This document shows, in pieces, positions 1 to 40,456 of a stretch of DNA of 40,456 bases. A program made the translations under genes and the position numbers. Position 1 is the stretch's first letter. Every line of letters starts with the position of its first letter. The notes beneath the pieces were generated by a model. The model made no database searches. It was not told the origin of the DNA and worked only from the letters and a program-made list of their open reading frames with translations. The stretch comes from a virus (Duplodnaviria > Caudoviricetes). The stretch spans positions 1 to 40,456 of IMG/VR virus record IMGVR_UViG_3300034171_000184, one strand, 5' to 3'.

Positions 1-126
1 CAGCAAGGCAATGATAAGCCCTACCTGAAAATAAAGGGTGCTGTTTTTTTGTAAATTTGCACCATGCCTGCTTGTTGCGCGACTTTGGTTCTGACCAACC
101 GAAGTGCATTGTGTTGAATTTTTCAT
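1..126 (-). CDS. tonB: Host energy transducer TonB-like protein, N-terminal part (runs off the window)
   Basis: Minus strand from ATG at 126 reads MKNSTQCTSVGQNQSRATSRHGANLQKNSTLYFQVGLIIALL. HxANLQKNSTLYFQxGL followed by a TM helix resembles the N-terminus of flavobacterial TonB proteins. Confidence 0.7.
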   Translation of the reverse strand, partial: MKNSTQCTSVGQNQSRATSRHGANLQKNSTLYFQVGLIIALL

Positions 127-146
127 GTATAAGGGGTAAAACAAAA
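126..146 (+). repeat. Left terminal inverted repeat (attL)
   Basis: TGTATAAGGGGTAAAACAAAA matches the reverse complement of 40283-40303 (TGTATAATCGGCAAATCAAAA) at 17 of 21 positions. Confidence 0.9.
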
Positions 147-230
147 GGAGCATAAAAAAGAAAAGCTAAAAAAGAGCGTGAACGCCCGTGAATAAAAGAA
201 TCATGGGCTTTTTTATGTCTCAGTGTTAAA

Positions 231-286
231 AAATCAAAATGTACATTCACTGTAATTCCATGTACATTATTAAATCAAAGCTAAGC
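231..286 (+). repeat. Subterminal putative transposase-binding repeats
   Basis: AAATCAAAATGTACATT (231), TAATTCCATGTACATT (253) and AAATCAAAGCTAAGC (272) recur about every 21 bp and share the AAATCAAA core of the right-end sites. Confidence 0.65.
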
Positions 287-454
287 AGAAAAAGGCATTC
301 CATGCAAGGCGTGTGGGCATTCTAGCAAGAAACCCCCGCAATTGGGCTTAAAACCGCCTAATCCTACTCTATCCATTTCGTTTCAAATACTCTTAAATCA
401 GAATTTAAATGAGATTAAACGTTCATTCAAAAATAGGTTCAATTTTCTTTGCTC

Positions 455-487
455 GGACATTTGGGTGGACATTTGGGCGGACACTTT
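455..487. repeat. 12-bp period tandem repeat GGACATTTGGGY, about 2.75 copies
   Basis: GGACATTTGGGT GGACATTTGGGC GGACACTTT in non-coding left-end DNA. Confidence 0.85.
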
Positions 488-687
488 AACGTTTTGTATG
501 CCCTTCTCGGGTAATCATAACCGTTTAAAAGCATGTCAAATAAACCGATAATGCAAAACTCGCACCCCCTTAGCGCATAAATAGAATAAATCAAAAACTA
601 AAAAAGCGCTGATTGACAGCGCTTTATAGAAATGATTTTCTATTTAATTGTTAGAAAGGCTTGTGTGTAACGCACGAAGTGTGCAAT

Positions 688-1392
688 TTACCAACTTGTA
701 TTCATGCTTATGGTGCATTTGATCAAGCCCATGGCGCGGATTTTGGAACGATGAATATCTTTTGCCTGGTGGCTCTCGTTTTGACTGACCAACTTAACAA
801 AATCAATTCCCTCATCGCTTTTCTGCACCCATTTTACGGTAACAAACTCGTCTCCGCTCAGATCAATGCTCAGTAAATACATCTCACCCCAAAAAATATC
901 ATTTTTTATGTCCTGAGTGATTTTATAGGCAACCAAATCACCCGATTTTAGAATAGGAGCCATACTATCACCACCTATATGGATGAAGCCATCACATGGC
1001 GGCAGATTGGGTAAGCTGATATAATCAGTTGGTTGGTGGGTATTACTTTTTTCAAAAAGAGCAACGAGGCCTGCGCTTGCTTCCAGATCATATAGGGGTA
1101 TTACCTGATGCTCAATTTTTTGGTCTGTTCTTAACGAAAAAACGGTAGATGGCGTGTGGGATGCTTCATTTTGATCGTGCTTATTCGATTCCATTTCTCC
1201 CTCACCGGTCATAAACCATATGGGATTTATTTCATACACACTAAGAATTTTTTCTAATACATGGCTTCCTATGCTCTTATTATTATTGATAGCTTTTGAT
1301 ATAGAGCCCCTTGACGCTTCAATGGCGTTCTCAAAGGCATAGACACTTATGCCCTTTTTTTCAATGAATTGCTTGATTCGCTGTGCTACCAT
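688..1392 (-). CDS. CI-like repressor (XRE HTH plus S24 peptidase domain)
   Basis: N-terminal HTH ending in INPIWFMTGEGEM; C-terminal GDSMAP..SGDLV and TVK S24 motifs; divergent from a small Ner/Cro-like gene. Confidence 0.92.
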   Translation of the reverse strand: MVAQRIKQFIEKKGISVYAFENAIEASRGSISKAINNNKSIGSHVLEKILSVYEINPIWFMTGEGEMESNKHDQNEASHTPSTVFSLRTDQKIEHQVIPLYDLEASAGLVALFEKSNTHQPTDYISLPNLPPCDGFIHIGGDSMAPILKSGDLVAYKITQDIKNDIFWGEMYLLSIDLSGDEFVTVKWVQKSDEGIDFVKLVSQNESHQAKDIHRSKIRAMGLIKCTISMNTSW

Positions 1393-1467
1393 TGGAAAAT
1401 AATCTTATGATTTGTTTGATACTAAGAAAATAATCATATATTTGTTGCGTATTAGAAAACAAATGTA
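1393..1467. promoter_or_regulatory. Lysis/lysogeny switch: face-to-face Bacteroidetes promoters and operator repeats
   Basis: Plus-strand TAnnTTTG box TATATTTG at 1437-1444 with TTTG at 1415-1418; minus-strand TACATTTG at 1467-1460; direct repeat GAAAATAATC at 1395 and 1426. Confidence 0.7.
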
Positions 1468-1679
1468 TGCCAAAAATGTTCGCAAAATTCGATGAAAGTC
1501 AAAAAGAAGTTCTTAAGGGTCACGCCACCGGAATCGGTAAAAAGCATGGATGCTCGCCTGCATATGTAAGATTGATAGTGCGAAATAAACGAGAGGTAAA
1601 TACGCCGCTCGCTAAGAAAATAGTCCACGACTTAAATGCACTAGCCGCTTTTTTCACTCCTCAAAACAATAATAAATAA
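1467..1679 (+). CDS. Ner/Cro-like small DNA-binding protein
   Basis: 70 aa basic protein with HTH-like IGKKHGCSPAYVRLIV, located between repressor and transposase. Confidence 0.75.
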   Translation: MPKMFAKFDESQKEVLKGHATGIGKKHGCSPAYVRLIVRNKREVNTPLAKKIVHDLNALAAFFTPQNNNK

Positions 1680-3727
1680 TGCCGCACATCTGGAATGACA
1701 TATTGTGCGTGACCAAAATGGAGCTTATCGGCTCTGGTCTCTTCCCTAGCTATGACGCTTTGCAAAAAAGCCTCAAAAGGCATGAGGATAAGTCTTATGG
1801 TCCAAAACGCGCACAAATGGGTGGTCATTCCAGAAAATTGAGGGTTGATTTTGATTCCCTTCCTAAAAAATACAAACAAGTAATTGGGGATCCACGTAAA
1901 TCAGATCATATACTGGAGAACTATTATAAGGTGGATAGTGAAATGGTTAATTTCTATTCAAACTACCAATTCGAGGATGGACAATACCTAACCCTTGATT
2001 CCCAAGATAAGCACATCACTAACGCCACCATTTTGCAGGCGCTGATCAAATTGGAAATTGACCGCCGCACCGAGCGCATGAATAAAGGTGGCTCGATGCG
2101 CGGTCTGAATACTACCCTTTACAATGACGCCATTAGCTTTATTGAACTCAAAGAAGAGAAAAACCCAGACACCTTTCTTTGTTCATTGCCACGCTCAGAA
2201 CGCCGCCTTTTGGAAAAAGCTTTCAAACCATTTAAAAAGGATGGCCCTGGTGCGATTGTTAAAAAATACAAGTCAAACGACAATGCTCGTAAGGTTTTTA
2301 GTAAAGATGAAAAATTACTAAACGACCTTTTCGGAACTCAGGAACACAAACCTCATGCAACCGAAATCGCCAGACAGTATGAAGCCTTCCTAAATGGCTA
2401 CCTAGAAATCGTAAACGCTAAAACGGGAGAACTCTACAGCCCTAAAGGTTATCCAGCTATCAGTGATCGAACAATCAAGAGCTACTTGGCCAAATGGTAC
2501 AACCGGATCGGTACCGAAGCCAAACGCTCCGGAGATCGCCAAAAACTTATGACAGAATATAGCCCTGCCCACTCCTTTGAACGTCCCAAGTTTGCAGGAT
2601 CGCTACTATCCATTGATGACCGTAACCCACCTTTTGAATATGAAAAAGGGAAAAGGATGTGGTTCTATAATGGTATTGATCTGGCCAGCGAAGCATTTAC
2701 CTGCTTTGTATGGGGGAAAACCAAAGAGGAACTTATAATAAACTTTTACCGCCAGCTGGTACGCAATTACCATGAGTGGGGCTTCAACTTACCGGATGGC
2801 CTAGAATGTGAAAGCTCATTGAACAGCAGTTTCAAAGACACATTTCTTCGGGAAGGCTCCATGTTTCAGGACGTGAGGATCATACCTAATAAGGCAAGGT
2901 CTAAAAAAATTGAGCGCTACTTTGGCGAATTGCGCTACGGTATTGAAAAAGAGCGCATGGGCTGGATCGCCCGACCTTTCGCGCAAAGCGAAAGCAACCA
3001 AGCGGGTCCAGGCAAAAAAACGTACATCCCTTATCCGCAGCTTGTCAATAATTGTCTGGAAGATCTGATGACCTGGAATAATATGCCCCATTCCATTGAT
3101 AAGAAGATCACACGCTGGGATTACTTCTGTGCAAACCAACATGAGAACCTAAAGCCTACTAATTACCGCTCGATCATTCCGCAGCTGGGCTTTAAGACAA
3201 AAACAAGTGTTCATGCCGGGATCATAAATCTACAAGAGAAAAAATTCATCCTGGGCGATCATGACACCATCTACACCGGTGAGAAACTTATCCGCTTGAT
3301 GCGTGAGGTTGAAGGGAAAGATGTAGACATCTACTGGCTCGACGATAATCAGGGTGGAGTTTTCAAAGCTTACATCTTTATTGGCAATCAGATGATTTGC
3401 CAGGCACTCGCCAAACCTACTCCTAACCGTGCCCGCATTGAGCGCACACCAGAACAGGAAGAGCAGTTTGCACTCTTTGCCAAATACGCAATGACAATTG
3501 ACGCCTACCAGCGCGATCAGAAAAATGCACTGGAACCGGTCGCGGTGATCAACCAGAAACCAAAAACGCTCAATAACAACTTTACCATCCCCCAACTCAA
3601 AAACAGGCCATCCACACCAAAGCCAAAACATGATCAACCCGTAGAGGTAATGGCCGATGATGATGATGACTTTAACTACGCTCCCAAGGATAACAGCGCA
3701 GGTGGATGGAAAAACGCTTTTAATTAA
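1679..3727 (+). CDS. MuA/TnsB-like DDE-family transposase
   Basis: 682 aa; RNase H-fold-like segments LLSIDD, GIDLASEAF, LECESSLN and ARSKKIERYFG; immediately followed by an AAA ATPase. Confidence 0.9.
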   Translation: MPHIWNDILCVTKMELIGSGLFPSYDALQKSLKRHEDKSYGPKRAQMGGHSRKLRVDFDSLPKKYKQVIGDPRKSDHILENYYKVDSEMVNFYSNYQFEDGQYLTLDSQDKHITNATILQALIKLEIDRRTERMNKGGSMRGLNTTLYNDAISFIELKEEKNPDTFLCSLPRSERRLLEKAFKPFKKDGPGAIVKKYKSNDNARKVFSKDEKLLNDLFGTQEHKPHATEIARQYEAFLNGYLEIVNAKTGELYSPKGYPAISDRTIKSYLAKWYNRIGTEAKRSGDRQKLMTEYSPAHSFERPKFAGSLLSIDDRNPPFEYEKGKRMWFYNGIDLASEAFTCFVWGKTKEELIINFYRQLVRNYHEWGFNLPDGLECESSLNSSFKDTFLREGSMFQDVRIIPNKARSKKIERYFGELRYGIEKERMGWIARPFAQSESNQAGPGKKTYIPYPQLVNNCLEDLMTWNNMPHSIDKKITRWDYFCANQHENLKPTNYRSIIPQLGFKTKTSVHAGIINLQEKKFILGDHDTIYTGEKLIRLMREVEGKDVDIYWLDDNQGGVFKAYIFIGNQMICQALAKPTPNRARIERTPEQEEQFALFAKYAMTIDAYQRDQKNALEPVAVINQKPKTLNNNFTIPQLKNRPSTPKPKHDQPVEVMADDDDDFNYAPKDNSAGGWKNAFN

Positions 3728-3745
3728 TCAGTAACTAAAATTTCT

Positions 3746-4633
3746 ATGGAATTAACAACAGCATTTAAAAACAAGGTTCGCACTGCGATCTTGACAGACC
3801 GCGCAAACTTTGGCGGCAGCGATAATGCGTATGCAAAAACATTGGGGGTCAATTCAAGCTCCTTTAGCCGCCTTAAAGGTGGAGAGGTAGAACGGATCCT
3901 AAGCGATACTAGCTGGATCACAATTGGCCGTCAACTTCAGGTAAGCATAAAATCCAGTGTCTGGAAGGTAGCTCGAACGGTAGTTTATGTAGAGATCGAG
4001 GATAATCTTAAGATATGCCAGAGCAGAGCCCAGAGCATGGTGCTGGTAGATGACTGCGGTATTGGCAAAACATTCTGCGCCCGTCACATTACACGCAATA
4101 TGCGTAATGCATTCCTTATAGATTGCTCACAGGCCAAAACCCGAATTCAGTTTGTTAAACTACTTGCACGCGCACTGGGTGTAGAAGATAAGGGCAAACA
4201 TGTGGAAGTGAAAAGCAACATTAAATACGCTTTAAACAACCTTGAAACGCCATTGATTGTACTTGATGAGGCCGGAGATCTTGAGTACAGCACACTTCTA
4301 GTGATCAAGGAGTTATGGAATGCCTCAGAGGGCAATGTAGGATGGTACATGATGGGCGCTGATGGCCTTCGCAAAAAAATCAATAAAGGTATCGACAATC
4401 AAAAAGTGGGCTTCGAAGAGCTGTTATCACGATTCTCAGAAAAGTTTATCACTCTGGTGCCACAGGGCAAAGAGAACCGCCGCAATTTTTACGCCCAACT
4501 GATAGGCGATGTGGCCAATGCCAATACCGCCAAGGGAAATATAAACGGCCTGATCCGCAAAACTTACGATAAGGTAGACGATCGCTACAGAAGCCTGCGC
4601 CTGCTTAAAACACTCATCCAGATAGAAAAATAA
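3746..4633 (+). CDS. MuB-like AAA+ ATPase
   Basis: N-terminal HTH, Walker A DDCGIGKT, Walker B LIVLDEAG, LLSRF arginine-finger region. Confidence 0.9.
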   Translation: MELTTAFKNKVRTAILTDRANFGGSDNAYAKTLGVNSSSFSRLKGGEVERILSDTSWITIGRQLQVSIKSSVWKVARTVVYVEIEDNLKICQSRAQSMVLVDDCGIGKTFCARHITRNMRNAFLIDCSQAKTRIQFVKLLARALGVEDKGKHVEVKSNIKYALNNLETPLIVLDEAGDLEYSTLLVIKELWNASEGNVGWYMMGADGLRKKINKGIDNQKVGFEELLSRFSEKFITLVPQGKENRRNFYAQLIGDVANANTAKGNINGLIRKTYDKVDDRYRSLRLLKTLIQIEK

Positions 4634-5268
4634 TGAAGAGAGCCATTAATACCAGAACGGCATTTTCCAAAACATTTGACCGATTTGATTTTAAGGGCGT
4701 GTGGAAGGATGTTTTTGGAAAAGCCATTAAAAACGGCGTATGGATCGTTTTTGGTCCAGAAAAACACGGTAAAACTTGGTTTTCAATCATGTTGGCAGAT
4801 TACCTGAGCAACTTTGAAAAAGTACTCTACATCAGTGCAGAGGAAGGTATGGAAGGAGAGTTCATTGAAGCCATGAAACGCGCACAGGTAGATCCAAGCA
4901 ATACATCGCTGCTGTGGCAAGAATATGTACCACTGGATGAGCTGTATGAGATCTTGGAACGGCGTCAGGCTCCGCAGGTCGTTTTTGTTGACAATGTGAC
5001 CGTATACAAAGATGAGCTTTCCTACGGCGGCTTTCAGAAGCTGTGGAGAGCGTTCCCAAAGACACTCTTTGTGTTTGTGGCACACGAGGAACGCAACGAG
5101 CCCTACACGGCCACCGCAAAGATGATCAAGCGGCTTAGTAAGATCATCATTCGTATACAGGGATTGACCTGTTTTATTTCCGGGCGATGCCCGGGTGGAA
5201 CCTTAATGATCGATGAAGGGAAATCAAAACTCTATCACGGCAATGACATCGCAGATAACGCTCAATAA
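4633..5268 (+). CDS. Second P-loop NTPase (RecA/KaiC-like fold)
   Basis: Walker A GPEKHGKT, VLYISAEEG, VVFVDN and FVFVAHE motifs. Confidence 0.85.
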   Translation: MKRAINTRTAFSKTFDRFDFKGVWKDVFGKAIKNGVWIVFGPEKHGKTWFSIMLADYLSNFEKVLYISAEEGMEGEFIEAMKRAQVDPSNTSLLWQEYVPLDELYEILERRQAPQVVFVDNVTVYKDELSYGGFQKLWRAFPKTLFVFVAHEERNEPYTATAKMIKRLSKIIIRIQGLTCFISGRCPGGTLMIDEGKSKLYHGNDIADNAQ

Positions 5269-5275
5269 CGCAATT

Positions 5276-5602
5276 ATGAAAATCTATGAACTCTTAAAAA
5301 TGTCGCAGAATCAGTACGATCTGCTTGTTTATGGCCTCTGGCTGGAATACTGTTCAAAGAAAGCCTTTTACCCTTCACAAGTACAATTATTAATGGCCAA
5401 TAACGGGCTGTTTATATGGTGGAATGGAAACCTTGAAGTGGTTGAAGAAGAATTTCGGCAGGAAGCTCAGCCCTATCTCCATACCATGACCCCACAAGAT
5501 GCCTACAAACTTTACATAAAGAATACGGCAAAGCTGGCTTTTTACTATAGCTCGCCACTTTTTGAGCGCGCCTTAACTCCAAAAAATCACGACCATGAAT
5601 AA
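5276..5602 (+). CDS. Hypothetical early protein
   Basis: ORF in a tightly packed operon; ATG at 5276 (or 5243) preferred over 5213. Confidence 0.65.
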   Translation: MKIYELLKMSQNQYDLLVYGLWLEYCSKKAFYPSQVQLLMANNGLFIWWNGNLEVVEEEFRQEAQPYLHTMTPQDAYKLYIKNTAKLAFYYSSPLFERALTPKNHDHE

Positions 5603-5828
5603 AAGAGAAATCCTAATGCGAATAGATCTATTGCAAAGTTGGATCCGCCTGGCACGCAATAACCGAGCCTTCCGTTATTACGACATCATGCTCATGCACC
5701 GCGAAATATCTGCCCTCATGGCCGCTGATGATGTGATCTCTTACGACCACCTGAGCATATGCGCCCCTAAATACCAGATCCCCAAAAAATTACAGTGCCG
5801 TATAGATCGAAAGATCTCAAGCTCATGA
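5595..5828 (+). CDS. Hypothetical early protein
   Basis: Overlaps both neighbours; ATGA coupling to the next gene. Confidence 0.65.
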   Translation: MNKREILMRIDLLQSWIRLARNNRAFRYYDIMLMHREISALMAADDVISYDHLSICAPKYQIPKKLQCRIDRKISSS

Positions 5829-6208
5829 AAGCAGATAGGCACTACGCCATTCAAGACATGATAAGCGCCTATCTGATACGCCAGCGCTGGCAGGAAGAAA
5901 ATCAGTTAAAATCAAATAGTAACCTTAAGTATAAATTGAAAATGGAAACAATAACAGAAAATGAAGTAGCAACGCTCAAAGAGCAATTTTTAGTGGAACT
6001 CAGCAAGCCCTTCTCAGAGAAGCACTCTTCCAAGATCGAATTGAATGATCAGGGACTTGTGTCTTTTGTAAAGGTAAACACGCAGGAAACCCTCACAGAT
6101 CAGCAGCTGGATGACCTGATGGATCTTTCGGTAGAATATAACCTTAGAATGCAGATAGGCCGCTCCGGCGCAGGTATCAAAATCGAATTCAAACTCAATA
6201 ACGATTAA
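5825..6208 (+). CDS. Hypothetical early protein
   Basis: ATGA overlap at 5825; alternative internal start at 5942 (METITE). Confidence 0.65.
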   Translation: MKADRHYAIQDMISAYLIRQRWQEENQLKSNSNLKYKLKMETITENEVATLKEQFLVELSKPFSEKHSSKIELNDQGLVSFVKVNTQETLTDQQLDDLMDLSVEYNLRMQIGRSGAGIKIEFKLNND

Positions 6209-6210
6209 TC

Positions 6211-6453
6211 ATGGCAAGATTTGCAAAGCTATTCGATATGCCAGACGGGAATCAGGTACTGGTTACCAAAGAATGGGATGACGATGACGAGAAGGATAAA
6301 ATTACCCAAAGGGTATTTTATTCAGACCTAAATATCTCGATGGATATAGGGTATAAAAGCGAAACTGCCATGAACGAGGCATTCGATGCATATGATCAAA
6401 CAAAGGCTGAAATCTGCCTAAAAGCAGTAAAGGTTATAATCCCAAATAATTAA
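6211..6453 (+). CDS. Hypothetical early protein
   Basis: 80 aa acidic ORF in the operon. Confidence 0.7.
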   Translation: MARFAKLFDMPDGNQVLVTKEWDDDDEKDKITQRVFYSDLNISMDIGYKSETAMNEAFDAYDQTKAEICLKAVKVIIPNN

Positions 6454-6458
6454 TAAAT

Positions 6459-7109
6459 ATGAGCATAGAAACATTAGACCTGAGCAAGCTTTCAAGAAAG
6501 GAACTTGCCGCGGAGATCCTCAGAAGAGATAAGGAAGAAAAAGATACGATTGCCGTTGAGCGGGGCAAACTGGAAAATGATCGGAACGATTTTGTTAGAC
6601 AGACCGTGGCCAAGTTTACTTCAGAAAAAAACGAGTTGCAGACCTTAAAGGAATTCACGATCAAGGAAGCAAATAATCTTGATGCGAGAATGTGGGAAAT
6701 GCACGATAAGGAGCGCAAAGAGCGTAAAAAGTTCACTATAAAAAATGATGAAGATACCGAAAAGGTAGAAGTGCAATACCAAGAGCGTATGGAGTTTACT
6801 GACGAGGCAGATGTATTTATTACCCAGATCCAAGAGATTATGCACGAGAAATTTGCCAAGCGTAATAAAGCCCTCTATGGCTTTTTAGAGCGTCTGCTGT
6901 TCAAAGGGAAAAAGCAAGAATTTGATCCTAAACAGCTCATCAAGGCTAAAAGGGAAGCCCGAGAACTTGGTAACGAAGAGCTGATTGCCAAGTTCAATGC
7001 ACTGGACGATTGCCAGCGGGTTGTAGGCACCTCCATGTATTGCAGGGCGTACAAACGCGATGAGCACGGCAAATACCAAGATGTATCCCTGAACTTTTCA
7101 AGCCTATAA
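6459..7109 (+). CDS. DUF3164-like protein
   Basis: Coiled-coil N-terminus; C-terminal SMYCRAYKRDEHGKYQDVSLNFSSL is typical of this Mu-like phage family. Confidence 0.75.
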   Translation: MSIETLDLSKLSRKELAAEILRRDKEEKDTIAVERGKLENDRNDFVRQTVAKFTSEKNELQTLKEFTIKEANNLDARMWEMHDKERKERKKFTIKNDEDTEKVEVQYQERMEFTDEADVFITQIQEIMHEKFAKRNKALYGFLERLLFKGKKQEFDPKQLIKAKREARELGNEELIAKFNALDDCQRVVGTSMYCRAYKRDEHGKYQDVSLNFSSL

Positions 7110-7111
7110 CC

Positions 7112-7297
7112 ATGGGATTACAATTAGAAAACGGCAATCAGCCGGATACCTTTTGGCTGAATTCGAAATACGTGTATAAAAACATGGAAGGCACCTGGAT
7201 CTGTGAGCAGGAACTCACACCTTCAGAACAGCAATTTTTTGCAGAGCATCAGCGCTCGCTAAATGCTCCCCCTTCGGGCTGGGGGGAAATAGAATAA
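7112..7297 (+). CDS. Hypothetical protein
   Basis: 61 aa, VYKNMEGTWICEQELTPSE; the 3' end is a REP-like palindrome. Confidence 0.7.
   Translation: MGLQLENGNQPDTFWLNSKYVYKNMEGTWICEQELTPSEQQFFAEHQRSLNAPPSGWGEIE
7265..7286. repeat. REP-like palindrome (CCCCC-TTCG-GGG type)
   Basis: GCTCCCCCTTCGGGCTGGGGGG, related to 12314-12337. Confidence 0.6.
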
Positions 7298-7536
7298 GGG
7301 GCGGTACCCGAATCCAAAAGCCCTTGTCAGGGTTGAAGCGCTGTAACTGGCATTTTTCGTAACCCCGTAAAAATCGAACGAAAATAAATGAAGCGGTGGT
7401 ACCGGGCAAGACCATAGCCGCAAGTGACAGAATGACCGCCTGCGTGAGCGATATCACGCAAATGATCAGTAACCAGGTATGTGAGGGGTTCGATTCCCCT
7501 CCTGATCACTAAACCTGTCCCCGCAAAGGCGGGGAT
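7298..7536 (+). ncRNA. Candidate structured RNA region including a tRNA-like minidomain (7463-7511)
   Basis: Series of hairpins; TGATCAG/CTGATCA stem stacked on GAGGGG-TTCGATT-CCCCTC T-arm; no D or anticodon arm. Confidence 0.55.
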
Positions 7537-7551
7537 CTAAAACCAATTATC

Positions 7552-7647
7552 ATGAAACAAGATCTACTTATCATCATCGCAAAATGCGCAATTGTAGCGA
7601 TCCTTCTTTTTATCGCGATCTATTATCCACTAACCTACGGAATATGA
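7552..7647 (+). CDS. 31-aa single-TM peptide (not in ORF track)
   Basis: MKQDLLIIIAKCAIVAILLFIAIYYPLTYGI; A-rich start context; ATGA overlap with the next gene. Confidence 0.65.
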   Translation: MKQDLLIIIAKCAIVAILLFIAIYYPLTYGI

Positions 7648-8072
7648 AAGCAAATGCCAAACAAAAACAGCTCATCCACGTCAACGCTCCCACTCGGGAT
7701 ATTAAAGAAGAATTCGTGCAGTGGGCTACCGAAGATGTAAACAAGATCTCATGCAATGATCTCAGCTTTGATCAAGCCAACGCAATACTTATTAAGCTGG
7801 GGCAAAAACCCGTCAGCAAAAGCAGTTCAGGCTATAAATGGATCGATATGCAACGAAAGGATCATAAAAAGATCTACAGCATAATGATGCAATTGCAGTG
7901 GATGGAAAAGTCCGAAAAATATGGATGGGTGGCATCCAAGAGTGCATTTCAGGATTTCATTGCATCGAAAAAAGCCCCAAAGGTCAAAACTACAGACCTT
8001 TTAAAAATGGATCCCAAAGATATAAGCAAAGTAATAACCGCCCTGGAGGGCAATTTAAGCAAGTACAAATGA
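7644..8072 (+). CDS. GemA/gp16-like (DUF1018-like) regulatory protein
   Basis: QKQLIHV...KISCNDLSFDQANAIL and DISKVITALE resemble the two halves of GemA; start at 7644. Confidence 0.65.
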   Translation: MKANAKQKQLIHVNAPTRDIKEEFVQWATEDVNKISCNDLSFDQANAILIKLGQKPVSKSSSGYKWIDMQRKDHKKIYSIMMQLQWMEKSEKYGWVASKSAFQDFIASKKAPKVKTTDLLKMDPKDISKVITALEGNLSKYK

Positions 8073-8224
8073 ACCCAGTATTTTTAATTGATTGCGCAGC
8101 TGACGGCTGTTATAAAAAAAATCTAGGTAAAGGAAAACAAATGTGCAAAAAGCACCAGGACATGTATGATTCGGGTACAGCGTTCAAAGCCTTTTACGGA
8201 AAAACAGTAAAAAAACCATTATGA
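8069..8224 (+). CDS. Small Cys/His (Zn-finger-like) protein
   Basis: MNPVFLIDCAADGC...MCKKH; ATGA overlaps at both ends. Confidence 0.6.
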   Translation: MNPVFLIDCAADGCYKKNLGKGKQMCKKHQDMYDSGTAFKAFYGKTVKKPL

Positions 8225-8573
8225 GAAGAATGTCATTTATGCTCACCAGAAAGCAAGTACTGGATCAAACCAAAGATGTCACCCGCCGCAATGGCTGGGC
8301 TTTCTTAAAGCCCGGGGGATCTCATCCAGCCGGTTTGAAAAGTGCATGGGCTTGAAAAAAGGTGAAAAGCAGGTTTTATTGGGATGCCCTATCCGTATTA
8401 AATCAATCTCCGTACAGCGGCTTTACCAGATCACCCCATCAGATCTGGTCAGGGAAGGTTTCCCAAAAATGGAAGGATGCGATTTTATTGATATGTACTG
8501 CGCTGCAAATAAGTGTCCCCGTGATCACCGTATAAACCGTATAGAGTATGAGTATGTCAATCCCAAAAAATAA
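8221..8573 (+). pseudogene. ASCH-domain protein with two +1 homopolymer frameshifts (or sequencing errors)
   Basis: MRRMSFMLTRKQVLDQTKDVTRRNGWAFLKPG / DLIQPV / EKCMGLKKGEK...EGF. There is an extra G in the run at 8314-8318 and an extra T at 8334-8336. Confidence 0.8.
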
Positions 8574-8748
8574 AATCGCTTCACCTCCAAAGGAACTCTC
8601 AGACGAGATCCCATTTGAAAGCGTCTGCGAGCATCCCAAAGAAATGCAGTACATCCGCGTACATTCCGTATGCGTTACCTGCGAGACCACTACAATAGCC
8701 TGCCGCGCCTGCGGTACAGATTTAACCGAACCTAAAACAGAATGTTGA
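8554..8748 (+). CDS. Small Zn-ribbon protein
   Basis: CEH...CVTC...CRACG motifs. Confidence 0.65.
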   Translation: MSIPKNKIASPPKELSDEIPFESVCEHPKEMQYIRVHSVCVTCETTTIACRACGTDLTEPKTEC

Positions 8749-9152
8749 TGAAAACCGAAAACACACCAGAATTCTGGAACAGCTATCTCACAACAGATCA
8801 TCGTAAACCCGTAGTTGTAGATATCATGATCCACATTACAGAAATCTTTTATCAAAAACTGGATAACGCAAAATCGTTATCCTCTCGATTTGAAGCAGGG
8901 GCAGGTTACGGCCTTGATAGTATCACACAGTCCGCGGCAATTTCCTATGAGCGTGCAATAAAAAAAGTAAACAAGTTCTCTCCTTATAAAATAGAATACT
9001 TGATCGACAACTATCAGAAAGCGGTGGCGAAAGGTGGATTCGAATACCGTCAAATGGAGTCGGTTACTGCTTTAATAAATATATGTGCAAATATTGTGGA
9101 TGGCGCTATTCCCTTTCACGAGGAGGAATTTAATGAAACATTAGGCCTATGA
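8742..9152 (+). CDS. Hypothetical protein
   Basis: Operon-coupled ORF. Confidence 0.65.
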   Translation: MLMKTENTPEFWNSYLTTDHRKPVVVDIMIHITEIFYQKLDNAKSLSSRFEAGAGYGLDSITQSAAISYERAIKKVNKFSPYKIEYLIDNYQKAVAKGGFEYRQMESVTALINICANIVDGAIPFHEEEFNETLGL

Positions 9153-9709
9153 CAACCCACTACATCATTTTCATAAAGGATCACGACCTCAAGCTAAAGG
9201 CAAGCTACCGCGGCGGCACGTTTTTTCGCATAGAGCGAACTTCTGGTAAAATGACCGATTTGATACTGGACAAATTCGGGATTATCGTTCCCCTGAAGGA
9301 AACCGAGATCAAGACTTACCGCCAGCGCTACGAAAAGCACATCACCTATACTGCCATTGAATCCAAAAAAAGCTTCTACACCCATTTTACCGATGCCTGG
9401 TTCCGTTTCTATGAGAATTACAAAGAGATCCCGCCCAAGTTTGCTACTAAAGATGGACAGGCACTTAAAAGGATCATTGTTTACCTCAAGAAGGTTTCCG
9501 GCTCAGAAGAGGAAGCGCTGGAACTGTGGCGGGTGATCCTGGGCAGCTGGAAGTACTTGGACGAGTTCCATCAGAAAAATACAGACCTCACCTACATCGA
9601 GGGGCAAATCAACAAAATTATTTCCAATGTCAAAAGATTTAGCAAAACAGGAACAAACGGGGTTAGCGACGATTACCTCAAAAGCGTTATTGACGACCTA
9701 CGCACCTAA
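9149..9709 (+). CDS. Hypothetical protein (possibly replication-related)
   Basis: 186 aa, ATGA-coupled to the previous gene, overlaps the next gene. Confidence 0.7.
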   Translation: MTTHYIIFIKDHDLKLKASYRGGTFFRIERTSGKMTDLILDKFGIIVPLKETEIKTYRQRYEKHITYTAIESKKSFYTHFTDAWFRFYENYKEIPPKFATKDGQALKRIIVYLKKVSGSEEEALELWRVILGSWKYLDEFHQKNTDLTYIEGQINKIISNVKRFSKTGTNGVSDDYLKSVIDDLRT

Positions 9710-10262
9710 GCAGGCCATGCGCCAATACCGCACCTGCACCACAATTACCAAGGCCATGATGAGCGGCGCTCCAAAAATGGGCGCACTGGTACGCCAGCTG
9801 GGCGAACGTGCCGTGGAGGCGTATATCAAACTTTGGCTTATTGACCTCAATAACATACTGGATCTCAAAAAACCGTGGAAGGAGCACCAGATCGATGACC
9901 TCGCCTTCCGCATCTGTGATAAGTACCGCAGCCTGAACATTGCCGATATAAACCTGGTATTCGCACGGGCAAAAAATGGAGAGTGCTCCGGCATTATGGA
10001 TCGCCTGCATACCGCCACGGTCATGAAATGGTTCGGCCATTATTTTGACGAGCGCCTCACTACAGCTTCAGAACAATCCTACCAAGATCATGTACAGGCA
10101 AAGACGGCATCCTCCGGCCAGCAGCGCAGCGCAGAGCGGCGTATGGAGTTCGTACAGCGTGCCAAGGCTAATGAGGACAACAGCTCCGCGGTCAACGCCG
10201 CTAAAAAACGGATCAAACAGGCTGAAAAACAGGTAAAAAAGGATAATAAATCAACTAAATAG
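9627..10262 (+). CDS. Hypothetical protein, DUF6633/helicase-loader-like
   Basis: LNIADINLVFARAKNGE...DRLHTATVMKWF resembles the helical domain of phage loader/inhibitor proteins. Confidence 0.6.
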   Translation: MSKDLAKQEQTGLATITSKALLTTYAPKQAMRQYRTCTTITKAMMSGAPKMGALVRQLGERAVEAYIKLWLIDLNNILDLKKPWKEHQIDDLAFRICDKYRSLNIADINLVFARAKNGECSGIMDRLHTATVMKWFGHYFDERLTTASEQSYQDHVQAKTASSGQQRSAERRMEFVQRAKANEDNSSAVNAAKKRIKQAEKQVKKDNKSTK

Positions 10263-10269
10263 AATCAAA

Positions 10270-10590
10270 ATGAACGAAGCGCTAGAAGCAGTATTTGCAC
10301 TAAAAGACTGGTACGAGAAACGTACCGAAGAGTTAATCGATATCAAAAATGCTGATGGAAAGGTATTTTTCGAAAACAAGGATGGAGATCAAGTGGAAAT
10401 CAAAGAGCCACGCCCGAAGGACGTAAAAGTAGGGGTTTCAATTGCACTTGAAATTCTCGGGGAGTTTCCAGTAAAAATATCTGTAGATCCAAAGTGTCCA
10501 GAATGTTTGCAGCGCACGCCACAAGATGAACTTGATATGTTCAACGGGCTGTGTGAGGATTGTAATGATGAACAAAATAAGAACGATTAA
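10270..10590 (+). CDS. Hypothetical protein with C-terminal Zn finger
   Basis: CPEC...CEDC. Confidence 0.7.
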   Translation: MNEALEAVFALKDWYEKRTEELIDIKNADGKVFFENKDGDQVEIKEPRPKDVKVGVSIALEILGEFPVKISVDPKCPECLQRTPQDELDMFNGLCEDCNDEQNKND

Positions 10591-10600
10591 AAAAAATAAT

Positions 10601-10861
10601 ATGCCAGACAAAACCAAAACCAACCCCTTCGATATCGAGAATCAATTCGATGAATATCTAAGCATGGTAAATATCAAAAAGGAGAATATGAGCGACATAC
10701 AGCTTCAGGAGATCCGCCGCGCCTATTACGGTGCCTGTGGGCAGCTGCTGGTGCTGCTCAAGGATAGAGTGAGCGCTCTCCCAGAATTAGTGGCCATTGC
10801 AGCCATGGAGGATCTTAATTATCAAGTAGCCCAGTTCTGGACTGCGGAATCTCAATTATGA
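10601..10861 (+). CDS. Hypothetical protein
   Basis: Start at 10601 after an A-rich tract; QLQEIRRAYYGAC motif. Confidence 0.7.
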   Translation: MPDKTKTNPFDIENQFDEYLSMVNIKKENMSDIQLQEIRRAYYGACGQLLVLLKDRVSALPELVAIAAMEDLNYQVAQFWTAESQL

Positions 10862-11043
10862 GATTTCCAACAATGCTAGAGGTCGAAGCCGCGGATAGAT
10901 ATCAGCTCTGTAAATGGCACCGTTTCCTGCCCTCGGGCGAAAATGAGGAGCAGTACAAAATAAAGGACAGACTTTTTGAACGCTGGCAAGAAATGGGCGG
11001 TTTCACCCCCGAAATATCAAAATCAATAGGATGGAAAAGATGA
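10858..11043 (+). CDS. Hypothetical protein
   Basis: 61 aa, GGFTPEISKSIGW; ATGA-coupled. Confidence 0.7.
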   Translation: MRFPTMLEVEAADRYQLCKWHRFLPSGENEEQYKIKDRLFERWQEMGGFTPEISKSIGWKR

Positions 11044-11165
11044 ATAACCCGCCAGACCCTAAACATTTTCGCCACGGCTTTTTATGTGGCGTGATCGTAT
11101 GCTGCTTGATGGCATTGGCCAGTTGGCTCATGCTGATCGTTAAAGTCCATTTAAACACACTTTAA
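11040..11165 (+). CDS. 41-aa single-TM peptide (not in ORF track)
   Basis: MNNPPDPKHFRHGFLCGVIVCCLMALASWLMLIVKVHLNTL; ATGA-coupled. Confidence 0.55.
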   Translation: MNNPPDPKHFRHGFLCGVIVCCLMALASWLMLIVKVHLNTL

Positions 11166-11177
11166 ATCCAGTTTAAA

Positions 11178-11957
11178 ATGCCAAAAACACTTAAGACATC
11201 TAAGAATATCCAGTTCGTAAAAGACAATTACCTGATCATGACCGGTAAAGAACTGGGGGCTAAACTTGGCGTAAGCCGATCGGTGATTTACTCCATTCTG
11301 AAAGAACACGGGCTTAAGATTACCCGAGAAATGGCGATATACCGGCGATCTGAGGGCAGGAAAAAGCCCATTACAAAAGAGGAGATCCAGTACATACATG
11401 AGCACATCAAGACTGATTCGATAAAGACAATGGCAGCCGAGCTACGCAGATTTTCCGGCCTTATAAGCGCCACCGCCCATGAACTTGGATATTCACAGCT
11501 CATTGAGCAGCGTGCAATGGACTCCCGCCTACAAAAAGGCCATATCCCACCAAATAAAGGCAAGAAAATAACCGAGTTCATGACCCCAGAGCAGATTGAG
11601 CGCACCAAGGTCAACCGCTTTAAGAAGGGGCACAAACCAGCTAATACACTTGCCCCTGGAGAGGTGGTCATCGTTCATGACCATCCCGAGCGGCCGGGGT
11701 CGCATCCATATAAAAGGGTGGGTATGCCAGACGGAAAGTCTAAGTTCCTCCACCGGCAGATCTGGAAAAAGGAACACGGTGAGATACCCAAAGGCATGAA
11801 CATCGTGTTCAAAGACGGGGACAGCCTTAACTGCGAACTTTCAAACCTTGAGATGATCAGCAATGCGGAGAACATGAAGCGCAACACCATTCACAACTAT
11901 CCACCAGAATTCAAGACCACATTAAAATTAATAAGTAAAATCAAAGATCATGAGTAA
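11178..11957 (+). CDS. HNH endonuclease (HNH_3 type) with N-terminal HTH/NUMOD-like repeats
   Basis: LHRQIWKKEHGEIPKGMNIVFKDGDSLNCELSNLEMISNAENMKRN; FKKGHKPAN motif. Confidence 0.88.
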   Translation: MPKTLKTSKNIQFVKDNYLIMTGKELGAKLGVSRSVIYSILKEHGLKITREMAIYRRSEGRKKPITKEEIQYIHEHIKTDSIKTMAAELRRFSGLISATAHELGYSQLIEQRAMDSRLQKGHIPPNKGKKITEFMTPEQIERTKVNRFKKGHKPANTLAPGEVVIVHDHPERPGSHPYKRVGMPDGKSKFLHRQIWKKEHGEIPKGMNIVFKDGDSLNCELSNLEMISNAENMKRNTIHNYPPEFKTTLKLISKIKDHE

Positions 11958-12291
11958 CATTTTAGACCTTAACGAGAAACTTTTTCAAGTATTTGATAAA
12001 CTAGAAAAGGGGGAATTAGACCCAAAACAAGCACAATCGCTGGTAAATGTGAGCAATGCCATTTCCAGCAACGCAAAATTAATGCTGCAAGCGGCCAAGA
12101 TCTCAAAGAACCCGAACATCAGCAACCTCATGCTGGGAGAGGAAATGGCCAAGAAAATAGAGCCAAAGGACACTTATACCCAGAAGCTGGAATTTTCTCA
12201 GGAAAACGGCTTTCACGACATAGCAGCGGCCATCACAAAATTGGGCAAAAAGGAATTTGAACAACAGTTTAAAGATGAGTATGAAAACTAA
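11950..12291 (+). CDS. Hypothetical protein (usual HNH partner)
   Basis: LNEKLFQVFDKL...AQSLVNVSNAI. Confidence 0.7.
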   Translation: MSNILDLNEKLFQVFDKLEKGELDPKQAQSLVNVSNAISSNAKLMLQAAKISKNPNISNLMLGEEMAKKIEPKDTYTQKLEFSQENGFHDIAAAITKLGKKEFEQQFKDEYEN

Positions 12292-12715
12292 AAATAACAC
12301 ACAGGAAGCTCAAGTTCCCCCTTTGGGGGCTAGGGGGAAAATAGTCTACATCGCACACCCCATAGGCGGGGACGTCACGGCCAACTTAGAGAAGATCATC
12401 GCCGTCGTTCGCAAAATCAACCTAAAACAGCCCAATATTGTGCCGTTTGTGCCATATTTCGCCGATTGCGAGGCATTGAGCGACAGCGTGCCAGAAGAGC
12501 GCGAACGCGGCCTTAAAAACGGTCTGACCATAATAAACAGTGGCATCGTAAAGGAGCTGTGGCTCTATGGCAACACAATAAGCCAGGGCATGTGGGGCGA
12601 GATCCGCCAGGCGCACGTGCTGGGCATCAGGATCGTGCCGCAGACCGATGCCACCCTGTACCACCTCAAGAAGCACCTGAACGCTACTGGTGTTGATTAT
12701 ACCACCGCCCTATGA
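12281..12715 (+). CDS. Nucleoside 2-deoxyribosyltransferase-like / DUF4406-like protein
   Basis: IVYIAHPIGG...ELWLYGNTISQGMWGEI. Confidence 0.8.
   Translation: MKTKNNTQEAQVPPLGARGKIVYIAHPIGGDVTANLEKIIAVVRKINLKQPNIVPFVPYFADCEALSDSVPEERERGLKNGLTIINSGIVKELWLYGNTISQGMWGEIRQAHVLGIRIVPQTDATLYHLKKHLNATGVDYTTAL
12314..12337. repeat. REP-like palindrome inside a CDS
   Basis: GTTCCCCCTTTGGGGGCTAGGGGG, encoding VPPLGARG in frame. Confidence 0.65.
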
Positions 12716-12960
12716 ATCTGTTCACTAGGAAAAAGACCAGAAAAGAACAGACCGCCGCGCTCAGGTTGCAGGGCATCAAGATCCATACAGAATTACTGGC
12801 ACTGGATCTCGACGAGCAGCAAATGACTGACTTCTGGGAGGATTGCCATATACACGGGGAGATCAACCATGTACTGCCAGCGTGCAGTTGCGGCGATGTA
12901 AACCAGTGCGAGACGTGGTGTCGACCTAAGGCAAGGTTTCAACTGGATCCACCTGATTGA
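12712..12960 (+). CDS. Hypothetical Cys-rich protein
   Basis: CSCGDVNQCETWC; ATGA-coupled. Confidence 0.65.
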   Translation: MNLFTRKKTRKEQTAALRLQGIKIHTELLALDLDEQQMTDFWEDCHIHGEINHVLPACSCGDVNQCETWCRPKARFQLDPPD

Positions 12961-12962
12961 TT

Positions 12963-13385
12963 ATGGAAATAGAAAAAATAATTTACGAAACGACAAGAGA
13001 AATTTACAATCTTGAAGACAAATTGAGGATTGCGACTATATTTCTATTTTGTGAAAAATTAGGAAGTTCAAAACTTTCTGAACTTTTATATACTGAAAAT
13101 CATGGAATTTTTATTTCGGAAATCTCAAAAGAATATGAAAATTATGCTGTTGATTTTTCAATTAATTTCAGTAATTCGAATGTTAAAAGTGCTTTTCTTC
13201 AAACACTTGAAAAAGTCAAAAAAGAGTGCGACGGAAACGGTTATTTAAAAGCATTATTCAATAAGGACGAATATGCTTTAGTTATTGAGGAAATTGTAAA
13301 TTATAATTTTGATGAAATCGAATTTAAAAAATTTACAACTAATTTAGTTGAGCAACTTTCTTTTGATTTTGAAAACGAAAAGTAG
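12963..13385 (+). CDS. AT-rich hypothetical protein (cassette-like)
   Basis: Abrupt drop in GC content; the stop codon is followed 8 nt later by an attC-like arm. Confidence 0.75.
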   Translation: MEIEKIIYETTREIYNLEDKLRIATIFLFCEKLGSSKLSELLYTENHGIFISEISKEYENYAVDFSINFSNSNVKSAFLQTLEKVKKECDGNGYLKALFNKDEYALVIEEIVNYNFDEIEFKKFTTNLVEQLSFDFENEK

Positions 13386-13393
13386 CTATGCTT

Positions 13394-13691
13394 GCTAACG
13401 AATAGGTATATGATTAGTGCGACTTAAAAAACTAAACATTATGAATAACACGAACTTCTATTGCCAAAATAAATGTACACCCGAAGATTTTTCTATTGAC
13501 GAATGGAACAAAGCATTTGATTATTGTATTGAAAATAATATCCCCGAAGAACAGATGGGTGAAATTTTAGAGGGAAAAGACTGTAAAGAACAATGCTTTG
13601 ATTGTATGGCTGTAATTGGCAATAGAAGGATTAAAACCCAAGCTATAATAGATAAGCTAGAACTAAAGCATTAATTATATAGCGTGTTAGC
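13394..13691. repeat. attC-like long inverted repeat enclosing an ORF
   Basis: GCTAAC-N7-TATATGATTAGTGC (13394-13420) ... GCATTAATTATATA-N4-GTTAGC (13668-13691). Confidence 0.7.
13441..13674 (+). CDS. 77-aa Cys-rich hypothetical protein inside the inverted repeat
   Basis: ATG at 13441 with an A-rich leader; FYCQNKC...CKEQCFDC. Confidence 0.7.
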   Translation: MNNTNFYCQNKCTPEDFSIDEWNKAFDYCIENNIPEEQMGEILEGKDCKEQCFDCMAVIGNRRIKTQAIIDKLELKH

Positions 13692-13730
13692 GCATCGTTT
13701 TAATGCCGTTTATCCCTTCGTTATCGATTT

Positions 13731-14180
13731 TTATTCAAATAGTTTGAACTCTTCTTCTATCCTTGAACCATCCTGAAAAATCTGAATGATGATTAATTTT
13801 TCTGAGGTTTCCTCATAAGATATCTTTTCATCGTATTTTGTATCCCGCCACCTTCCGTCCTTATTCCCCCACATTATATTCTTGCCATCGATCATGAATT
13901 TATATTCATATATTTTTTCATCAGATGGTTTTTGATAATATGCGAAGTAAAGCCCGTCTGATCCATCAACGGTTATTGTTTCAGGTTCTCGGTTCATAAT
14001 TGAGGCAATTGCAGATTTTACAATAAGACGCGGCTCAACAGTGGGCTCTTCGATCCTGTTCACGACAACCTCCTGTATTTTGGGTTGGCTTTTAACATCC
14101 TTCTTTTCGTTACTTTTTTGAGCGCAGCCAATGATTAAAGTTGCTAAGACAACAAGTTTTAATATTCTATCAATTTTCAT
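13731..14180 (-). CDS. Lipoprotein moron (possible superinfection-exclusion or host-surface factor)
   Basis: Signal peptide II LIIGC; runs opposite to the early operon; low GC. Confidence 0.8.
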   Translation of the reverse strand: MKIDRILKLVVLATLIIGCAQKSNEKKDVKSQPKIQEVVVNRIEEPTVEPRLIVKSAIASIMNREPETITVDGSDGLYFAYYQKPSDEKIYEYKFMIDGKNIMWGNKDGRWRDTKYDEKISYEETSEKLIIIQIFQDGSRIEEEFKLFE

Positions 14181-14249
14181 TGTTTGGATTAAATCACTGT
14201 TAAAAAAAAGCTAAGATAACTATTTTTAAACAATTGAAAATTCAACCAA

Positions 14250-14315
14250 TATCGATAAAATTAGCATTTTATCGATAAAACACAAAACCACAACCCGCTA
14301 TTTTACGTATATTTG
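14250..14315. promoter_or_regulatory. Operator-like repeats and Bacteroidetes -7 promoter box
   Basis: TATCGATAAAA twice with a 20-bp period (second copy within the palindrome TTTTATCGATAAAA); TATATTTG at 14308-14315. Confidence 0.6.
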
Positions 14316-14437
14316 CAAAATTGAGTGAGGTTAATGATGCGCATGGAAATAGCTTAGGCCTACCAGGTGTATCTAGCCTATTTTGCCGGCATTTTATGTG
14401 CGTGTCCATTTTATTAATTATATAAAATAAGAACCGC

Positions 14438-14656
14438 ATGAGTGTTGAATTACAGAATGGTCGATTAGTGACAAAGGGTGATGATGATGGCACGGCCATA
14501 GATGATGTCATCAATTGCCGGATGGCATTGTACGGGCTTATCCAGAAACAGACCCCAGATCAGATCGACCACGATGAGCTTTATTACGCAATCAGATTAT
14601 TGAGAACGTCTGAGCCCACCCGTAAACAATGGGTAGAGGCACTACAAACCGTTTAA
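14438..14656 (+). CDS. Hypothetical protein with its own promoter, structured leader and terminator
   Basis: 72-aa ORF bracketed by a promoter box and a hairpin. Confidence 0.7.
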   Translation: MSVELQNGRLVTKGDDDGTAIDDVINCRMALYGLIQKQTPDQIDHDELYYAIRLLRTSEPTRKQWVEALQTV

Positions 14657-14660
14657 AGTG

Positions 14661-14685
14661 AATGGCCACCTATTAGGTGGCCATT
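14661..14685. terminator. Perfect hairpin / likely terminator
   Basis: AATGGCCACCTA T TAGGTGGCCATT. Confidence 0.7.
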
Positions 14686-14755
14686 GTCGTTTAAAACTGT
14701 TAATGTTTTCATATCTTAAAAAGTGGTGCTATATTTGCTCAACCTCAAACACAAA

Positions 14756-14941
14756 ATGGCTAGTAACGAGAAACTTAAACTTCGTAATAACCGCATCCGT
14801 GATCGGTTCAGGACACTGACCAATAAAAAGAGACTTGCCGTTGATTATGCACTGGAGTTGTTATCAGATGAATTCTTACCTTTAGAACAAAATACAATCT
14901 GGCTTATCGTAAGCCGTACCGGTTATTATAAAAACCTTTGA
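14756..14941 (+). CDS. Mor/C-like transcriptional activator (DNA-binding domain only)
   Basis: RNNRIRDRF...LSDEFLPLEQNTIWLIV resembles the Mor C-terminal HTH; promoter box TATATTTG at 14730-14737. Confidence 0.6.
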   Translation: MASNEKLKLRNNRIRDRFRTLTNKKRLAVDYALELLSDEFLPLEQNTIWLIVSRTGYYKNL

Positions 14942-15459
14942 TGATGAAAAAATTATTCTTTTTAACACTTTTTCTTCCACTAATGATACAAGCACAGACT
15001 TCTTTTGGTCAAAATGATATAGATGCCGCCATGGGCAATAGGAATGAAACTCTATTAGCCAATGTAGAACCAGCTTTTCCTTTAGGTATGATCCAAGGGT
15101 TTCTACAATCAGATTTACGTATGGCTGGTGGAGAATTTAAAGAGAATGAAGACACCTTCTCGCAGACTTACACACCAAAACTAAGGCAGGGCGAGGAAAA
15201 ACCTGTTTACCTTACCTACACCATGACTACAACGCCCGTAATAGGTTATCAGAACGGTATTGTTGACAAAGTGCTTATTACCGGTGATTGGAATTATGTC
15301 GTAAAATTCTTTACTCATTTCTGGTCGCGGAAGGTCAGTCTAGACGATGTAAAGGAGGGAGAGTTTGCCACCACACGGTTTTTAACCGATGTGGCCACTA
15401 TAAGTTACCTGGGCGATGACCAGGGGAAAATTGAAGTAATTACGGCTTCAAATCGCTAA
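14938..15459 (+). CDS. Secreted hypothetical protein (moron)
   Basis: Signal peptide MKKLFFLTLFLPLMIQA-Q, with the +1 Gln typical of Bacteroidetes exported proteins. Confidence 0.8.
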   Translation: MMMKKLFFLTLFLPLMIQAQTSFGQNDIDAAMGNRNETLLANVEPAFPLGMIQGFLQSDLRMAGGEFKENEDTFSQTYTPKLRQGEEKPVYLTYTMTTTPVIGYQNGIVDKVLITGDWNYVVKFFTHFWSRKVSLDDVKEGEFATTRFLTDVATISYLGDDQGKIEVITASNR

Positions 15460-15995
15460 ACAATAAAATCATCACTCACATAAACCTGCTTCCCCAGCAG
15501 GTTTTTTTTATGCCTAATATCGAGATCAGGATCCGTTAAGACAAAATTCTTCTTTTGATCTGCGCTATCATCGGCAAGGCTACATTCATACTCCAGTACC
15601 GTTACGATCACGTTCTTATGATCGGTGTCATCTTCATCGGCTATCTTATTCAGACTTGTAAAATAAGTACCGCTCAATCCCTCCAGTGCCTGGTGCACCA
15701 TTTCATTAAATTCAAAGAACGCTAAGGCCTGCTCCTGGTTGATTGATCCCGTATAGCTATCGGCATAGTTTTCAATGGCCGTACGGAAGCGGATCACGCC
15801 CTTACCTACTTTTGTCCTGGTACCGGTACTGGTATATTCAAACCTCCCAAAACTCATAAATACCGCAGGCCGTGGAAATACAAAGTTGCTGATGTCCTCC
15901 AGTTGGCCTTTGTCCTTATCCACAAATTCAAGCCCTTCCACATTTGCCATCAGGTATGTGCTGATCTCTAAAAATGTATGTCCCTTTGCGCTCAT
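15456..15995 (-). CDS. Tail terminator / Mu gp37-like protein
   Basis: VDKDKGQLE...RPAVFMSF...VHQALEG; follows the gpG-like gene. Confidence 0.7.
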   Translation of the reverse strand: MSAKGHTFLEISTYLMANVEGLEFVDKDKGQLEDISNFVFPRPAVFMSFGRFEYTSTGTRTKVGKGVIRFRTAIENYADSYTGSINQEQALAFFEFNEMVHQALEGLSGTYFTSLNKIADEDDTDHKNVIVTVLEYECSLADDSADQKKNFVLTDPDLDIRHKKNLLGKQVYVSDDFIV

Positions 15996-16501
15996 CCTAA
16001 TGCTTTTTTAAGTTCTTTGATTATCATACGCTCCACCGTGATCTCAAGTACTTTGGAGTCACCTATAAATTGCCGTTGCGGGATATCCAAATGCGTTTTT
16101 TTGGTAAGGGCCATATTTCGCCAAAAGTCATTTTTGGTCTCATACCATTTCGCCCAGAAAAAGCGGCGCATCTTTGGCGTGATCGGGAGCTTGCCACCGG
16201 TGTTATGAATTTCGGCATAGGCTTTATGGCCGCCAATACCCACGACCACCCTACGCTGGCTTACTTTTAGCTTCTTTATATCCCGCCGCGTTTTCCCGCT
16301 CTGGACCATGGTGGTGCCCTTTTTGCCCGGGTACTTTGATTTCTTCCATTTTCTGAAGGGGCGGTCCACAAACCCGCCAACCTTAAAGTTCCGCTTAAAG
16401 AAGTTCACCGCGGTAATGGCTACCTTATTGGGAAGCCTACGGCGAAAGCCCTTGTATTGGCTTTGCAGGATGTTGAACTTTTTCGCGTTATGGTTAGGCA
16501 T
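15992..16501 (-). CDS. Virion morphogenesis protein (Mu gpG / tail completion)
   Basis: YAEIHNTGG, ITPKMRRFFWA and IPQRQFIG motifs. Confidence 0.88.
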   Translation of the reverse strand: MPNHNAKKFNILQSQYKGFRRRLPNKVAITAVNFFKRNFKVGGFVDRPFRKWKKSKYPGKKGTTMVQSGKTRRDIKKLKVSQRRVVVGIGGHKAYAEIHNTGGKLPITPKMRRFFWAKWYETKNDFWRNMALTKKTHLDIPQRQFIGDSKVLEITVERMIIKELKKALG

Positions 16502-18383
16502 TGGCTCTCAGTTCTAGATCTGCAACGGCCTCGTTAAAGATCTGGGTGATCATCCGCTTGATGTCCGCCGGATTGTCCTTCAGGTTCGTGGTCTGGATGG
16601 TGAGCTCCTTCACAAAAGATTGGATGTTAAAAGTGGTGTGCTTCTCAGACTTACCAGAACCGGCCACGGTGGCCCGGTCATTTCCTGCCTTAACCACATT
16701 ATCATCGCCATTTAATGATGTTTCAAGCCCGTTTGAACTGCCATTTAATTTTGACGCTTCAGACTGTTGTTCCTGTAGGCTCACTTTGATGTTTTTGCTG
16801 ATGGGCGCTTCCAGCTTTTTGTTCCAGCCTTCCACCGCGCCATTTACCACCGCATCCACGGTGTCAAAGGCACCGGTTATGGCATCAAAGCCCTTGGCAA
16901 GTCCGCTCTTGATCATATCCACATCAAAGGTAAAAATGCCCACGAGCAGATCGCCCACGCTGCCCAGCACGTTCATGGCCACTTCTTTGATGTGCTTAAA
17001 TACCGAAGCAGCGGTACCGGCCAGCGCATTGAGCAGGCGCTGCACCCATTCGGTCTGCCTTCCCCATTCAAACATGGCATTGACCAGGGTCATCACACTT
17101 CCCACCACCGCAAATATCACTTTTACGGTTTCCGCCAGAATATCATAGACCACCGATATGGCAGGTTTGATAAGTTCCCACACCCAAGCCAAGGTGTGCA
17201 TAACATTGGTCAGGAACTCGCCCGCCGCGCCAGACTCGTTAAGTCCGGATATGGCTTCCCATAGCGCACCGCTTACCTTGAGCACCTGAATTTGCATATA
17301 TGCAAATATTTCAGAAAGAAATCCCACAACGGGCGCGGCCTTCTCGATTATCGCGCCTAGATATTCCATCACTCCAGCTGCGGAAACGCCCGCCTTCCCA
17401 AAGGCACTGATGGGCGCAAAAGAGGCCGCAAAGGAATCCCGTACCGGTTTCATGGCAGTCCAGATCACCCCAAGGGCTTCCTTGACCGGTTTTAAATTCT
17501 GTACCAATTCCGAAGCAAAGCCAAAAAGCACCGTGCCCGCCTCAAGCGTGCCGGTGATCAATGGCCGAAAAGCTTCTCCGGAGACACGTTTGAAACTTAG
17601 CAGCGCATTGTTCTTGCGGTTGATGGCAGATTGTACACTCGTTGCCGCTTTTGCCAACCCATCACCAAAGACAGATTTGAGCTGCTTGGCAAACTTGGGA
17701 AGGAAGTCTTCCGAATAAACCTCACCGGTATCAAGCATCTCGTTGAGCTTGCCCTGTGTGACGCCCATGGCATCAGCGGCAATCTTAAATGCCCCAGGAA
17801 TACGCTCGCCCAATTGCCCACGCAATTCTTCCGCTTGCACCTTTCCTTTGGATGCCATTTGGCTCAAGGCCAAAAATGCACCTTCACTTTGCTCAGCGGT
17901 AAGGTTCATAACCGTGGCGGCGGTGGCCACACCGTCAAAGATATCGCGTACGCCCTGCCCCTCAAGGGAAGTGCCCTTCATGGATCCCGTTAATTTCTGA
18001 AAGCCCTTGTAAGAGCTGGCCATATCCAGATTGAGGGTTTTGATTTCTGAATCCAGAAACCTGATATTTTGTCCGCCATCCTGACCACTTGCAAATGCGA
18101 TCGCATTTTCAAAACCTTCAAATTGGGAGGTTACCCGCGTGATCTCATTTCCAAATGCGATCGCACTACCTATGGCAAACACACCCGCAACCATGGGCGC
18201 TACACGCCGTGCAATATTACCTAGGCCACCAAAAGAGCGTTCCCCGGTCACTTTGACCTTCGCGATATTGCGGTTGGTTCTACCCACCGCGTCATCAAGC
18301 CCTTTGGTACCGGCCTTCGCTTTACGAATGCCCACGCCAAAGTTGCGGTCTATAAGTTCAAGTGCGTATTGAAGTCCGTTCAT
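16494..18383 (-). CDS. Tape measure protein
   Basis: ALSQMASKGKVQAEELRGQLGERIPGA tape-measure N-terminal domain; long amphipathic Ala/Gly-rich helices. Confidence 0.92.
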   Translation of the reverse strand: MNGLQYALELIDRNFGVGIRKAKAGTKGLDDAVGRTNRNIAKVKVTGERSFGGLGNIARRVAPMVAGVFAIGSAIAFGNEITRVTSQFEGFENAIAFASGQDGGQNIRFLDSEIKTLNLDMASSYKGFQKLTGSMKGTSLEGQGVRDIFDGVATAATVMNLTAEQSEGAFLALSQMASKGKVQAEELRGQLGERIPGAFKIAADAMGVTQGKLNEMLDTGEVYSEDFLPKFAKQLKSVFGDGLAKAATSVQSAINRKNNALLSFKRVSGEAFRPLITGTLEAGTVLFGFASELVQNLKPVKEALGVIWTAMKPVRDSFAASFAPISAFGKAGVSAAGVMEYLGAIIEKAAPVVGFLSEIFAYMQIQVLKVSGALWEAISGLNESGAAGEFLTNVMHTLAWVWELIKPAISVVYDILAETVKVIFAVVGSVMTLVNAMFEWGRQTEWVQRLLNALAGTAASVFKHIKEVAMNVLGSVGDLLVGIFTFDVDMIKSGLAKGFDAITGAFDTVDAVVNGAVEGWNKKLEAPISKNIKVSLQEQQSEASKLNGSSNGLETSLNGDDNVVKAGNDRATVAGSGKSEKHTTFNIQSFVKELTIQTTNLKDNPADIKRMITQIFNEAVADLELRANA

Positions 18384-18386
18384 TGT

Positions 18387-20858
18387 TTAGTCTTTTGAGT
18401 AAATAAGGAGGCCTTTCCGTTTGGCATCCGCTTCGAGGTTCCAAGTGGCGGCGGTGATCATTGCCGGCAGTTCTTTGGTGAATTTTACATCAATCAGCAC
18501 GCTGCCTTCCGTAAAATGTTTGAAATAGCGATAATAGAGATCGGTGCCGGTCTCGCTCCAGTAAATTTCATCGGCTTTCCCAATGGTGGCTTTCAGGCTG
18601 TTTTGTACCATCCCGTCAAGCCCTTCAAAGGTCTGCTCATCTACAAAGACGGGCAGGCCGTTCACATCGGGAATACTGCCAATACCGCCGTCCTGATTTA
18701 AATCTTTAAAGGCCGTTTTTACTTCGGAAACCGCCGATTTTCCGCCAATATTGGCCGTTTTCTTAAGCCCAAATGTTTTATAGCTAAAATCGTTCACATC
18801 AATGCCCGGCAGCGCCAATCCCTTCAGATAGCTTTGCGAGGCGCTGAAGGCCTGTTTTGAATCGCCCCAGTTGATGTCATGCCCGCTCTTTTTCATACGA
18901 TCCCAACCGTCGGGATCTGCGGAAATACCGTCTTTGATATCGCTGAGCTCACCGTCATAACCTTCAAGTACATCCTCGGCATCACTGCGGCACTTCCAGT
19001 GGTTGGGCGGAAGGAAACGCCAGCTTTCGGCATCATCCTTACGGAAAACCTTCTCATCCAGCGCGCGGCAGATCTCCGTGGTACCATCGTCAATAATGGC
19101 AGAGAGCCGCCAGTAGGGAGCATCTTCACTATCGGCCTGCATCTCGTTATAGCGTGCGGCCATTTGGCTGGTTGCAAATGCCTGGTCATATTCGGTTTTT
19201 AACCAACTCCCGCGATAGTTAGGGAAAAGCTTCACCGCCCGGTTGCGGAATTTACTGAAGCTGTCCACGTCCGGATCCTTGAGGATCTGGTTTAGGTCAA
19301 AGACTTCCTTTTGTGTTTTCTCAACCCCAAAGCGGTGCACGCTAGAGCGCAGGTGGCGCATGGTCAAATGATCATCAGCGCCAAAGCCCTGGTCTATTTT
19401 TCCGAAGCCTTTTTGTAAGCCTTCGAGTAACCGGCCGTGTGATGATTTAAAGCTTTTATAATCCCAGTTTACGCTACCGGTATTGTGAAAGATCTCATTG
19501 AGCAAGCGCTCCTCATCGGGTCCTATTTTATTGACCAAGTTAAAATTGATCACCCGGTAATCTACAGGAGCCGCCCCACGCCCTTTATGGTCGTGGGGCT
19601 TCTTAAAATTTGCCTTATTCTTATTTGGGTCTGGATCTTTGGGATCCGGTTCCGGTGGTTCTGGGTCAGGTTCCCCATCTTCCAGCTCCACATCAAGTTC
19701 GGTCTCGATCTGCTCGCGCTTCACATTATAGCCCAATTTCTTAACTCCCTGAAATATCTTCAAGCGCTCCTCTGGTGTGCTTTCTGCGTTCTCGTTCCAG
19801 ATAAAGGCATCATCTTCACCAAAGGGATAGCCCATATTTCTTAACATCGGCATCAGGAGATCGTTAATGACGAACTCCACCCGCGTTTCATCATCCATCG
19901 TAATAAGATCCTGTGTACTTTCAATAATGCTGCCCGCCTTGGCACGACTGCCCGTATCCTTGGCGGTCTCAAAGTGACCATCAAAGAGTGTGGCCAGCTC
20001 TTCATTACAGGCCTTGCGTTTTTCGTTGAACACATTGAAGCTGTCCCGGCTTTTGGACTCATGAATCTCGAGTTCCACCCCTTCAGGGAATCTTGCCCAG
20101 GCAGCGGTGCCCAGATCTTTTAACCAGCCGTCAATTTCGGCCTGTACCCGTTTATCGTTACCGGCATATTTTGCGGTACGGATGGGAACCCCAAAAAGCT
20201 CCTCAAACTCGTCCCAATTTTGCCAGGAGTGTTTCTTGAAAATGTAAAGTGGTGCGGCCTTATTGAGCAAGCCCAAGAACTTCTCATGGTTGACCCAGAT
20301 CATCCAGCGCACATACGGCTCTTCATCAAAGCGCTCGCCGGTCTGATCTTCTGGGCTCTTTAAGATCTCACAGGTTTCTGGCACCACATGATCCCGCCAC
20401 ACGAGATCCAGTTTTTTGATAAAACCGTTTTTATCCAATTCGGACGGGTACATCAGGCTGTAGCCAAAATACACCGACTCCACCGTATACTTTATAAATT
20501 GATTGAACCAGCTTTTCCGTAAAAGCTTAGTTTTTTCCTCATCGATCTCACCTTCCCCATTGACGATTGCAAAACCTTTGTTAGAAACCCTCAGCTTTCG
20601 CGTTTCCGCCCGCCCATAAATAAAGGCATCGTCAAGGATGTCCTCATAAAGATCAATCAAGAGCTTACGCCTTGGCTTTTCCGTGGCGAAGGCGTACACC
20701 CGTGCCATTTTCCATTCACGGATCTCTTTTCGGTAAAGTGTGCGCTGGCTCTTGATGGCGTTGACCATTTTCAGCACCGCATTTTCATAGTCCTTTTTAT
20801 CGGCGAGGTTGGTCATCTCACCAAATATGCCTTTTTTCCAGTTTTCAAGTATGCTCAT
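18387..20858 (-). CDS. Portal (DUF935-like) fused to MuF minor head protein with C-terminal extension
   Basis: GLLNKAAPLYIFKK..WDEFEELFGVPIR portal motif; Pro/Asp/Glu linker; WLKTEYDQA and PPNHWKCRS MuF motifs. Confidence 0.9.
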   Translation of the reverse strand: MSILENWKKGIFGEMTNLADKKDYENAVLKMVNAIKSQRTLYRKEIREWKMARVYAFATEKPRRKLLIDLYEDILDDAFIYGRAETRKLRVSNKGFAIVNGEGEIDEEKTKLLRKSWFNQFIKYTVESVYFGYSLMYPSELDKNGFIKKLDLVWRDHVVPETCEILKSPEDQTGERFDEEPYVRWMIWVNHEKFLGLLNKAAPLYIFKKHSWQNWDEFEELFGVPIRTAKYAGNDKRVQAEIDGWLKDLGTAAWARFPEGVELEIHESKSRDSFNVFNEKRKACNEELATLFDGHFETAKDTGSRAKAGSIIESTQDLITMDDETRVEFVINDLLMPMLRNMGYPFGEDDAFIWNENAESTPEERLKIFQGVKKLGYNVKREQIETELDVELEDGEPDPEPPEPDPKDPDPNKNKANFKKPHDHKGRGAAPVDYRVINFNLVNKIGPDEERLLNEIFHNTGSVNWDYKSFKSSHGRLLEGLQKGFGKIDQGFGADDHLTMRHLRSSVHRFGVEKTQKEVFDLNQILKDPDVDSFSKFRNRAVKLFPNYRGSWLKTEYDQAFATSQMAARYNEMQADSEDAPYWRLSAIIDDGTTEICRALDEKVFRKDDAESWRFLPPNHWKCRSDAEDVLEGYDGELSDIKDGISADPDGWDRMKKSGHDINWGDSKQAFSASQSYLKGLALPGIDVNDFSYKTFGLKKTANIGGKSAVSEVKTAFKDLNQDGGIGSIPDVNGLPVFVDEQTFEGLDGMVQNSLKATIGKADEIYWSETGTDLYYRYFKHFTEGSVLIDVKFTKELPAMITAATWNLEADAKRKGLLIYSKD

Positions 20859-20878
20859 TGGGGTTTGATTTTATCCGG

Positions 20879-21313
20879 CTAGTAGCCTTCTGAATATTTT
20901 TGGTTGCTGCCCATTTGGGTAAATACACTATCAGTATCTGGATCCACACCTTCGGGCACGTTTGAGATCTCCGGAAGGTTGGGGCTGATATCGCCACGTG
21001 CGACTCGTTTAAGCCAGTCAATGGCCGAATCGTAGCGTATTTGCCTAATTTCCGGCACGTTTTCGGGTGATATGTTGGCGTGCAAATGATAAACGGCCAT
21101 ATCTACCATATACATTACGATCAGGGCGTTGCGGGCTTCTCCCACGGCCTCATAAATAACACCGGTCTGATACCGGTTGCGCAGGTAGCTTTCCATTTCG
21201 GCCTGTGCGGCAAGCTCTGACTTGCGCTGTACTGCGGGATCTTTCTGGATGATCACTTGGCGGATCCAGCCGCGTATTTGAGGATCAAAGTCCCCGTCTT
21301 CTAAAAATGCCAT
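20879..21313 (-). CDS. Mu gp36-like head-tail adaptor (DUF1320)
   Basis: DMAVYHL...RYDSAIDWLKRVARG; probable start MAFLEDGD at 21313. Confidence 0.88.
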   Translation of the reverse strand: MAFLEDGDFDPQIRGWIRQVIIQKDPAVQRKSELAAQAEMESYLRNRYQTGVIYEAVGEARNALIVMYMVDMAVYHLHANISPENVPEIRQIRYDSAIDWLKRVARGDISPNLPEISNVPEGVDPDTDSVFTQMGSNQKYSEGY

Positions 21314-21314
21314 A

Positions 21315-22892
21315 TCAGTATTGTTTATCGGGATTTCTTTCCCTTTGGCCCACGGCCGCGTTATCATCAATTTCATCAAAGGAGAGGTGCTGATGTTGAT
21401 CCAGATAGAACCAAGCGCCCTCATCGGCATCCGGTGAATCATCTGGGGAGCGGTACCCGGGTTCTATACCTTTGACCTGATTATTGCCCTCCACCATATC
21501 CGTATCGTTTTCCTCATCAATATTATACACCACGTTGCCAGAGGCGTACTCCGGTTCCATACGAACCATGCGGGTATATTTATTGGGTTTTTTCCTTGTA
21601 TCGGTGATCACCGCAAGGCTGTATTTTTCCCGTTTGATCACCCGTTTAAGGGCATTCTTAATGGGAGTGGTTATAAATTGCTGCTCCATATACCAGATGA
21701 TCCCCACATTACTGGGAAGTGTCTTTTCATAGCGGATCATAAAGGTGAAAGCATCCTCAACTTCACAACAGCGCGTAAAGCGTTTCACGCAAAACCGTTT
21801 TTGGCCGCGCAGCCCCCAGACCGATATGGCTTTGAAGTCACTGGTCATGGAATTCTCAAAGGAAGGGTCAAAATAACCGATGATTACCTGCATCTGCTTT
21901 AGGTGCGGGATCTTGGCAAACTTGAAATAGTGGTTCTTAAATATCTTCCCGTCCACCGCGTTCTGGTGAAAGAATTCTTTCATCGCGCGTATTGGCCCCG
22001 CCTTTTTCATTTTGCGCACGATTTCTTCAAGCGTGTAGCGCTGATGCCAGGCAACCTTTGCGCTGGTGATCTCGCCATCTACGTCCTTGACGATATCGGT
22101 CAGGGCATAGACCTTACTGTGATAAAGTCCCTCGCGTTTTTTAGCACCGGGACGGGTATCGCCCACTATGTTTGCGAGAATAGAATTGGAATGTATCCGG
22201 TTCCCGCCCATGCAGAGCCTTGCACCCTTAATGCTCAATGCGAAATAAAACGCCCCAAGGATGTTATTAACGACCTTATCGACCCTTTTTGGATTGTTGA
22301 CGATTTCGTCGTCGTCGATGTCGTCAATAACGCCATAATTGGGGCGTTTTTCATTTTTACGCGCTCCCCGTGGTGACTGGTTTCGGCCATAGGCTTTAAA
22401 TCGGATTCCGCCCTTTGTGGTAAAATCGCCATCCTGCCAAGTGCCAAAGTTGTACTGCTCACCAAAGTCATTTGCGAAGAGCTCATTAAATTGTAATTGC
22501 GCCTGTATATCGCTCAGGAGGTTACAGGCGTCAGTATCATTTTTTCCCATCAGCAGCATCCCGGTCAATTGCCCGTGGGCGATGAGCCACATGGGAATGA
22601 TAATGGTGATGTGCACCGATTTTGCATGTTCCCGTGGCCACTCGGCCACGCCAAAGAAGTTGGGGTCTTTTAGGCAGGCATTGGCAAAGGCGATCTGCCA
22701 GTCCGAACAATCGGCATCCGCATAGAGCGGGTAGTATTTCCTGACGAAATAATTATAATCCTTGAGCCCTTTCTTTTTGCGCTCGGCTTGCACCTTTGGG
22801 TCTTCATTGAAGGCCACAGAGGTACTGTTCTGTACCTGGGCACAGAATTCAAGCCATTCGGCATAATCGCGTTTTGTGATTGCCTGCGCCAT
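21315..22892 (-). CDS. terL: Terminase large subunit
   Basis: WPREHAKS Walker A variant, VIDDIDD, YFDPS and DDSPDA nuclease motifs. Confidence 0.92.
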   Translation of the reverse strand: MAQAITKRDYAEWLEFCAQVQNSTSVAFNEDPKVQAERKKKGLKDYNYFVRKYYPLYADADCSDWQIAFANACLKDPNFFGVAEWPREHAKSVHITIIIPMWLIAHGQLTGMLLMGKNDTDACNLLSDIQAQLQFNELFANDFGEQYNFGTWQDGDFTTKGGIRFKAYGRNQSPRGARKNEKRPNYGVIDDIDDDEIVNNPKRVDKVVNNILGAFYFALSIKGARLCMGGNRIHSNSILANIVGDTRPGAKKREGLYHSKVYALTDIVKDVDGEITSAKVAWHQRYTLEEIVRKMKKAGPIRAMKEFFHQNAVDGKIFKNHYFKFAKIPHLKQMQVIIGYFDPSFENSMTSDFKAISVWGLRGQKRFCVKRFTRCCEVEDAFTFMIRYEKTLPSNVGIIWYMEQQFITTPIKNALKRVIKREKYSLAVITDTRKKPNKYTRMVRMEPEYASGNVVYNIDEENDTDMVEGNNQVKGIEPGYRSPDDSPDADEGAWFYLDQHQHLSFDEIDDNAAVGQRERNPDKQY

Positions 22893-23324
22893 TTACTTTC
22901 CGTTTATTTTATGATCAAGGAATCTTCGCTGCATGCTGTTGATCTGCTTGGCCAGCTCTGCATCTTCGCCAAAGGCAAAAGTTGTGAACTCCTTAAAACC
23001 GTTTATGATATTGCTGATGGTCACTTTTCTATTGCTCAGCTTCTCAATACTGTTTGCAATCTTGATCATCTTATCGGCATCGATCACCTCTGCGGTGCTC
23101 AGCTCGTAGGCTTTTTGATAAAGGTTGGTGATGATATTCTGGGCGGTGATCGTGGTGGCCTGTCTGGCCAGATCCCAATCATCGTCTATTTTCCACCGGC
23201 TCACCGTGGCCTCGTTGACGTTGACGATCTGGGCGATCTCCTTCTGTGATTTATCGCTGCTTATATATAGGTCAAAGGCGATTGCCTTCTTATCGTCATT
23301 ACTGAGCCCTTTCTTTTTTGCCAT
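22893..23324 (-). CDS. terS: Terminase small subunit (DUF1804-like HTH)
   Basis: SQKEIAQIVNVNEATVSRWK HTH, directly upstream of terL. Confidence 0.85.
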   Translation of the reverse strand: MAKKKGLSNDDKKAIAFDLYISSDKSQKEIAQIVNVNEATVSRWKIDDDWDLARQATTITAQNIITNLYQKAYELSTAEVIDADKMIKIANSIEKLSNRKVTISNIINGFKEFTTFAFGEDAELAKQINSMQRRFLDHKINGK

Positions 23325-23340
23325 TTATACCAGTTTTATA

Positions 23341-23480
23341 GTGCAAAGATGCTGTATATGTTGGGCGGTGAGCTTATGTCTACTTAGAGACTTAAGTAAA
23401 AAATAAAGTCCCTAAAGGCGTGGGTTAAGGCACTTATTGCCCAATTTTTAGAAGGGGTGCAAACGGCTAATCTTTGCCAC
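23341..23480. promoter_or_regulatory. Divergent late promoter region
   Basis: Non-consensus -7 boxes CATCTTTG (minus strand, 23351-23344) and AATCTTTG (plus strand, 23469-23476); dyad TACTTA-N6-TAAGTA at 23381-23398. Confidence 0.55.
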
Positions 23481-23518
23481 CACATTAAACCCGAAGTGGG
23501 AAACCAAACGAAACGCAA

Positions 23519-24685
23519 GTGTCCAAAAAATCACCCTTTCAATATGAAGTAAACAACAAAGCCGGATCCACTCCGGAAATACTCCTTTATGGGTATATAG
23601 GCCAATGGGAAGAATTTGACTACCCCCGTTTTCAAAATACATTTCGTGAAGCCATAAAGGATAACCGAAACCTCACCATGCGTGTGCATTGCGGTGGCGG
23701 ATCTGTTTTTGAAGGTCTCGCTATCTATGACCTTTTACGCGCTTCGAACTGCAAGGTTCACGTGATCGTTGAGGGCATGGCCGCAAGTATGGGAGGAATT
23801 ATCGCACTCGCCGGTGATACCATTGAGATGACCGAAAGCGCATTCTTTATGATGCACGCAGTAAAAGGTGGTGGTCACGGGGATAAAAAGCACATTAGTG
23901 GTCAAATAGAACTTATGGAGATCTGTGAAAAGCGCATTTCGGCCATTTTTGCGGAAAGAACCACTGCCACTACAGAAATAATCAGCGATTGGTTCAACAA
24001 TGGCAAGGACAATTGGCTGAGTGCCGAGGAGTGTATTGACATAAAACTGGCCGATAAGATCATAAAACCTTCAAAAAAACGCAAGGACACCGGCGCACAG
24101 GCTTCCATTACCAATAAGACAGAAATGGAGGCCTGGGAACTTCTCAATAAGGATGTTAACCTTCCTCAAAAATCAAATACTAATAACAAATCTAAACAGA
24201 TGAAAAAACAGCTAGTAAGCATGCTGATGCTTTCCGGGCTATTGAGCAATTCAATATCCGAAGATACCTCAGAACGTGAGTTGGAGGGTGAGTTGGCAAA
24301 AGTGATCGCCAAGGCAAAGAGTGCCGACGCGCTCGGAACACAGCTTGAAGATCTTAACAACGCCACTGCCACCTCCTTAGTGGAAAATGCAGTAAAGACG
24401 GGTAAGATCATGGCCGCGGAAAAAGAAGAATGGCTCAAGGATGCCAAAGCAAATCCCGGTATGGCAGCACGCGCCTTTGAGCGTATGGCAGGCAAGCCGA
24501 ACCCCAATAATGGACTGGATCGCCAGCCGAAGGACGAAGGCGAAGCCCCTCACGAACTATTGAAGAACCGTAAGGAATGGGATTTTGAAAAATGGCAGCA
24601 AGAAGACCCAAAAGGCCTGGCTAAGCTCAATGACGAGGCCGAAGAGTCCTGGAAGGAATTGTTTAACAAAAAACATAATTCATAA
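23519..24685 (+). CDS. ClpP-type prohead protease fused to scaffold
   Basis: HCGGGSVFEG, GMAASMG, FMMH and WLSAEEC motifs; GTG start; possible internal scaffold start MKKQLV at 24200. Confidence 0.9.
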   Translation: MSKKSPFQYEVNNKAGSTPEILLYGYIGQWEEFDYPRFQNTFREAIKDNRNLTMRVHCGGGSVFEGLAIYDLLRASNCKVHVIVEGMAASMGGIIALAGDTIEMTESAFFMMHAVKGGGHGDKKHISGQIELMEICEKRISAIFAERTTATTEIISDWFNNGKDNWLSAEECIDIKLADKIIKPSKKRKDTGAQASITNKTEMEAWELLNKDVNLPQKSNTNNKSKQMKKQLVSMLMLSGLLSNSISEDTSERELEGELAKVIAKAKSADALGTQLEDLNNATATSLVENAVKTGKIMAAEKEEWLKDAKANPGMAARAFERMAGKPNPNNGLDRQPKDEGEAPHELLKNRKEWDFEKWQQEDPKGLAKLNDEAEESWKELFNKKHNS

Positions 24686-25608
24686 TGGCAGAATTAGTAG
24701 ATGGGGCATGGCTCCAACAGTACGTAGCACCACAGCTGCTCAGCGAATTCAAGAACTATAAAGATGACTTTATAGGCGTTCTTGAGCGTGCCCCCGCGCG
24801 AGCCGTGGATAAAGATGGGATCCGCTTTAACAAGCTGATCAACAACATCAATTTTTACATAAACAAGGACACGTCTTTTGACCCCATCAAAGTTCCCGTG
24901 AAGAAAACCCTTGTGGAATGGGATAAAATGGACACGGATAACACCGAAGTTACCGATGCAGAGCTGCGGTACATGGCATTCGATAAAAATGCAGAGATCC
25001 GCGTTAAACATCGGGAATCATGGCAAATAGGCGTTCGGGACTATGCGATTCAGAAATTAGCGCCAGCCGCTAACGTGGATGGTGCAATGCCCATATTGCG
25101 CACGACCGGTGAAACCGTGGATGGTGGCCGTAAGCGATTGACCTACGTTGATCTTATAACCTTTATGAACCGTCTGGAGCTGTTGAACCTTCCAGACCTC
25201 AAAAAATGGTTTATGATCCTCTGTTCTGAGCACCGTGCAGATCTGCATGCAGACCGAGCCAGTACGCAAAATTACCGCGACCTGCAATTCAGCAAGTCCA
25301 CCGGTGCCATTGAGCGTTTTTTCAAACTTCAATTTTTTGAAAATAACCAGAATGCGAAGTATGATCAAGCCGGGCTTTTAAAGCCAGACGGTGCAGTTGC
25401 TGTAGGTACAGACCGTAATGCTTCCACCTTCTTTTATGCGCCCAATACGGTGTACCACATCGAGGATGTAAAAACACTTTATAAGCCCATGATGGAAGAC
25501 ACGAGAAGCCCAGACCCCAAGTCTGAATTTAGATTGCACGCTTACGGCCTGACCGATAAGAAGCAGGAGTATGGCTTTGGAGCTTTGGTTTCCGGAGTTA
25601 CCGTCTAG
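24685..25608 (+). CDS. Major capsid protein
   Basis: 307 aa, follows the protease/scaffold gene and is followed by a terminator. Confidence 0.82.
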   Translation: MAELVDGAWLQQYVAPQLLSEFKNYKDDFIGVLERAPARAVDKDGIRFNKLINNINFYINKDTSFDPIKVPVKKTLVEWDKMDTDNTEVTDAELRYMAFDKNAEIRVKHRESWQIGVRDYAIQKLAPAANVDGAMPILRTTGETVDGGRKRLTYVDLITFMNRLELLNLPDLKKWFMILCSEHRADLHADRASTQNYRDLQFSKSTGAIERFFKLQFFENNQNAKYDQAGLLKPDGAVAVGTDRNASTFFYAPNTVYHIEDVKTLYKPMMEDTRSPDPKSEFRLHAYGLTDKKQEYGFGALVSGVTV

Positions 25609-25630
25609 ATCAATAATTGAATAGTTAAAT

Positions 25631-25662
25631 AAATGGCCCCTCAAAAGGCAGGGGCCATTTTT
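25631..25662 (+). terminator. Rho-independent terminator after the capsid gene
   Basis: AAATGGCCCCT-N8-AGGGGCCATTTTT. Confidence 0.8.
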
Positions 25663-25672
25663 ATACAAAATT

Positions 25673-26089
25673 ATGTCCCTCACCCGTCAACTGATTATAG
25701 ACCGTATTGATCCTGGCACCAAACAGACCATAGGTAAAGCCTATGTGATAGATGCCAACGGTTCTACCATTTTCGATTGCTGGACACTGGAATTGCCCTG
25801 GAGGCAAAACCAAATAAGAATAAGCTGTATTCCAATCGGTGACTATTTAGTGACCAAACGCTGGAGTAAAAAGTTTGGACAGCACTTTCATGTGCGCGGT
25901 GTAGATGGCCGTACCTACATCCTGATCCATCCCGGTAACTTTTACACGGATATTGAAGGATGCATACTCGTAGGAAGCGATCTAAGTGATATCAATGCCG
26001 ATGGCTTGATTGACGTCATAAATAGCGGCGATACCATGGATAAGCTTTTGGAGCTAATGCCAAATAAATTCAACCTAACAATTGTATGA
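25673..26089 (+). CDS. DUF5675-like protein, probable endolysin
   Basis: TLELPW...SCIPIGDY...ILIHPGN...EGCILVG; adjacent to a spanin-like gene. Confidence 0.8.
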   Translation: MSLTRQLIIDRIDPGTKQTIGKAYVIDANGSTIFDCWTLELPWRQNQIRISCIPIGDYLVTKRWSKKFGQHFHVRGVDGRTYILIHPGNFYTDIEGCILVGSDLSDINADGLIDVINSGDTMDKLLELMPNKFNLTIV

Positions 26090-26553
26090 AAGCGATAATT
26101 ATCATAATACTGACCTTTTTGATCTGCTCCTGCGGGGCCAGAAAGATCGACCTGAGCGAAAAAACCACGGTCACCGATAGCACTTTTACGACTGTGCGTA
26201 CGGTAAAGCGTGATACCATTATCACAGTCCCCGGTGACAGTATAAAGGTGCGTATCCCAATTTATGACATCCAAGAGGTACCGATTACCCGAAAAACAGA
26301 ACGCGCCTCGGTGACCATTTCCAAAGAAAACGACACTCTTATTGTTGATTGTAAATGCGAACAGTACCAGGAATTGATTCGGGTGCAGGATAAAATCATA
26401 GAAAAACAACGGGAACTGATCACAAACCTTCAAAAAACGGTCGTGATCCCAGAAAAATATACGCCCTGGTACGTCAAGGTACTGGCATGGATCGGCGGTA
26501 TAAGCATATTAATCGTAGCGGCAGCGCTGCTCATCAAATATATCAAACCATAA
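26086..26553 (+). CDS. Unimolecular spanin-like lipoprotein
   Basis: Lipobox LICSC, beta-rich middle region, C-terminal TM helix. Confidence 0.7.
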   Translation: MKAIIIIILTFLICSCGARKIDLSEKTTVTDSTFTTVRTVKRDTIITVPGDSIKVRIPIYDIQEVPITRKTERASVTISKENDTLIVDCKCEQYQELIRVQDKIIEKQRELITNLQKTVVIPEKYTPWYVKVLAWIGGISILIVAAALLIKYIKP

Positions 26554-26555
26554 TC

Positions 26556-27035
26556 ATGAAGAAACACGAAAAGTTAGCCAGGCAGATCCTCAAGGATAAC
26601 CCAGACCAGGGCGAGGTACATATCACAGAAGACGGTCAGCCGTTTTTCTCCGGCATCAAGGCACGTAATTACTCAGGAAGGCAAAGGCACGAAAAGACGC
26701 CTACTGTTTTTTTTCGTAGTGGGCACGAGCCTGAGGATCATTCGGATCTGGAAGCGGCTTTCGAAAAGCTTAAGAGCCGTAATGCGACGCTTGAAGCTAC
26801 GCTAGAGGCAACCAGTAACGCCGCAGACCTTGGAGAGGACATTCCGGAACTCAATACCGAATCCGCCGCTGAAGTGGTGGCCGTGGTAGAGCTGCGCGAA
26901 AAGATTGCCGAAGCTGAAAAGCATGCCGAGCAAATGGAGCAAGCCCTAAAAGCTTCCCAAGATGCACAAAAAAACGCTGAGAAGGAACTGAAAGAACTTC
27001 AGGCGGAAAAATCCAAATCAAAAGATAAGAAATAA
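26556..27035 (+). CDS. Hypothetical virion-region protein with coiled coil
   Basis: Start at 26556; HITEDGQPFF motif; directly upstream of the sheath gene. Confidence 0.7.
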   Translation: MKKHEKLARQILKDNPDQGEVHITEDGQPFFSGIKARNYSGRQRHEKTPTVFFRSGHEPEDHSDLEAAFEKLKSRNATLEATLEATSNAADLGEDIPELNTESAAEVVAVVELREKIAEAEKHAEQMEQALKASQDAQKNAEKELKELQAEKSKSKDKK

Positions 27036-28270
27036 TGGCAAGGCCAAATCTTAAAATAGAAAAGCAGGACGGCGGTCTGGGTCGTAGGGATCCCAATGCC
27101 GATATGGTCACGGGCATCGTGATGAACGCCGTGGGATCCGCAGATCTTACACTTAATGAGATCTACACCCTAAATAGCATCCGCGATGCGGAAGCGCTGG
27201 GTCTCAATGAAGCTTACGATACCGATAATGAGGTGCTGGTCTTCCATCGACTTTTACGGATGTTCATCCAGAACCCCAGTATCATCATTTACTTTATGCC
27301 GGTTGCACAGGCGGTAACGCTTGTGGATATGGCCGATAAGGATATGAATTACCTGGCGAAGCTCGTAAGGTCAAAAACCGACATCGTGCAAGTAGCACTG
27401 GCACGTAACCCGGAAGAGGCTTACGTGGTTACCGTTGCAAACGGCCTCAGTGATGAAGTCCTGCCAGCGGTGCAGCTTGCGCAGGATCTAGTGACCGCCC
27501 AGTTTGACAAAGGCCGCTATTTTGAGGTATTCATCGAGGGCAGGAACTTCACCGGTACCACAGCGGCATTGGTAGATCTAAAAGCCCTGGAGGATAAAGC
27601 GCCGGACGTTTCGGTGGTGATCCTTGCGGATTATGACATTTCACAAAAGCGCGCGGCCTATTTTGGCTATGCAGCTGTGGAAGAATTTGCGGCACTGGTG
27701 AGCAAAGCCGCGGTGAGCCAAAATGCGGGGGAATTGATCGATACCTTCAATTTGACCAACCGCAATGAGAAGGTTTTCCTTAATGCCGGGCTGAGCTCGG
27801 GCAAGAAAATCGAGGAATACTCAGATAGTGATCTTGATCTACTTGACGATAAGGGTTTCATATTCGCCACTTCAGTCGCAGGAATTGCCGGTTTCTTTAT
27901 TGTGGATACGCCCACCTGTACAGATAATGCCAGCGATTACAAGTTTGTCGAGAACAACCGCACCATAAAAAAAGCGATCAAGCTTGCACGCACGGCTTTA
28001 TTGCCACGCGTAAAAGGCCGCTTGTACGTGGATCCAGATACAGGGGAGATCGCACCGGAAGATCGCAAGGAACTCGAAGGGCTGACCATCGCCGCACTTG
28101 ATCCCATGCTTTCAGACCGTGATATCAGCGGTCGTGTACAGGCGTACATCGATCCCAGCCAGAATGTACTGGCAACTTCAAAACTAGAAGTACAGCTAAG
28201 CTTTATCCCGGTTGCCATAGGTCGTGAAATCACCTTGAAAATCGGTTTTAACAATCCCATAAACAACTAA
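27035..28270 (+). CDS. Tail sheath protein (DUF2586-like)
   Basis: LDDKGFIF...DYKFVENNRTIKKA...IDPSQNVLATSKLEV...IGFNNP. Confidence 0.9.
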   Translation: MARPNLKIEKQDGGLGRRDPNADMVTGIVMNAVGSADLTLNEIYTLNSIRDAEALGLNEAYDTDNEVLVFHRLLRMFIQNPSIIIYFMPVAQAVTLVDMADKDMNYLAKLVRSKTDIVQVALARNPEEAYVVTVANGLSDEVLPAVQLAQDLVTAQFDKGRYFEVFIEGRNFTGTTAALVDLKALEDKAPDVSVVILADYDISQKRAAYFGYAAVEEFAALVSKAAVSQNAGELIDTFNLTNRNEKVFLNAGLSSGKKIEEYSDSDLDLLDDKGFIFATSVAGIAGFFIVDTPTCTDNASDYKFVENNRTIKKAIKLARTALLPRVKGRLYVDPDTGEIAPEDRKELEGLTIAALDPMLSDRDISGRVQAYIDPSQNVLATSKLEVQLSFIPVAIGREITLKIGFNNPINN

Positions 28271-28272
28271 AA

Positions 28273-28710
28273 ATGGCACAAAGAGAGCAGCAAGTCAATG
28301 GGCGTTACCGCAACTATTCAAGCATCCGCGCCAATATATTTGGGCGGACGCTGGTAGGCATGACGTCCATTAGCTATAAGAGAATGGATAGCATCGATCC
28401 CGTGAAAGCGGTGGGTACTTCTAAACCCATAGGTTACACCCAGGGCGATGAGCGCTATGAAGGATCTGTGACTTTACTTACCGAAGAGCTGGACGCTATC
28501 CAGGCCAGCCTTCCACCCTTGACATCACTACCGGATATCGCTCCATTTGTGATCTCGGTAAGTTATGTGGATGGGAACAACCTTCAGGTATCGCACCTTT
28601 TGGTGGGCTGTAAGTTCAAGGAGAATGGCCGTAGCGGTGACAGTGGAAGTACCGACGCGCTGAGCCAGGAGATCCCACTTTACATCCACAATATCATCTG
28701 GAATGCCTAA
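28273..28710 (+). CDS. Tail tube protein
   Basis: 145 aa after the sheath gene; GMTSISY...YEGSVTL...GCKF. Confidence 0.85.
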   Translation: MAQREQQVNGRYRNYSSIRANIFGRTLVGMTSISYKRMDSIDPVKAVGTSKPIGYTQGDERYEGSVTLLTEELDAIQASLPPLTSLPDIAPFVISVSYVDGNNLQVSHLLVGCKFKENGRSGDSGSTDALSQEIPLYIHNIIWNA

Positions 28711-29140
28711 GCACCTACAGGAGCTCAGGGATGAATGCAGGGAACTGGGTGTCAAGTACACCTCGAAGAGTACGATCAATCAATTATCAAAAAAGTTAAA
28801 AGCATATAAAATGGCAAAAGAGACAAAATCAGGCAATATCAGCCAAGAGCAGATCGCCGACTGGAAAAAGCAGCATAGATCAGTTTACAGGTTAGAAGTC
28901 AGCGTAAGCGAAAAAGACAAGGCCGTGGGCTACCTGCGCAAGCCTAACCGGAACCACAAGGCCACCGCCCTGAGCATGTATGCCAAGGACAAAATACTGG
29001 AATGTGGTGAATTCATCCGCAATAACTGTTGGCTGGGAGGTGATGAGCGCCTTCTAAACGACAATGACATTGCAGATAGTGCAGCTATCCAAGCCTCTGG
29101 GATCATCAAATTTTTAGACGCTAACCTGGGGGAGGTCTAG
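28703..29140 (+). CDS. Tail assembly chaperone (gpG-like); alternative start 28811
   Basis: EQIADWKKQH...GYLRKP...NCWLGGDE. Confidence 0.85.
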   Translation: MPKHLQELRDECRELGVKYTSKSTINQLSKKLKAYKMAKETKSGNISQEQIADWKKQHRSVYRLEVSVSEKDKAVGYLRKPNRNHKATALSMYAKDKILECGEFIRNNCWLGGDERLLNDNDIADSAAIQASGIIKFLDANLGEV

Positions 29141-29337
29141 GCCTCCCCATAAGCCAGGAAGGAGGTCAGGATTTCATAAGAAAAGTAACCGCGCTTATTG
29201 GCTATCATTTTCATATTCCCAATGTAGAAGATCTAGACGATCAGCAATTTTGGGATAAATGGGAGCAATTAAAGTTTGCCCTCCATTTTGAAAGTAAGCG
29301 CCAATCGGCCAAAGAAGGAGAAAGCATTGTCCTATAA
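29128..29337 (+). CDS. Tail chaperone -1 frameshift extension (gpT-like)
   Basis: ATG-less -1 frame reading GGGLGLPISQEGGQDFIRKVTALIGYHFHIPNVEDLDDQQFWDKWEQLKF; G5 run at 29128-29132. Confidence 0.8.
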   Translation, partial: GGGLGLPISQEGGQDFIRKVTALIGYHFHIPNVEDLDDQQFWDKWEQLKFALHFESKRQSAKEGESIVL

Positions 29338-29932
29338 TTTCAACATACCGGAACTTTTTAAATCCCACTTTGGCTTCAATGTGGGGATTTCCACCAAGGA
29401 TATTCCTGCCAAGCATGGGAGCCACGGGATCAATCTCGTGGAGTTCAATGCGCGGATCAATAAGATCAGTTTATTGGGTACTCCAGTCTGGGATTTTATC
29501 ACGATCCAGCCCAAGATTATAGAGGCTACCGGTGAAAAGTTTGAAGGTTATGATTTTCCCCTGGAGTGTGTTACAGAGGCCCTACTTCCCAAGAAGATCG
29601 TGGAGACCGATATCATAGGCCGCGATGGCAATGTAGAGGAACTGATGGGGCTTGGCGATTGGCAACTGATCATAAGAGGCTTTGTCATTAACCATTATCT
29701 GGGCTTTTATCCCGAAAAACAGGTAAAAGAGCTCAAGGATCTGGTTGCACTAAAAGATACCACGCTGGGCGTGGAATCTACGTTCTTAAACTTACTGGAC
29801 ATTTATTACATAAGCCTTCACGAGATCAAGTTTCCCGCAGCCGTGGGATATGATAACGTACAGCCTTTTGAGATCACCGCAAAGAGCCGGATCCCGTTCA
29901 CCTTAAACCCGACCAATGGTATTCTGCTGTAG
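29327..29932 (+). CDS. DUF6046-like tail tube initiator / baseplate protein
   Basis: KKIVETDIIGRDGNVEELMGLGDWQLIIRG; probable TTG start at 29327. Confidence 0.8.
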   Translation: MSYNFNIPELFKSHFGFNVGISTKDIPAKHGSHGINLVEFNARINKISLLGTPVWDFITIQPKIIEATGEKFEGYDFPLECVTEALLPKKIVETDIIGRDGNVEELMGLGDWQLIIRGFVINHYLGFYPEKQVKELKDLVALKDTTLGVESTFLNLLDIYYISLHEIKFPAAVGYDNVQPFEITAKSRIPFTLNPTNGILL

Positions 29933-30887
29933 GCTTACGATAGGTGAACTGATCTTTGACGCGTTCTCGAGCGTGAACATCAAGAGCAGCTGGAGGCTGT
30001 TCACCAATACCGCGTTTATTGAACTCCCCAAGGCGCTGCACTATTATGAGGGCAATAAGCTCAAGCCCATCATTAACATCAGGGAGCGTATCAAAACCGG
30101 AATGCCCGTCAAAATAGAAATGGGCTACGACCGGCAGTTGGTCACCGAATTTGAGGGCTATGTTGCCAGGAGCCCACAGCCCACATTGCCCATGCTTATA
30201 GAGTGTGAAGATGAGATGTGGCAGCTGAAGCGCAAAGAAGTAAGCGTAAGCATCAAGGATGCGACCGTTCGGCAAATTGTTGAAGGTGCTGCACCTGGTT
30301 ATGAGGTAAACGTGCTGGATGAATTTTACGGTGATTTTTCCCTGTTGCAGACCACACCTGCCAAAATATTTGAAGAGCTGCGCAAAACCGCTGGGATCTA
30401 TACCTTTTTCAGAAAAGGGGTTCTAACCTCAGGGAAAGTTTATAGCGATGAAAATATCCCTAAAGTGGTCGCAAATTATAAATATGGTGAAAACATCACC
30501 GATACCGATCTGAAGTACGTAGCTGCCACCGATGTAAAAATAAAAATTTATGGGAGCAGTACCCAGTCAGACGGTACAATCGTACGCGAGAGCGTGGGCG
30601 AAGAGGGCGGCGATATCCAAAGAAATACTTATCCATCAGGTTGGACTAAAGAGGAAGTTAAATCATTATTGGAATTGACCTATGAGAATGTAAAGAGCCG
30701 TGGTGGTTATGATGGGAGCCTTACCAGTTTCGGATTTCCATTTGTGGTACATGGCCAAACCGTTCGTGTATTGGATACGATTTATGAGCAGCGCGACAGT
30801 ATGCACTTTGTGGACGCGGTGGAGGTCAAAGCAAGTATGAGTACAGGTTATAGGCGTACACTGGAACTGGGAAAAGAAGTGAACTGA
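29916..30887 (+). CDS. Baseplate hub (late control D / gp44-like)
   Basis: IEMGYD...EFEGYV...IECEDEMWQLK; GYDGSLTSFG. Confidence 0.85.
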   Translation: MVFCCRLTIGELIFDAFSSVNIKSSWRLFTNTAFIELPKALHYYEGNKLKPIINIRERIKTGMPVKIEMGYDRQLVTEFEGYVARSPQPTLPMLIECEDEMWQLKRKEVSVSIKDATVRQIVEGAAPGYEVNVLDEFYGDFSLLQTTPAKIFEELRKTAGIYTFFRKGVLTSGKVYSDENIPKVVANYKYGENITDTDLKYVAATDVKIKIYGSSTQSDGTIVRESVGEEGGDIQRNTYPSGWTKEEVKSLLELTYENVKSRGGYDGSLTSFGFPFVVHGQTVRVLDTIYEQRDSMHFVDAVEVKASMSTGYRRTLELGKEVN

Positions 30888-31345
30888 TGGAAGCTCTAGA
30901 AAAATTGGTAGGTCGGTACACGCGCCTTCAGGTAATTGAAGCAAAAGTGAAAAGTGTGAGTGAGGATCAGTGCGAAGTGATCGCACTGGATGGATCTAAA
31001 GACTTCTTTCGGGTTTCGCTCAATGCAGTGCTTGAAAATGGAAACGATAAACTCATCAATTATCCCACGCCAGGCAGTACGGTGATCATTGCCATTGCAC
31101 CGGGCGCAACCACAGCAAGTATCATCGCCTTTAGCCAAGTTGATCAAACCTATTTTAAAAGGGGTACCACGGTGCAAGAAATTGACCGGGACGGCTTTAA
31201 ACTGGAACGCGATGGCGAAAGTTTAAAGAAGGTGATAAATGACCTCATTGATGAAGTCAATAAAATTAAGGTGATCTACGGCAATACGATCAACGTGGCC
31301 GAAATGATCAATATTAAATTAAGGTTAAACCGCATTTTAAAGTAG
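30887..31345 (+). CDS. Baseplate spike (gpV/gp45-like)
   Basis: OB-fold-like N-terminus, YPTPGSTVII. Confidence 0.75.
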   Translation: MEALEKLVGRYTRLQVIEAKVKSVSEDQCEVIALDGSKDFFRVSLNAVLENGNDKLINYPTPGSTVIIAIAPGATTASIIAFSQVDQTYFKRGTTVQEIDRDGFKLERDGESLKKVINDLIDEVNKIKVIYGNTINVAEMINIKLRLNRILK

Positions 31346-31350
31346 ATAAA

Positions 31351-31560
31351 ATGGCAATTACACAGGCGCAATTGAGCAAGAAAATACAGGATGCGATGGA
31401 CTTTAAAAGTGATGATCCAGAAGTGGACATCTATAAGGCCCGAAAGTATCTGGCCGATCAGATTGCTGAAGGTGTGGCGCTATTTGTCATAAGTAGAAAA
31501 ACAACCGTGGCAGGAGTACAAAGTGGCGGTGGAACCGCTGTTGGAATTATACAGGAATAA
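31351..31560 (+). CDS. Small baseplate/spike-tip protein
   Basis: 69 aa ending VAGVQSGGGTAVGIIQE. Confidence 0.65.
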   Translation: MAITQAQLSKKIQDAMDFKSDDPEVDIYKARKYLADQIAEGVALFVISRKTTVAGVQSGGGTAVGIIQE

Positions 31561-31844
31561 TGGACATACTTCTGGACGAAAATAAAAGGCTGCGGATTGA
31601 AAATGGCGATTTCGTCATTGGTAAAAGTGAGCAGCAAGAAATTGAACTTTTGCTCACCTCGTTTAAAGGCTCCTGGAAGGAAAGCCCAGAAGTGGGCATT
31701 GGGATCAAACATTTGCTCAAGTCCCGTAATGCTCCAGCAACGATTAAAAGAGAAGCAAACCTTCAGCTGGCCGCTGATGGATTTAAGGTTAAAAACATAA
31801 CGATCGATTACCCCCAGATCGAAATTGATGCAATAAGACACTAA
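31560..31844 (+). CDS. Baseplate wedge gp25/gp46-like protein
   Basis: MDILLD...GDFVIGKSEQQ...GSWKESPEVGIG. Confidence 0.82.
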   Translation: MDILLDENKRLRIENGDFVIGKSEQQEIELLLTSFKGSWKESPEVGIGIKHLLKSRNAPATIKREANLQLAADGFKVKNITIDYPQIEIDAIRH

Positions 31845-31849
31845 CAAAA

Positions 31850-32197
31850 ATGGAAGCAGCCACAAAACCTTTTCTCGAGTACGGCGTCATAGGCGCACTC
31901 TGCGTGCTGCTGCTGATCGCGGTGCGGCACCTCTATCTGGAGTACAAAAAGAACAGTGAAACATGGAAGCAGGTCGCGCTTAAATCTCAGGACAATTTCA
32001 TCGAGATCTCGAAAAAGCAGAACGAGACCAACCAGAAGCTCATCGAGATCCGCGAGCGCGATGCCGATCAGAACAAAAACTTTCACGTCGCGATCGGCAA
32101 GCGCCTGGATGAGATGCCGGAGCGCATAGTAAAGGAATTTGAATATAGAAAGGTGCATGAGCCAAAATCAAAAAGAACAAACGTAACCCCCGCATGA
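31850..32197 (+). CDS. Holin-like single-TM coiled-coil protein
   Basis: EYGVIGALCVLLLIAV TM helix followed by a coiled coil. Confidence 0.55.
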   Translation: MEAATKPFLEYGVIGALCVLLLIAVRHLYLEYKKNSETWKQVALKSQDNFIEISKKQNETNQKLIEIRERDADQNKNFHVAIGKRLDEMPERIVKEFEYRKVHEPKSKRTNVTPA

Positions 32198-32481
32198 CCA
32201 TCACCGTGCTACATAACCAGTCGCTCCTGGACCTTGCCGTTCAGGAATACGGCACCGCAGAGGCCGTGGTGCCCCTGGCGCTGGCCAATGGCCTCACCGT
32301 TACCGGCCTGCTCGTCGCTGGCCAGCAATTGCGGGGGATAGATGTGGCGGGGGATGCGGCCATAGTGCGGTATTACAGCGCAAACAATATCAAACCGGCC
32401 ACGGCCACAACATTGATCGCGGGGGCTGAACCGGACGGCCCGGAAAAGGATCCCTGCGACCTGTGCCAATTTTTTCACTAA
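32194..32481 (+). CDS. LysM-like baseplate protein (gpX-like)
   Basis: NQSLLDLAVQEYGT...LALANGL...GQQL. Confidence 0.82.
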   Translation: MTITVLHNQSLLDLAVQEYGTAEAVVPLALANGLTVTGLLVAGQQLRGIDVAGDAAIVRYYSANNIKPATATTLIAGAEPDGPEKDPCDLCQFFH

Positions 32482-32484
32482 GCT

Positions 32485-33102
32485 ATGAGCAAAGTAACCA
32501 AGGACATCATTTTAAGCTACTCCACCTGCACCGATAGTGCCGTGCTCAATAGGTTTCAGAATATCCTGGACAGCTTCTGGCACAAGGATGAGGGGCTTGT
32601 TTTCGCAAAATCCGTAAAAGACATAGAGGCGGGCACGAATACGCTCAGCTTCAGGAAGGCGGACGGCACGTTGCAGAACGTGGTGATCGATATCCCCGCC
32701 GCGCCTGTTGCCAGCAAGCCCATAAGCTATATTGATGAGCTGCAGACCGAGCTGAACAAGCTTGTCCAAAAAGTGGACGGGAAAGGACTTAGCACCAATG
32801 ACCTTACCACTGAGCTGCTGGAAAAACTCAACGGGCTACAAAATTACGTACACCCCGATCAGCACCAGACCGCGGATGTTGAGGGGCTCAATGACCTGAT
32901 TGTGCAAATGCAGGAAAATATTTCCACTATAACCGATGCAGTGCCAATAGATCGAATATCAAGAACGATTTATATTCAGCCAGCCGACCTATCCGGAACG
33001 GGCGACCTACGGGACCAGGTTGCGGAGTACATTAATGCCTCTGGTATCATAAAGGAATCAACGACTGCGGATTTTTGGGTGGAAGTACTGCCGTCCCCTT
33101 AA
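32485..33102 (+). CDS. Fibre/adaptor protein
   Basis: DSFWHKDE, ISYIDELQTEL and KVDGKGLSTNDLT fibre repeats. Confidence 0.7.
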   Translation: MSKVTKDIILSYSTCTDSAVLNRFQNILDSFWHKDEGLVFAKSVKDIEAGTNTLSFRKADGTLQNVVIDIPAAPVASKPISYIDELQTELNKLVQKVDGKGLSTNDLTTELLEKLNGLQNYVHPDQHQTADVEGLNDLIVQMQENISTITDAVPIDRISRTIYIQPADLSGTGDLRDQVAEYINASGIIKESTTADFWVEVLPSP

Positions 33103-33166
33103 TTGATCATTTAAACCTTTCAAACCTCACAGAAACCATCGCCCAATAACCCCAAAAACCAAAACC

Positions 33167-36100
33167 ATGAAACCAAAGTTCAGGATTATAAACAAAGGCA
33201 AGGGTGTATTATCTATAGATAAGGCAGACCTAGAGGATCACTCAATACCCGATAGGTACTCCGACCTGGAAAGAGTTATCAATGCAACTTACGAGGAGAT
33301 CAAGTCAATGAGCGATCAATCTCTCTTGGTCCCAGGGCATAAATATGCTATTCAAGATTATAAGACCGAATATGTTATAGTAGGGAGCAACTCATCTGGA
33401 ATAATAAAAACCGCTACAATCACCAATGTAATTTCTGGATATGGAGTCCTGAATAATAATTATGATTACGACCTTAAGAACGGGCAAACCGTCGAAATTA
33501 CAAAGCTTCCGGACGGATATTCCGGGGAATTGAAAATAGGCGACACCACGACGGTTAGCGCTGTCCAGTCAAGTTACTATTTTAGGTTCAGTAATGGAAT
33601 GCAGACCCAGATCGGGATAGCTATTAAGTACTTCATGCCAAGGTTTTCCACAATGACAGACGGGGAAACAATTAATGATGCAAACGGTAAGCCTGTTATG
33701 CGAGCTGGTGGGGTTATTAACACAGAGGTCCATGACGGGTCTGCATATATGGACCAGTCCGCTTCGGAAAATTTACCCCCTCCCCTGGAAGTGCTTATAC
33801 TTACAGCTAAAACTCCGGATACCTTTGAAAAGCTCTCTTTTTCCGAGACCTTTAAAGAGGATGTCGAGTATGATATTGACGACACAGAACTGCTAAATGA
33901 TAATTATGAGTTAATAGGAAATAGAAAAGGTCTGGTTACCCGAAGGATTAATACCGATCTAAGAATAAACCTTCCCTTGGACTGGCGCGCGATAAGGTAT
34001 AGGAGGTGGTTAGTGGACACTGATTCACGCTCCAAACTACTTAATCAGAACCTGGACGCCTCTGACCAGAGCGTTCTCACCGCATATGCCGGTAAACATC
34101 TATATACAAGCAATAATAGGGCAATTGCCGACGAATCACCTTTTTACATTGCGAAAAGCCTTGAGGGTAAGATGCTGACTTTAAACGATCAGTCCAAAGT
34201 TGTTGATTTTGAATATCAGGTAATGGGCAATTCAAGGGCAAAGGATTTTTCTGTTATACCAATAGACGAGAACTATGAACCGGTTGGGGTTACACGAATG
34301 GAAGCCCTCGGTGATAGTAGCCTTTTTAATGTCGTTTTCATGGGCGACATGGAAGGGGAATTATCTGAGAACATTGACTTTTTTGCCTCTTACGCGGTAA
34401 TTTTTGATAGTTCCTTTGTATCCAATCCTGGCGTTACCAGCGAAGGGGAACTCCGTATTATCGACTCGGTTTTTTTGGATACGTTACACATTTTTGGTTC
34501 GGATATTAACATAAAGGACTCTTGTATCCTGGCGTTCTTATCCTTAAGTGGTAATAATACAAATATCTACGAAAGTGTTTTTGGGGTTTCTGCCTCTAAC
34601 TTTGGCTCAGGAGTATCTCCGATACCTCAGGTGGGTAGGATATACCTGGCCAATATATCCCGATCCATTTTACTGCGAACAGTTATTGGGGGGCGTTTAC
34701 CTTATTTTCGAATAAATAATTCCCTTTTTCAAAATGTAAGCCTGTATATATATTATAACCCCACAATTAACAATAATGATAGCTTGTTACAACCGGCTTA
34801 TATGGGTATAGACGGAAGCACATTCTATAATATGTCCTTGAGGATGCTCAATAATGTTAAAGGGGTTTCTTTGAACGGTATTGTCATGTCAAAAACCAAC
34901 GCATCCCACCCAGATCTGTTATTTGTTTATGAAGACATTGTTGAGCCTCTTTACTACAGTGCACTAAAATTCAATAAACACAATTATGACCTCTACGAAC
35001 TAGACATAAACGGTAAGGACGAATCAGTTCATAAAACTATTTCCCGAACCCTGCCATTGGAAGAAGTCCAGGCAGCCGCTATAAAATCAAAGTCAAATCA
35101 AATTCTTTTACGGGATTCGAAAGGCACTGAATATTGGGGCAATAATTTCAGCCTAAAGAACAGCTTAAAAACCGCTTACGTAGCAGACACGAGGCTGGAC
35201 AACGTGAATAAATTGAGCCCCCTTAGGGTCACCGCCCACGATGCTCCCTTAAAATACATAAAAGTCAATCTGAACGATCTTGCCTTTCTGGAGGAAAGGG
35301 GGACAAGTGGCGAACCCTGGGTCCTTTCATTGGGCGGTGAGAACACAATATATGCGGAAGTAGTCAGGGTGCAACAGGACACGGGCGAAATTTACTATGT
35401 GCAGAAGAAAGGGACGTTCAGCCCTTCGGAAGGAACTAAGATAGAGTTTTTTAACCCTTTTTTGAACTATGAGCTGCTCACGCGTGACCCCTTGCTCGAT
35501 CTGGATGATCTGGCCACCATAACCTCTACGACCTATTCCTATATAGTGGCTACCGCATTGGTTGAGCGCGATGGCTATTATGACCTGATCGTCCAGGCGT
35601 ATGGCAGTACCAACGCCTTTTATATAGCGCGGTCAACAGACCTACAGGACTGGGCCTTTATAGGGTCCGAAAAATTCGCTCCCTACGGTGCTTCAGAAAT
35701 GGAAATGGCAGCCAGCCCCCACAGGCTTGACGATGGGAATCTGCTCATCTTCGCGGCTTTTAGAAAGACAAGTTTACAGTTTAGATCTGTAATAGGGATT
35801 TTTGATAACGATTACAATGAGCTACAAACCTTTGAATATGTGACATTTCCAAACCCCCAGGATATAACCGCTGAATATGAGGACACCTTGGAGATATTGG
35901 ACTTGATCCATTTTGACGGGCACTATAGGGCGATCGTTCATTACAGAAGGGACGATAACGACACCAACGAGGTCACGAAGGAAGTGCTGGTCAAATGTTC
36001 AAAATCAGATGAAAATGTAATGAAGTTCCTGAAAAGGGGCTTTTCTGATGCCGAATATAAATGGTTGGACGTTCAGGACAGTACAATGTTCAGCGTTTTT

Positions 36101-36467
36101 GCATCGGGCAAAAACGATGGTGCCACCTATGTGGAGAACAGCGGTGTGCTATCATTGTTTGTCTCAGCGGAATCTGTCGATAACGGTGAGGGCATAACAT
36201 CAAATAACCGGACAGTAGGTATTGCCACCTTAAAAAAAGGACTTACCGCCGATTCTGAAATATGGGTCTATGACAAGACCTCCCCCCTTATAATCAACCC
36301 CATCCAGCTGCAAGTCTCTTACCCAGGACTGGGCCTGGGACCATATAGGGCGCCAAATGAGCTTTACCATTGTTAACAATACGATGTTCTTTTTCACCTC
36401 TTTTGGCGGCGACCAATCAACCAACGAATATGTGCCGGCGGGTCTAAAAATAGAGCTTAACCATTAA
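33167..36467 (+). CDS. Large receptor-binding/depolymerase-like protein; frameshift near 36325 truncates it at 36376 as sequenced
   Basis: Beta-helix-like Asn/Ser/Ile-rich middle; Asp-box ARSTDLQDW and propeller-like C-terminus; +1 frame continues WAWDHIG...LKIELNH to TAA at 36467. Confidence 0.65.
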
Positions 36468-36619
36468 GTGGCGGGGGTACCAGCCCGAAAATAAAAAGCG
36501 AATGAGAACATCGCAATTACGGGGCGTTCCCTTAAGGGTTACGGAAACGCCAACGGGAACATTCACAAACACCGGAAACACATATAACGGAACCGCTCAA
36601 TAATCTTAAAAAAAAAATC

Positions 36620-37000
36620 ATGACAGAATTACTTTTTCTAGGGGCCAATAATCCAAACGCAATCATAGGCCCACATACGTGGGATATCTGGGCGGGAGCC
36701 CTTATCTGGTGCCTCGTGGGCATCGCGCTGGTAAAAGTCTATTACTACAAGCCCGGCACCAAATTCAGCTTTAAAGTCTGGCTCCGCGAGAACTGGAAGG
36801 ATGTGGCCGTGGGCTTTGTGCTCACCATGCTATTGGTACGCCTTGGCGATCCGGTCATTGATCTTGCCGCCGCCCAGGTATCTGAATGGATCAATGTTGA
36901 CATCAGCCAGATGGATACCGTGGCCAGTGTCACCGTGATCGCCATGGCGGTACAATGGTTTCTGCACAAGAATTTGACAAAACAACCTGAAAAGAATTGA
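36620..37000 (+). CDS. Multi-TM membrane protein (holin candidate)
   Basis: Three hydrophobic segments and a charged C-terminus. Confidence 0.6.
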   Translation: MTELLFLGANNPNAIIGPHTWDIWAGALIWCLVGIALVKVYYYKPGTKFSFKVWLRENWKDVAVGFVLTMLLVRLGDPVIDLAAAQVSEWINVDISQMDTVASVTVIAMAVQWFLHKNLTKQPEKN

Positions 37001-37048
37001 GATCTCCGCCGTAGTTTATCCTGAGCGATAGCCGAAGGGCGGAAATGA
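36999..37048. repeat. Nested REP-like element
   Basis: GAGATCTCCGCC-GTAGTTTAT-CCTGAGCGATAGCCGAAGG-GCGGAAATGA resembles Bacteroidetes CCTGAGCG..GTCGAAGG repeats. Confidence 0.65.
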
Positions 37049-37060
37049 AAAACCCAGTAT

Positions 37061-37918
37061 ATGACACCCACAATTCAAGAGATCAAAGCCCAGATACTTG
37101 CCGCCAAGAGCGAGCAGGAAAGCCTTGCGGGGCTGGACAGCACGTCAAACGTCGCCATCTATAACCTATGGGCTTATGTGGTCGCAAGTGTGGCATGGGC
37201 GCTCTATTCCTTTCTGGATCTATTTCAGGTGGAAATGAACGCCCAGATCGCAAATCAAAAAGTGGGTACCACCAAATGGTACCAGCAAAAGGCACTGGGC
37301 TACCTGCACGGGGTTCCGCTGATTGCCGAAAGTGACCGGTTTGATACATCAGGTTACAATGACCTTCAACTGGCTCAGGCCAAGATCGTGGGGCGTGCTG
37401 CGGTGAACGAGCTGGAACTGGGGAACCGGAAAAGCCTGTTCATCAAGGTGGCCAAAGAGAGCGGCGGGAACCTACAGGCGCTCACCGCGCAAGAGCGCAA
37501 TGGCGTGGAGCAGTATTTTGCCCGCATCAAGTTTGCCGGTACGAAGCTCTTTATATTCAGTGATAAGGCCGATGACCTTCGCCTGGAGATCGATTTTTAT
37601 TACAATTCGCTGATCTATACCGATAGCGGCGTGAAGATAGACGGCACCAATAATGAGCCGGTTCAGGATACGATCAGGGACTATCTGCGCAACCTTCGTT
37701 TTAACGGGGAGTTCACCGTGGCCGAACTGGAGAAGCGGCTTCGCGTGCTGGAAGGTGCGGCAGATCAGGAGGTCTATGTGATGCGTGCCGCGGCCAATTA
37801 TGAGAACCCGCCCAATTATATTGCCATCGACAGCAGCTATATCGCAAACAGCGGTTATATGCAGATCACCGATGATAATTTAACGATCAATTTCATTCCC
37901 AAAAACGTAGCATTATAG
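37061..37918 (+). CDS. Baseplate J-like protein
   Basis: STSNVAIYNLWAYVVA, GTTKWYQQKAL, IKFAGT and LRFNGEF motifs. Confidence 0.85.
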   Translation: MTPTIQEIKAQILAAKSEQESLAGLDSTSNVAIYNLWAYVVASVAWALYSFLDLFQVEMNAQIANQKVGTTKWYQQKALGYLHGVPLIAESDRFDTSGYNDLQLAQAKIVGRAAVNELELGNRKSLFIKVAKESGGNLQALTAQERNGVEQYFARIKFAGTKLFIFSDKADDLRLEIDFYYNSLIYTDSGVKIDGTNNEPVQDTIRDYLRNLRFNGEFTVAELEKRLRVLEGAADQEVYVMRAAANYENPPNYIAIDSSYIANSGYMQITDDNLTINFIPKNVAL

Positions 37919-38403
37919 TGTACGAGAAACTTTTTGATATCGACCTGAAGGCGTATGTGCAAGATCTTATCCCCGTAGATCTGCGCAGCGTGGAGATGCT
38001 GGCATGGCTGGGCGCGCTCATTGCGCCCTTTGTTACGATTTTGGCACGTTTCACGACCTACCGCGTGGATTCGATCTATAAGATCGAGCATACCGCGCAG
38101 GTCTATTCGCTGGAAACCGTACTGAACGATGCCTACGACCGTGCCGGGCACCGCATCTATATTCAGGACGGCGTCTACATCAACCCTAATTACTTTTATG
38201 AACCAGCTGAAGAAAAGCCGGTCTATTTCTATGAAGGGGATCCCGCGGTGCTTTTTTACGAACCCACCCAGAACCTTGACGTGGATTTTGTGGTGGTACT
38301 GCCCTCGGATCTGTACCTCACCGCGGCGGGGCTTTTCCGGATCAAGGCACTGATCAACTTTTATAAATTACCTGACAAGACATACAATTTGACTTATGAA
38401 TAG
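37918..38403 (+). CDS. Baseplate wedge / tail I (gp48-like) protein
   Basis: QVYSLETVLNDAYD...DFVVVLP...YKLPDKTY. Confidence 0.82.
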   Translation: MYEKLFDIDLKAYVQDLIPVDLRSVEMLAWLGALIAPFVTILARFTTYRVDSIYKIEHTAQVYSLETVLNDAYDRAGHRIYIQDGVYINPNYFYEPAEEKPVYFYEGDPAVLFYEPTQNLDVDFVVVLPSDLYLTAAGLFRIKALINFYKLPDKTYNLTYE

Positions 38404-39253
38404 ACTGGAGATACAAGGGTCGGGCTTCCCGGCAACGAACAAAACATGGCGCTTTCTGAGCGATATGGTCTACCAGATCGAGCGGCTCAGCACCATGGGC
38501 GGGAGAAACTACGTGGTGAGCGGTTGCGAAATCAACGGCAATACCGTGGCCAGTGGCTTTGTGGTGCTGCGCGGCGAGCTGATGCCATTTGTGGGCGGAA
38601 ACATTAACGAAGATGTCACCGTTATCCAAAATGTGGATAAGACCACGTATCTGGAGGATGCCAACAATGACGGCCTGGGCGATGCCAAGGATACGTATTT
38701 TACGCGCAGCGCCCGTTTTGGCACCGGTGGAGTCATCACTTACAAATGGATCGACGTGGAGCGCTTTACACCCCTCACCGAGATCAATAAGCGGTTATTG
38801 CCACCGGGATCCAACCCGCAGATATATACCGGGAACATTGATTCTATTCCGGATGGTTGGTTCCTGTGCAACGGTACCAACGGTACGCCTAACCTTTCCG
38901 GCAAGTTTCTGGTGGGGCTGGATCCGGGCGATGCTGATCACAATGCGATCGGAAAAACTGGAGGTCAGAAGAAAGTGAAGCTTTCAGAGCAGGAAATGCC
39001 GCAGCATAAACATAGCGGGAGCGTAAGTATTCCGGCTCACAGCCACGGGCTGCCCGGTGACGTTGTGGGTGTGGGAGGTACACAGACCAATGCCCTGAGC
39101 AACTCCAATAACGTTGGTCATAAAACGGTGAGCAGTACATCGAGCTCGGGAGCTCAAACGGGAAGTATCAGTACGGCAAATGTGGGAGGGAATCAGTCCC
39201 ACGAGAACAGACCGCCCTATTATACACTGGCATACATTATTTATATGGGGTAA
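38396..39253 (+). CDS. Tail fibre / collar-domain protein
   Basis: IPDGWFLCNGTNGTPNLSGKF, MPQHKH and HENRPPYYTLAYI. Confidence 0.88.
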   Translation: MNRLEIQGSGFPATNKTWRFLSDMVYQIERLSTMGGRNYVVSGCEINGNTVASGFVVLRGELMPFVGGNINEDVTVIQNVDKTTYLEDANNDGLGDAKDTYFTRSARFGTGGVITYKWIDVERFTPLTEINKRLLPPGSNPQIYTGNIDSIPDGWFLCNGTNGTPNLSGKFLVGLDPGDADHNAIGKTGGQKKVKLSEQEMPQHKHSGSVSIPAHSHGLPGDVVGVGGTQTNALSNSNNVGHKTVSSTSSSGAQTGSISTANVGGNQSHENRPPYYTLAYIIYMG

Positions 39254-39381
39254 AAAAAAGCCCCCGGCGCATTCAAAGATCTCACTCAATTAAATACTAA
39301 AAACCCTAACGGTTTTACCGGAGGCCAAAATCCTTCAGTGAACTATTAGGGTTTTTTTAATTGAGTGAGATTGTAAAGATA
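39252..39381. ncRNA. Structured leader / antisense sRNA candidate upstream of the methylase
   Basis: Rod hairpin 39279-39371; minus-strand TATCTTTA box at 39381-39374; minus-strand GC stem plus T8 ending at 39252. Confidence 0.6.
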
Positions 39382-40208
39382 TGATAAAAGAGCTTAAAAC
39401 GCCCACCTCATACTATGGTGGCAAACAGAATCTTGTAAGGCATATATTGCCCTTAATACCAGACCATACCCTATATACGGAACCTTTTGTGGGCGGCGGC
39501 GCGATCTTCTGGTCAAAGCCGCCCAGCACCACAGAGGTCATCAACGATTACAACAGGGAACTGATCAACTTTTACGAGTGCGTGCAGAATGAGTTCGTGG
39601 AGCTTGAGAAAATGGTGCGCATAAGCCTCCACAGTCGTTCGCTGCATGGCGATGCCACCGTGATCTACAATAACCCCCACATGTTCCCGCGCCTGAAGCG
39701 TGCATGGGCGATATGGGTTTTGGCCGCGCAGAGCTTCTCATCCATGCTGGATGGATCCTTTGGCTATGATCGTATCGGTACGACCTCAAAGAAGATATTG
39801 AACAAGCGCCGTGATTTCACGACCGATCTGGCCATTAGGATCCAGAACGTGCAGATCGAGTGCACGGATGCCCTACGGGTGATCCGATCAAGGGATAGGC
39901 CGGATGCCTTTCATTACTGCGACCCACCGTATTTCAACAGCGACTGTGGACATTATGATGGTTATACCAAAGAAGACTTTGAGAACCTCTTAAACACGCT
40001 TTCAGGCATAGAAGGAAAGTTTCTCATGAGCAGTTATCCCAGCGAGATCTTAAAGGAGCATACGGAGCGCCATGGATGGCACACAATTCAACTGGAGCAG
40101 ACCGTAAGTGTGGCGGCTGGGACAGGCAGTCCCGGGAAAAAGAAGATAGAGGTACTCACGGCAAACTACGACCTGAGCAACCCCAAAGACCATTTAAAGC
40201 TGTTCTAA
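39381..40208 (+). CDS. dam: DNA adenine methyltransferase (Dam/D12 class) at the mom-equivalent locus
   Basis: YYGGK, EPFVGGG, EVINDYN and YCDPPY motifs. Confidence 0.92.
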   Translation: MIKELKTPTSYYGGKQNLVRHILPLIPDHTLYTEPFVGGGAIFWSKPPSTTEVINDYNRELINFYECVQNEFVELEKMVRISLHSRSLHGDATVIYNNPHMFPRLKRAWAIWVLAAQSFSSMLDGSFGYDRIGTTSKKILNKRRDFTTDLAIRIQNVQIECTDALRVIRSRDRPDAFHYCDPPYFNSDCGHYDGYTKEDFENLLNTLSGIEGKFLMSSYPSEILKEHTERHGWHTIQLEQTVSVAAGTGSPGKKKIEVLTANYDLSNPKDHLKLF

Positions 40209-40254
40209 AGGGCGTTTAATACTGATTAAACTATTATATTGCGTGCGAAAAATA

Positions 40255-40303
40255 GGCTCGATTTGATTTTCAAAGGGGTGCGTTTTGATTTGCCGATTAT
40301 ACA
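40255..40303 (-). repeat. Right end (attR) with two transposase-binding-like repeats
   Basis: TTTGATTT at 40262 and 40284 (22-bp period); ends ...TTATACA. Confidence 0.88.
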
Positions 40304-40456
40304 TGATAAATAATTTAAACGTTAATATGTTACCTTAAATCCGCAAGTCGTTAATTTGTTGTTTTAAAATCTATTTTGTAGGGTAAACTTAACGTTTTTG
40401 AAGACTATTCTGGTTGTATTTTCGTTGATTTTCCTGTTTTTGTTTTATCACTTCCT

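Follow-up and report, generated by a model that had tools for sequence, protein, structure and literature searches.

A gene-bearing hairpin in a Mu-like phage is probably a decayed member of an integron-like cassette family

The phage and its AT-rich block

The window, the whole stretch of 40,456 nucleotides analysed here, is filled by a complete Mu-like transposable phage encoding a repressor, a transposase, MuB, a contractile tail and a DNA methyltransferase. A Leeuwenhoekiella MAG (L147) has a terminase 94% identical to that of the phage, which makes a bacterium of this genus the likely host. At the end of the early operon lies an AT-rich block, with genes of GC 0.26, 0.32 and 0.36 against 0.45 overall, in which a hairpin and further boxes are set among three genes:

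12963..13385, + strand: AT-rich gene for a 140-aa protein (GC 0.26), a cassette 'body' gene that has kept its 3' box and lost its 5' box and hairpin
13394..13399, + strand: left box GCTAAC, equivalent to R' on the folding strand; the crossover is predicted to lie within its AAC
13407..13420, + strand: left stem arm, separated from the left box by a 7-nt spacer
13441..13674, + strand: gene for a 77-aa Cys-rich helical protein, filling the loop; ATG at 13441, TAA at 13674 inside the right stem
13668..13691, + strand: right stem arm (13668-13681), 4-nt spacer and GTTAGC box (13686-13691), the R''-equivalent
13692..13705, + strand: start of an 'empty body' that ends in the shared motif TCGTTTTAATG, its closing AAC missing
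13706..13728, + strand: right-hand half of a small palindromic site; its GTT is 13720-13722, and by profile the site is attI-like
13731..14180, - strand: gene for a 149-aa predicted lipoprotein, between the complementary boxes GTTATC (13720-13725) and GATAAC (14215-14220)
14215..14220, + strand: closing box GATAAC; homology to a sister prophage returns about 12-27 nt beyond it

A preliminary description, made from the letters of the window, had recognized the boxes, the arms, the loop gene and the position of the left arm just after an AT-rich gene, all of which we confirm; its annotation was incomplete, as it missed the second half-site (13695-13728) and the box at 14215-14220. It was also correct that the phage encodes no tyrosine recombinase: none was detected among 51 ORFs scanned or by tblastn of the window.

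The stretch that bears the hairpin was found again, with no letters changed, in contigs of further runs, one such contig, from another study (X6), having four one-letter gaps. Searches by blastn of named phages gave no useful match and no close sister phage was found among viral contigs. In six Mu-like relatives (L148-L153) the corresponding early-region slot is a variable hotspot, and these phages are too distant to reveal an empty site. By eye, two of them (L148 and L152) carry reverse-transcriptase-like ORFs in this slot, 1-2.3 kb upstream of a Mor-like gene, which may be DGR-like. A third, the Mu-like prophage of Aquimarina (L153, about 20950-21490), has two right arms of the hairpin family in the same slot, with an ORF reading through one of them. 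Elsewhere in the window, a short GC-rich palindromic repeat (12313-12339), presumably REP-like, lies in frame at the start of a nucleoside deoxyribosyltransferase-like gene; it has many matches in Leeuwenhoekiella-genus genomes (L479 is one example), and the sister's nucleoside deoxyribosyltransferase-like protein is without the residues that it encodes. No inverted repeat in the window is longer than the one at 22247-22350 (37 nt, 73%), which lies within the terminase gene.

Genes of the block

The 77-aa protein has 57 homologs, which share seven invariant columns including four invariant Cys, and the ORF is thus real. Its model is confident (pLDDT 90), with no usable family, Atlas or fold match. 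The gene occurs in 18 viral loci: once in a loop between the same arms (L107), once as a body, once before a small hairpin and 15 times free, the arms being absent around these 15. In L107 the same hairpin and loop gene stand behind a different left neighbour, and similarity to the window ends within the right spacer. Three homologs (P0052, P0056 and L119) have N-terminal extensions that resemble read-through of a right arm, suggesting that the gene also exists as a body joined to a front part that a hairpin encodes.

The 140-aa protein has 144 homologs. A script found a GTT/AAC box pair of at least 8 nt at 5 of 22 viral homolog loci, two of them near-identical, and L136 was added by eye; no such partner box lies upstream of the gene in the window. 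Its family was present in 1 of 401 Flavobacteriaceae genomes, there without arms. Among the best fold matches of its model are several to the N-terminal portions of M subunits from type I restriction-modification systems, at weak scores (Z 5.1 and 4.6, rmsd about 4), and the model thus offers a weak lead to a possible anti-restriction or mimic role. The 149-aa gene is, from its flanking boxes, likely to be a further cassette body. Its protein has no sequence homolog except itself, and it has an Atlas look-alike cluster that is for the most part from Bacteroidota. Both the 140-aa and the 149-aa genes are missing from the sister prophage.

Anatomy and folding of the hairpin

The left box begins 8 nt past the stop (13385) of the 140-aa gene, and 292 nt separate AAC from GTT, with spacers of 7 and 4 nt. 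All positions of the 14-bp stem are paired on the + strand, with two G.T pairs, and the arm duplex is more stable on this strand (-13.2 kcal/mol) than on the other (-7.2 kcal/mol). On arm profiles trained on loci other than the window, the left and right arms score 23.9 and 22.3 bits, against 10.9 and 7.2 bits for the next-best positions in the whole window, which contains one left and one right arm only; the hairpin is the sole one of its kind in 40 kb. It has no Rfam and no terminator match.

The fold itself is less favourable. When the whole strand is folded, + or -, the minimum-energy structure does not contain the stem, which is also not among the 25 longest inverted repeats that a repeat search returned for the window. 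Its pairing probability is 0.03 on the + strand and 0 on the - strand, compared with a mean of 0.60 in 45 sampled hairpins of 200-450 nt. With its closing AAC gone, the window copy appears trimmed; as it is also a poor folder, it is probably immobile or nearly so. No excision joints were seen in contigs of eight runs, contigs being prone to drop rare variants; runs X10-X12, which had small shares, gave scattered pieces only. No RNA run was among those listed as carrying the sequence.

A hairpin family with a one-sided break

Arm-pattern scans returned 4, 102, at least 120 and at least 120 loci. In 386 loci (1.46 Mb), a stem finder identified 693 distinct hairpins, compared with 38 in 0.47 Mb of shuffled sequence; as these loci were mostly fetched by the arm pattern, the count is not an estimate of prevalence. 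The left spacer is 3 nt longer than the right in 312 of the 693. We kept 514 hairpins (offset 2-4, score of at least 11) and dropped 179; the majority of those kept, 319, measure 100-199 nt. Of the motif-confirmed hairpins, 52 are 200-700 nt long; a complete ORF lies in 40 of them on the folding strand, these ORFs representing 34 protein families, and 10 of these long hairpins have a stop codon at the same stem position as in the window. This bears out the idea, in the preliminary description, of an attC-like, single-strand-folding family whose arms surround unrelated ORFs. Loops bear ribosome sites and start codons, with the ATG of loop ORFs mostly 34-69 nt past the AAC.

Several features identify the folding strand. 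G.T pairs, which mark attC bottom strands according to the part of PMC5027507 consulted, outnumber A.C pairs by 442 to 7 across 214 arm pairs from chromosomes, selected on the motif only. In the part of Table S3 of PMC9892861 consulted, almost every bottom strand is bounded by AAC-G and, at its opposite end, by T-GTT; the + strand of the window is too. Judged by these letters, the gene-bearing + strand is the folding strand, equivalent to an attC bottom strand. The two G.T wobbles noted earlier are therefore real but do not lie on a 'top strand', and the R'' and R' labels first given to the boxes are reversed. A no-bulge alignment scored best in 295 of the 312 offset-3 hairpins, when single bulges near the outer stem end were the ones tried.

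The boxes pair across bodies. The four bases that follow a GTT are perfectly complementary to those preceding the next AAC in 47% of 257 cases; for the hairpin's own AAC this holds in 5% of 513, and at random in 3%. Comparison of 247 pairs of hairpins with homologous loops, which are not mutually independent, revealed 29 pairs (7 families) in which the left flank differs and the right agrees, and none with the reverse; in 50 more both flanks differ, in 1 both agree, and in 167 a flank is intermediate, only 1 of the 247 having a common left flank. Identity stays at background until 2 nt before the AAC and is 81-93% through 5 nt beyond the GTT. Together, the one-sided break at the AAC and the pairing of boxes across the body indicate that the mobile unit is likely to be a hairpin plus its downstream body, with a predicted crossover at the left AAC, the invariant triplet concealing the exact spot. 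Fifty-nine pairs also differ to the right of the GTT and, with the divergence of L107 within the right spacer, show that exchange within similar arms occurs as well. The right box had at first been taken as the place of crossover, at its G|TT on the + strand; this was dropped after the strand comparison with Table S3 and in view of the family-wide break at AAC.

A recombinase at the head of chromosomal arrays

No IntI above the TIGR02249 cut-off was found in 151 Flavobacteriaceae genomes. Many Flavobacteriaceae genomes encode a recombinase of about 375 aa whose best family is NF040815 (over the cut-off in 4 of 6 tested) and which has 27 residues where VchIntIA has 70, making it about 43 aa shorter at the IntI insertion. 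Behind this enzyme, 19 of 20 stretches (338 kb) contain 114 hairpins in a single orientation, about four of them double counts or artefacts, compared with 3 hairpins in 20 control stretches (398 kb). Five of the 20 stretches were picked after a hairpin had been sighted; the other 15 contribute 84 hairpins in 14 stretches. A first hairpin follows within 2.5 kb in 28 of 37 recombinase matches, and in 27 of these 28 an exact 7-nt complement of its box lies 29-128 nt after the recombinase stop, often behind a palindrome. This attI-like box beside the recombinase fixes the side of the crossover independently. The hairpins are therefore not an integrase-less system, as the preliminary description had suggested, for the family goes with a tyrosine recombinase of host arrays; of the host IntI or Xer-like enzyme envisaged to act in trans, a candidate host recombinase stands and IntI does not. 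A divergent ORF of about 122-131 aa lies upstream of the array recombinase at many Flavobacteriaceae loci (L469, L507, L517, L518 and others), the L507 copy having weak zinc-finger-type Pfam matches only.

Chromosomal and viral copies differ in how genes are laid on the folding strand. Body genes of chromosomal arrays lie opposite to it in 32 cases and on it in none (2 both, 21 none), whereas viral body genes share it in 73 cases and oppose it in 2 (62 none). Chromosomal hairpins are mostly of about 123 or 188 nt, and 103 of 114 fall within 100-199 nt; a loop with a whole gene therefore appears to be characteristic of phages. Of 23 genomes of the likely host genus, 8 encode the recombinase at 54% identity or more, some copies being partial or broken, and arrays follow. 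Five distinct viral contigs (L250, L237, L288, L230 and L306) have their own short form of about 266 aa, located after the array and on the folding strand. The enzyme could thus come from the host or from another phage. In five Bacteroidales genomes, the best recombinase matches were at 32-39%.

A sister prophage with different cargo at the same locus

A DNA search of 401 Flavobacteriaceae genomes returned one prophage (G001:C271) and one weak match (G003). The sister prophage aligns with window positions 12407-12961 (76%) and 14247-16428 (79%); between them, 1.28 kb of the window (12962-14246) face about 245 bp in the sister, and this comparison rests on one sister phage. In the sister, the shared stop codon is directly followed by a small palindrome that is intact, with AAC, stem, loop motif, stem and GTT in this order, and that lies at about 1445-1505 of L488. 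Next comes an unrelated gene for a 57-aa protein, encoded on the other strand. Its left-facing site scores 7.5 bits on the attI-like profile, close to the leave-one-out median of about 7, and faces the direction needed to accept the 77-aa and 140-aa cassettes. No array recombinase was found in the incomplete MAG that holds this prophage.

Gain or loss at the GTT box, which the preliminary description had predicted for sister prophages, was not what this comparison gave. The left junction, at 12961/12962, coincides with a stop/start border and has no box, and the right one, at about 14232-14247, lies 12-27 nt past the closing AAC; neither falls on a box, GTTAGC included.

The window retains part of the sister's small palindrome, its loop motif and right arm, at 13695-13728, and within this, the 23 nt of 13706-13728 are identical, in inverted orientation, to the left arm of the sister. 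On a profile built from 27 chromosomal attI-like sites, the GTT at 13720 ties for first among 1191 GTT sites of the window. The exact small-palindrome pattern had 0 viral matches, and with up to two mismatches it was found in 2 of 23 genomes of the likely host genus. Forty empty bodies contain a 10-mer core of TCGTTTTAATG, as do the loops of 62 small hairpins, and L426 shows the same chimera of body and small hairpin; a deletion across this common motif would therefore explain the right junction.

Relation to known systems

Like classical attC sites, the window hairpin has AAC and GTT boxes around an inner stem, its arms and those of the family fold better on one strand with G.T pairs favoured and, at the family level, exchange is placed at the folding-strand AAC between boxes complementary across the cassette. 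The spacers of 7 and 4 nt and the span of 292 nt depart from the 5-6 nt per arm and 57-141 bp given in the portion of PMC5027507 consulted. In further contrast to attC, which has two or three extrahelical bases near L'', the stem has none; a whole gene occupies the loop; and the loop gene and the 140-aa gene lie on the folding strand, whereas attC sites stand 3' of genes carried on the top strand. Chromosomal Flavobacteriaceae arrays keep the classical gene and site layout. As in integrons, the host arrays have a candidate attI-like entry site, identified by its sequence, beside a tyrosine recombinase; unlike in integrons, the window has no recombinase and the host enzyme is without the IntI-specific insertion.

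The closest published systems are rAID-1 clusters and phage CALINs. In the text available of the two rAID-1 reports (bioRxiv 10.1101/471110; 10.1101/2025.05.03.651265), these clusters of Bacteroidales have an XerD-like recombinase on the 5' side, short downstream genes that are co-oriented, and repeated motifs between genes that are 'reminiscent of integrons', a layout that Flavobacteriaceae host arrays share. The recombinase of rAID-1 is further defined by more than 44% identity to BF9343_RS08045. By this comparison of layout, rAID-1 differs in that its cargo is immunity genes and that the consulted text describes no hairpin, strand, crossover or phage copies; the phage of the window differs in having no recombinase. 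A CALIN comprises at least two attC sites and no integrase, and the window has one full hairpin and one half-site, neither classical. In the part of PMC9892861 consulted, the Polaribacter phage P12002L is a Bacteroidota phage with such a CALIN, and P12002L_attC1 is, among six sites, the one without a verified IntI1 junction (section 3.4). This site, of those in P12002L the most similar to the hairpin family, resembles the small site of the window in loop motif and stem type. The same text takes the P12002L sites as ordinary attC and describes neither genes in loops nor a reversed orientation of genes nor a cognate enzyme; the window, by contrast, has its one full hairpin in a temperate Mu-like phage. 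The literature searched, which covered few subscription journals, gave no account of loop-borne genes or of the recombinase and hairpin pair. What is new here is the comparison of sister phages and the mapping of sites in a Mu-like phage. Taken against these systems, the window hairpin is probably a real, decayed member of an integron-like variant system.

Competing explanations

A chance inverted repeat would suit an AT-rich region and a stem outside the minimum-energy fold, but it is refuted by the independent family profile, which both arms fit far above the rest of the window, and by conservation of the family in hundreds of loci. In the preliminary description, the hairpin was a cassette that packages itself and that a host IntI or Xer would cut at the G|TT in the right box. 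The outer boxes of the window copy do pair over 6 nt, and L107 has the same gene with the same arms in another phage. This explanation is nevertheless largely refuted, and we give it very little credence: boxes within a hairpin pair barely above random, no pair of homologous loops keeps its left flank while the right one changes, none of the 151 genomes passes the IntI cut-off, and the similar P12002L_attC1 is the site for which the available text of PMC9892861 reports no verified IntI1 junction. It is improbable, too, that the arms are regulatory or structural repeats, such as RNA stems or leader modules, with modules swapped by homologous recombination inside the arms. Ribosome sites and start codons within loops, the exchange observed inside arms and the search of genomes in which no IntI was found would agree with it, but it leaves unexplained the one-sided AAC break, the pairing of boxes across bodies, and the attI-like box in 27 of 28 loci with fixed orientation behind one recombinase. 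The folding strand of chromosomal copies is moreover the non-coding one, and Rfam and terminator searches gave no match.

A closer alternative retains the family and the enzyme but has the block imported ready-made from the array of another phage, with the left gene border joined by illegitimate recombination and short homology used at TCGTTTTAATG, and with no site-specific event in this lineage. The box-free left junction exactly at a stop/start border, the occurrence of the motif in both bodies and small hairpins, the identical chimera in L426 and the variability of the slot in L148-L153 all speak for it. We consider it unlikely, albeit with an appreciable chance of being correct, because the sister has an attI-like site exactly here, of typical score and facing as the window cassettes point.

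The explanation we hold to be probable is that the window has a solitary copy of the Flavobacteriaceae array hairpin family, which moves as a hairpin plus its downstream body and is cut at the left AAC by a non-IntI recombinase. It builds on the observed anatomy, family, strand bias, AAC break, link of recombinase and arrays, and different cargo in the sister at the same locus; the link of this enzyme to these sites is a candidate one, drawn from adjacency and box matching. In the proposed pathway, the folded, gene-bearing strand would be cut at the left AAC by a tyrosine recombinase without the IntI insertion, supplied by the host or another phage. The cut strand would then be joined to a double-stranded attI-like site and the junction resolved by replication, by analogy with attC as presented in the consulted part of PMC5027507. 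Because the folding strand is the one that encodes phage genes, the body is downstream of the loop, and the loop is able to carry a ribosome site and a gene. We infer that the 140-aa cassette, and then the 77-aa cassette, entered at a left-facing site like that of the sister, and that two later deletions, one across the repeated TCGTTTTAATG and one fusing the start of the 140-aa gene to the upstream stop, would have left three accessory genes as a largely locked block where the early operon ends.

Implications

According to the part of PMC9024848 consulted, IntegronFinder detects almost no complete integrons in Bacteroidetes; against this, arrays stand behind a non-IntI recombinase in 19 of the 20 Flavobacteriaceae stretches examined here. 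We tentatively propose that Bacteroidota may have a second kind of integron, in which a recombinase without the IntI insertion reads bulge-free hairpins, that phages may use it backwards, with the loop as a second cargo bay, and that even recombinase-free Mu-like phages may, at the end of the early operon, keep a docking site of their own that is attI-like and serves to capture host and phage cassettes. If the enzyme acts on these hairpins, cassette capture from a folded strand would need neither the IntI insertion nor extrahelical bases, and the loop may be long enough for a gene. The window phage and its sister form a small before-and-after substrate set for such a reaction. If true, this would provide a defined route for accessory genes between the hosts and phages of a dominant marine phylum.
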